Origin: an uncultured Candidatus Peribacteria bacterium
Lineage (GTDB): Bacteria > Patescibacteriota > Gracilibacteria > BD1-5 > UBA6164
DNA length: 27,083 nt
Assembly: GCA_964449635.1 (NCBI GenBank)
Contig: CAYUZH010000004.1
Location: 1 to 27,083 of the forward strand
Direction: 5' to 3'
Notes under the pieces: model-generated
What the model was told of the DNA's origin: nothing
What the model saw: the letters and a program-made list of their open reading frames with translations, nothing else
The model's database searches: none
Program-made: the position numbers and the translations under genes
Shown here: one piece after another, positions 1-27,083 of the stretch
How positions within the stretch are numbered: position 1 is the stretch's first letter
Layout: the number at the start of each line of letters is the position of its first letter

Positions 1-161
1 TTTTCTTCTACTACGATGTATTGAGGTGGGAGAGGATTCTTTTTACTAAATGTTTCCTGTATCTCTTTGAAGGCTGATTTTTCTAAATGTTCTCAAAAAT
101 TCATTCCAGCAATTTTAACACATACAGAAATATCACTTTGTTTTATATATCGGAATTTCAT
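1..161 (-). CDS. 5' part of a probable GNAT-family N-acetyltransferase (runs off the window edge)
   Basis: ATG at 161; MKFRYIKQSDISVCVKIAGMNF(G)EHLEKSAFKEIQETFSKKNPLPPQYIVVEE resembles a GNAT N-terminus (beta1-helix ... YIVVEE). The acetyl-CoA motif lies outside the window. Confidence 0.45.
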
Positions 162-249
162 AAAAATGTTTTCAAATAACCTACTAAAACTATTGATTTT
201 TGCACGTTCGTCAATAGTCTTTTAAAAAGCTTTTATAATTCGCATTCAA

Positions 250-1149
250 ATGGATAAAAAAGTAGAAATATTTTTGAAAAATAAACCTTCCCGTAAACCA
301 AAACTTATCGTCATCTATTGACCAACAGCCTGTGGAAAGACAGCTCTCAGTATTGAAGTAGCAAAGTTTTTAGATACAGAAATAATTTCTACCGATTCTC
401 GTCAGATTTATAAAAGTATGGATATCGGCACAGGGAAAATTAAAGAAAGTGAAAAACAATGAATCATCCATCATATGATTGATATCATTGAACCGGCTCT
501 TCCCTACTCTGTCTGAGCCTTTCAGCGTGATGCAAAAACTTTCATAGATTGACTCCATAGTAGGTGAAAAACACCAATTCTTTGTGGATGAACGGGACTT
601 TATATCGATAGTCTCGTCTATGATTTTTCTCTCCCAAAAACTCCAAATAGTGAAACTCTGAGGAAGGAGCTGGAAGATGAACTCAAAGAGAAAGGAAGTG
701 AATATATGTTTGAAAAATTAAAGCGTATTGATCCAGAATACGACCATGAGATTCATCCAAATAATACAAAATATGTCTTGCGTGCTATAGAAGTTAAACT
801 CCTCACAGGAAAATCAAAATCCAAATTTAAGGAAGAAAAAAAACTAAGCTATGACACGCTTTTTATCACACCGTATGATGGGAATCGAGAAAAACTCTAT
901 GCCCGAATCAACGCACGTGTCGAAGCGATGTTTGAAGAGGGGCTTGTGGGAGAAGTAGAAAATTTGATAAAAATACCCAGGTTTATCTGAAGCCTCGCAA
1001 GTGAGTGAATCGGATATGCAGAAGTTATCGATTACATACATCAAAAAATACCGCTCAAAGAAGCGGTAAATCTTGTTCAGCAGCATAGTCGAAACTATGC
1101 CAAGAGGCAATTGACGTGGTTTAGGAGGTATGAGGGGAAGGTTCTATAA
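250..1149 (+). CDS. miaA: tRNA dimethylallyltransferase, 299 aa
   Basis: IVIY(G)PTACGKT P-loop, [24 protein letters not shown](G)[21 protein letters not shown]; continuous frame to TAA when TGA=Gly. Confidence 0.97.
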
Positions 1150-1731
1150 ATTCTCTCAAAATATTTCTTCTAGAGAACGAAAATAACATGTTGGATATCA
1201 AACTCCTGTCTCTGGATTTTTCTCGTGACAGACTGAGTTCGTTGTCGGTTGTACTTGAACCCTAAAAATAATATTTTCATTTGAATCAACTCCTCTCTGG
1301 AATGTCTCTGGAAAGAGTATTATTATATCCCCACTCGTTGCTCATTTTTTCTGAAGCCTTGCATTTGTTTTACTATATACCCATAATTCCCTATCTCTTT
1401 TTGAATTTTCAAATGCTTCGCTATTCATATTAGCTACATAATATACTTCCCCTTCTGGAGAATAAAGAATCACTCCAACCGTAGCTGTTTCATTTGGAAA
1501 TATTTCCGATAATTCTCAAACTTCTTTCCATTCAATTTTTGGAAGTTCAGGTGAAAGTTTTTTCGTACGAATAAGAAGAGAATCTTTATTACAGTTCCCA
1601 CAGATTTTATGTACCTTTTCTACTGTAGTTTTTACAAGGATTTTTGTATCTCAAAAAGAAGAAGTACTAAGTGACATATCTCCACTATCATCTACTGCTA
1701 AACATCTAAACTGTGTTTTATTTGCTGACAT
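1144..1731 (-). CDS. HisI-like (phosphoribosyl-AMP cyclohydrolase fold) protein with an extra degenerate N-terminal copy, 195 aa
   Basis: [25 protein letters not shown](G)ATSG and VCH...TCYFR match the HisI motifs MLGYMNxEAL, SRSRxxLWxKGETSG and CH...SCF. The DCD motif is absent from this copy. Confidence 0.75.
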
Positions 1732-1863
1732 AATAATACTTTATATAAAAATATAAATTCAGTATATAACTATTTTTAATTTAATGTCAATTATAAATTC
1801 CTGATAAAATCTTTGTCTTATGATACAATAAAAGGGAATAAAATATTTTTAATATATTTTCCC

Positions 1864-3219
1864 GTGTGACTCAAAGATTTCCTTGATAAAAGTATGAAAT
1901 CTCCCGCTCCCGACAATTCATCATCTTCTCCTGAAAAAGTAGAGGATTTATTTAGCGTTAAATCAGCTGAAAGTTCAGCAGAATACGAAAACTCAGATCT
2001 CCATTTATTTAACTATGGGACCGCATGAGATGACAGTACAACGATTAGTCTTGTCAATGATATATTTCTCGCTGCTTTTACAGAACAGGCTTCGGATATC
2101 CATATAGAACCACGAGAAAAACTTGTAAAGATTCGTTTTCGTGTCGATGGAAACTTTGTAAACTACAAAGATCTCCCTTTAAGTCAAAGGGATTCTCTCA
2201 TTGCTCGTATCAAAATTATGGCATATTTGAGAATAGACGAACACAGACTTCCACAAGATGGAAAAATAAACTATAAACTCTTTGCTGGAAAAACGGTCGA
2301 TATGCGTATCTCTGTTATCCCCACTATTTACGGAGAAAAATGTGTTATCCGTATACTAAAGAAAGACGAGAAACCACCTGAACTCAAAGAACTCTGAGTG
2401 CTTCCATACAATATGGTAAAAATTAAAAACCATCTCCAAGATAATTTTGGGATGATTCTTGCGGTTTGACCAACTGGAAGTGGAAAATCAACGACTCTTT
2501 TTACTCTTCTCTCTCAATTTAATCCAGAGGAAAACAATATCTCTACTCTTGAAGACCCGGTTGAATATCGAATCCCTGGAGTTAACCACACCCAGATTAA
2601 TCCAAGTATTGATTTTTCTTTTGCTACGGGACTTCGCTCACTTCTTCGTCAAGATCCAGATATCATTATGGTAGGAGAAATTCGTGATGAAGAGACGGCA
2701 AAACTTGCGGTAGAAGCGAGTATCACTGGTCATATCGTCTTTTCTACTCTTCATACCAATAGTGCGGTTCATACTATACAACGTCTGACAAATCTCGGAG
2801 TTGACCCACTTCTTATCACTTCTTCTATTCGACTCATTATATCCCAAAGACTCGCAAGAAAACTTTGTCCTCACTGTAAAGAAAGTTATACCGCTGATGA
2901 GAAAATTTCTGAAAATATCTTTAAGCAAGTAGGAAAATACATAAAAAATAAAAATTCTCTTCCCCTTTTTAGAGCTCATGGAGGAGGATGTGAAAAATGT
3001 AACGGAACTTGATATAAAGGAAGAATTTGATTTTTTGAAGTTCTCGAAATCACTGAAAAACTCGAAAATCTCATTCTTACAAATGCTAGCAAAACACAGA
3101 TGGAAATACAAGCACTCGGAGACGGAATGGTACCGATGAAAGAAGATGCTCTCCTAAAAGTAGTTATGTGAGATACAAGCCTTGAAGAGATGCTTTCTGT
3201 CCTTTGAGTCAGTAGTTAG
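1864..3219 (+). CDS. PilB/GspE-family secretion or pilus assembly ATPase (paralog 1), about 451 aa; start is GTG 1864 or ATG 1894
   Basis: ASDIHIEP, IRFRVDG, DEHRLPQDG, AV(G)[48 protein letters not shown]...GCEKC; ends at TAG 3217-3219. Confidence 0.95.
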
Positions 3220-3316
3220 AATGTAAATCCTGAAAAAAGGAAATATACTTATAAAATATCTATTGAAAATATTTGTTTTCTCACTATGTTTATGATACAA
3301 TTTCTAAGTATATCTT

Positions 3317-3586
3317 ATGATTCCATTTGAAGAAAGTACAAACATACTCAATCGATTTTTTGATAAATACGATTTCTCTCCAAAAGACCGCTACGAGATA
3401 GCACAAATCTATAGTCTTTTGCCAGAAGAAAAACAAAAAAATATCATCAAAAATTTTGATATTCTCGCTATAAAAATACAAAAAATTGAGGACGATATAC
3501 AGATAGAACAAGAAATCCTCATCGGAGAGGCTCTCAGCAATATACGAATTGCCATAGAGGAAGCAAAAAAAAGAAAATGACTTTAA
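3317..3586 (+). CDS. hypothetical helical protein, 89 aa
   Basis: ORF-track protein extended through TGA CTT to TAA; plausible coding composition and an AT-rich leader. Confidence 0.7.
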
Positions 3587-3617
3587 AAAACTCTTTTATT
3601 AAAACAAAAATAAAAAT

Positions 3618-3950
3618 ATGACGAAAGGTCTTGAAGAAACACTTAATAAATCAGCTCAATGACGACTTGATGAGCTAAAGGCAAATCTTGATAGAGCTGA
3701 AAGAGAAATTTTTCCTGCTTATAGAGAGCAATTCGCAGCCTATAGAAATAGTGTTCTGACGCTTCTTAATAGTCCAGAAAATAGAGCTGTTGCCGATGAT
3801 CCACAGGTTTTAGCTACTATTGAAGCTTCAAATCAAAAGGTAGTTGCTGGCCTTTCAAACCAAGCTTGAAATATAGCAAAAAAACGAGTACGATGAGCTG
3901 TCCGCGAAGCTGCCAACGATAACCCAGAGAAAATTAAGAACGTTGCATAA
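3618..3950 (+). CDS. hypothetical Ala-rich helical protein, 110 aa
   Basis: MTKGLEETLNKSAQ(G)RLDELKANLDRAERE...KIKNVA-TAA; open only with TGA=Gly; followed by a terminator. Confidence 0.75.
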
Positions 3951-3960
3951 AAAAATAATA

Positions 3961-3995
3961 AAAAAGAGAGAAGGAAAGTTTCCTTCTCTCTTTTT
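3961..3995. terminator. bidirectional intrinsic terminator
   Basis: Perfect inverted repeat AAAAAGAGAGAAGGAAA-G-TTTCCTTCTCTCTTTTT between convergent genes. Confidence 0.85.
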
Positions 3996-4069
3996 GTATT
4001 TTCCAAGATGCAATAAATTACGTCTCTACGGTTCCATAAATCATTTTCCAAAACTCTATAAAAGCAACT

Positions 4070-4714
4070 CTACTCTTTCATTTTTTCTTTTTTATAATAA
4101 TTACATACTTCTCTTAATCTACAATCACTACATTTCGGTTTACGAGCGGTGCAGTGATAACGTCCGAAAAATATAAGTGTATGATGGAGGAGCGCATTGT
4201 CGTCATCTGTGAATATCTTCTCAGCTTGTTTATTTGTCTCCAGAGGAGTCTTTGCTTTTACAAGTCAGAGTCTATTCAAAACTCTATGAACATGCGTATC
4301 AACCGCAAGATACGAAGCATTTTCTATGACTGAGAGGAAAACTTTGGCAGTTTTGATCCCAACTCATGGAAGCTTTACTAACTCCTCGAGTGTTCTTGGA
4401 ATCTCTGAATGATATTTTTCTACTAAGATATTGGAAGTCAGAAAGATATTTTTCGCTTTATTGTTAAAAAATGAAACCGAGCGAACCTGATTTCTTATAA
4501 ACTCTTCCCCAAGATTCACTCCATCGCTTGGAGTTTTGAGATGTCCGAAGAATACTGTATTCACTTTATTCACCTGTTTATCTGTTGTTTGAGCTGACAT
4601 AATAATCGCTACGAGAAGTTGAAATTCATTTTCGTAGTCAAGCTCGGTCAGTGCATCTGGAAACATTTCAAAAAGGACAGATTTTACAAAGTTGATTTTT
4701 TCTCGAAGTTGCAT
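4070..4714 (-). CDS. nth: endonuclease III, 214 aa
   Basis: FQLLVAIIMSAQTTDKQVN, HhH motif LVKLP(G)VGIKTAKV, AVDTHVHRV, 4Fe-4S motif CTARKPKCSDCRLREVC. Confidence 0.97.
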
Positions 4715-4715
4715 G

Positions 4716-5090
4716 TTAGTATTTTTTTATTTTAAATAGTCGGTAGTGTCTCGTAAATTGTTTTGATGTTGCTATGTATTTTTCAGATAAGGAAGACTTA
4801 AAAAAATATCAGGCTCCCATCTGTTCTAGAAGTATATATCCGTTTTTTAACATAAACTGTAAAAAATATTTCTCTTTGGTTGTTATATATTCGTTACTAG
4901 TAAAAGGAATTTCTACTACTTCTTTTCATCTCATTTCTCAATATATCGTTGCTAAGATAATTATGATAGAATTTGGTTCTTGAAAAAAAGCTGATTTATA
5001 AAAAGAGATAACTACGAAACAACAGAAAAGCATTCATAATACTATCAACTTCTTTACAATATTTTTATAGGATTTCTTCTTTTCGTTCAT
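4716..5090 (-). CDS. hypothetical membrane-anchored protein, 124 aa
   Basis: MNEKKKSYKNIVKKLIVL(G)MLFCCFVVISFY: basic N-terminus plus hydrophobic helix; its stop lies 1 nt before the nth start. Confidence 0.7.
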
Positions 5091-5145
5091 AAAAATTTCT
5101 GTATAGTATTCTTGAAAAAGAATACTCCCTTTTTATAAAAATTCA

Positions 5146-5865
5146 ATGTACACACGACCTTTTTATATTGATACTCCCGTTTGAAACAATGCTTTTTCTT
5201 TTGAAAAGAGAAGAAATAAACATATTTTTGTCCCGAGCTTACAAGAAGCAAAGTACCTGAGCGAGATAAAATTATGAAATGAAATTGTTTTTGAAGATAT
5301 CGATGAAAATGGCGTTCTTCAATCTTGTACTGGATTACAGAATTTTTATAAATTTGATATAAAGATTGATACAAAAAATATTCCTCTCTACCTCGTTGAT
5401 AATCACAATCACGTTCTTTTTTTCTGGTATCAAGCTTTCTATAACGGAGTTTTAAAAGAATTCGGAAATAATGTGCTTCATATTGATGAACATGCCGATA
5501 CGAGAGTTCCTGAAACTTTTTTACAGAAAAGAGATTTAGAAACTATTTTTGATTATACAAACTTCGTTACAAATGTGGGTAATTATATGATTCCCGCTCA
5601 AAAAGAAGGACTCGTATGAGAGATTTTTCAAATTCGTGATGAGTGAAGTCTCGAACATGATTATGATACTCAAATACTGAATCTTGACCTTGATTTTTTC
5701 AGTCCTCGGCTTGATTATATTCCCTATCAAAAGAAAAAAGAATTTATACTGAAACATATCAAAAAAGCAGATATTATCACTGTGTGCACTTCTCCGTTTT
5801 TTATAAAGCAGGAACTTGCATTGAAAGTTTTTAAAGATATATTTAGTGAGTTTATTAATGACTAA
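5146..5865 (+). CDS. UPF0489-like (arginase/deacetylase-fold) protein, 239 aa
   Basis: LVDNHNHVLFFWY, VLHIDEHAD and ILNLDLDFF motifs. Confidence 0.7.
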
Positions 5866-5873
5866 ACATAACA

Positions 5874-6140
5874 ATGCTATTAAAAGAAGTCGTAGCAAAT
5901 AGGGATTATATAACAGAAAAAGAACTTATTGTAAACCTAAGGCATCCATGAGAAAATGGGAAAATACGTATGAGCGCTTATAAAATCCCACAGTGATATA
6001 TTGTTACTCCTACAAATATACGATGAAATGTCTGCCGTGCAGTAGAATTTTGGCTTCGCATTGAGTGAGAAAATAAAGAATCCTTTTTTTCATATCCGAT
6101 TGGTCTTTTTGCACACTATTTTACCCCTTATAAAGAGTAG
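5874..6140 (+). CDS. hypothetical protein, 88 aa
   Basis: MLLKEVVANRDYITEKELIVNLRHP(G)ENGK...YFTPYKE-TAG; exactly fills the gap between two co-oriented genes. Confidence 0.65.
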
Positions 6141-6141
6141 T

Positions 6142-6663
6142 ATGCCTCAACAACTTTATGAAAATATCGTGAATATTTTGAAAAACCTCACTATCCCCTA
6201 TAAAGAAATCGACCACGAAGCCTCTACGAGTTGTGAGCATTCAAAAGAACTCAGGAAAAAAGAATGACTCGAATGAGTCGGAAGTAAAAATATTGTTTTC
6301 CATGCCAAGGGTAAATTCTACCTTGTCACGACTCTCGGAGACAAAGATATCAAAGCAAGAAATTTTAAACACGAATTTGGCACCAAAGATATACGATTCG
6401 CTAGCCAAGATGAAATCACTCGTGAGCTTTGAGCTACGATTGGAAGTATTCCTCCTTTTGGTTTTACAAATACAGAAATTCCCCTCTTTGTTGACAAGGA
6501 AATATTTGAAAACGAGTTTTTTTGTTTTAATCCTTGAACTCCCGAAAAGTCCATCCAGATTTCAACAAATGACTTAAAGAAAGTCTATCTTTCTCTAGAA
6601 AATAGTACAAAACTTTTTGACTTCAAAGATGAAGAAAATAAAATAATCTATGAATTAAATTAA
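6142..6663 (+). CDS. YbaK/ProX-family aminoacyl-tRNA deacylase, 173 aa
   Basis: IPYKEIDHEA, GSKNIVF (catalytic Lys), IRFASQDE, L(G)ATIGSIPPFG, LFVDKEIF. Confidence 0.88.
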
Positions 6664-6664
6664 G

Positions 6665-6692
6665 TTGACAAATATTATTATAAATTTATTAT
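6665..6692 (+). promoter_or_regulatory. putative sigma70 promoter for the 6728 gene
   Basis: TTGACA at 6665-6670 and TATTAT at 6687-6692 (16-nt spacer). Confidence 0.45.
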
Positions 6693-6727
6693 ACATAATA
6701 ATATTTTCAAGAAATCATCACAAATAT

Positions 6728-7285
6728 ATGTTTACACTAATGGTTTGCTGATACAATCATGAAGAAAGATGATTATGATCTAAGGTAGGTGAGGTGATAC
6801 GTGATAACAAATCTATTATAGAAGCTATCCGCTCTTGTCCTTTTGCGAATGATGGAAACAATATCCTTTGTGCACACCCTGCTGCATTTGGGATGAATGG
6901 TTTCGATAAGTATATTTTTAGTACTATTGGAATTTTAGAAAGCGACGAAGAGAAAAAAGAGAAAAAAAGAATTTTTGAAACACTCCTTCAAGCTTCTAGC
7001 CAACTAGACCAACTGAGGCGTATCTCTTTAGGGGGAATATCTCAAATGGAGTCGCCTGAATTACACTGATTATGAGAGACTTATACAAATCTCGTTTCTC
7101 AAGCAAAAAAAATTCTTATAGATAATGGTTACTCTTTTACTCGTGAAATATGACAAACAAGAAAAGCTCCACTAAAGGTTCAAAGAGAAGAATTTTATAG
7201 GCTTATTATAGAAGCTCAAAATATTATTAAAGAAGAATATCTAAAGTTTCTCTTAAATATTGGTATCGAAGTAGAATATAAATAA
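6728..7285 (+). CDS. hypothetical protein, 185 aa
   Basis: Open from ATG 6728 to TAA 7285 with TGA=Gly; contains ORF-track fragment 6794-7069. Confidence 0.75.
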
Positions 7286-7318
7286 AAAATCCCTCTAAAG
7301 TTGGAGGGATTTTTTATT
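7281..7318. terminator. bidirectional intrinsic terminator
   Basis: AATAAAAAATCCCTC-8 nt-GAGGGATTTTTTATT, overlapping both convergent stop codons. Confidence 0.85.
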
Positions 7319-7854
7319 TATTCTTTTGGAATCACTGCTTCTATTGCAGCGAATGTCGCTTCTTTTCATTTCGGAACCAATATTGTTATACTGTCCCCTA
7401 TCTCAGCTTTAAAATGAGTCACCGCTGCTGTGAGAACGCTATACACATTTCCATCAGCAAGTACTTGAAATTTTCATTGATCTTTTGTAAGAAGTCCGAC
7501 TTTTATATCTCTTTCTATTTGTTGAATTTGCTTATAAAGCATTCTTCCACTTCCATCTATAGTAAGTTTCATTTTATCTCCTTGTACCAATTTTGATTTT
7601 GAAGCATAATTTACTGGAACCGGATATTTATGTCCATCTACTCCAAGCATTTCTTCTCCCGTAAATACTCATTCTACTATTTTATCTTCTCCACTTTTAT
7701 ATGAATGGAAACCTGAAGTATCGACATCTACATTGGAACCAATATCTATGTTTTCTTCATTGAGAATTTCTTTCAATATTCTCTTCGCACTTCTAATCGA
7801 CATCTCGGCATTTTCGATAAAGTCACGGATGGCTTGAATTTTTTTCTTTTCCAT
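7318..7854 (-). CDS. conserved CPR-type hypothetical protein, 178 aa
   Basis: KIVE(G)VFTGEEMLGVDGHKYPVPVNYASKSKLVQGDKMKLTID is a motif I recognise from CPR hypothetical proteins (from recall, unverified). Confidence 0.75.
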
Positions 7855-7946
7855 TGGTTTGTATTTTTATTTGTAAGTATGTAATTATTGTATTGAATTC
7901 TCTCGTTTTTGTAAATGAAATCGCGTTTACTTTTTAAGCCAAGTGA

Positions 7947-8942
7947 TTATAAATATAGATTCAGAAGGATTTTTATATTGGAACCAAAAAAAAGTGCAAA
8001 AAATATTCAAAAAGCAAGAAATGGTCAAAATGGAATCATCATATTTTCTTTGAACTTTCCCGTCTTTAAGTATTTGAAAAAAAGTACGGACAAACCAATG
8101 ATGCTTCAGCAAATATACGTTGCAAAAAATCAAGTAAGAAGATACGAAAATCCAAGCATTAGTCACATCAAAAGAGCAATACGAAAATCTCCTCCTCATA
8201 TCCAAGCCCCTCCACTTATATAATACTGAACATAAAAGAAAACAAACATGACATACCCTGCAAGCATTCATTCAAGAGGTTGAAAATCGAGAATTTTTAT
8301 TCAAAAATACGAGTAGAGAAATATCGTGAGAACTCCTATCCCTCATAAAAGAAGAATATCCATTTTTTCCTCTTTTTCTTGCAACATGATAGCATACAAG
8401 GTAATAAAAATAATTCCTGTAGCTGTTGTAAAAGTCCCGATTTCAAGATATGAGAAATTTCAATGAACGAGTGCGAGGTAGAAAAGATAAAATAAAGCAG
8501 TAATATTTGCAATAGCAAGGATACTTTCTGGTATTTCCATGTACAAAATATCGTAAAATACATATACGACTGTACAAAATGCCAGTACCAAAAGTACGAG
8601 GAGCTTTAACCATTCGTCACTCATCCCTATAGGAAAAAATATTTTTTCGACATCGATCATAAAATAGCCTACCATAGTAAAAAAGCTTGCCATAGTAATT
8701 TCCAAAAGTGGATACACAAAAGGGATTTTTGATTGACAGTATCGACATTTTCCTCATGTTGAAAGGAAAGAAAAAAGAGGAAATAAATCACATGTTTTAA
8801 GCTGATGCATACATCGAGGGCAATGACTCCTTCCTGTAAATATCCCTTTTTCTTTGCTTTTAATTCTATAAATAACGACCGAAGCAAAACTTCAAAAGAT
8901 AGCTCCCAAAATTCATAAAAATGTGTAAAAAAATAATTCCAT
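7947..8942 (-). CDS. pilD: prepilin peptidase (A24A, PilD/GspO type), 331 aa
   Basis: F(G)SFASVVIYR, GRSHCPRC, KCRYC, YPLLE, first Asp motif FYDILYMEIP, second W I(G)GGDFRIA, IPF(G)PFLA; many TM helices. Confidence 0.93.
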
Positions 8943-8997
8943 ACTATCAAAAAAGATAAAATAAATGTACCCGTATCTAAGTTTAAGAGAATACAAA

Positions 8998-9035
8998 AAA
9001 AAAGAAAGAGAAGTATATAACTTCCTTTCTTTTTT
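8998..9035 (-). terminator. probable terminator after rpmG
   Basis: Bulged hairpin AAAAAGAAAG-GAAGT/ACTTC-T-CTTTCTTTTT followed by a U-run on the minus strand. Confidence 0.6.
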
Positions 9036-9052
9036 AATTCTAAAAAAATCTC

Positions 9053-9229
9053 TTATTTTTTGAGTTCTTTCATTCTGAGAACTTCGTGTTTTCTTGTAAT
9101 TTTGTTATATTTTCTGAGTTCAAGCTTTTCACCTGCCTCAAAATTTTTCTTTTGAATATTTGTTACATGAACGAGATTTCCAGTTTCAGTTGAGTAAAAC
9201 CCAACGTATGTTCTTTTCCCTTTTGCCAT
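9053..9229 (-). CDS. rpmG: 50S ribosomal protein L33, 58 aa, cysteine-free type
   Basis: MAKGKRTYVGFYSTETGNLVHVTNIQKKNFEAGEKLELRKYNKITRKHEVLRMKELKK. Confidence 0.92.
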   Translation of the reverse strand: MAKGKRTYVGFYSTETGNLVHVTNIQKKNFEAGEKLELRKYNKITRKHEVLRMKELKK

Positions 9230-9290
9230 AAATCTATATAAATTAATTAAAATCGTGCGGATTATACAAACAAATTTAGAAAAATCAAAA

Positions 9291-9545
9291 CTATTTTTTT
9301 TGTTTATTGAGAATACGAGCTTCTTCAAATGCATCATATGCTAATACGATACTTATACCTATCCCGCCAATCCATGTTAAATAAGAGAACGTATGAGAAA
9401 CCGAATAGAGAATTTCATCTATAAGAGAAATACAAGCTATACAAAGCCAAAAATATCAAATTACTTTTCTTGTTCAGTTATTGTAAATATACCCTCCTCA
9501 TAAAAAAAGAAAGTTCAAAAGTCATGAAATCCAAGGATTACGCAT
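9291..9545 (-). CDS. small membrane protein, 84 aa (TM2-like N-terminal motif)
   Basis: MRNPWIS(G)LLNFLFL(G)GGYIYN followed by two further hydrophobic segments. Confidence 0.65.
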
Positions 9546-9562
9546 AGTTTTAAAAAATAGTA

Positions 9563-10108
9563 CTAAATTTTCATGATATCAACTTCTTTTTTCTTAAACA
9601 TCTCATCTATCTTATCATTGGCATCATCAACGAGTTTTTGAAGATCTTTTTCATAACTTTTTACATCATCTTCAGAAAGCACCTTATCATCTTTTCACTT
9701 TTTGATATCCTTGAGAGAATCTTGGCGAGCATTTCTCACGCTTACTTTTGCATCTTCCAGCATATTTTTTGCAATTTTTACTGTATCTCTTCTACGTTCT
9801 TCTGTCATCGCTGGAATCTTAATCATCACCCCATCTGCCATCGTTTGAGGATTAAGTCAAAGATTTGCCTCTGTGATTGATTTTGCTATTTTTTGGAGAA
9901 TACTTTTATCCCATGGTTGGATTGAAAGCGTCTGAGAATCAAGCATATTGACGCTCGCACAGTTTTTGAGTGGTTGAAATGAACCATACTGTTCTACCAA
10001 AACGTCCTCTACGATAGCAGGATTTGCTCTTCAAAGTTGAAGCTTTGAAAACTCTGTTTCGAGATGGTGAATCGCTTTTTTTATACCGTCTGTTGCTTTT
10101 GTTAACAT
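9563..10108 (-). CDS. frr: ribosome recycling factor, 181 aa
   Basis: LQL(G)RANPAIVEDV, LSIQPWDK, IPAMTEERR, VRNARQD, KKEVDIMKI-TAG. Confidence 0.97.
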
Positions 10109-10221
10109 AATTTCATTTAAAATATAAATACAAAACAAATTTTATAAAAAAGTAGACTGAAAGCAAGAGGAAAATATAATATGATTTGATTTTAAAGAGA
10201 ACCTATTACACTTACTTTAAT

Positions 10222-10851
10222 ATGAAAAAGAAGCTTCTCCTTATAGTACTTTGCCTCAGCTGAATTCTCTTCACCGTTTGAGTAAATTTATTTATTGTCA
10301 TATCTACAAAACCATTTATATCAAATACTCTTGAAAATATTGGAGAAAATCGTGTATGAATTGTTCTCTGAGCAAAGGTAAAAATAGGCGGTATTCCTTC
10401 TGATATTCTCAAAGACCGACTTGATGGAAGTATCAATGCTTATAAAATAGGGAAAATTCAAAGAATTATTGTTTCTGGGGACAATAGTACTGTCGAGTAC
10501 GACGAACCAACCGTTATGAAAGAGTATTTAGTAAAAAATTGAATCTCTGAAAAAGATATCTCCCTTGATTACGCTGGATTTGATACCTATGACTCACTGT
10601 ACAGAGCAAAAGAAATCTTTTGAGTTTCGAAAATAACTATTTTTACTCAGTGATTTCACCTTCCAAGAAGTGTATTTATTGCTCAAAATATCTGAATAGA
10701 TGCTCTTGGATTTGCTACCGACTATCACATCTATACTTCTGAGAGAAAAAATGAATTTCGTGAAACATTTGCCCGATTGAAAGCATGGTTTGATGTGAAA
10801 ATTTGGCACTCAAAACCGAAGTTTTTGGGAGAACCTATAATAATTAAATAG
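10222..10851 (+). CDS. SanA/ElyC (DUF218) envelope protein, 209 aa
   Basis: N-terminal TM, IVL(G)A, LKDRLD, IIVSGDN, YDEPTVMKEYL, LDYAGFDTYDSLYRAKEIF, TQ(G)FHLPRSVFIA, REtfARLK. Confidence 0.92.
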
Positions 10852-10869
10852 TCATTTTTTTTCGAATAT

Positions 10870-11553
10870 ATGAAACTTCTTTTTTTGATTCCTCCTTCTG
10901 AAGGAAAATCTGCGGGCGGAAATCTCCCATCAGAATCGCTCTCTTATGATTTTAAGAAACCTTTGAAAGAGATACACCATCTTTCTGAGAAAGATTTAAA
11001 ATGTAAATGAAAAAGGTACAATGAAGCTTTAGAACTCAATAAAAATATATTTTCTTGACCATTTATGCAGGCCATCGAACGCTATAACGGAGAGATGTTT
11101 AAAGCGATAGATTATAAAACCCTCTCAGAAGAAGGAAAACGCTTTTTTGAAGAAAGTATTCTCATTGTATCTTCTATGTATGGTCTTGTAAAACCACTCA
11201 ACTATATCGGAAACTATAAACTCCCGATAGAAGCAAAAGGATGTATCAAATTTTGGCAACCGATTATAACAAAAACTCTTAGCCAAGTTGATAGTGATAT
11301 AATCATAAGTTTTCTCCCTGAAAGCTATCTGAAAGTAATTGATATCAAAAAACTCAAGAAACCTTTTATCAAAGTCAATTTTCTTACTTTAAAAAATGGA
11401 AAAGAAATGAAAATGGCACATGGGAGTAAAAAAGTAAAGGGAGAATACATACGAAATATTTGCGAAAAACAACTTTCTGATTTTAATACCTTTTGAGGGA
11501 AAATATCCCAAGAAAACTCCATAACCAGTGTCAACTTTTATGAAAATACCTAA
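10870..11553 (+). CDS. yaaA: YaaA/DUF328 peroxide-stress DNA-binding protein, 227 aa
   Basis: LIPPSEGK, AIERYNGEMFKAID, SSMYGLVKPLNYIGNYKL, SKKVKGEYIR. Confidence 0.88.
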
Positions 11554-13255
11554 ACTCCTTAAAAAGAAAGAAAAAGAAGAAAAAGATAACACAAAACACC
11601 AGAATATCCCTCTCTTTTTTCTTTCTTTTTTTGATACCTGTTCTAATATAAAAATATTTCCTTGCCGCAGAGCTCTCTACTATCCAGCTTTTTTCCTTGC
11701 GTTTTATTGTATTCTGCTCGTTTTCGCAAAAGAAATAGAATGAGTCCTTACTTTCCCTATCGTTCTTTCAAAAAGTGAGGAAATCGCTGGAATTACTCCT
11801 CCAAGACTTTGAGGAGAACATTTTTTGATACAAACAAAAAACAATACTCAAATTCATGGAGTATTTTTGGATAATAAAGCAAAAAAAACTATTTTTTACT
11901 TTCATGGAAATGGAGCTCCTCTTCCCTATTTCATAACTGATTTAGAATTTTTTAGTGATCTTTGATACAATGTTATGAGTTTTGACTATCCTTGATATGG
12001 GAAGAGTACATGATTTCCTTATGAATCAGAAGTATACAACTCTATGAATGAATTTTATAGATATGTAAAAAAAGAAAAAAATCTTAAAGACGAAGATATT
12101 ATTGCTGTATGATATAGTGTCGGAAGTGCTCCTGCTATTGAATTTGCGAACAAGAGAAGTATCGCTGGCATTATACTTATCGCTCCATTTACTTCTCGAT
12201 ATGATTTGAGTTTTGCTGTTTATGGTTGGTATGTTCAAAAAGCTTTTTTTCTCCCTGATTCTTTTATAAATAGTACAAAAATCCAGTCTATAACAGCACC
12301 TCTTCTTTTTATCCATGGAAACGAAGATACTATTATCCCGATTAAGTTTTCAAAAGAACTTTATAGAACTTCACAAAACAACGCTTCTTTCATAGAAATT
12401 GATAACGAAGGACACAATAATATCCTTGATAACTATAAAAAAACTCTTTCCATTGCTCTTTCAACTTTTATAGAGAATAAAAAACTCGCCCAAACTTTCT
12501 ATTTTATTAACAAAAAAGATGAAGAATTTTTTAAAGAAAACTCTTTAAATACAACAGGAAGTTGAGAACATATTATTGAGAAAAAAAATATATTCGAAAC
12601 AACAGAAGTAAGTAGTAATGAAACAAATCAAATTATTTTACCAAAAACGGATTTTAAACTTCCTGATGGATACGTAAACTCTTTTGATCTCGATTCAGAT
12701 TCTTCCTATACAAAATTTGTAAATAACTATATAAGTTATAGTAACTCAAGTTATGTACCAAATAACCTTGTAGCCATAGAATCTGACTATATTTATAGTC
12801 AAAAAGGAAGTGCCTTTTTAAGAGAAGAAGCAAAAGAGGCTCTCGAAAATATGTGACGTGATTTTTACAATACTTTTGGAACAAAAATTTGAATAGCGAG
12901 TTCTTATCGTAGTTATGAGTATCAAAAAGGGATTAAAGATCGTTGATGTTCTGACTCACTTTGTGCAAACCCTGGGCATTCTGAGCATCAAGCAGGGCTT
13001 GCTATCGATGTTTTTGAAGCAACAAGTGAAAATGAATTTTTAAAAAAATCTGATTTAAAAAACTATTTCTGGTGGATGAAAAGAAATGCTCATAAATACT
13101 GATATCATAATACCTACCAAAAATGAACAAAAGTAGATGGTTACATGAAAGAACCTTGGCACTGGAGATATATTTGAATAGAACTTGCCACTTTTTTACA
13201 CGATAACAATATCACTTTTGCAGAATATTATAGTGCGATTCATGATATGAAATAA
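11540..13255 (+). CDS. membrane-anchored alpha/beta-hydrolase fused to an M15B (VanY-like) D-Ala-D-Ala carboxypeptidase, 571 aa
   Basis: One frame with no TAA/TAG. FHGNG, FDYP(G)YGKS, (G)YSVG, IHGNEDTIIP, GHNN are followed by ASSYRSYEYQ, PGHSEHQAGLAID and EPWHWRYI(G). Confidence 0.9.
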
Positions 13256-13256
13256 T

Positions 13257-13289
13257 AAAATAGCTCCGAGGATTTCTTGGAGCTATTTT
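13257..13289. terminator. bidirectional intrinsic terminator
   Basis: AAAATAGCTCCGAG-GATTT-CTTGGAGCTATTTT between convergent genes. Confidence 0.8.
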
Positions 13290-13513
13290 ATTTCAGATTG
13301 TTTTCTTATTTCTTCTTCTTTTATTTCTCTTTCAACTTCATCCTCAATTTCTTTTTGAGTCATAATTTGAGTCAACATAGATTTTCTTTTCTTTTTTTCT
13401 CTTTCTGAGAAAATATACGACTTCGTTGCAAATACAAAAGGAACTATATAAAAGATAGCTATTATTATACTAAAAACTAGCAAAAGAAATATTGATTTTC
13501 ATAGTATTCACAT
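13283..13513 (-). CDS. small membrane protein with a charged coiled-coil tail, 76 aa
   Basis: M(G)IL(G)KSIFLLLVFSIIIAIFYIVPFVFA...EIEDEVEREIKEEE; the ATG at 13513 is reached only through TGA codons. Confidence 0.7.
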
Positions 13514-13584
13514 TCACAAAAACGGAGTAAGATGTCAAAGTATTTGCGAAGTATTTGCATACGTAAATTGAATTCAAAACATAT

Positions 13585-14580
13585 TTATTTTTGAGGAACT
13601 AATTTTGCATTTACAACTAGTCTTTTTAAAGTTGTTCCTATTGGCCAACAAGTCATAACAGAAAGCTCTGCTTCTTTACTCTCTTTCTTTAAAACAGAAA
13701 CATCTCCTGGAGTAATGGTTGTTTTTCCTTGAACTTCATATACAAATTTCTTTTGTTTGTAGTATACGATGATTTGGTCTCCATTTTCCAAGTGATCAAG
13801 AAGAGCAAATACATCATTATATTCTCACGGAACCCATGGGAAATTTGACGAATGTCAAAAGATAAAGGCATTTCATTGATCTCATGGTTTTGCACTTCCA
13901 GGATAACGAATGACTCATTTTTCCAAATCTTTCATAAATATATCCTCAAGTTCACTGTGACCAGAGACGACTTGTTGTTTAATATCAAGAAGTGGAATAT
14001 TTTTTCAAATTTTTGGTATAATGATTCTATTTTCATACGGAGTAATATCAATATCAAGAGAAACATCTTCTTCATTTGATTTTGCAAGAAGTTGATTAAT
14101 AGAATGTTGATTTCCTGATTTTGTTTCAAGTTCTTGAGCTTTTTTTTGATACTCTCCATCACTGAGAGAAAGGCTTCCAGCTTCTACTGAAGAGATAATA
14201 CTTTCTTTACTTTTTTCAAGAGAACCTGAGAATACATAGCTTTGTATAAGAGAGAAATAGGCACTATAGTTTGATGTTACAAGAAGAACAACAAAAATGA
14301 GAGATGAAGTTGTCACATATCTCACAAGAAAGAAAAATCAGAGAAATATTTTAGATACTGGCTTTTTTTCTTCTCTATGATGTTTCTTTTTCTTATCTGA
14401 AATAAGTAGTTCACATTCCGTTTTTGCTTGTTCAAGGGTCGTATCAAATCAAAGAAGTATTTCTGCTGTATGATCAATAGAATCTATTGATTTCAAAGGT
14501 TCTTCTTTTCTGAAACTTTCTTCTACTTCTATGACAAAACTATTTAAGATATCTTCAAAATTATCATTATTTTTTTTCAT
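13585..14580 (-). CDS. sortase, 331 aa
   Basis: ORF fragments 14005-14325 and 13585-13791 join in frame; IIIPKI(G), AFIFGHSSNFPW (His), LSVMTCWPIGTTLKRLVV (Cys, Arg); single TM anchor. Confidence 0.92.
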
Positions 14581-14737
14581 GGGAATTTGGTTTTTATTTT
14601 TATTTTTCTTTGTATCTCTATCGTACCATACTTTTTTTTATTTTTCAAAAAATGGAAAGAAAGAATTTGTAATTCCTTTTTTTTTGCGTATATTACCTCT
14701 AAATTAAGCACAAATTGTTATTTTCTATATTTATGTT

Positions 14738-15190
14738 ATGGCTAAGAGGTATGAAAAAAGCTCTTGAGGAATCGTCTACAGAAAGAAGTGATGAAAAATT
14801 GAAATTCTTCTTCTTAAATGGACAAATTCAAAAGGAGAAGAAGAGCTTGTGATTCCAAAGTGACACATAGAGGATGGTGAGATTGCAAAAGAGACAGCGG
14901 TAAGAGAAATCAGTGAAGAAACCGGACTTCTTCCAAAAGATTTAGAGATTATAAAATTTATGACAAAACTCAGTTATACGTTTACAGCCTGACATTTAGA
15001 AAATTCTCCTGTGATAGACAAAGATGTATATCTTTTTCTCGTAAAATATAATGGTACACTCGAACCAATCGTAAGAAAAGAAGAACGTTTTACCTGATAC
15101 ATTTGGCTTGATATAAATGAAGTAAAAAGTATCGATGTAAAATTCGATCTTATAGGACTTGTCTGAAAAAATAAAGTTTACTTTATATAA
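14738..15190 (+). CDS. Nudix hydrolase, 150 aa
   Basis: Complete Nudix box PK(G)HIEDGEIAKETAVREISEETGL; KSS(G)GIVYR N-terminus as in Ap4A-hydrolase-like members. Confidence 0.92.
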
Positions 15191-15207
15191 TAATTTTTCT
15201 TCGCACT

Positions 15208-15675
15208 ATGTTAGATATAACTTCAAAATGAAATACGCTTACAATAAGTACAAAAGATAAAAAAGAAATCTCGTTTAATCCTTCTTCATCAACTGTTCTC
15301 CTTGATAGTCTTGATGTTAGTTTTCCATGAGAGTATGAAAAATCAGATATTCTTCTTGAGGTGAAAGAATTTGAATCAAAACATATTTATAAATTTCATA
15401 TTGAATGATATGTTCTTGTTATTCTCCCAGCAGAAGGATTTGAAAAAGTTGAAAATATTCTTCCTTTTTTCTGAGATGTTGATATTTTGATTATTCTAGG
15501 GACAAAAAATGCGGTAAAACTCTATGAAAATATAGAAGCTAAAATTGTTATTCCATACGGTGAAGAAAAAGCTCTCTTTTTAAATACATTATGACAACAT
15601 AAAGAGGAGGTGGACACTTACCGTATAAAGTGAGAAATAGCAGGAGATACAACAGAATTCATCCATCTTAAATAA
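15208..15675 (+). CDS. degenerate MBL-fold-like protein, 155 aa
   Basis: FP(G)EYEK, (G)DVDILII and IEAKIVIPY resemble the CPR Lactamase_B_3-like family; no HxHxDH motif is visible. Confidence 0.55.
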
Positions 15676-15743
15676 ACTCTTTTTTGATTTGATTTAAATG
15701 ATAAACTTATTACTATTTCCACTATATTTAACTTCATACATTT

Positions 15744-16185
15744 ATGGACGGAATCCAAGGAATCATCATAAAAATTGAGGAATTAAAACAGCTAAAAAAA
15801 TTTGACGACGCCGTCGCCATTATACAATCAAGTATTTCCAAATATAGCGAGGATTACAGACTTTATGAAGAACTTGCTGATATTTATCTTTACAGATGAG
15901 AATTTGATAAAGCCTTAAAAGCCGTTAATTTTTCGCTTTGTATTAATCCAAAATCTGCTACTGGAAACTACTTGAAATAATTCTGAAGTTCTTCGTAATC
16001 TTGGATGGGCATATACCCTGACTGAACAAGAGGAACGCTGAATCGCTATGCTGAAAAGAGCTCTCAATATATCTCCCGAAGATGATCTTATTACTGAGGA
16101 TCTCGCAATGGCTCTTATTGGATCTGGAGAAATTACAGAAGGAAACCTTCTTTTAAAAAAAATCTGAAAAAAATCTAAAATCTAG
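15744..16185 (+). pseudogene. TPR protein interrupted by a frameshift and apparent internal deletion
   Basis: Frame from ATG 15744 stops at TAA 15978-15980 inside a TPR repeat; TPR sequence NNSEVLRNLGWAYTL...KRALNISPED resumes in the +1 frame from 15976 to TAG 16185. Confidence 0.7.
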
Positions 16186-16187
16186 GT

Positions 16188-17384
16188 ATGAATTTTACTA
16201 TCAGAGAATTATATAACAAGAAATTTAGTATCCTTGATATATGATCATATAAAATACGTAGTCTCACAGGGAAACTTGAAATCGATGATATAGAAATCAT
16301 ATGATATGCTGAAAAACGCCAAGAAGAAGAAGCCTTTTTATCAGGAGAAATTGAGAACATAAAAGAACTCAGCGACAATATTGCCACCTGTCTTAAAAAA
16401 TCTGAAAAATGAAACTTTGCGGAGGATATTATCGTAAATACACTCTCCCCCCATTGTTTTCTCTATTCAAATCATCTTAATCATATACGTAAAAATAGTA
16501 ATTCTCCTATAACAGAAGAAGAAATATTTGAGATTTTAAAAGACTTTGAATACCGTTGTTTTAAAGAAGCTTTTATTGATATAGAGTTGAAAAACTGATA
16601 TAAAAAAGAGGAATTAAAAGTCGTGTTCTCAAGCATTTTATGAGTAAAAATCGAAGGGAAAAAAGTATCAAATCTGTTTGGAAAAACAGGTAAAAATATC
16701 AAAATATCATTTGTAAATATTTTTATCCCTCTCCACTATTACAGTATAACAAAAGATATTCTTCTCGCCCATGGAAGAAAGTCCTTCATTACTATTCCTT
16801 TTGAATACTCTATTCTCAGATACTTTCCTGAGGAAAGTGTCGTTCTTATTAATATAGGAAACACGAAAACATATATTGGTATAAAAAACTCAGACGAAAT
16901 TATCTGAACCACTCGAATCAATATTGGTATTCACGATTTGGTGAAAAAGATAAAGGAACGTTCTCCACAAATTCCACTCTTTCAAATTATTCAGTCCCTT
17001 GACTCAAGTGCATGGGAAAATGAGAAAACTGAGTTTATGGAAATATTTCATTTTTGTATTATTGAATGAATCAAGGAACTCCTTCAAAAAGAAACGTGCC
17101 CTCATAAATTTTTCTTTTTTTGATGAGGATGAAATAATGAATTCATAAAAAAGAGCTTCGAAAAACTTGATCCATATAGATTCCAACTTAAAATCGTAAA
17201 ATCTATAGAAAGTATAGACCTTCCTGAATTTTGAAAATCTGACTGACAAAGCTTTCTCAAAAATATTTCAAATATTGACCTTCTCGCTACTATCCTCACG
17301 TACGAAGAAAGAGAAGAAAAGAAAAATGATATTCTCAGTAATCAACTTTGAAAAATCATTGAAGAAATTGAAGAGATGAACTAA
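16188..17384 (+). CDS. divergent FtsA-like actin-fold protein, 398 aa
   Basis: ILDI(G)SYKIRS (phosphate 1), LINIGNTKTYIG (phosphate 2), FFF(G)(G)G(G)N (adenosine motif). Confidence 0.65.
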
Positions 17385-17388
17385 ATTT

Positions 17389-17418
17389 AAAAAATACTCC
17401 GTTAGTGGAGTATTTTTT
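17389..17418. terminator. bidirectional intrinsic terminator
   Basis: AAAAAATACTCC-GTTAGT-GGAGTATTTTTT. Confidence 0.85.
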
Positions 17419-18152
17419 TAAAGGACCATTGTTTTTTCTTGTTGTGCCTCAATTTGATTCATAAAGAAATCTTCCACTGATCAATCTATATCTTTCACTT
17501 TCTCAGAGTTCACAATAATTCTTCCATTATAAATAATACTTATTTTATTACAAATACTCTCAACATCAGAGAGAATATGTGTATTAAAAAATATAGTCGT
17601 TCCGTTTTCTCTCAGTTCAACAAGCAAATCCTTTACCATTTTGCGCCCGATAGGATCAAGTCCACTCATTGGCTCATCTAAAAAAAGAAGTTTTGGATTA
17701 TTTATAATAGATTGTGCGAGTCATACTCTTTGAAGCATTCATTTAGAGTATTCACTCAAATATTTATCTCATGCTTTCTCAAGTCCTATTTTCTTTAAAA
17801 GTTTTTCTATTCTATTTTCTAACTCTTCTTTGTCAGATAGAAAAAAATTTCCATTAAAGCGAAGGAATTCTCTTCCTGTGAGATGTTTATAAAGGTAGGT
17901 ATTCTCTGGCATAAATCAAATATTCTTTCGGGCTTCTTTTGTGAGTCATACCTCTCAAAATATACGAATATCTCCCGATTCTGGAGTCAGAAGATCAAGG
18001 ATACATTTCATTGTTGTCGTTTTTCCTGCTCCATTTGGTCATAGAAATCCGTACATATCTCATTCTTTTACATCAAAAGAAACATCAAAAAGAATCTGTT
18101 TTTTTGAAAGACTTTTGTTTACTTTATTGAGTTCAAGTATTTTCATTCTCAT
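17418..18152 (-). CDS. ABC transporter ATP-binding protein, about 244 aa (start 18152 or 18146)
   Basis: L(G)PNGAGKTT, signature YSK(G)MLQRV(G)LAQ, LLFLDEPMSGLDP, FNTHIL. Confidence 0.95.
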
Positions 18153-18300
18153 TGCTAATAATTGTATAAAAAAATCGTCAAAAAGTGTACCCATAACAAA
18201 GTATTTGTAAAGAAAATTCAAAAAATTTTATCTATTTATTTTTTACAATTATCTTTTTCACTATATAATGCAGCAAAGTTTTAGGGTAATCTACTATAAA

Positions 18301-19056
18301 ATGTCAGAAAATACACAAAAAGAGACGGAAGAAATTATTGAAGGAAACAATACTACAAAGAGCCAAGAATGATGAAATAGTCTTTTAAAAGAGTTTATTG
18401 CTCTTCTCAAAGACCTCATTGTTATCATAGGAATCGTTCTTTTTATACGAACCTTTATCATGCTTCCTTTTCAAATCAAAGGACCTTCTATGCTTGATAG
18501 TTACTACGATAGAGAGTTTATAATTGTTGATAGGTTTTCTTACCTTACAGTTCCTTTTATAAAAGATTGAACTCCTTCAAGATGAGATGTTGTTGTTTTT
18601 AAACCACATATTAGTAAAGACAAAGAATACTTTATTAAAAGAATCATCTGACTCCCTGGAGATACCATAAAAATTGAAGGATGAAATGTTTTTCTTCTCA
18701 ATAAAGAAACTAAGAAATATGTCATCCTTGATGAAGGATATCTTTCAAAAACAAACTCATGACAAACATATATTTCATGACTTGATGATACTCATATTTA
18801 TGAAGTACCTGAAGACGAATATTTTGTAATGTGAGATAATAGACTTGCTTCTACTGATAGTAGAACCTGTTTCTCAAGTTGTATGATAGAATGAAGAAAA
18901 AATTATGTCCCTGAAAATTCAATTATTTGAAAAGTATGGCTCGATTTATGATACTTCAATATACGTAAATTCAATTTTATTCACCCAGAACTTTGAGTTG
19001 ATACGACTCCAAAGTTTCTTTCTTCTCCAAAAAATTATCAATATAACTTGGATTAA
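18301..19056 (+). CDS. lepB: signal peptidase I, 251 aa
   Basis: TM helix, PFQIKGPSM (Ser), R(G)DVVVF, YFIKRII(G)LPGD (Lys), FVM(G)DNRLASTDSR. Confidence 0.96.
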
Positions 19057-19929
19057 TTGAATCACTTTTACCTCATAGATAAGCCTCTTTGAATAACAAG
19101 CTTTGACGTTATTCGAAAACTCAAAAAAGTTCTTGGCACTTCAAAAATCTGACATGCATGAACTCTTGACCCTCTTGCAAGTGGGCTTTTACTCATAGCG
19201 ACGTGAGAATATACAAAACTTCTTGGGTCAATTATTCTTCATGATAAAGAATATGAGTTTACGATTTTTCTCGATGGAGAAAGTGATTCATATGATACTG
19301 GAACTCCTCTCCGATATATATCTGAAGAAAAACAAAAAGAAGCAGCAAAACAAATAACACTTTCAGATATTCATTCTCTTATTTCCTCGTCTTTCACAGG
19401 GAAAATAATGCAAATCCCTCCAAAGTATTCTGCTCTTAAGATAGATGGGGAGAAAGCTCTTTTTAAGGCAAAAGCGGGAGAAGAATTTGAGATTACAGCA
19501 AGAGAAGTAGAAGTTTTTTCTTTTGATATTATTGACTTTTCATATCCCAAACTCGTTTGTAAAGCGCATGTAAGTTCTGGAACGTATATACGTAGTTTTG
19601 CTTACGATATAGGAAAAAAGCTCTGAACTGGTGGGTATATCGGTACTCTCCGAAGAACAAAACTTTGAAATATATCAGTCCAATCCTCTCAAATACTTGA
19701 AACATTTTCTCCTGAAAAATATACTGATCCAAGAGATATTTTTTCAATTGAGTCATTTATAGAGGTATCCGAAGATATTATAGAGCGCCTTCAACTTGGA
19801 CAACGTATAAAAATAGAGAGTTCTTTCAAACAAAATATTCCCCTTTTTATAACAAAGAATCATTCTATTATTCTTGTCTGCAATTATGATGGTAATATCC
19901 TCTCTCCTGTGAGAAAATTACACACATAA
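19057..19929 (+). CDS. truB: tRNA pseudouridine(55) synthase, 290 aa, TTG start
   Basis: IDKPL(G)ITSFDV, KI(G)HA(G)TLDPLASG, QIPPKYSALKIDG, VSSGTYIRS, LRRT. Confidence 0.95.
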
Positions 19930-19948
19930 AAAGATTTTTAAAAAAGAT

Positions 19949-19976
19949 TTGATATTTGTAAAATTATTTATAAAAT
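19949..19976 (+). promoter_or_regulatory. putative sigma70 promoter of tRNA-Lys
   Basis: TTGATA 19949-19954 and TAAAAT 19971-19976 (16-nt spacer), about 30 nt before the tRNA. Confidence 0.45.
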
Positions 19977-20006
19977 GCGAGGGCTTTAAAAAAGTAAAAC
20001 ATCTAT

Positions 20007-20082
20007 GGGATAGTAGCTCAGCCGGTAGAGCAGGGCCCTTTTAAGGCCAAGGTCGTGGGTTCGAATCCCGCCTGTCCCACCA
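20007..20082 (+). tRNA. tRNA-Lys(TTT), CCA encoded
   Basis: Cloverleaf: GGGATAG/CTGTCCC acceptor, GCTC/GAGC D-stem, loop CT-TTT-AA, GTGGG-TTCGAAT-CCCGC T-arm, A73-CCA; 76 nt. Confidence 0.96.
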
Positions 20083-20097
20083 TGTAAAATTTAAAAA

Positions 20098-20130
20098 ACT
20101 CTCTTTGTTGCGAAAGAGAGTCTTTTTTTT
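20098..20130 (+). terminator. terminator after tRNA-Lys
   Basis: ACTCTCTTT-6 nt-AAAGAGAGT followed by C and a T-run. Confidence 0.8.
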
Positions 20131-20234
20131 GGAGAATTTAAAAATATCGAGCCTACTTTCAAAAAAGTTTTTATTTGACTTTTAATATTTTTTAATTTAA
20201 ATATATTAAAATATTTCATTAGTTATTTAATTAA

Positions 20235-22892
20235 ATGTCACCTCAAAAACCTTTTGAATGACCATCTGATGACGTTCTTTATCATTTCACAGATAACGAA
20301 CTTGAAGATGCTGCCAAGAAACTCTGAATCGCAGAGGCTGCTGCTACTATTATCTCTCAATGAATAGTAATCGAAAAAATAAAACAAGACCTTGATTCAA
20401 GAACAAGACAAAACTGACTTCCAAAAGAACTTCATGATTTCATCAATTCTCGAAGAGCCAAACATTTATTTCGTATGAAATGAGTTTCTTTTCAAACATG
20501 AAAAGATGATAGATTGGGAGAGAATATTGACAATCTCTGTGCAAATCTTAATCCTGAATCTTCTTATGAAGGAGGCCCTATAAAATACCTTGAGACTATT
20601 CATAATAAATATTTTAATGATAATTCCCCTCTTGGTGATTTCATCATGCGTACTCCCGAGGATTATCTCAAAGTACTCATTTACCAACTCAATCTTACTC
20701 GTATTGAGCAACTTGAAAGATTTTTTCAAGCATTTGAAAAATATAAAGAAAAATTAGAGATATCTTCCGAATGATTTTATAAACGGTGAAGTTGAGAGTT
20801 TTATCATTTACAATACTCTTTTAAAAACCACGTAGAGTTTTTGGCTACTACCATATCTCCCGAACGACTCTACCATATCCTTAATATCTTCAATATTAAA
20901 AATATAGATGATTTCATCACCCTTTTTATAAAAACTCCTTGAATATATCCTCTTCTGGTGGGAGTAGATTTAAATCTTTTAACTTATTTCACTGAAGCTA
21001 ATAAAATAAATACTCTTGAAAAATGCATCAAATTTTTCTGATATGATTGAGATTGAGAACCAGATTCTCTTAAGAGTTTGAAAAATAGAGATCTCAATAA
21101 AAAAGAAGAAACCGACATAAAAAAAATTCTTGCACGTATCAGTGAACTTGGAGAAAAAGCGATTGAAAATACTTTATTTTTATTAAGGTATTTTTGAATT
21201 CACGATATAACATCTCTCTCGGTCATTGATACAAATATGGCAAATATACTTTCTGCATCTTCAGAAGCAAATATATGATATCTCCTCTGACTCTATGGAG
21301 CAAAAAATCTTGAAGAAGTGAAATCTTGTTTACTCCATCCATATATATCTTCCAACATAGAAAGGGTTGATTATAAAAACCTTTTTCAAATACTACAGAT
21401 GATAGGAATCTCAAAAAAAGATCAGTCTCCAATAGCAAAAAAGATAGTAGAAAATTGGTATGATACCGATACTTCCGACACTCTCAAAGAGTTAAAAATC
21501 ACGCTCGAGAAATTCAAGTGAAACATAGGAAATATAGGCCTCTATATTCTCTTTGTATTGAAAGAGAAAAAAGATATTCGAGGAAATATACAAGAACTCA
21601 TCAAAACATTGGAATCTCTTGAAAATGTACTTTCTCATCCAGGAACAAGCGCATATATAGATTTTTCTCGACTTATACAATTGTCTGATTTTATGGGGTG
21701 ATATATCACCTGTTATCTAGCAAAAAAAGTTTTAGAAACTTCCGAGATAGAACAACTTTTGCAATCATGGGAAGAGACGATACAAGAGTATAAACGTGGA
21801 AGTTTTGATAGAGAAAATGAACTTCATATCAATCTAGAATACAAATACTTTAAACAAATTTCTCAAGACGATACTATCGCACAACATATGTGGAGTAAAT
21901 TTACTTTCACTGATTACACCTATATTTTTAGAAGAAATGTCTGAAATAATACAAGTTTTAGAGACAAAGATGCTTATGAACTTGAATGTGTTTCATATGA
22001 AGCAGAACTCTTGAAACAGTATATCTTCCAAGTAAATGAAAAAGCAAAACGTCTTTGAAAAAAACTTATAGTAGTACCAAACCTTACCTATGGGTATCTT
22101 CCACTTTCAGCTATCATACAAGAACTCGAAGGAGAAAGCAATATAGAAATTTGTATCTGACCAAAAGTCGGTTCTACAGAAAGTCATAGCAATATGGAAG
22201 TACTAAATAGAAGTTTATTTCGTTGAAAAAGAACCGATATAATAAACAACCAACCTATGATACTCGTCATAGATGGTACTCAACACCTCGTATCAAGAGA
22301 TGGGGACGGTAAATCTGCACGATATCCTGACGCATATCAATGATATCTCAATCAAGTCATAGCTATAAACTACGCACTTTGATATACTGATCCAAAAAAA
22401 CTTCAAAATGCATATATTTGAAAAACAGAAGAAGATCTCGTCAGACTTTTTGCTACAGAAGAATTCAAAAGAACAAGTGAAATTTATCGTAACCTTATAG
22501 AACAATCACCTCGCAACATGTATAATTTCTGACTCCGGAATACTGCATGATACCCTCTTATAATTCGATGATATAGAAGAGAAATACCAACTACTATACA
22601 ACCTTTGGAAGCATCTGATGTAAATGGTCCTACTCTTATCTTTTGTAATGTTGGTGTATTACACGAAGACCTCCCAGAACAGATTAAGTCCTCTCGTTAT
22701 CAACATATACCTGCATACTTTGATGATAGTGGGAAAATTATACGCTTCGAGTACTGATATTCCTCAACTGGTATCCAGTTTGCAAACAGTATTGAGACAC
22801 ATTTACAAAATTTACAAAACAAAAATAAGAAGTCTCAGCCTCCTCATCCTGCTCTTTTGAGACACAAAATATCTATTACTCATGAAAGTTAA
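20235..22892 (+). CDS. large hypothetical protein, 885 aa (helical repeats plus PRTase-like C-terminal region)
   Basis: A single frame with no TAA/TAG for 2.66 kb that includes ORF-track fragments 20514, 21318 and 21759 (all the same frame). Confidence 0.88.
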
Positions 22893-23521
22893 AACTCCAT
22901 ATTGAGTCACGCATAATCAACTTCTCCCCAATTTCATGGAGAAAACTGTTTCTCTGTGATAATTGACTGAATTTTTTCATCACCTCCTATTACTTTTATC
23001 GTTCTATATTCTTGAATTTCTTGTTCATGAACAATATTACCTGATAAATAAAAAGAAGTATATCCTCATAAATTTTTTATATAAAGTATTCATTGATCAT
23101 ACTGAGTATTGAGGTTTCAAGTAAATCCAACACTCGAAGTAATAAGTCCAGATGCGGTAACTCCTCCTACAAATGTCGATCATGAAAAAGCAACAAATTT
23201 GAAAAAAAGAGGACCTCCTTTTTGAATCGTTATATGGAGAGGAAACTGAGTCGTGGTGGTGTATCGAAACTCTGTGCTTTTTCCTTGTTGCAAAGTAAAA
23301 AAATTTTGCATCAGCTTCTCAAAACGGGTTCGGTCTCCCGCTCAAGTTCATTCATTTAAAGAATCTTGTTGAAACATAGTTTCTACGACTCCCACAAGAC
23401 TTTTTTCAAATCGTATTTTTTCTGAAAGTTTTGTTGAAAATGAAGCGAAAAGAAAAACAAGAACAAGCGATATACATATCGACCATAAAAGTATACTCCC
23501 TGTATTATTGCTTTTTTGCAT
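22889..23521 (-). CDS. PilX/GspK-like minor pilin, 210 aa
   Basis: MQKSNNTG|SILLWSICISLVLVFLFASF: short leader ending in Gly, then a hydrophobic helix lacking Glu+5; open to TAA 22889 with TGA=Gly. Confidence 0.6.
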
Positions 23522-23574
23522 AGGATTGAAAAATAGGATACAATAAGAAGGAACTATTTGTAATAGTATAGCAA

Positions 23575-24924
23575 ATGAGCGAAAATACAACTCAAAAAGA
23601 TGATACTTCCTCTTCACAACAGTGAGGAGGAGTTCAAAATCAAAATATCCAAGAACTCAAAGAAACTCTTCTTTCACAAGCCGAAAAAAGAGAGTATTAT
23701 TCTGCTCGTTTTGATAAAATAGAGCAACATGTCAAAGAAAATCTCTGAAAGCAAAATACTGACGAAGTTCTTCGAGATATTACTCTTTGATCGATGGTGG
23801 TCTGAAGTTCAGATATTCACTATGAAGTGTATGAAAAAGATGTGATTGTTCGTTTCAGAATTGATGGTGTCCTTGTTGATATATTTAATCTTCAACATAA
23901 AGAATATAAAGCTATTCTTGAACGCTTAAAATATTCTGCTGGACTCAAGCTCAATATTGTTGAGGTTCCTCAAGATGGAAAATATTCTATGAAAATAGAT
24001 GAGAAAAAAGTAGATGTCAGAGTTTCTACTCTCCCCACAAAATACGGAGAAAACGTGGTTTGTAGAGTACTCGATGCTCAAAAAAATATCATAGATTTTG
24101 AAGAACTTGGTTTTTTTTGGACTTCAAAACGTATGATTGAAAAAGCAATTACTCAAAATACTTGAATGATTCTTGTCACGTGACCAACAGGGTCTTGAAA
24201 GACAACGACTTTGTATACAATGCTTGAACGTCTTAATACTCGTGATGTGAAAATCATCACTCTCGAAGACCCGATAGAGTATGAGATGCCGGGAGTTATC
24301 CAAGCAGAAGTCGATGAAAGAAAATCATTTACTTTCGCTGTTTGACTCAAAGCTCTGATGCGTCAAGATCCTGATATCATAATGGTCTGAGAAATCCGCG
24401 ATGCGGAAACTCTCAATACAGCTGTCAATGCTTCTTTGACTGGTCATCTTGTTCTTTCAACCCTCCATACAAAAAGTGCGGCTGAGACGCTTGATAGACT
24501 CAGAAATATGGGACTTCAAAATTTTCTCATGGCATCGGCTCTCAATACCATTATCGCTCAAAGACTCGTAAGAAAAATATGTTCTCATTGTAAAGTTGAA
24601 AAGCAAAAGACTCCCACAGAAGAAGCGATTGTAAAAAATATGATGGAAGAAACAGGAATGAAATGAATTCCAACCGAAAACATAAAACTTTATCACGGTA
24701 CTGGATGTGAACAATGTAATCATAGCGGATATCACGGAAGAATTTGAGTCTATGAAATTATCAATATGAACGAAAAACTTAGAGACCTCATCCGTTCATG
24801 AGCAAAAACAGAGGATATCATTCGCGAAGCAAGAAATGGTGATCTTATCACTATGAAAGAAGATGGTATCTTAAAAGCAATTCGAGGACATACGACAATA
24901 GAAGAACTTTTACGTGTTATATAA
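23575..24924 (+). CDS. PilB/GspE-family ATPase (paralog 2), 449 aa
   Basis: [20 protein letters not shown](G)PTGS(G)[23 protein letters not shown](G)[18 protein letters not shown]...GCEQC. Confidence 0.95.
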
Positions 24925-24980
24925 ATATACTCTTGTAATTGAGTATATTTTTTTTACAATAAGAAAAATAATATATCTCT

Positions 24981-25826
24981 ATGCAGAAAAAATACATTCT
25001 TATTCTCTCGATTTTCTTTTTATTTATTCTCCAAGCTGCAAATGCAGCCGAGAGTGGAGATAGCTGTGAATCAAAAAAATGATATGCACGATACCAATGT
25101 CGTGTAAAACAATTGTGCGAGAAATATGACTCAAAAAAGCCAGTTTGGAGATGAGATGGCTATGAGGATGCTGAAAACTACCGCTGACAAACCCAGTGAT
25201 TAGAAGCTGCTGCTTTAGAAAAAGTAAAAACAATTTATAGAACAAATATATGAAATATTTATAAATGTGCTCTCATTAATTCACAAAAAACAACGCTCAA
25301 AAATTTCAAAGAAAAACTTCTCAAACTTGATAAAACAGGGACCTTAGAAGATAAAATGTGAAGGCAGATTGATACACAACTTCAAAAAGCTGATGTGACT
25401 GCTTCAAGTATTTGATGTCAAAATATAGAAAATAAAGAAATATATAACAAACTGAATATCTTGTGAGAATCCACTCTTGAAATGTGTAAATACGTAACAT
25501 ATCTTGAATATTTACAAGAGTATTATAAAGAACTTCCAAATCTCATATGAAACGGAGGACAAAATGAAAATATGACCTATAACAATCAAGAAGTGGCGAA
25601 AGCTCTTGGATGAGTACAATGAAAATTACAGTCTGAAATAGATCATAGTTTAAAAGTTATGCCTATGGCATTTCGTGCATACGGTCAATATGAAAATAAC
25701 CTCCCTGCTCATCTTCTTTTACAGATTATCAAAGAAGATTATATCATTATCCGAGACAAGCTTTATAAAGCTCTCTCTCCTATTAGTCAGGTTGTTTATA
25801 AAATTAGTAATGCAATGCAAAAATAA
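24981..25826 (+). CDS. secreted hypothetical protein, 281 aa, six Cys in the mature part
   Basis: Sec signal MQKKYILILSIFFLFILQAANA|A; open to TAA 25826. Confidence 0.82.
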
Positions 25827-25855
25827 AAAGAGGGATAATCCCTCTTTTTATTTTT
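25819..25855. terminator. bidirectional intrinsic terminator
   Basis: AAAAATAAAAAGAGGG-ATAAT-CCCTCTTTTTATTTTT. Confidence 0.8.
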
Positions 25856-25864
25856 GATGAGCTC

Positions 25865-26482
25865 TTAATCAGGTAATCCCCAAGAACTTTGGTCTTGCAC
25901 TGAACGAGAATATTCTTCAAGTCTTTGTATTATATATGAAATCGCTTCTTGTACTTTCTGACTTTTTGGTGATTTTTCATTCAATTTTGCTATGATTTTA
26001 TATACAAGAGTAGATTTTTTTATCCCATCTGTATATTTTGCATCTATTTTATCAGTAAGCTTTTTTACAGAAGCATCTATTTTCAATTTTGTTTTTTGAC
26101 TAAGTATTTCTGTATTAATAATTTCTGTTTTACATGCACCTTCATAGAGAAGAGTTGCTCATTCTGATTCCATCATACATTTATTTCAGTAGGTTTTTGG
26201 CATAGGCATCATCATTGAACAAGCCATTCCAACAGCACAATCTGGCATTTTTGGTTGACCACAAACAGGCATATATTCTTTTGTACATACCTTTGGAGTT
26301 GCTGAAACACTTGGACAAGCTTCAAACTCACATTTAGGACCACTTCTTCCTACATAGGTTACTCCATCTGGACAAAGTTTTGCTTCCATTGTACACATCA
26401 CCATTTCTTCATTTGCAAAAGAAAACTGTGAGAAACTAAGAAAAAAAATGGTTGCAAGGAGAAAAAGAAAGAATCTTTTCAT
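25865..26482 (-). CDS. secreted Cys-rich protein with a Kazal-type domain, 205 aa
   Basis: Signal peptide ending SFA|N; CTMEAKLCPDG...CEFEACP; CTKEYMPVCG...TY(G)NKC...YEGAC; ORF fragments 26186-26515 and 25865-26086 join in frame. Confidence 0.85.
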
Positions 26483-26577
26483 AATAATAAAATAAGGAAA
26501 TAAATAAGGCTTCATATTTATTATACGGAAAAATTAAAAATGAGTGACATCATAAAAATATTTTTAAAAAATATCCC

Positions 26578-26849
26578 ATTTACTACAAGTCAGGTACTCG
26601 CTCAATCATTCCCTTCGAGAATCCCTCTTTTACTAAAAAACAAGGATTTTCTCCTTGTTTTTATTGTATTTTCAAATAGCCCCTGGATGAGGGATTCGCC
26701 GCAAGTCGGGCAACCAAGCACGAAAGACACAAACGTGTCTTTCTCTTCACTTCGTGAAGGCTTTCCCTTCGAATCCCTTTTATACTAAAAAACAAGGATT
26801 TTCTCCTTGTTTTTATTATATTTTCAAATGGCTCGGGATGAGGGATTCG
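26578..26849 (-). repeat. imperfect ~152-bp tandem module downstream of tRNA-Gln (tRNA 3' end, terminator and structured element)
   Basis: 35-nt identity 26631-26665 = 26783-26817; GGATGAGGGATTCG at 26685-26698 and 26836-26849; further decayed matches at 26578-26626. Confidence 0.9.
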
Positions 26850-26902
26850 AACCCCCGATAGGGGATTCAGAGTCCCCGGCCTTACCACTTGGCGAATCCC
26901 GA
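26829..26902 (-). tRNA. tRNA-Gln(CTG), CCA encoded
   Basis: TCGGGAT/ATCCCGA acceptor (U1-A72), GGGGA-CTCTGAA-TCCCC anticodon arm, GGGGG-TTCGAAT-CCCTC T-arm, G73-CCA; 74 nt. Confidence 0.95.
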
Positions 26903-26909
26903 ATACAAT

Positions 26910-26943
26910 ATAAGACCGGTCTTATCAGTAAGACCGGTCTTAT
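26910..26943. repeat. tandem duplicated 14-bp perfect palindrome
   Basis: TAAGACCGGTCTTA at 26911-26924 and 26929-26942, separated by TCAG. Confidence 0.9.
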
Positions 26944-26951
26944 ATATATAA

Positions 26952-27083
26952 TTATTTGATTTCAACAGTAGCTCCGTTTTCTTCAAGTTTCTTTTTCATA
27001 TCTTCAGCATCAGCTTTTGATACGTTTTCTTTAATAACACCTCCGTTATCAGCAAGTCCTTTTGCTTCAACAAGTCCAAGACC
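26952..27083 (-). CDS. rplL: 50S ribosomal protein L7/L12, C-terminal part (5' end outside the window)
   Basis: [46 protein letters not shown]. Confidence 0.95.

Follow-up and report, generated by a model that had tools for sequence, protein, structure and literature searches.

The HisI-like protein P0001 is, in its architecture, a novel variant in a known enzyme family, and we consider it likely to be a single-chain, pseudo-dimeric member of the PRA-CH/HisI family that arose from a tandem whose two copies decayed in complementary ways, with a predicted composite active site and a predicted ring-opening chemistry. The whole gene (195 aa) lies at 1144..1731 on the minus strand of the window, by which we mean the entire stretch of 27,083 nt that was analysed, contig CAYUZH010000004.1 of assembly GCA_964449635.1 from an uncultured Candidatus Peribacteria bacterium (Gracilibacteria). 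A table 11 reading of 1144-1731 was rejected, since it breaks the open reading frame into fragments, and code 25 is therefore required, under which five in-frame TGA codons specify glycine; the glycine of the GATSG motif is encoded by TGA. As the earlier note had stated, the gene converges on miaA (250-1149, plus strand; IPPT profile, 275 bits) with a 6-nt overlap, and orthologs at 70% identity share this T2SSE/miaA synteny. A promoter-like site (TTGACA-18-TATACT; 1761..1790, minus strand), a consensus match only with 11 of 12 positions matching, precedes the ATG by about 30 nt. Two related loci (L004 and L007) carry an extra upstream gene of 166-172 aa, to which no family could be assigned and of which the genome of the window (G000, 80.6% complete) has no copy, and L009 and L010 carry Trp-repressor-like genes upstream, of which none was found in G000. 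A literature search found no description of a tandem or pseudo-dimeric HisI.

The C-domain (residues 70-195; 1144..1524, minus strand) is a genuine PRA-CH/HisI domain with a complete fold. Its ~130 residues had been read as HisI-like, and both profile and structure bear this out: PF01502 (PRA-CH) scores 39.8 bits over residues 99-172, where the cut-off is 27, and residues 70-195 of the AlphaFold2 model (pLDDT 95.1, pTM 0.90) align with the HisI chains 6j22, 7bgn and 1zps at Z 12.2-13.3 (VIA), with Foldseek giving E 1e-6 for the domain against the same three chains. A 180-aa protein in the AlphaFold DB is a structural twin of P0001 over the full length (TM 0.69/0.75). The top PDB match, 7mcd (E 8.5e-7), an AI-designed TIM barrel in which a short DILIVNPDDFEKGVEE-like stretch recurs four times, was rejected as a chance similarity. 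The NCBIfam HisI equivalogs were missed, NF000768 scoring 36.6 against a cut-off of 126 and NF002747 41.8 against 187. Every HisI motif that had been quoted from the protein, including GATSG and VCH...PTC, is present.

The published basis of the original argument, a HisI homodimer whose Zn site is shared across subunits, is correct: the catalytic Zn site of MtHISN2 takes Cys142 and Cys149 from one chain and Cys126 from the second, and the site as a whole comprises Asp125, Asp127, Cys142, His143 and Cys149 from one chain together with Cys126* and Asp129* from its partner (PMC8102479). The corresponding residues of P0001 are D149, N151, C168, H169 and C182 in the C-domain and, in the N-domain, C47 and D50, which are invariant, the last two matching the partner-donated Cys126* and Asp129*. 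C168-H169...C182 (1186..1230, minus strand), predicted to bind Zn through its two cysteines and to provide the general base, has the 14-residue 'long loop' spacing; among 57 sequences C168 and C182 are invariant and H169 nearly so. The DCDxD strand of the C-domain has been replaced, as first noticed: V148-D149-S150-N151-E152-N153 (1273..1290, minus strand) is a degenerate version reading VDSNEN opposite VDCDGD of 1zps, with Ser in place of Cys, and of the Mg site only D149, N151 and D50 remain. The Asp-to-Asn changes had been thought to accompany the fusion, which proved mistaken, because single-domain, hisG-linked relatives share them; N-C-N/E-x-D/N is the usual motif of the whole 'long-loop' HisI subfamily, including the single-domain P0024 and the HisG-fused P0014. 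The stretch S120-K121-T122...Q127-K-K129-G-A-T132-S133 (1333..1374, minus strand) is the counterpart of the SRS and WxKGETS motifs, which bind the phosphoribosyl and adenine moieties and whose functional roles are taken from the HisI literature (PMC8102479). Lys129, Thr132 and Ser133 are retained; the adenine-stacking Trp and the SRS phosphate motif are both missing from P0001, which has LQKKGATSG (Gln127) and SKT. The Trp-to-Gln change is specific to the clade, at the position where Trp107 of MtHISN2 stacks on adenine (PMC8102479).

The N-domain (residues 1-58; 1558..1731, minus strand) appears to be the remnant of a second HisI copy, stripped of the substrate hairpin and the CH...C loop. The earlier note had likened these ~60 residues to a truncated HisI, and the likeness is above chance. 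An N-terminal profile aligned with the HisI motif strand at an hhalign probability of 85% (P 5.8e-6), most of the score coming from that strand, and the N-domain aligned with the N-copies of tandem HisI proteins across 58 columns at a probability of 89% (P 2.1e-6), the gap falling at the beta3-beta4 hairpin. Its AlphaFold2 elements, predicted with confidence (strands 7-13, 19-25, 40-46 and 51-56; helix 26-39), make up a beta-beta-alpha-beta-beta unit, a topology consistent with HisI minus the hairpin and obtained from both alignments used for modelling, including one of just seven sequences. N46-C47-N48-K49-D50 (1582..1596, minus strand) would be the relocated 'DCDxD' strand, with C47 as proposed third Zn ligand and D50 as proposed Mg ligand. 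The NCNxD motif is real: N46, C47, N48 and D50 are invariant in seven family members at identities down to 35%, and the C-domain lacks the motif Cys in every member. MAFFT places NCNKD under the NCNQD/DCDQD/NCYQD of the tandem N-copies.

Relatives with two copies show graded states between a full tandem and P0001. P0034 has two nearly complete HisI copies with the Cys strand in both; P0032, P0041 and P0022 are tandem HisI proteins in which the Cys has gone from the C-copy; and in P0052, P0031, P0015 and the P0001 family the N-copy is truncated. The N-copies of the tandem proteins match HisI at an hhalign probability of 99.7% (E 2e-26). This graded series of natural intermediates (P0034, then P0032/P0041/P0022, then P0052/P0031/P0015) supports the proposed origin by tandem duplication and fusion. 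The Cys strand is limited to the N-copy in 15 of the 16 two-copy proteins, the exception being P0034, and CH...C is kept in 15 of the 16, always in the C-copy, the exception being the degenerate P0010. In P0001 itself, C47 and D50 are retained in the N-half and C168, H169, C182 and D149 in the C-half, with the respective counterparts lost; the complementary pattern across 15/16 two-copy proteins upholds the suggestion that the ligands are split between halves. On a C-domain tree of 100 columns, which does not discriminate between a single and a multiple origin, the two-copy forms fall in at least two groups and the P0001 family forms a separate long branch.

We infer from these intermediates that an ancestral tandem HisI-HisI fusion was followed by complementary degeneration of the two copies. 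The C-copy would have lost the DCDxD cysteine and retained its entire fold, together with the hairpin that binds the nucleotide and the Cys168-His169...Cys182 half-site; the N-copy would have shrunk to a beta-beta-alpha-beta-beta unit still presenting N46-C47-N48-x-D50, including the residues that the homodimer borrows from its partner. Each chain would thus rebuild one composite active site, as opposed to two per dimer. Judging from the conserved residues, a Zn-activated water, with His169 acting as base, may then open the ring of an N1-substituted adenine nucleotide, which would be PR-AMP or possibly PR-ATP.

The substrate can also be approached through the pathway to which HisI belongs. No other his gene was found on searching the window, as had been claimed, and the claimed lack of the remaining pathway also held in the genome: profile searches of G000 gave no match to HisA/F, IGPD (HisB) or HisD, and matches to PRA-PH (HisE) and Pfam HisG stayed below cut-offs, leaving no clear HisE. 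Searches for HisA/F, IGPD and HisD across 10 to 50 genomes from its family also gave no match, and full his operons are present in other families of the same class. Since the rest of the pathway is missing from G000, the product of P0001 cannot feed histidine synthesis. The idea that the protein stands without any pathway context was not borne out: hisG is adjacent in relatives (G089, G152, G158, L010, L035, L038, L011 and L041), P0014 is a HisI-HisG fusion, and G000 has a divergent HisG-like ORF on another contig (C18), with 14-20% identity and its first ~39 codons in another frame, apparently through a frameshift; an A-run lies there near 18860. Genus g9 combines hisG and the hisI-like gene with a lack of hisA/F. 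The presence of hisG beside the gene in related genomes places the family downstream of ATP phosphoribosyltransferase. P0102 gave an unreliable 18-bit HisG match from Pfam/NCBIfam that was significant only with a custom HisG profile, and no homologs of it were found in 120 genomes. With no PRA-PH over the cut-off and a very divergent sole HisG-like ORF, the supply of substrate to P0001 in G000 is doubtful; this doubt, the lack of a HisG match in G233 (which carries an ortholog), the Gln at the adenine-stacking position and the reduced Mg site all count against the main reading.

Other purine-related functions were considered alongside. An AMP-deaminase role was dropped, there being no IMPDH match able to use IMP and no A_deaminase match in G000. 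P0103, a fusion of a MazG/PRA-PH-like domain with APRT, was considered in place of HisG/HisE and dropped; 27 of 121 genomes have its N-domain, with no correlation with the HisI-like gene, and its APRT domain scores as a true APRT. A shunt from ATP via AICAR to IMP through PurH was also considered; of 121 genomes, G089 alone has a full-length PurH. PurC is also present in G089 and its kin, so AICAR may there derive from de novo steps.

These gaps in the pathway are the starting point for the alternative that survives best, in which the pseudo-dimer is the same but has been repurposed, so that it would act on something besides PR-AMP, such as a different adenine nucleotide with an N1 substituent or other modification, its clade having lost a functional HisG/HisE supply. 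We regard this as possible, if somewhat unlikely. The missing HisA/F, IGPD and HisD and the sub-threshold PRA-PH of G000 speak for it, as does G233, a 98% complete genome that has an ortholog but gives no HisG match with the Pfam model or with A3, a custom HisG alignment, and no HisE or HisA/F match. The clade-specific changes in the nucleotide motifs (SKTN replacing SRSR, and Gln127 replacing the Trp that stacks on adenine and that the hisG-linked sister clade P0015/16/18 retains) point the same way, and purifying selection still acts on the gene. However, the correlation is based on two clades only, a HisG-like ORF does exist in G000, and no candidate substrate emerged, an AMP-deaminase-like role being without support in G000 and the MazG-like/APRT fusion being uncorrelated with the gene. 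Still more tentatively, HisG and a pseudo-dimeric or tandem HisI might work by themselves as a module in episymbionts with reduced genomes (Gracilibacteria, other Patescibacteria and Nanoarchaeota), carrying out the first his steps only and for a purpose other than histidine, such as providing ring-opened ProFAR-type nucleotides for purine interconversion, or an unknown metabolite or signal; the clade of the window might in addition have switched to another substrate once a functional HisG was gone, a switch reflected in the changes from Trp to Gln and from SRSR to SKTN.

We think it improbable that residues 1-60 are instead an unrelated small beta-grasp domain of regulatory or structural role, in which NCNxD arose by chance or convergence, so that the protein would form an ordinary HisI-type dimer with an incomplete two-Cys metal site. 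Searched by itself, the N-domain brings up nothing but generic beta-grasp folds, with protein L at a Z of about 5, residues 1-62 have no Pfam match and no usable match in a Protein Atlas search, the first 40 residues carry only a weak sequence signal for HisI, and the hhalign probabilities of 85-89% fall short of decisive. Against this, the graded intermediates have unmistakable HisI N-copies (E 2e-26), the motif and the hydrophobic strand after it align with those copies in register, C47 and D50 are invariant while the C-domain lacks the Cys in all members, and AlphaFold2 packs both domains together (pTM 0.90).

Slightly less probable again is that a histidine pathway since lost has left P0001 behind as a decaying relic or as a pseudo-enzyme with no catalytic activity. 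Its distribution is indeed patchy, with the HisI-like gene present in 6 of 121 genomes of the order and 1 of 50 others of the family, the pathway is absent, the HisG-like ORF is apparently frameshifted, and the family member P0010 has lost the His, GATSG and part of its motifs. However, the gene is under purifying selection, with an intact ORF and a dN/dS of 0.13-0.21 overall (0.2-0.6 in the N-domain and about 0.1 in the C-domain), the catalytic and binding residues are all invariant in seven family members as identity drops to 35%, and both the synteny and the promoter-like site around the gene are conserved. That P0001 is an ordinary HisI serving a complete pathway elsewhere in the genome is very improbable indeed: G000 is just 80.6% complete and other families of the class have full his operons, but HisA/F, IGPD and HisD are lacking from G000, from 10 to 50 genomes of its family and from the 98%-complete G233, and the equivalog scores are far under their cut-offs.

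If the single-chain pseudo-dimer is the right reading, it offers a clear natural case of a shared-site homodimer turned into one chain by duplication, fusion and complementary decay, with living intermediates at each stage that would help in explaining, and in designing, the active sites of obligate dimers. The recurrent retention of hisG and hisI-like genes by tiny symbiont genomes without the remainder of histidine biosynthesis suggests, moreover, an unrecognised use of early intermediates. Such genes are annotated as 'hypothetical' or plainly as 'phosphoribosyl-AMP cyclohydrolase', and the latter label can falsely imply histidine synthesis.

Compared with canonical HisI (PF01502; 1ZPS, 6J22/6J2L, 7BGM/7BGN), P0001 shares the fold in residues 70-195, Cys-His...Cys, KGxTSG, S-[KR]-[ST] and a DCDxD-like strand with a third Cys, and association with hisG is common to the canonical enzyme and the relatives of P0001. 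The canonical enzyme, however, forms a homodimer whose two sites are symmetric and take the DCD cysteine and one Asp each from the partner, whereas P0001 has a whole copy and a stripped-down copy in one chain, with a predicted single site; it also differs in the NCNxD motif, the Trp-to-Gln change, the long CH-to-C loop and the lack of a surrounding histidine pathway. The closest relatives by profile search are the 'long-loop' HisI subfamily (N-C-[E/N/D]-x-[N/D]; the single-domain P0021 and P0024, and the fusion P0014), which has in common with P0001 the 14-residue CH...C spacing, Asn for the first Asp and linkage to hisG, but is single-domain and presumably homodimeric, with all ligands in one domain. 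The tandem HisI-HisI proteins of DPANN archaea and uncultured bacteria (P0034, the nanoarchaeal P0041, P0032 and P0022) and the gracilibacterial P0015 clade follow the same logic as P0001, the N-copy carrying the Cys strand and the C-copy CH...C, and several of the tandem or P0015-type proteins adjoin hisG or a HisG-PRA-PH fusion. Unlike P0001, they have longer N-copies with a degenerate substrate hairpin and keep the Trp in LWxKG, while an xCLFV N-terminal strand is common to P0015/16 and the P0001 family.

Under table 11, positions 1144-1731 of the minus strand give only short fragments, while under code 25 (TGA as Gly, SR1/Gracilibacteria), the sole code giving a good reading of the entire window, they form a single 195-aa ORF, the HisI-like protein P0001, with five in-frame TGA codons. 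The gene converges on miaA (250-1149, plus strand; IPPT, 275 bits) with the 6-nt overlap that had been described; a T2SSE ATPase gene (1813-3219, plus strand) lies divergently on its other side. About 30 nt upstream of the HisI-like ATG is a putative promoter-like site, TTGACA-18-TATACT, which matches the consensus well. The remaining genes of the window are housekeeping and pilus genes, and our survey of all 27 kb agreed with the earlier note in finding no other his gene. Two T2SSE/PilB-type ATPase genes, a prepilin peptidase-like gene and a sortase gene (1813-3219, 7947-8996, 13585-14580 and 23575-24924) in one 27-kb window point to a pilus or cell-surface machinery set.

The C-terminal part of P0001 is HisI-like, as had been claimed. 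Pfam PRA-CH matches residues 99-172 (39.8 bits, cut-off 27), and scores with the NCBIfam equivalogs for HisI (36.6, cut-off 126) and HisIE (41.8, cut-off 187) fall far short of the required values. The AlphaFold2 model from a 57-sequence alignment (pLDDT 95.1, pTM 0.90) has only HisI structures among its Foldseek matches (E down to 1e-6), and VIA-align gives Z of 12.2-13.3 for residues 70-195 against HisI structures. Across the 57 sequences, C168-H169 and C182 show no or almost no variation. The replacement of DCDxD was also borne out, with V148-D149-S150-N151-E152-N153 standing opposite VDCDGD of 1zps.

In the plant homodimer MtHISN2, the conserved metal-binding residues are Asp125, Asp127, Cys142, His143 and Cys149 of one chain and Cys126* and Asp129* of the other, the catalytic Zn being held by Cys126*, Cys142 and Cys149 (PMC8102479). 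We assume that these residues form one site. The first five correspond in the P0001 C-domain to D149 (kept), N151 (Asn, although at least one of positions 149 and 151 is Asp in the eight close family members) and the invariant C168, H169 and C182, while the partner residues Cys126* and Asp129* correspond to the invariant C47 and D50 of the N-domain (residues 1-58). A second, symmetric site would need S150 and N153 of the C-domain with N46 and N48 of the N-domain, none of them Cys or Asp, and the N-domain lacks the CH...C loop. Judged from the aligned residues, ligand retention and loss in the two halves is complementary residue by residue and fits one composite site. We consider it likely that P0001 is a single-chain pseudo-dimer, a new architectural variant of the known HisI family. 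A full-text search of a limited library returned no account of HisI in tandem or pseudo-dimeric form, and in public annotations members appear as 'hypothetical protein' or plainly as 'phosphoribosyl-AMP cyclohydrolase'.

The earlier note had read both halves as HisI copies; by Pfam this held for the C-terminal half, at the residues already given, and the N-domain of P0001 had no match. Profile comparison placed the N-terminal segments of 11 sequences on 30 single-domain HisI proteins (probability 85%, P 5.8e-6) at the strand 'V.xI..NCNxDtLL'. The N-copies of tandem proteins matched single-domain HisI at 99.7% (E 2e-26), and the N-terminal segments matched those N-copies at 89% (P 2e-6, 58 columns), in an alignment where QFRCLAV pairs with the IPVIVQD strand, the strand and helix that follow pair with VLMLAYMN-EAL, and the gap falls at the beta3-beta4 substrate hairpin. 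Strands 7-13, 19-25, 40-46 and 51-56 and a helix from residue 26 were common to AlphaFold2 runs on 57 sequences and on seven family sequences only (the latter pLDDT 76, pTM 0.74), so that the N-domain is modelled as a beta-grasp-like beta-beta-alpha-beta-beta unit; in isolation it resembles only generic beta-grasp folds (protein L, Z about 5). C10, N46, C47, N48 and D50 are invariant in the seven-member alignment, with identity down to 35%. Cys10 (codon at window 1704), in the first strand, also occurs in P0015 and P0016 (xCLFV); it has no evident role and is not at a known HisI ligand position.

Searching 1.84 billion representatives with a profile yielded few close relatives, plus a set of two-copy proteins that we read as intermediates. 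P0034 (247 aa) has two nearly complete copies, the first with DCDQD and the second with DCNKD and CH...C; P0041 (Nanoarchaeota), P0032 and P0022 have lost the Cys from the C-copy and have a decaying N-copy hairpin; in P0052, P0031, the Gracilibacteria P0015/16/18 and the P0001 family the N-copy has shrunk to about 55-60 residues. The Cys strand is confined to the N-copy in 15 of 16 two-copy proteins, and CH...C is found in the C-copy alone, kept by all except the degenerate P0010. This metagenomic protein (190 aa; His169 to Tyr, GATSG motif gone, N-copy motif SCDKK, very long branch) is probably an offshoot without catalytic activity. A 180-aa cluster representative from AlphaFold DB gives a full-length match to the P0001 model (TM 0.69/0.75). 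On an archaeal contig with eIF-1A and diphthamide synthase nearby, two adjacent tandem-type PRA-CH genes (L036:4008-5565; 222 and 227 aa) each combine an N-copy with DCDQD and a C-copy with CH...C.

Between the P0001 gene and its orthologs at the two closest loci, L004 and L007 (70-72% identical), dN/dS was 0.19-0.21, and between those orthologs 0.13; by part, the C-domain gave about 0.1 and the N-domain 0.2-0.6. The gene order T2SSE, HisI-like gene, miaA is conserved at L004 and L007. Both loci also carry a 166-172-aa gene without family match, on the same strand as the HisI-like gene and 24 nt upstream of it (L004:2257-2757, L007:1592-2110), which is absent from the window (81 nt between genes) and the rest of the source genome, G000. 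A family profile search found the gene in 6 of the order's 121 genomes: G000, G233 (the one carrier among 50 other genomes of G000's family) and four of 19 in genus g9.

G000 (1.08 Mb, 88 contigs, 80.6% complete) gave no match to HisA/F, IGPD or HisD, and only sub-threshold matches to PRA-PH and Pfam HisG. The expected lack of his genes stood for the later steps, with a divergent HisG-like ORF on contig C18 as a candidate exception. This was the one match among 10,670 G000 ORFs (C18:18004-18855, minus strand, E 1.6e-8) to a custom profile built from hisG genes flanking two-copy or long-loop HisI genes, and no other model picked it up significantly; it retains the GxD, GxxE and xxG-DS-xxxGL motifs at 14-20% identity to other HisG. 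In full it spans L002:1231-2270 (C18:18004-19043, minus strand, outside the window), its first ~39 codons (MKNIPQNTLLLPAESRLKKE...) lying in another frame beside an A-run at the contig end, which reflects a frameshift or else an assembly error. The PRA-PH match is the MazG-like N-domain of a 333-aa fusion with a bona fide adenine phosphoribosyltransferase (L003:676-1677, contig C47, minus strand), an all-alpha pyrophosphatase domain found in 27 of the 121 genomes. Its distribution is uncorrelated with that of the HisI-like gene, and a functional link between P0001 and the fusion was dropped.

Elsewhere, hisG adjoins the HisI-like gene (G089, G152, G158, L010, L035, L038 and L011, the last as a HisG-PRA-PH fusion), and the g9 genomes with this arrangement showed neither HisA/F nor an above-cut-off PRA-PH. 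No HisG-like gene was found in G233 (98% complete), which has the HisI-like gene, and G239, G216, G240 and G254 have divergent HisG-like genes with no HisI-like gene detected. In two Gracilibacteria a Trp-repressor-family gene (PF01371, YerC/YecD-like; L009:6597-6917 and L010:5715-6008), not found in G000, lies on the same strand directly upstream of the HisI-like gene (L009) or of hisG and the HisI-like gene (L010). Surveyed class-wide, some families have full his operons, and G013, G033, G062, G072 and G135 have HisG-HisI pairs without HisA/F; G012 has a pair on C5 plus a full operon on C2. These pairs (loci L016, L017, L023), all in Patescibacteria genomes, are adjacent hisG-hisI with a canonical DCDxD archaeal-type HisI, and, G012's extra pair included, they suggest that the first pathway steps serve a purpose of their own.

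For the wider family, the most likely chemistry is Zn-dependent ring opening of PR-AMP, or PR-ATP, given the conserved catalytic residues and the linkage of relatives to hisG. For the P0001 clade we are less certain of the substrate, because the adenine-stacking Trp is replaced by Gln127, SRSR is replaced by SKTN, and HisG is missing or doubtful; we put retention of PR-AMP-type chemistry in G000 at about an even chance. A PurH-based AICAR shunt is a candidate reading. G089, with hisG and the pseudo-dimer HisI-like gene, has the sole full-length PurH among the 121 genomes plus a PurC-like gene (G089:C1:596367-597401, G089:C2:101646-102461), and G152 and G160, both with hisG, likewise have PurC; these genes may travel together as a purine-related set. 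A role for P0001 in histidine synthesis is excluded for practical purposes. An AMP-deaminase role was tried and dropped.

The Asp-to-Asn change, which the earlier note had linked to the fusion, proved not to be its product, since single-domain long-loop HisI proteins carry the same Asn. One such protein, P0024 (NCNQD), is encoded by a gene that follows a long-form hisG after 3 nt, P0014 has HisI fused to HisG, and P0021 (NCEQN) comes from an ordinary free-living genome; from these contexts, Asn at the DCDxD positions appears compatible with function downstream of HisG. These long-loop proteins, in which 14 residues separate CH from C, are the nearest relatives and form a HisI subfamily; their motif is N-C-[E/N/D]-x-[N/D] even in single-domain members.

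Follow-up and report, generated by a model that had tools for sequence, protein, structure and literature searches.

A recoded gene of Gracilibacteria joins a predicted membrane anchor, a serine alpha/beta-hydrolase and an M15B zinc carboxypeptidase in a probable wall-trimming protein

Introduction

In a 27,083-nt stretch of DNA from an uncultured Candidatus Peribacteria bacterium (contig CAYUZH010000004.1; hereafter, the window), one reading frame encodes a serine alpha/beta-hydrolase (ABH) domain followed by an M15B-type zinc carboxypeptidase domain. The locus raises the question of whether this combination is a single genuine protein and, if so, whether it serves the wall of the cell that makes it or is directed at that of a host. 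The bacterium belongs to the Gracilibacteria, which are uncultured and recoded, are thought to be host-dependent and cannot make fatty acids (PMC6851277; PMC11452946). Published Gracilibacteria genomes lack fatty-acid and lipid synthesis and encode a complete peptidoglycan pathway (PMC6851277). A sequence-only reading of the window had proposed an exported two-headed enzyme, possibly acting on a host wall.

A single frame under a modified code

Under translation table 25, the forward strand between 11540 and 13255 forms one frame of 571 aa, closed by a stop codon at 13253-13255. The frame is open only when TGA is a sense codon: it contains 13 in-frame TGA codons, all read as glycine, and is split into 14 pieces by table 11.

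11540..13255, + strand: whole coding sequence, anchor-ABH-linker-M15B, 571 aa (table 25; about 62 full-length homolog clusters)

Both domains lie in this frame as the sequence-only reading had claimed, and every motif that it quoted (GYSVG, HGNED, GHNN, SYRS, SEH...D and EPWH) was found in its place. Its fear of a chimera, by contrast, was not borne out. Two genes might have been joined by misassembly, or a true TGA stop might have been read as Gly342 in the linker, where one of the 13 TGA codons falls; moreover, the source is a metagenome-type contig of an 88-contig genome that is 81% complete. However, the continuous fused frame is common to about 62 independent database protein clusters, to 12 of the 25 genomes searched in the GTDB family of this bacterium (including the closed genomes G006, G019 and G023) and to about 16 representatives at 50% identity. 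At the junction itself, six of the fused loci are free of TGA. Throughout the gene, as in the rest of the genome, TGA stands for invariant glycines, and most fused loci carry it at those of the GxSxG motif. Nor does the M15B part of the 571-aa frame possess, after the linker, a start codon followed by its own export signal. An artefact therefore has a negligible probability, and the fusion gene encodes one genuine, conserved protein, neither a chimera nor a product of read-through.

The zinc carboxypeptidase domain

The constant working part of the protein would be its C-terminal M15B domain, which comprises the following features:

12674..13252, + strand: M15B (VanY/LdcB-type) zinc carboxypeptidase domain, residues 379-571 (Pfam VanY; 4mph/4jid; VIA)
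12899..12925, + strand: SYRS...Q motif, S454-x-x-R457-...-Q462, invariant in homologs; Arg457 corresponds to Arg120 of SpLdcB (PMC4087270)
12947..12964, + strand: conserved Cys470-x4-Cys475 ahead of the first zinc ligand, likely a disulfide
12980..13009, + strand: SEHQ...D with putative zinc ligands His483 and Asp490, invariant and equivalent to His153 and Asp160 of SpLdcB
13151..13162, + strand: EPWH with Glu538, Pro539, Trp540 and His541 (putative third zinc ligand), all invariant

The VanY profile (PF02557) matched residues 426-546 with 90.1 bits (cut-off 25; E 1.3e-25), covering profile positions 3-131 of 132, and the PDB sequences 4mph and 4jid matched at E 1e-24. The modelled domain has the LAS-type fold of two subdomains; its best structural match is BaLdcB (Foldseek E 1e-13), on which it superimposes with a VIA Z of 22.6 and an rmsd of 1.8 A over 168 residues at 34% identity. 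His483, Asp490, His541, Glu538 and Arg457, the zinc-binding and catalytic set of M15B, are invariant in 63 homologs. The roles of the active-site residues of LdcB were defined in the S. pneumoniae enzyme (PMC4087270), to which the window domain corresponds also at Glu538 (Glu204), Trp540 (Trp206), His541 (His207) and Tyr535-Met536 (Tyr201-Met202). By this correspondence, His483, Asp490 and His541 would hold the zinc, Arg457 would bind the new carboxylate, and Glu538 would position the substrate and water.

The domain had been described as VanY-like; its assignment to M15B with all catalytic residues stands, but its closest solved relatives are the LD-carboxypeptidases LdcB/DacB (B. anthracis 4mph/4jid, B. 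subtilis YodJ 4ox3 and S. pneumoniae 4ox5) and not VanY. With LdcB it shares, in addition to the fold, the zinc ligands, the Arg, Glu, Tyr-Met and Trp residues of the active site, the expected chemistry (stem peptides lose their C-terminal D-Ala) and a membrane-tethered, extracytoplasmic location, which is a prediction in the case of the window protein. VanY and VanXY (5hnm, 5zhf, 4oak and 4f78) have the same M15B fold and catalytic set but are more distant (23-25% identity, 45-51 bits). VanY is membrane-anchored, as is predicted for the window protein, and its substrates are membrane-bound precursors with a D-Ala-D-Ala terminus (PMC12419801). In contrast to VanY, the window gene is a core chromosomal gene of its lineage rather than a resistance accessory, and no van operon genes (vanH/A/X, vanR/S) were found among its neighbours in the window. 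The curated NCBIfam cut-offs were not reached either for LdcB (NF041194, 60.2 bits versus 275) or for VanY/VanXY (NF000473, 62.4 versus 400; NF000472, 52.3 versus 425; NF000380, 60.2 versus 250). A DD or LD specificity is not readable from the sequence of the zinc domain.

Two further characters set the window protein apart from LdcB, namely the whole serine hydrolase domain that precedes the zinc domain in the same chain and the CxxxxC pair, which is absent from the 10 outgroup M15B proteins examined. All 75 fused M15B domains have this pair, as do 19 of 26 stand-alone M15B proteins of Gracilibacteria, the seven without it all coming from a single family (f14). Such a clade-specific pair fits an oxidising extracytoplasmic location.

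The alpha/beta-hydrolase head

11768..12538, + strand: alpha/beta-hydrolase domain with a small lid, residues 77-333 (Pfam Abhydrolase_1 and Hydrolase_4; VIA)
11903..11911, + strand: HGN oxyanion-hole motif, His122-Gly123-Asn124; H122 and N124 invariant in 63 homologs
12110..12124, + strand: GYSVG nucleophile elbow with Ser193; Gly191 is a TGA codon; serine in 62 of 63 homologs, the other one being gapped
12314..12328, + strand: HGNED with putative catalytic Asp263; H259 and D263 invariant in the 63 homologs
12410..12421, + strand: GHNN with putative catalytic His292, likewise invariant in the 63 homologs

Residues 113-222 matched both Abhydrolase_1 (PF00561; 56.8 bits versus a gathering cut-off of 25.8) and Hydrolase_4 (PF12146; 54.4 bits versus 27). 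The HG oxyanion motif, the GxSxG elbow and the Ser-Asp-His order are the canonical ones of serine alpha/beta-hydrolases and are shared with COG1073-type esterases and lipases. The model adopts the canonical fold, with VIA Z values of 24.9 (6imp) and 24.6 (5lcn) over about 235-240 residues, and matches small-lid carboxylesterases and lipases of the Hydrolase_4/COG1073 kind in general at Z 21-25, including P. furiosus Pf2001 (5g59/5lcn), the MARTX ABH (6imp), monoacylglycerol lipases and feruloyl esterases. In the AlphaFold model, the lid comprises about 35 residues, the ABH core follows the anchor with no additional domain in between, and there is no beta-propeller or cap. The N-terminal head would accordingly be an intact Ser193/Asp263/His292 hydrolase of the small-lid carboxylesterase/lipase kind (COG1073, "FrsA-like"). 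Its lid and Asp-loop pattern may resemble that of Bem46/ABHD13/ABHD17.

Identity to the solved esterases and lipases is, however, only 13-21%, and none of the named NCBIfam ABH equivalogs (BioH, MenH, PHA depolymerase, macrolide esterases and proline iminopeptidase) was reached, the best score being 50.8 bits versus 300. Unlike COG1073-type esterases, the head has a membrane anchor on its N-terminal side and a peptidoglycan carboxypeptidase on its C-terminal side. Relatives of about 270 aa that stand alone behind a TM anchor, named FrsA/COG1073 by JGI, are widespread, and close ones occur in this lineage and beyond it.

Membrane anchor and linker

11540..11671, + strand: basic, Lys-rich N-terminal tail, residues 1-44, predicted to be cytoplasmic (low pLDDT)
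11672..11728, + strand: transmembrane anchor, residues 45-63, predicted N-in/C-out (mean Kyte-Doolittle 2.07 over 19 residues)
12539..12673, + strand: disordered Asn/Ser/Thr/Glu-rich linker, residues 334-378 (pLDDT <50 at 334-347 and 356-363), with one TGA codon (Gly342)

The AlphaFold model contains a helix at residues 41-61, and all but four of 63 homologs (59) begin with a strong hydrophobic helix about 58 residues ahead of the HGN motif. The anchor of the family is one such helix and not a hairpin of the pilin type. Across the family, 3.9 Lys/Arg residues precede this helix and 1.5 follow it. The topology, derived from hydropathy and charge only, suggests a single-pass, N-in/C-out, membrane-tethered protein whose catalytic parts are extracytoplasmic. 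The earlier proposal of an exported two-headed enzyme thus holds insofar as two catalytically complete heads are predicted outside the cytoplasm, but the protein would be tethered and not released. Stand-alone M15B relatives likewise carry TM or lipobox anchors.

Mean pLDDT of the model is 88; both domains are confident, and values below 50 are confined to the N-terminal tail and the linker (within 334-363). Linker length varies between 3 and 53 residues across the family (median 12). The long form is limited to the clade P0001-P0006, and the connector is very short and helical in most homologs. The model of a short-linker homolog reached a pTM of 0.76 (versus 0.61), and a complex prediction that paired the two halves of homolog P0024 (ABH and M15B) gave a score of 0.00, which is neutral on contact.

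Recurrence and instability of the fusion

Among 151 genomes sampled across the class, the fusion is confined to the GTDB family of the window bacterium, in which all 24 other genomes possess M15B. On the M15B tree, fused proteins are intermingled with stand-alone ones, with 13 state changes of which at least six are forced by well-supported branches, and the genera g12 and g19 each hold both states. Five fused representatives have lost the whole triad of the head while M15B is intact; many members of the family, closed genomes included, have no detectable copy of the ABH; and a family HMM search found no ABH remnants beside stand-alone M15B genes. In other relatives the head is replaced by DUF218 or M23: protein P0259, from the same recoded lineage, is a DUF218-VanY fusion with DUF218 N-terminal, at the position of the ABH head, and one relative carries an M23 endopeptidase there. 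Tandem ABH-ABH proteins also exist in the lineage, and the M15B module terminates some of its very large proteins. The ABH head is thus an accessory module that is lost, decayed or replaced in relatives. Both domains come from well-known families and the fusion is evolutionarily unstable; the protein does not represent a system of a new kind. The anchor-ABH-M15B architecture was met neither in a characterised protein nor in a paper, and database entries give it automatic names only; the earlier statement to this effect is upheld, but the architecture is not unique, being a recurrent, unstable variant within one family of Gracilibacteria.

Genomic neighbourhood

10186..10851, + strand: DUF218 (Upr-like/SanA-ElyC family), first gene of the DUF218-YaaA-fusion run (Pfam DUF218, 79 bits)
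10870..11553, + strand: YaaA, peroxide stress protein family (Pfam H2O2_YaaD, 116 bits)
13283..13582, - strand: small conserved membrane protein of 99 aa with one TM and a charged C-terminal tail, between the fusion and sortase genes
13585..14580, - strand: sortase, convergent with the fusion gene (Pfam Sortase, 86.9 bits)

The best promoter-like site (10153-10180) is located just 5' of the DUF218 gene, and the start of the fusion gene, as read from the sequence, overlaps the YaaA stop by 14 nt. DUF218 homologs are found upstream of the fused gene in G011 (directly) and G001 (directly or nearly so), although this synteny is seen in only three of 11 fused loci. In another genome (G002), YaaA lies one gene upstream of a stand-alone M15B gene. 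The sortase is a recurrent neighbour of the M15B gene, fused or not, and homologs of the 99-aa protein (27-39% identity) adjoin the sortase gene in 10 related loci.

Reports describe DUF218 proteins as enzymes that hydrolyse lipid II and free nascent glycan strands (preprint 10.64898/2026.10.14.759067; PMC12176290). As is predicted for the fusion protein, DUF218/Upr-like proteins (SanA, ElyC) are membrane-anchored extracytoplasmic enzymes of nascent-wall metabolism; however, their fold and chemistry (phosphoacetal hydrolysis of C55-PP-linked precursors) are unrelated to those of the window protein, and DUF218 is a neighbour and alternative fusion partner, outside the fusion protein itself.

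A probable role in trimming the cell's own wall

The genome of the window bacterium encodes Mur ligases, three PBP transpeptidase domains, MraY and Ddl, and the fusion protein holds the sole VanY domain detected in it. Peptidase_S11 and Peptidase_S13 remained under the cut-off in all 41 genomes (this one and 40 relatives). The absence of class C PBPs, as judged by these two profiles, depends mainly on the relatives, this genome being 81% complete. LdcB uses tetrapeptides supplied by a DacA-type DD-carboxypeptidase; none is detectable in this lineage, so the window M15B may also have to act on pentapeptides. A DD role for it is plausible because no other DD-carboxypeptidase was found.

Taken together, these features suggest that the protein is probably tethered to the membrane, trims stem peptides in the wall of the cell that makes it and bears an accessory head of the esterase/lipase type. 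The M15B domain would take the C-terminal D-alanine off these peptides, whether on lipid II or on nascent peptidoglycan of the cell itself. Since no PBP-type DD-carboxypeptidase was found in the lineage, it would convert pentapeptides to tetrapeptides, as VanY does, and perhaps tetrapeptides to tripeptides, as LdcB does. The ABH head, which in this arrangement would lie within about 15 residues of the membrane surface, would most likely cleave an acyl ester at the membrane-wall interface.

The head could instead be a (lyso)phospholipase or an enzyme of the monoacylglycerol-lipase type that cleaves external lipids to yield fatty acids or lysolipids, sharing no substrate with M15B and joined to it only because both are membrane-tethered exo-enzymes. 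The lack of fatty-acid and lipid synthesis in Gracilibacteria (PMC6851277) would make such scavenging useful, and the fold matches PLA1-type ABH domains, monoacylglycerol lipases and thermophilic lipases at Z 21-25, the head adjoins the membrane surface in the model, and stand-alone TM-ABH and tandem ABH-ABH proteins exist. Nevertheless, a domain missing from many members, closed genomes among them, cannot be a general lipid route; with the triad dead in five fused representatives, the identity to lipases so low and no lipid-uptake genes seen next to the fusion gene, this possibility is rather unlikely. The same lipid auxotrophy and presumed host dependence (PMC6851277; PMC11452946) could also favour a tool that strips D-Ala from host stem peptides and cuts host esters or lipids, weakening the envelope or harvesting nutrients at the contact site. 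The toxin-borne, phospholipase A1-type domain 6imp is the top fold match of the head, very large proteins of the lineage end in the same M15B module, and external D-Ala might be useful where alanine racemase is undetectable, as in about half of the family. Held by a single TM helix and a short linker, whose median length is about 12 residues and which does not exceed about 50, the protein would, however, barely reach beyond the cell's own wall. The neighbours (DUF218, YaaA, sortase, NUDIX and others) are housekeeping genes, with no secretion-system, toxin-immunity or mobile context among them; the cell has its own peptidoglycan, for which M15B is the only detectable stem-peptide carboxypeptidase; M15B is associated with DUF218 both in an operon and in a fusion protein, and this points towards lipid II and nascent glycan of the cell itself; and the presence of the racemase is unrelated to the fused state. 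The action on a host wall that had been suggested thus finds no support here and is unlikely.

It is also conceivable that both domains dismantle the same stem peptide for turnover or recycling, the head acting as a serine peptidase or amidase of the S9/S33 kind. Hydrolase_4 is the Pfam family labelled "serine aminopeptidase S33", and the catalytic domains of S9 enzymes (acylaminoacyl-peptidase and carboxypeptidase) align to the head at Z of about 22, nearly as well as esterases do. The short helical connectors and the pTM of the short-linker homolog hint at a fixed domain arrangement, and one relative carries an M23 endopeptidase where the head would be. But the head has neither the beta-propeller nor the cap that gives S9 and S33 enzymes their peptide selectivity, its lid is small, Peptidase_S9 is absent from the Pfam matches of the window protein at E<=0.01, and carboxylesterases and lipases lead the matches by fold as well as by sequence. 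Furthermore, many relatives dispense with the head or carry a dead one while M15B is intact, and pTM by itself is no proof of contact; a two-step peptidase is therefore quite improbable. Scavenging of D-Ala by cells unable to make it was considered as a reason for the core status of M15B and rejected as not general, because alanine racemase exceeds the cut-off in 17 of 41 genomes, in a patchy pattern within the family that is unrelated to the fused state.

Wider implications and annotation

If trimming of the cell's own wall is the role of the protein, stem-peptide trimming in this family and its neighbours would seem to rest on a single M15B enzyme instead of PBP-type carboxypeptidases, tied by operon and by fusion to various membrane-surface enzymes (a serine hydrolase, DUF218 or M23). 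Confirmation of this role would provide a model of how a minimal cell matures its wall that is simple and open to test, and a natural system in which to study the role of the widespread TM-anchored COG1073 hydrolases. It is tempting to speculate further that the head is an interchangeable "precursor-handling" unit, either DUF218/Upr-like or ABH, and that the ABH acts on a lipid- or ester-linked wall precursor, or on a host-derived membrane lipid carrying the precursor, in a manner coupled to D-Ala trimming. This extension has a rather small chance of being correct; if it is, it would describe a compact terminal step of wall maturation specific to bacteria without class C PBPs and unable to make lipids, with D-Ala trimming carried out by a stem-peptide carboxypeptidase that may be the only one these cells possess.

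The gene had been called invisible in table-11 annotation, which is correct for table 11 itself, but public databases carry table-25 or table-4 translations of its relatives under automatic names. In these translations the TGA positions of the homologs are rendered as G or W. The gene is a clear case of TGA encoding glycine at catalytic glycines, where annotation with table 4 or table 11 distorts the protein.

Reading Frame and Genetic Code of the Fusion

When translated with table 25 (TGA = Gly), window positions 11540–13255 (+ strand) comprise 571 uninterrupted codons and a stop, with 13 in-frame TGA codons, which agrees with the single 571-aa frame claimed in the sequence-only reading; under table 11, the frame is split into 14 pieces. 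Approximately 62 full-length relatives of the fusion (450–590 aa, 32–85% identity, 81–100% coverage), nearly all of which contain both Pfam families, were retrieved from 5.8 billion clusters by a word-indexed search. When 1.84 billion representatives were searched exhaustively with a profile, about 16 of them, at 50% clustering, proved to be fused. In addition, the alpha/beta-hydrolase head (ABH) and the VanY/LdcB-type zinc carboxypeptidase domain (M15B) share a single open frame in 12 of 25 genomes searched from f1, the GTDB family of the window, including the closed genomes G006, G019, and G023. This recurrence settles the earlier concern about a chimera: there is none. The linker of the window protein holds one TGA (Gly342), the junction is free of TGA in six fused loci, and across the fused loci TGA falls mostly on the GxSxG glycines, which are read as G or W in database translations, W being the table-4 reading. 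These TGA-free junctions, codon positions, and translations independently support TGA as Gly and, together with the relatives and the f1 genomes, exclude a misjoin or the read-through of a genuine stop; the probability that the fusion is such an artefact is negligible.

Domain Architecture and Conserved Residues

The protein and the ABH motifs are arranged as follows.
Residues 1–44: Lys-rich tail
Residues 45–63: hydrophobic helix
Residues 77–333: alpha/beta-hydrolase with a short lid
12110–12124, + strand: GYSVG motif (ABH)
12314–12328, + strand: HGNED motif (ABH)
12410–12421, + strand: GHNN motif (ABH)
Residues 334–378: linker
Residues 379–571: M15B domain

SYRS, SEH...D, and EPWH follow GHNN in this order, and all six motifs lie where they had been proposed. 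The two proposed domains were likewise recovered: VanY (PF02557) scores 90.1 bits at residues 426–546 against a cut-off of 25, Abhydrolase_1 and Hydrolase_4 score 54–57 bits at residues 113–222, also over cut-off, and both domains are confident in an AlphaFold model built on 63 homologs (mean pLDDT 88), in which residues 334–363 are disordered. An N-terminal hydrophobic helix is present in 59 of the 63 homologs, approximately 58 residues ahead of the HGN motif, and the other four are N-terminally truncated. Because K/R residues are enriched ahead of the helix (3.9 before vs. 1.5 after), an N-in, C-out topology is predicted by the positive-inside rule.

The residues conserved among the 63 homologs are His122 and Asn124 (oxyanion motif), Ser193 (62/63), Asp263, and His292 in the ABH, and Ser454, Arg457, Gln462, His483, Asp490, Glu538, and His541 in M15B. 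The latter domain shows a one-to-one match to Arg120, His153, Asp160, Glu204, and His207 of S. pneumoniae LdcB, and its Tyr535-Met536 and Trp540 correspond to Tyr201-Met202 and Trp206 of that enzyme (PMC4087270). A CxxxxC pair, Cys470 and Cys475, is located just ahead of the first zinc ligand; every one of the 75 fused M15B domains examined has it, as do 19 of 26 stand-alone Gracilibacteria M15B proteins (the seven without it all belong to another family of the class, f14), and none of 10 outgroup M15B proteins does. The pair probably forms a disulfide, as would suit a position outside the cytoplasm. The long Asn/Ser/Thr-rich linker is limited to the small clade of the window protein (P0001–P0006), and the linker across the fusion family has a median of about 12 residues and is often a charged helix. 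A short-linker homolog gave a pTM of 0.76, compared with 0.61 for the window protein, a difference that hints weakly at a fixed arrangement of the two domains.

Structural Relationships

LdcB of B. anthracis (4jid/4mph; VIA Z score 22.6, rmsd 1.8 Å over 168 residues, 34% identity) and LdcB of B. subtilis (4ox3) are the best structural matches of the M15B domain, whereas VanY-B and VanXY are clearly more remote. Since none of the NCBIfam LdcB, VanY, and VanXY models comes near its cut-off on the fusion protein, the domain is assigned by sequence to the M15B superfamily and cannot be filed as LdcB or VanY. The matches of the ABH are nearly tied (Z 21–25, 11–22% identity) and include the MARTX ABH domain (6imp), the Pyrococcus esterase Pf2001, monoacylglycerol lipases, feruloyl esterases, thermophilic lipases, and S9 catalytic domains; the head is a small-lid serine hydrolase of generic type. 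ABH relatives of approximately 270 aa that stand alone and are TM-anchored, named FrsA/COG1073 by JGI, are found in other families of the class as well as outside the phylum. Tandem ABH-ABH proteins (P0331, P0371, and P0362; 527–609 aa) come from the same hydrolase subfamily.

Both domains belong to well-known families, and the fusion adds an optional serine hydrolase head to a carboxypeptidase of LdcB/VanY type. No characterised member of, or paper on, the anchor-ABH-M15B architecture was found in databases or the literature, as had been claimed; relatives are already public under automatic names, such as [quoted passage not shown] (NCBI) and “LdcB / pimeloyl-ACP methyl ester carboxylesterase” (JGI). 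The fusion is no surprise of kind; it is a useful, testable handle on the wall biology of candidate-phyla-radiation bacteria.

Gene Neighborhood and Cell Wall Context

The fusion gene is the last of a co-directional DUF218-YaaA-fusion run and has a 14-nt overlap at its start. Two nearby features are as follows.
10186–10851, + strand: DUF218 (Upr-like/SanA-ElyC) gene, heading the run
13283–13582, − strand: 99-aa ORF separating the fusion and sortase genes; its product has a single TM helix and ends in a highly charged tail

A DUF218 gene is also located directly upstream of the fused gene in genome G011 and nearby in G001. DUF218 proteins (SanA and ElyC; renamed Upr-like) are reported to act in lipid II hydrolysis and nascent glycan strand release on the external side of the membrane (preprint 10.64898/2026.10.14.759067; for genetics, PMC12176290). 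The 99-aa ORF, which encodes a conserved membrane protein, and the sortase gene lie downstream, and both are recurrent neighbors of the M15B gene whether or not it is fused. The ORF contains no LPxTG-type sorting signal, and its homologs (27–39% identity) adjoin the sortase in 10 related loci. The other neighbors (MiaA, PilB, endonuclease III, prepilin peptidase, L33, RRF, NUDIX, signal peptidase I, and TruB) are ordinary chromosomal genes.

The genome of the window (1.08 Mb, 81% complete) encodes Mur ligases, three PBP transpeptidase domains, MraY, and Ddl, all with in-frame TGA, and in published Gracilibacteria genomes the peptidoglycan pathway is complete and a sortase is present, but lipid synthesis is missing (PMC6851277; PMC11452946). 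The VanY domain of the fusion is the only one in this 81% complete genome, and each of the 24 further f1 genomes searched has an M15B match. The usual DD-carboxypeptidase families, Peptidase_S11 and Peptidase_S13, gave no match above the cut-off in 41 genomes of the order (G000–G040; completeness of at least 90% in 35), and the lineage seems to lack PBP-type carboxypeptidases. Taken together, the peptidoglycan genes, the sole VanY domain, the lack of S11 and S13 matches, the housekeeping neighbors, and the DUF218 and sortase context point to a role in maturing the nascent wall of the cell itself. Alanine racemase was undetected in about half of f1, including the closed genomes G007, G018, and G019, and Ddl is present in the genome of the window; D-Ala scavenging was rejected as a general explanation, because the racemase is patchy and bears no relation to the fusion.

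Proposed Function and Alternatives

The fusion protein would be a membrane-tethered ecto-enzyme, in which M15B clips the terminal D-Ala off stem peptides of the cell itself; because no other carboxypeptidase was found, the DD step is probable and the LD step possible. The ABH, with its intact Ser-Asp-His, would lie within approximately 15 residues of the membrane and most likely have the accessory task of cleaving an acyl ester where membrane and wall meet. We consider this combination of a tethered own-wall carboxypeptidase and an accessory esterase head fairly probable; the M15B part is held with more confidence, and any particular ABH substrate with low confidence.

Lipases are present in the near-tie of ABH structures, as are esterases, and it is doubtful that the ABH is an independent lipid-scavenging head. 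Attack on, or harvest of, a host wall, which the sequence-only reading had entertained, is unlikely, since the gene context is free of secretion systems, toxin-immunity pairs, and mobile elements and the genome has peptidoglycan genes of its own. Slightly less probable again is a two-step peptide-degrading pair of ABH and M15B; S9 catalytic domains are among the ABH matches, within the same near-tie.

Distribution and Evolution

Among 151 genomes drawn evenly from the class, the fused frame is confined to f1, and stand-alone M15B is found in f1 and three other families (f2, f14, and f27); stand-alone ABH relatives are mostly in families whose matches have no in-frame TGA. In a tree of 111 M15B domains, those of Gracilibacteria form one clade (support 99) with f14 basal. 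Within f1, the fused forms are intermingled with the stand-alone ones, with 13 state changes, at least six of which are forced by well-supported branches, and both states exist within genus g12 and within genus g19. No ABH remnants were found beside stand-alone M15B genes, the products of which have their own TM or lipobox anchors. Five fused representatives in alignment A4 (P0247, P0248, P0249, P0252, and P0273) have lost the HGN motif, Ser, Asp, and His of the ABH and keep every M15B residue; their heads may be pseudo-enzymes or decaying. The same M15B clade is also preceded by DUF218 (P0259, 418 aa, from a TGA-recoded organism, with the CxxxxC motif and a TGA-as-Trp composition) or an M23 peptidase (P0356, 742 aa), and lies at the C-terminus of large proteins without any other Pfam domain (P0285, P0355, P0320, and P0318; 783–2223 aa). 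The interleaved states, the dead heads, and these alternative partners indicate that the carboxypeptidase stays constant and that the head varies and can be dispensed with.

In G001 (locus L091), from the same genus as the window, the fused protein is approximately 39% identical and the neighboring genes 46–81%; by this comparison, the fusion exo-enzyme evolves faster than the surrounding genes. In-frame TGA is present in the f1, f2, f14, and f27 matches and absent from those of several other families of the class, and the M15B genes of G033 and G037 (f2) have none; families of the class seem to differ in whether TGA serves as a sense codon.

What the first reader, a model, noticed from the sequence alone, without database searches (positions are those of the whole stretch)
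22056..22892. PRTase-like catalytic-looking domain at the C-terminus of the same orphan, just downstream of tRNA-Lys
KKLIVVPNLTYGYLPLSAI resembles the type I PRTase PPi loop (VxxxxRGG.P), KVGSTESH the flexible loop, and ILVIDGT a shortened PRPP-binding motif (VLIVDD...TG.T); PAYFDD follows near the end. A repeat solenoid fused to a divergent PRTase, standing alone beside a tRNA (a common integration site), fits a defence, effector or nucleotide-signalling protein of an undescribed class. No integrase is present.
Basis: inference. Interest (0 to 1): 0.62.

Follow-up and report, generated by a model that had tools for sequence, protein, structure and literature searches.

The report
Unannotated PRTase-like enzyme module
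The C-terminal third of an 885-residue Gracilibacteria protein (TGA read as glycine) is a strongly conserved, unannotated enzyme-like domain whose predicted fold is closest to PRPP-using phosphoribosyltransferases, and in many relatives it is fused to a sugar-phosphate phosphatase, which suggests a new family of ribose-phosphate-transferring enzymes in ultra-small symbiotic or predatory microbes.

Summary
With TGA read as Gly (code 25), 20235-22892(+) is one 885-aa gene just after tRNA-Lys(ttt). The quoted motifs are there and fall on the most conserved columns of a family.

It is not an orphan. An exhaustive search found 186 cluster representatives sharing a ~370-aa module (residues ~490-860). 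They come from Woesearchaeota and other archaea, Gracilibacteria, and giant HEAT-repeat proteins of Omnitrophota, Elusimicrobiota and Thermoproteota.

No sequence library or profile links the module to anything known: Pfam, NCBIfam, PADLOC, PHROGs, PDB sequences, and hhalign against PRTases.

Of 164 module-bearing proteins, 46 carry a canonical HAD phosphatase, usually 6-68 aa after the module and sometimes as tandem cassettes. This mirrors the gPRT+phosphatase logic. The window protein has no HAD.

The gene is very patchy: same genus only among 40 relatives, at a variable spot after tRNA-Lys.

Best reading: a new PRTase-like transferase family with an unknown acceptor. The scan met a probable 1315-aa relative before, in another genome, function unknown.

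The parts
20007..20082 (+). tRNA-Lys(ttt). It ends the conserved SPase-TruB-tRNA-Lys block; the cargo after it differs between relatives.
   Evidence: ARAGORN. The same block is found in G001, G006, G007, G012, G018 and G019, with different downstream genes.
20098..20121 (+). Terminator-like hairpin plus T-run directly after the tRNA. It suggests, by inference, that the target gene has its own promoter in 20122-20234.
   Evidence: Consensus scan. A pattern match only.
20235..22892 (+). The whole gene: 885 aa under code 25 (29 TGA=Gly), soluble, with no signal peptide or TM segment.
   Evidence: Maximum Kyte-Doolittle 19-residue window is 1.36.
20235..21701 (+). N-terminal helical module (residues 1-489). 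It is separable: P0113 and P0161 carry it with a different C-terminal half.
   Evidence: BLAST and phmmer ranges. hhalign Prob 99.9 and 99.7 over the N-terminal ~480 aa only. 42% identity to the G001 orthologue, against 57% for the C-module.
21702..21959 (+). Helical lead-in of the conserved module (residues 490-575). The long helix that follows it packs before beta1, as helix alpha36 (HB-1) does in Bcs3-CriT.
   Evidence: Family conservation starts at about residue 490. AF2 helices H9-82. The VIA alignment to 8a0c starts at chain residue 639/644, and the CriT domain limits come from PMC10299916.
21960..22829 (+). Alpha/beta catalytic-looking core (residues ~576-865): five main parallel strands with a three-helix insertion after beta3. 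PRTase-like / gPRT-like fold.
22071..22094 (+). beta1 plus loop VVPNLTYG (residues 613-620; N616, Y619 and G620 near-invariant), at the position of the PRTase PPi loop / CriT loop 1.
   Evidence: Loop definitions from PMC10299916. The equivalence is inferred from topology, not from a superposition.
22164..22187 (+). Loop KVGSTESH after beta2 (residues 644-651; K/R644 in 100%, S647 in 100%, H651 in 95%), at the position of the flexible loop / CriT loop 2.
22260..22280 (+). beta3 ILVIDGT (residues 676-682), with invariant Asp680 at the strand end followed by G-T. This is the position of the PRPP-motif acid (E818 of Bcs3-CriT).
22320..22352 (+). RYPDAYQGYLN (residues 696-706): a conserved loop and helix N-terminus after beta3 (P698, D699 and N706 at 95% or more). 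Gly703 is encoded by TGA.
22704..22727 (+). HIPAYFDD (residues 824-831; H824 in 93%, D830 in 100%, D831 in 97%): a conserved His/Asp-Asp loop after beta5, a candidate metal or acceptor-activating site.
   Evidence: The functional role is inference.
22830..22892 (+). Short non-conserved tail and stop. The protein ends here, with no HAD domain, unlike 46 relatives. The stop overlaps the stop of the convergent ORF 22889-23677(-).
   Evidence: No family-type HAD anywhere in the 80.6%-complete genome.

Best explanation
Residues ~490-865 of this 885-aa protein form a member of a previously unannotated, strongly conserved enzyme module. The core has a phosphoribosyltransferase-like alpha/beta fold, closest to the PRPP-dependent glycan phosphoribosyltransferases (gPRT/CriT). 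Proposed mechanism (inferred): PRPP-Mg binds at the C-terminal edge of the sheet. Invariant Asp680 at the end of beta3 holds the ribose hydroxyls and metal. The loops after beta1 (N616-G620) and beta2 (K644, S647, H651), and the RYPD loop, hold the phosphates. The His824/Asp830/Asp831 loop activates a nucleophile on an acceptor, which receives ribose-5-phosphate while PPi leaves. The acceptor is unknown. It is probably chosen by the separable N-terminal helical module here, and by HEAT arrays in the giant relatives. In about a quarter of the family a Cof-type HAD sugar-phosphate phosphatase follows the module and would remove the 5-phosphate, a two-step ribosylation as in gPRT+PRP enzymes. The window's subfamily lacks it, so its product would stay phosphorylated. 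The gene is an accessory, laterally spread gene sitting in a variable spot after tRNA-Lys. Shown: the gene and its code, the family, its conservation pattern, the fold neighbours, the HAD fusions and the patchiness. Inferred: PRPP as donor, residue roles and acceptor.
For: Family and conservation: 50 hits at E 1e-59 to 1e-181 and 40-55% identity across archaea and bacteria; 186 representatives; polar residues conserved in 95-100% of 154 sequences, lying at or after strand C-termini.

Context: 46 of 164 module proteins carry a HAD with canonical DLDGT/T/K/D..D motifs. In 33 it starts 6-68 aa after the module. Two giants carry tandem module-HAD cassettes. The HAD part matches Cof-type sugar phosphatases (4qjb, 6.7e-7). 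gPRT+HAD-PRP is the defining architecture of PRPP-dependent Ribf transferases (PMC11127046; PMC11231755).

Weak concordant hints: Pfam Rit1_C (Rit1 is, from my own knowledge, a PRPP-dependent tRNA ribosylphosphate transferase) hits inside the module of P0104 at E 7e-4. The only named families among language-model neighbours are PF00156 and PRTase-CE.

Accessory status: found in 1 of 40 relatives and as 3 weak matches in 400 genomes of the phylum; variable cargo after tRNA-Lys. The G001 orthologue keeps all 23 conserved residues.
Confidence: 0.5

Rival explanations
1. The module is an enzyme with a generic Rossmann-like three-layer fold that does not use PRPP. One option is another kind of transferase or synthase that makes a phosphorylated sugar product, later dephosphorylated by the HAD, as in sucrose-P, trehalose-P or glucosyl-phosphoglycerate synthase/phosphatase pairs. 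Another is a metal-dependent hydrolase using the His/Asp residues.
Confidence: 0.27
2. It is a classical nucleotide-salvage or nucleotide-synthesis type I PRTase (base + PRPP gives a nucleotide) that has merely diverged beyond recognition.
For: Classical HGPRT/UPRT structures are among the nearest neighbours. CPR genomes depend on salvage (my own knowledge).
Against: The genome already has three PF00156 PRTases elsewhere. The module is about 370 aa with extra helical bundles and is always embedded in large repeat proteins, up to more than 7,000 aa. Its distribution is extremely patchy. The canonical PRPP motif is absent. The fused HAD would destroy a nucleotide product's 5'-phosphate.
Confidence: 0.05
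3. The module is a non-catalytic ligand-binding or regulatory domain (periplasmic-binding-protein or receptor-ATD-like, or SM-protein-like) that senses a small molecule for the repeat scaffold.
Against: Several charged or polar residues are conserved in 95-100% of sequences, clustered at strand ends, over archaea-bacteria distances; this is typical of catalysis. The tight cassette with a catalytically intact HAD suggests consecutive reactions. Binding-protein hits rank below the PRPP enzymes.
Confidence: 0.08
4. Biological-role reading of the first reader: an anti-phage defence or toxin/effector gene brought in as an island at tRNA-Lys. This concerns role, not chemistry, and can be combined with the best explanation.
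For: Present only in the same genus among 40 relatives. It sits at a spot where relatives carry a restriction-nuclease-like gene or a resolvase. The closest relatives are in archaea. The architecture is modular, with a swappable C-terminal half. Distant relatives sit in Omnitrophota giant proteins of the kind proposed to act on prey cells (10.1101/2023.11.21.568195).
Against: No PADLOC or PHROGs match. No phage, plasmid or IMG/VR relatives. No integrase, immunity or partner gene, and no conserved neighbour in 20 loci. No secretion signal. The tRNA-adjacent position is shared by two species 49% apart, so the gene is old in the genus.
Confidence: 0.25

Closest known systems
PRPP-dependent glycan phosphoribosyltransferases (gPRT): the CriT domain of H. 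influenzae Bcs3 (PDB 8A0C) and the Thermobacillus composti ribofuranosyltransferase (PDB 7SHG), which work with a HAD phosphoribose phosphatase (CrpP/PRP)
   Different: No detectable sequence similarity. Domain order is module then HAD, whereas in Bcs3 CrpP comes before CriT (inferred from residue numbers in PMC10299916). The loop-1 Asp of CriT is Asn616 here. The helical insertion is placed after beta3. The HAD is Cof-type IIB and did not match the 7SHG or 8A0C phosphatases. There is no glycan-synthesis gene context. Hosts are DPANN, CPR and Omnitrophota, inside repeat or giant proteins. The window protein has no HAD at all.
Type I phosphoribosyltransferases (Pfam PF00156; HGPRT, UPRT, APRT)
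   Different: PF00156 does not detect it and hhalign gives Prob <1%. There is a single Asp instead of the two-acid ...TGxT PRPP motif. The module is twice the size. It has extra invariant His/Asp-Asp and RYPD motifs with no PRTase counterpart.
Rit1 (tRNA A64 2'-O-ribosylphosphate transferase, Pfam PF17184/PF04179)
   Same: A PRPP-dependent O-phosphoribosyl transfer to a macromolecule (my own knowledge). One family member (P0104) gives a sub-threshold PF17184 hit inside the module (E 7e-4, 19.5 bits against a cut-off of 27).
   Different: PF17184 finds nothing in the window's genome even at E <= 10, and only 1 of 45 members scanned gave the hit. I could not obtain Rit1 sequences or a structure for a profile or fold comparison.
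Omnitrophota giant 'Archaeovorin'-type HEAT-repeat proteins (West-Roberts et al., bioRxiv 10.1101/2023.11.21.568195)
   Same: Distant members of the module family (25-33% identity) lie inside HEAT-rich giant ORFs of Omnitrophota. Two are open-ended at more than 7,000 aa. That paper lists HEAT_2 and HAD_2 among the most frequent domains.
   Different: The window protein is small (885 aa), has no Pfam-detectable HEAT repeats and no HAD, and belongs to the Woesearchaeota/Gracilibacteria subfamily. I found no description of this module in the passages of that paper returned by my term search.

Membership tests
Type I PRTase (PF00156) | Recognised by the family profile | tested here: not met
   Pfam scan at E <= 10 gives no PF00156. 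A whole-genome PF00156 search rings at three other loci but not at C4:20235-22889. hhalign against APRT and mixed-PRTase profiles gives Prob <1%.
Type I PRTase (PF00156) | Canonical PRPP-binding motif: hydrophobic strand, two adjacent acidic residues, then ..TGxT | tested here: not met
   The sequence is ILVID-GTQH: one invariant Asp (D680) followed directly by G-T. There is no second acid and no TGxT spacing.
Type I PRTase (PF00156) | PRTase alpha/beta core as the nearest known fold | tested here: met
Type I PRTase (PF00156) | PRPP-dependent catalysis with PPi release | not testable with these tools
   Needs a biochemical assay.
gPRT / CriT ribofuranosyltransferases | Structural match to the CriT/gPRT catalytic domain | tested here: met
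gPRT / CriT ribofuranosyltransferases | Split acidic pair holding the ribose (Bcs3 D680 in loop 1, E818 in loop 3) | tested here: inconclusive
   The loop-3 position has invariant Asp680. The loop-1 position has near-invariant Asn616, not Asp. The equivalence is by topology only; no coordinates were available for superposition.
gPRT / CriT ribofuranosyltransferases | Partner HAD phosphoribose phosphatase in the same protein or locus | tested here: not met
   For the window protein: none in the protein, the window or the 80.6%-complete genome. For the wider family it is met: 46 of 164 members, 33 of them directly adjacent, some as tandem cassettes.
gPRT / CriT ribofuranosyltransferases | Sequence homology to characterised gPRTs | tested here: not met
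   phmmer and profile searches of PDB sequences (which include 8A0C and 7SHG) return nothing for the module at E <= 10.
gPRT / CriT ribofuranosyltransferases | Location in a capsule, O-antigen or glycan assembly gene cluster | tested here: not met
   The neighbours are an ABC ATPase, signal peptidase, TruB, tRNA-Lys and a PilB-like ATPase. No neighbour is conserved across 20 loci.
Rit1 (PF17184/PF04179) | Match to the Rit1 profiles | tested here: not met
   No match in the window protein or genome at E <= 10. There is a single sub-threshold hit in relative P0104.
Known anti-phage defence proteins (PADLOC-DB) | Match to any defence-system profile | tested here: not met
   No family at E <= 1 for P0001 or P0012.

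The most novel reading that the evidence does not exclude
The module, alone or as a module-HAD cassette, defines a new class of PRPP-dependent (phospho)ribosyl transferases that modify a macromolecule (protein, RNA or cell-envelope polymer) rather than a base or a capsule. In this reading, ultra-small episymbionts and predators (DPANN archaea, Gracilibacteria, Omnitrophota 'Archaeovorin'-type giants) use it on partner or prey cells, with repeat arrays (HEAT, or the N-terminal helical module here) acting as the targeting part.
Probability: 0.2. Interest if true: 0.85.

Novelty: new variant of a known kind. Interest (0 to 1): 0.65.

Why it matters
If the reading is right, a conserved domain of about 370 aa, absent from every library searched here, would be assigned a chemistry: PRPP-dependent ribose-phosphate transfer, optionally followed by dephosphorylation. 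The domain is shared by DPANN archaea, CPR bacteria and the giant proteins of Omnitrophota, and it keeps 40-55% identity across the two prokaryotic domains. That would extend the recently discovered gPRT+phosphatase logic, so far confined to capsule and O-antigen synthesis, to a different protein family and to organisms whose host-interaction machinery is almost entirely uncharacterised. It would also give a first enzymatic handle on unannotated stretches of 'Archaeovorin'-like giant proteins. The hypothesis is directly testable with a recoded gene and a PRPP assay.

Tried and rejected
Sequence libraries, all negative for the protein or module:
- Pfam, NCBIfam, PADLOC and PHROGs.
- PDB sequences with a single sequence and with profiles.

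Weak hits judged to be noise: DUF5388, and ArfB/creatininase at E 0.08.

Structure searches:
- Foldseek against the PDB was not significant for either model.
- The ESM Atlas structure rows for P0012 rest on the Atlas's own poor model (pLDDT 0.44) and give TM <= 0.31, so they are uninformative.

hhalign of a 154-sequence core profile against APRT and mixed-PRTase profiles built from relatives: Prob <1%, the same as the HAD negative control.

Ideas considered from motifs and dropped:
- TIKI/TraB 'GTxH' enzymes: no PF01963 hit, and not among the fold neighbours.
- Caspase-like or amidotransferase: no conserved Cys.

Rit1: PF17184 finds nothing in the genome, and two literature searches gave nothing on its fold.

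Mobility: no relatives in phages, plasmids or IMG/VR.

I used the search for related loci and the genome search instead, and found no conserved neighbour. The first related-loci run failed because alignment A1 was too divergent.

An apparent '38 in-frame stops' in locus L023 was my own frame artefact and is withdrawn.

Model coordinates are not exposed to scripts, so I could not test 3-D clustering of conserved residues or superpose on 8A0C. Both structure-prediction jobs went to the C-module, so the N-terminal module was not modelled.

Full report
**The gene and its code.** Under table 11 the region holds only short ORFs. Reading TGA as sense gives one 885-aa frame at 20235-22892(+) with 29 TGA codons.

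The code is 25 (TGA=Gly), not 4. In the PilB-like ATPase at 1813-3219, glycines of the Walker A stretch and of the GTGYKGR stretch are TGA. In the target gene, TGA encodes Gly703 and Gly841, which are Gly in 88-94% of family members. The few 'W' residues in those columns probably come from database entries translated with TGA=Trp (my inference).

tRNA-Lys(ttt) lies at 20007-20082, followed by a terminator-like hairpin. The protein has no signal peptide or TM segment.

**Not an orphan.** A word-indexed search with residues 580-885 returned 50 proteins. E-values ran from 1e-59 to 1e-181, with 40-55% identity over more than 90% of the query. Sources include Woesearchaeota, Heimdallarchaeaceae, Thermoproteota and Gracilibacteria, and almost none carries Pfam annotation.

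The exhaustive HMMER search found 186 cluster representatives (E <= 1e-3) and set the conserved unit at residues ~490-860. The unit is C-terminal in proteins of 850-1350 aa. It is internal in HEAT-repeat giants of 2,000-5,660 aa from Thermoproteota, Omnitrophota and Elusimicrobiota.

In GTDB species representatives only 20 loci were found. Two of them are Omnitrophota ORFs of more than 7,000 aa that are open at both ends.

The N-terminal ~480 aa is a separate module. P0113 and P0161 share it (hhalign Prob 99.9 and 99.7) but have a different, equally unannotated C-terminal half.

**No sequence-level identity.** The following all give nothing for the module:
- Pfam, NCBIfam, PADLOC and PHROGs
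- PDB sequences, by single sequence and by profile
- PF00156 scanned over the whole genome
- hhalign against PRTase profiles built from relatives

**Fold.** The AF2 model of residues 485-885, built with a 45-sequence alignment, has pLDDT 91.3 and pTM 0.89. It consists of:
- a helical lead-in and a long helix;
- beta1 (LIVVP), then the NLTYG loop and a helix;
- beta2, then the KVGSTESH loop;
- beta3 (ILVID), then G-T, a long loop with RYPD, a helix and a three-helix insertion;
- beta4 and beta5;
- the HxPAYFDD loop and a hairpin.

The residues conserved in 95-100% of sequences (E589, N616, G620, S647, H651, D680, D699, N706, D830, D831), together with H824 (93%) and an always-basic position 644, sit at or just after strand C-termini. 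This is the usual site of catalysis in such folds.

The scores alone would not convince. The fact that both known gPRT structures and a dozen PRTases head the list twice does make 'PRTase-like / gPRT-like fold' the best-supported description.

The canonical PRPP motif itself is not present.

**The HAD clue.**
- Pfam found HAD domains right after the module in P0093 and P0158, 340 aa downstream of it in P0083, and inserted within it in P0045.
- Searching all retrieved proteins showed that 46 of 164 module proteins carry a HAD. In 33 it starts 6-68 aa after the module. In 11 it follows a constant spacer of ~330-350 aa. In 2 it is inserted.
- 103 proteins, like the window's, simply end after the module.
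- P0055 and P0058 contain two tandem module-HAD cassettes.
- The HAD has the canonical DLDGT nucleophile motif plus the T, K and D..D motifs. It resembles Cof-type IIB sugar-phosphate phosphatases (PfHAD1, 6.7e-7; sucrose phosphatase).

A PRPP-using transferase domain coupled to a HAD phosphatase that removes the 5-phosphate is exactly what defines the bacterial ribofuranosyltransferases (PMC11127046; PMC11231755; PMC10299916).

Two weak, concordant hints exist. One is a sub-threshold Pfam Rit1_C hit inside the module of P0104. The other is that PF00156 and PRTase-CE are the only named families among language-model neighbours. Neither is evidence on its own, and PF17184 finds nothing in the window's genome.

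**Distribution and locus.**
- The gene is single-copy in its 1.08-Mb, 80.6%-complete genome.
- Among 40 relatives, only the same-genus genome G001 has it, at 49% identity, also directly after tRNA-Lys(ttt) and with all 23 conserved residues kept.
- None of 39 other family or order genomes has it.
- Among 400 sampled genomes of the phylum there are only 3 weak or partial matches.
- The signal peptidase-TruB-tRNA-Lys block is conserved in the family, but the cargo after the tRNA varies: a R.HinP1I-like nuclease, a resolvase, a TPM phosphatase, a hydrolase.
- In a tree of the module, the two Gracilibacteria sequences form their own clade. Their closest sequences (about 45% identity) are archaeal, and the Omnitrophota HEAT+HAD forms are a separate, well-supported clade.
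- No neighbour gene is conserved across 20 loci.
- There are no phage, plasmid or viral-contig relatives.

**Interpretation.** The C-terminal domain is real and conserved, and it almost certainly has a catalytic role. The best reading (about 0.5) is a new family of PRTase-like, probably PRPP-dependent, phosphoribosyl transferases whose acceptor is unknown. The wider family often completes the reaction with a fused sugar-phosphate phosphatase, while the window's subfamily would leave a phosphoribosylated product.

Membership in PF00156 or in the characterised gPRT family is not met at the sequence level, so this is 'works like', not 'is a'. The main rival (about 0.27) is a different chemistry on a similar Rossmann-like scaffold.

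It is probably a family member, and its function was left unknown. I did not verify this.

Noticed in passing
window 1-27083 (e.g. 1813-3219, 20235-22892): The whole window is read with code 25 (TGA=Gly). In family alignments a few database sequences show W at otherwise invariant Gly columns. These look like entries from recoded genomes translated with TGA=Trp.
   Followed up: partly
L009 5992-6918(-), L012 5362-6063(+), L013 6056-6967(-), L010 3352-4272(+): In relatives lacking the gene, the slot after the conserved SPase-TruB-tRNA-Lys block holds different cargo: a R.HinP1I-like restriction nuclease (G007), a resolvase (G018), a TPM phosphatase (G006) and a hydrolase (G012). tRNA-Lys marks a variable spot in this family.
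   Followed up: partly
P0083 1800-2136; also P0084, P0085, P0086, P0089, P0091, P0092, P0106: In 11 giant or large relatives, a constant spacer of ~330-350 aa with no Pfam match separates the module from the HAD. It may be a further conserved unknown domain of the cassette.
   Followed up: no
P0113 residues ~485-965; P0161 residues ~495-970: Two proteins share the window protein's N-terminal helical module but have a different C-terminal half of ~480 aa, with no Pfam, PADLOC or PHROGs match. This suggests a scaffold with exchangeable heads.
   Followed up: partly
P0055 2047-3616; P0058 2324-3887: Giant proteins of about 4,400 aa contain two tandem module-HAD cassettes, plus a third HAD upstream.
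   Followed up: partly
P0045 1182-1302; P0067 955-1093: A different, NIF/CTD-type HAD phosphatase is inserted inside the module in two members. This is an independent second way of joining a phosphatase to the module.
   Followed up: partly
window 22889-23677 (-): A convergent 262-aa ORF with no Pfam match. Its stop codon overlaps the stop codon of the target gene by 3 nt. It has no match in the G001 locus, so synteny ends right after the target gene even within the genus.
   Followed up: partly
L029 2-21107; L033 2-21089: Omnitrophota ORFs of more than 7,000 aa, open at both ends of the 21-kb loci, contain the module in their middle.
   Followed up: no
L023 3-473 and 424-1326: In a MAG contig labelled Deltaproteobacteria the module is split over two overlapping frames (a frameshift or assembly error). 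A 2,372-aa ORF follows it.
   Followed up: no

What the first reader, a model, noticed from the sequence alone, without database searches (positions are those of the whole stretch)
26690..26778. Branched GC-rich hairpin element built from T-arm-like termini
AGGGATTCG (26690-26698) pairs with CGAATCCCT (26770-26778) and encloses three hairpins: CCG-CAAGT-CGG (26699-26709), GAAAGACAC-AAAC-GTGTCTTTC (26722-26743) and CTTCAC-TTC-GTGAAG (26745-26759). It is roughly 50% GC in a very AT-rich setting, has no anticodon arm, and its closing stem reuses the tRNA T-arm sequence. It is a candidate small structured RNA, a tRNA mimic cut by tRNA-processing nucleases, or a REP-like ssDNA recognition structure.
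Basis: partly seen in the sequence, partly recalled or inferred. Interest (0 to 1): 0.65.

Follow-up and report, generated by a model that had tools for sequence, protein, structure and literature searches.

The report
Structured mini-element behind tRNA genes
The GC-rich hairpin cluster is one slightly decayed copy of a small, protein-less, folded element that sits just behind tRNA genes, copies the tail of its own tRNA, is gained and lost between related bacteria, occurs in three distant phyla and matches no RNA or mobile-element family I could search.

Summary
The stems are real (9-bp closing stem, three inner hairpins; folding z about -4.5). The element belongs on the minus strand, directly 3' of tRNA-Gln(CUG).

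Its "T-arm-like termini" are an antisense copy and a sense copy of that tRNA's T-loop and T-stem 3' half. A degenerate copy of the acceptor 3' strand follows.

It is one of 11 copies in this TGA-recoded Gracilibacteria genome. Each lies behind a different tRNA or the tmRNA gene and ends in that gene's own 3' end, starting at C56.

A covariance model built here finds it in 45 of 96 genomes of the family, at 0-18 copies. It is patchy within genera and often in tandem. One clean filled/empty site lies inside a tRNA operon.

The same core sits behind tRNAs in Omnitrophota and Planctomycetes. Helices covary strongly. No Rfam family matches.

No reverse transcriptase, IS110, TnpB or Y1 transposase tracks it.

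Best reading: a non-coding miniature insertion element anchored at the tRNA T-loop and transcribed with the tRNA. Its mechanism is unknown.

Earlier notes of this scan describe the same family in Omnitrophota and Planctomycetes. The Gracilibacteria occurrence and the three core subtypes are new here.

The parts
26957..27083 (-). 3' end of the upstream gene, rplL-like. Context only.
   Evidence: Reading of the sequence: the minus-strand frame ends with a ribosomal L7/L12-type C-terminus. This rests on my own knowledge of that protein and was not searched.
26908..26945 (-). Perfect 17-bp hairpin between rplL and tRNA-Gln, terminator-like. Context only.
   Evidence: Inverted repeat I2. It gives only weak terminator-type Rfam hits.
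26829..26902 (-). tRNA-Gln(CUG). This is the host tRNA whose 3' end the element copies.
   Evidence: ARAGORN. Rfam tRNA model, 59.1 bits.
26788..26814 (.). Terminator-like hairpin, copy 1, between the tRNA and the element.
26770..26778 (-). 5' arm of the element (AGGGAUUCG on the minus strand). It is the reverse complement of tRNA-Gln positions 56-64. With the following AA it complements U54-U64.
   Evidence: (I13). P1 covariation.
26760..26769 (-). Junction J1 (AAGGGAAAGC). The family consensus is GAA-N-GGAG, and this copy deviates from it.
   Evidence: Alignment A2. Consensus.
26745..26759 (-). Variable hairpin hpA (CUUCAC-GAA-GUGAAG).
   Evidence: All 6 pairs of this helix covary across the family.
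26722..26743 (-). Hairpin P3 of subtype A (GAAAGACAC-GUUU-GUGUCUUUC).
   Evidence: It is near-identical in all 11 copies of this genome.
26698..26715 (-). P4 module (GGUUG-C-CCGAC-UUGC-GGC). The family consensus is GGAUG-N-CCGAC...G-N'-C.
   Evidence: The N:N' pair reads GC12/UA10/CG7/AU1.
26690..26698 (-). 3' arm (CGAAUCCCU), a sense copy of tRNA-Gln C56-U64. It closes P1.
   Evidence: (D5/D6).
26677..26689 (-). Tail CAUCCAGGGGCUA, a degenerate copy of the tRNA-Gln end CAUCCCGAGCCA (acceptor 3' strand, discriminator, CCA).
   Evidence: D5: 88% identity.
26636..26662 (.). Terminator-like hairpin, copy 2. It is part of the 152-bp repeat unit.
   Evidence: (D2: 94% over 62 nt).
26609..26626 (-). 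Stump of a second tandem unit: a 5' arm plus the start of J1 (AGGGAUUCUCGAAGGGAA), then unrelated sequence.
   Evidence: D4, D7. Not detected by model R1.

Best explanation
Window 26677-26783 (minus strand) is one somewhat decayed copy of a family of roughly 105-160-nt, protein-less, structured elements. They live directly 3' of tRNA and tmRNA genes, on the same strand.

Anatomy, 5' to 3':
- A 7-14-nt arm that is the reverse complement of the host tRNA's T-loop and T-stem 3' strand, followed by an invariant GAA.
- A conserved junction (GAA-N-GGAG).
- One or two covarying hairpins.
- The motif GGAUG-N-CCGAC with a small hairpin closed by G-N'-C.
- A sense copy of the host tRNA from exactly C56 to its 3' end, often with some trailer.

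Shown:
- The fold is conserved and covaries.
- The family is multi-copy, forms tandem arrays, and is patchy among close relatives.
- One filled/empty site exists.
- Cores at different tRNAs of one genome are closer to each other than to cores at the same tRNA elsewhere, while the tails are always local.
- Some copies lie between tRNAs of one operon. From that position I infer that these are transcribed with the tRNA precursor; no expression data were available.

Inferred:
- It is a selfish miniature insertion element.
- Its 5' arm selects the target by base pairing with the T-arm.
- Its insertion chemistry joins the last core nucleotide to C56, leaving the tRNA intact and duplicating C56 through the trailer.
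- The enzyme, or ribozyme activity, that does this is unknown.
- The window copy, with its altered junction motifs, degenerate tail and truncated second unit, is probably no longer active.
For: Local anatomy.

Relatives behind different tRNAs, each ending in that tRNA's own 3' end.

Covariation:
- 84.5% of cells are paired, against 64% in shuffles and at most 50% when the partners are slid. The score is 0.514 against 0.185.
- The cross-phylum alignment gives 87.5% against 65%.

Copy number and spread:
- 11 copies in the own genome, set against its 16 tRNAs. Ten lie behind tRNAs or the tmRNA gene; for the C54 copy the upstream sequence is a run of N, so its host gene is not seen.
- 45 of 96 family genomes carry it, at 0-18 copies, patchy within genera.
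- 0 of 140 genomes elsewhere in the class.

Complete genome G023: 20 matches, 19 directly behind a tRNA gene (17 different genes).

Filled versus empty site: G019 against G088, G078 and G085, inside a tRNA-Asp/tRNA-Ala operon.

Other phyla: the same core sits behind tRNAs in Omnitrophota and Planctomycetes. The Gracilibacteria-only model scores 12 of those 13 copies at 35-64 bits, and the copy on L157 at 23.9 bits.

Cores cluster by genome while tails are local.

The window copy scores 65 bits, ninth of the genome's 11 copies.
Against: - No transposase, integrase or reverse transcriptase lies inside or next to the copies I inspected, and none tested tracks the element. Mobility therefore has no identified engine.
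- Only one clean filled/empty pair was obtained. Loss by recombination between the flanking direct repeats would give the same picture as gain.
- G-U pairs are no more frequent than A-C mismatches in Gracilibacteria (41 against 40). The strand and the kind of nucleic acid that folds are not settled.
- The left boundary of the inserted DNA is not conserved between copies.
- Strong cross-phylum conservation of unpaired nucleotides would also fit an RNA that works for the host.
Confidence: 0.55

Rival explanations
1. A host-serving cis-acting RNA: a switch or processing module for the upstream tRNA. The 5' arm can pair either with the tRNA's own T-loop and T-stem 3' half (misfolding it) or with the decoy copy in the element (P1). 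The conserved junction core binds a ligand or protein that decides between the two. New copies would arise by local duplication.
For: - Always co-oriented with and directly behind a tRNA, sometimes inside tRNA operons.
- The invariant GAA after the 5' arm extends complementarity to the tRNA's U54-U55-C56, which the element's own 3' arm lacks.
- A multi-helix junction with highly conserved unpaired nucleotides across three phyla.
- Tandem G-A pairs and a GNRA-like loop in hairpin hpB.
Against: - Only about half of the tRNAs in a genome carry it.
- Half of the genomes of the family have none, including close relatives.
- Intrinsic-terminator-like hairpins often separate it from the tRNA.
- The copy extends through the acceptor strand, the CCA and 2-50 nt of trailer, which a switch does not need.
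- Decayed and truncated copies exist, including this window's.
Confidence: 0.2
2. A footprint or miniature derivative (CIME-like) of integrase-driven islands that use the T-loop sublocation of tRNA genes. The two copies of the tRNA 3' end would be attL and attR, and the conserved core would be the integrase or accessory-factor binding end of the island, perhaps recognised as folded single-stranded DNA as for integron attC or CTX-phi attP.
For: - Direct repeat of the tRNA 3' end starting in the T-loop, also found at tmRNA.
- Tandem arrays.
- One case with 4.1 kb of cargo (a Fic protein plus an AEP-TOTE primase-helicase) between tRNA-Glu and its element copy.
- Two tyrosine recombinases in the genome.
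- No G-U excess.
Against: - No integrase in or beside the copies inspected.
- The interval between repeats is only 100-170 bp in nearly all of the roughly 150 copies.
- The identity boundary is fixed at C56 in three phyla, whereas att identity blocks vary with the element lineage.
- The tail downstream of the core is always that of the local tRNA while cores are shared between loci. An attP-borne tRNA end would leave chimeric tRNAs after a change of target.
- Two exact core patterns found nothing in IMG/VR viral contigs.
Confidence: 0.15
3. A decaying tandem duplicate of tRNA-Gln (a pseudo-tRNA) whose hairpins are incidental.
For: The 152-bp repeat includes the tRNA 3' end and terminator, and the tail is degenerate.
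Against: - The interior shares nothing with tRNA-Gln.
- It matches about 150 elements behind other tRNAs, with covarying helices.
Confidence: 0.02

Closest known systems
attL/attR duplications left by tyrosine-integrase elements that insert in the T-loop sublocation of tRNA and tmRNA genes.
   Same: - Targets tRNA and tmRNA genes.
- Keeps the tRNA intact.
- Leaves a second copy of the tRNA from the T-loop to the 3' end.
- Tandem arrays and occasional cargo between the repeats.
   Different: - No integrase.
- The bounded DNA is only about 100-170 bp.
- The junction is fixed at U55|C56 in three phyla.
- An antisense T-arm copy forms a covarying stem with the sense copy.
- A conserved multi-helix core.
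IS110/IS1111 bridge (seek) RNAs
   Same: A structured non-coding RNA-like module that carries short stretches matching both strands of its DNA target. The specificity could be re-set by a few base changes.
   Different: - No DEDD/IS110 recombinase was found in 5 element-rich genomes.
- The two target-matching stretches cover the same target segment and pair with each other.
- The element is not at the end of a coding IS.
MITEs / PATEs and REP-RAYT repeats
   Same: Short, non-coding, hairpin-rich, multi-copy and patchy between strains. They would have to depend on a trans-acting enzyme.
   Different: - Strict site specificity for tRNA T-loops.
- Target-specific arms rather than fixed terminal repeats.
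- A long, variable duplication of the target.
- The Y1 transposase is absent from 2 of 5 rich genomes, and TnpB is absent from the family.
HDV-like 'theta' ribozymes and other structured RNAs encoded directly behind tRNA genes (recalled from my own knowledge; no paper was read)
   Same: A small structured RNA placed 3' of tRNA genes and transcribed with them.
   Different: - No match to any Rfam ribozyme model.
- Variable distance from the tRNA 3' end.
- Carries a copy of the tRNA tail.

Membership tests
tRNA (Rfam RF00005 / ARAGORN) | Cloverleaf with acceptor stem, D arm, anticodon arm and T arm | tested here: not met
   No call at 26677-26783 by ARAGORN or by the Rfam tRNA model, even at E up to 10. 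Only positions 56-76 of a tRNA are represented.
Any Rfam 15 family | Score at or above the gathering threshold | tested here: not met
   The window, Gracilibacteria relatives and GC-rich relatives give only tRNA, plus a truncated tmRNA hit upstream of one copy. The sub-threshold hits rest on the terminator hairpins.
   The element starts 50 nt after tRNA-Gln, on the same strand. The same holds for 10 of the genome's 11 copies; the sequence upstream of the C54 copy is a run of N.
   CGAAUCCCUCAUCC is identical to tRNA-Gln positions 56-69. The last 7 nt are degenerate, ending CUA instead of CCA.
   A 9-bp P1.
   Present but altered: GAAGGGAAAG and GGUUGCCCGAC. The overall model score is 65 bits, E 4e-14. 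This row was in the seed alignment, so the score is not independent.
Integrative island bounded by attL/attR at a tRNA | An integrase gene and kb-sized DNA between the repeats | tested here: not met
   The two copies of the tRNA-Gln 3' end start 151 bp apart, with no ORF of note between them. The genome's two tyrosine recombinases lie on other contigs.
IS110 bridge RNA | Encoded with a DEDD/IS110 recombinase | tested here: not met
   PF01548 was found in 0 of 5 element-rich genomes, while the control genomes were positive.
IS200/IS605 derivatives (PATE, omega-RNA) and REP/RAYT | A Y1 transposase and/or TnpB in genomes that carry the repeats | tested here: not met
   Y1_Tnp was found in 3 of 5 genomes and not in G103 (12 copies) or G011 (8 copies). 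The TnpB domain was found in 1 of 96 genomes; in that genome the model found no element copy, and the stronger TnpB match contains no TGA codon.
Retron or other retroelement | An associated reverse transcriptase | tested here: not met
   RVT_1 is absent from G023 (18 copies), G011, G105, G019 and G018, and present in many genomes that lack the element.

The most novel reading that the evidence does not exclude
The element is a base-pair-guided, self-inserting nucleic acid. Its 5' arm docks on the T-loop and T-stem of a tRNA gene or transcript. The conserved core then positions its own 3' end to attack the U55-C56 bond. This could be a ribozyme-like strand transfer or a reaction borrowed from a ubiquitous host enzyme. 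Either way it would make a new class of protein-less, programmable mobile element shared by Patescibacteria, Omnitrophota and Planctomycetes.
Probability: 0.15. Interest if true: 0.95.

Novelty: categorically new. Interest (0 to 1): 0.78.

Why it matters
If the reading holds, this is a widespread, undescribed kind of genetic element with these properties:
- It has a conserved folded core of about 90 nt and encodes no protein.
- It settles only behind tRNA and tmRNA genes.
- It tailors two of its own segments to each target and never breaks the target.

It would bear on three questions:
- How tRNA genes act as landing pads.
- Whether target choice by base pairing exists outside CRISPR, OMEGA and bridge-RNA systems.
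- How to annotate the many "partial tRNA" and "att-like" repeats in genomes of uncultured bacteria.

If it instead serves the host, it would be a new type of tRNA-linked regulatory RNA.

For this window, it explains an odd GC-rich island and shows that the two overlapping short ORFs there are not genes.

Tried and rejected
- Known RNA families: searched at gathering and at permissive thresholds on AT-rich and GC-rich copies. Only tRNA and tmRNA matched.
- Hammerhead and HDV-like readings: checked by eye against the junction sequences. The essential core nucleotides or the strand order do not fit. This is my own reasoning, with no tool result beyond the absence of Rfam hits.
- Helper enzymes: IS110, Y1, TnpB, RT and AEP-TOTE were searched and none tracks the element.
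- Empty site for the window's own locus: the same-genus genome G001 lacks an assembled tRNA-Gln locus. The genus g5 comparison was not syntenic enough.
- Viral origin: two exact core patterns found nothing in IMG/VR.
- Literature: five full-text searches found no description. The library is incomplete, so this is weak evidence of novelty.
- Strand test by G-U against A-C counts: inconclusive.
- Coding reading: the ORFs at 26540-26788 (+) and 26661-26888 (-) run across the terminator hairpin and, for the second, into the tRNA gene. I rejected them on that basis and did not check them for homologues.

Full report
**1. The observation**

As RNA it folds to -34.6 kcal/mol on the + strand and -38.0 on the - strand. 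That is 4.4-4.6 standard deviations better than dinucleotide shuffles, and none of 200 shuffles did as well. GC is 0.44-0.45 against 0.23-0.30 in the surrounding spacers.

**2. Local context**

The window is open to translation only if TGA is read as a sense codon. There is an 885-aa frame with 29 TGA codons, against 12 ORFs of 100 aa or more under table 11. The record titles of relatives agree.

On the minus strand the order is as follows:
- The end of an rplL-like gene.
- A perfect hairpin (26908-26945).
- tRNA-Gln(CUG) (26902-26829).
- A terminator-like hairpin (26814-26788).
- The element (26783-26677).
- A second copy of the same terminator (26662-26636).
- An 18-nt stump of a further unit (26626-26609).
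- A secreted Cys-rich ORF.

A 152-bp repeat unit explains this layout (families D2 and D4-D7). Read on the minus strand:
- The element's 3' arm CGAAUCCCU and the next five bases are identical to tRNA-Gln positions 56-69.
- The rest of the tail (…AGGGGCUA) is a degenerate copy of the tRNA's end (…CGAGCCA).
- The 5' arm AGGGAUUCG is the reverse complement of positions 56-64.

So the "T-arm-like termini" are an antisense and a sense copy of the neighbouring tRNA's T-loop and T-stem 3' half.

**3. It is a family**

A BLAST of the locus against 60 relatives gave 85-93% matches to the interior of the element in five other genera. Each match lies behind a different tRNA. Each ends in an exact copy of that tRNA from the T-loop to CCA, and most begin with the matching antisense arm.

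They lie behind these genes:
- tRNA-Thr(GGU), two tRNA-Met, tRNA-Arg(CCU) and tRNA-Leu(GAG).
- tRNA-Ser(GGA), as two tandem copies.
- tRNA-Gln(CUG), which is the window copy.
- The tmRNA gene. Its 3' end is confirmed at E 6e-15.

One further copy, on contig C54, is preceded by a run of N, so its host gene is not seen.

**4. Structure**

Thirty-two copies aligned cleanly (alignment A2). I tested a structure made of these helices:
- P1, the closing stem formed by the two arms.
- A short junction stem.
- Hairpin hpA.
- Hairpin hpB (called P3 in subtype A).
- The split helix P4.

Results:
- 84.5% of cells form standard pairs, against 64.2% in column shuffles (0 of 500 reach it) and 38-50% when partners are slid by 1-3 columns.
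- The covariation score is 0.514 against 0.185.
- Individual pairs are telling. P1 column 11-107 reads UA14/AU12/GC3/CG2. P1 column 13-105 reads CG18/UA14. The P4 pair N:N' reads GC12/UA10/CG7/AU1. The distal P4 pair reads CG16/UA10.

Three core architectures exist:
- Subtype A, as in this window, with the hairpin GAAAGAYAC-GUUU-GURUCUUUC.
- Subtype B, where that hairpin is replaced by one capped with GA-Y-GAAUA-R-GA. The Y and R positions covary.
- Subtype C, a longer form holding both.

Identity with the host tRNA begins at C56, right after GGUU, in every copy that could be set beside its tRNA. It runs through the 3' end and 2-50 nt of trailer.

**5. Distribution**

The covariance model R1 gave these results:
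- 11 copies in the own genome, which has 16 detectable tRNAs.
- Hits in 45 of 96 genomes of the family, with 0-18 copies each. Presence within genera is patchy: 2 of 13, 5 of 12 and 5 of 10.
- None in 140 genomes of other families of the class.

In the complete genome G023 the model gives 20 matches. Nineteen lie directly behind a tRNA gene, covering 17 different genes and including the tRNA with anticodon UCA.

An exact-pattern scan of one genome per species found the same core in Omnitrophota and Planctomycetes MAGs. There too it lies directly behind a co-oriented tRNA, with the arm and tail matching that tRNA. The tRNA genes seen there mostly lack an encoded CCA, and so do their copies. The copy therefore comes from the gene or the precursor, not from mature tRNA. 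Model R1, built from Gracilibacteria only, scores 12 of those 13 copies at 35-64 bits, and the copy on L157 at 23.9 bits. The joint alignment keeps the covariation, at 87.5% paired against 65% in shuffles. That alignment is fitted to the model, which inflates the figure.

Rfam has no family for the element.

Earlier notes of this scan describe the same family in Omnitrophota and Planctomycetes. I reached it independently and re-tested its defining claims. The Gracilibacteria occurrence and the three subtypes are new here.

**6. Evidence that it comes and goes**

In genus g19 the genome G019 reads:
tRNA-Asp, 56 nt, element, 5 nt, tRNA-Ala.

Three congeners read:
tRNA-Asp, 18-22 nt, tRNA-Ala.

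The flanks are about 79% identical between them. This is a clean filled/empty pair. I also infer from it that this copy is transcribed inside a tRNA operon. Other copies likewise sit between tRNAs.

Tandem arrays of two to four units are common.

The core of a copy most resembles another core of the same genome in 36 of 58 cases. Often that other core sits at a different tRNA. In 16 such pairs the cores are 80-94% identical while the 21-nt tails differ at 5-13 positions. Each 5' arm still pairs with its own 3' arm at 6-7 of 7 positions. So the core moves, or is homogenised, between tRNA loci, while the tail is always local.

In one case 4.1 kb of cargo lies between tRNA-Glu(CUC) and its element copy. 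The cargo is a Fic protein, a small protein and an AEP-TOTE primase-helicase. That primase occurs in no other genome of the family, so it is cargo and not a helper.

**7. What drives it**

Nothing I could test:
- IS110 recombinase: 0 of 5 element-rich genomes.
- Y1 transposase: 3 of 5.
- TnpB: 1 of 96 genomes, one in which the model found no element copy; the stronger of its two TnpB matches has no TGA codon.
- Reverse transcriptase: unrelated to element presence. G023 has 18 copies in the family search and no RT.
- Tyrosine recombinases are present, two in this genome, but on other contigs.

G-U pairs do not exceed A-C mismatches in Gracilibacteria (27 against 35 in A2; 41 against 40 in A4). 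They exceed them only mildly in the GC-rich phyla (9 against 3). So I cannot say whether RNA or single-stranded DNA is the folded form.

**8. Reading**

- Most likely (0.55): a non-coding miniature insertion element. Its 5' arm picks the T-arm by base pairing, and its last core nucleotide becomes joined to C56. This leaves an intact tRNA upstream and a duplicated tail downstream. Where it sits in a tRNA operon it is presumably transcribed with the tRNA.
- Rival (0.2): a host-serving switch on tRNA folding. This would use the competition between the tRNA's own 3' half and the decoy copy for the antisense arm.
- Rival (0.15): an integrase-type miniature island, perhaps recognised as folded single-stranded DNA.
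- Refuted: a plain pseudo-tRNA.

The window copy deviates from the consensus in both junction motifs (GGGAAAG for GGAGAG; GGUUG for GGAUG). It has a degenerate tail ending CUA, ranks ninth of the genome's eleven copies, and is followed by a truncated second unit. It is probably a decaying member.

**9. Novelty**

I found no Rfam family and no paper in five full-text searches of an incomplete library.

The nearest known things each share one or two traits and fail defining tests:
- T-loop-class att duplications.
- IS110 bridge RNAs.
- MITE, PATE and REP repeats.
- Structured RNAs encoded behind tRNAs.

I rate the kind as categorically new, with the caveat that its mechanism is inferred only.

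Noticed in passing
window 1-27083: Long ORFs appear only when TGA is read as sense (for example 20235-22892, 885 aa with 29 TGA codons). The genome therefore uses a TGA-recoded code (table 25 or 4).
   Followed up: partly
L120:2373-6713 (G023, record CP060226.1): Between tRNA-Glu(CUC) and a degenerate element copy carrying the Glu tail lie three genes on the opposite strand. They are a Fic/Doc protein, a 142-aa protein and a 721-aa AEP-TOTE primase fused to a helicase. This looks like a conflict-system islet lodged between the direct repeats.
   Followed up: partly
L121:6315-6598; also L154 and L172: The tRNA with anticodon UCA, which ARAGORN labels 'SeC' and which is presumably the UGA-decoding tRNA of these recoded genomes, also carries an element behind it.
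   Followed up: no
L111:1440-1840 (G019): Two identical 171-nt tandem units of a long subtype carry a tRNA-His-like tail (…GCACCCCA). No intact tRNA lies upstream. A short stump (arm plus GAAAGG plus tail) precedes them.
   Followed up: no
window 26908-26945: A perfect 17-bp hairpin made of a doubled palindrome lies between the rplL stop and the tRNA-Gln 5' end. It gives only weak terminator-type Rfam hits (L20_leader 3' part, 27 bits).
   Followed up: no
window 26540-26788 (+) and 26661-26888 (-): Two short ORFs (82 and 75 aa) run across the element, the terminator hairpin and, for the second, part of the tRNA gene. They are very likely spurious.
   Followed up: partly
alignments A2 and A4: Within the helices of the family, G-U pairs are no more frequent than A-C mismatches in Gracilibacteria (41 against 40). 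That is unusual for a structure selected only at the RNA level.
   Followed up: partly
L079:1246-2472 (G000 contig C57): The genome's single reverse transcriptase (408 aa) best matches generic and UG4-type defence RT models. It is not near any element copy.
   Followed up: partly
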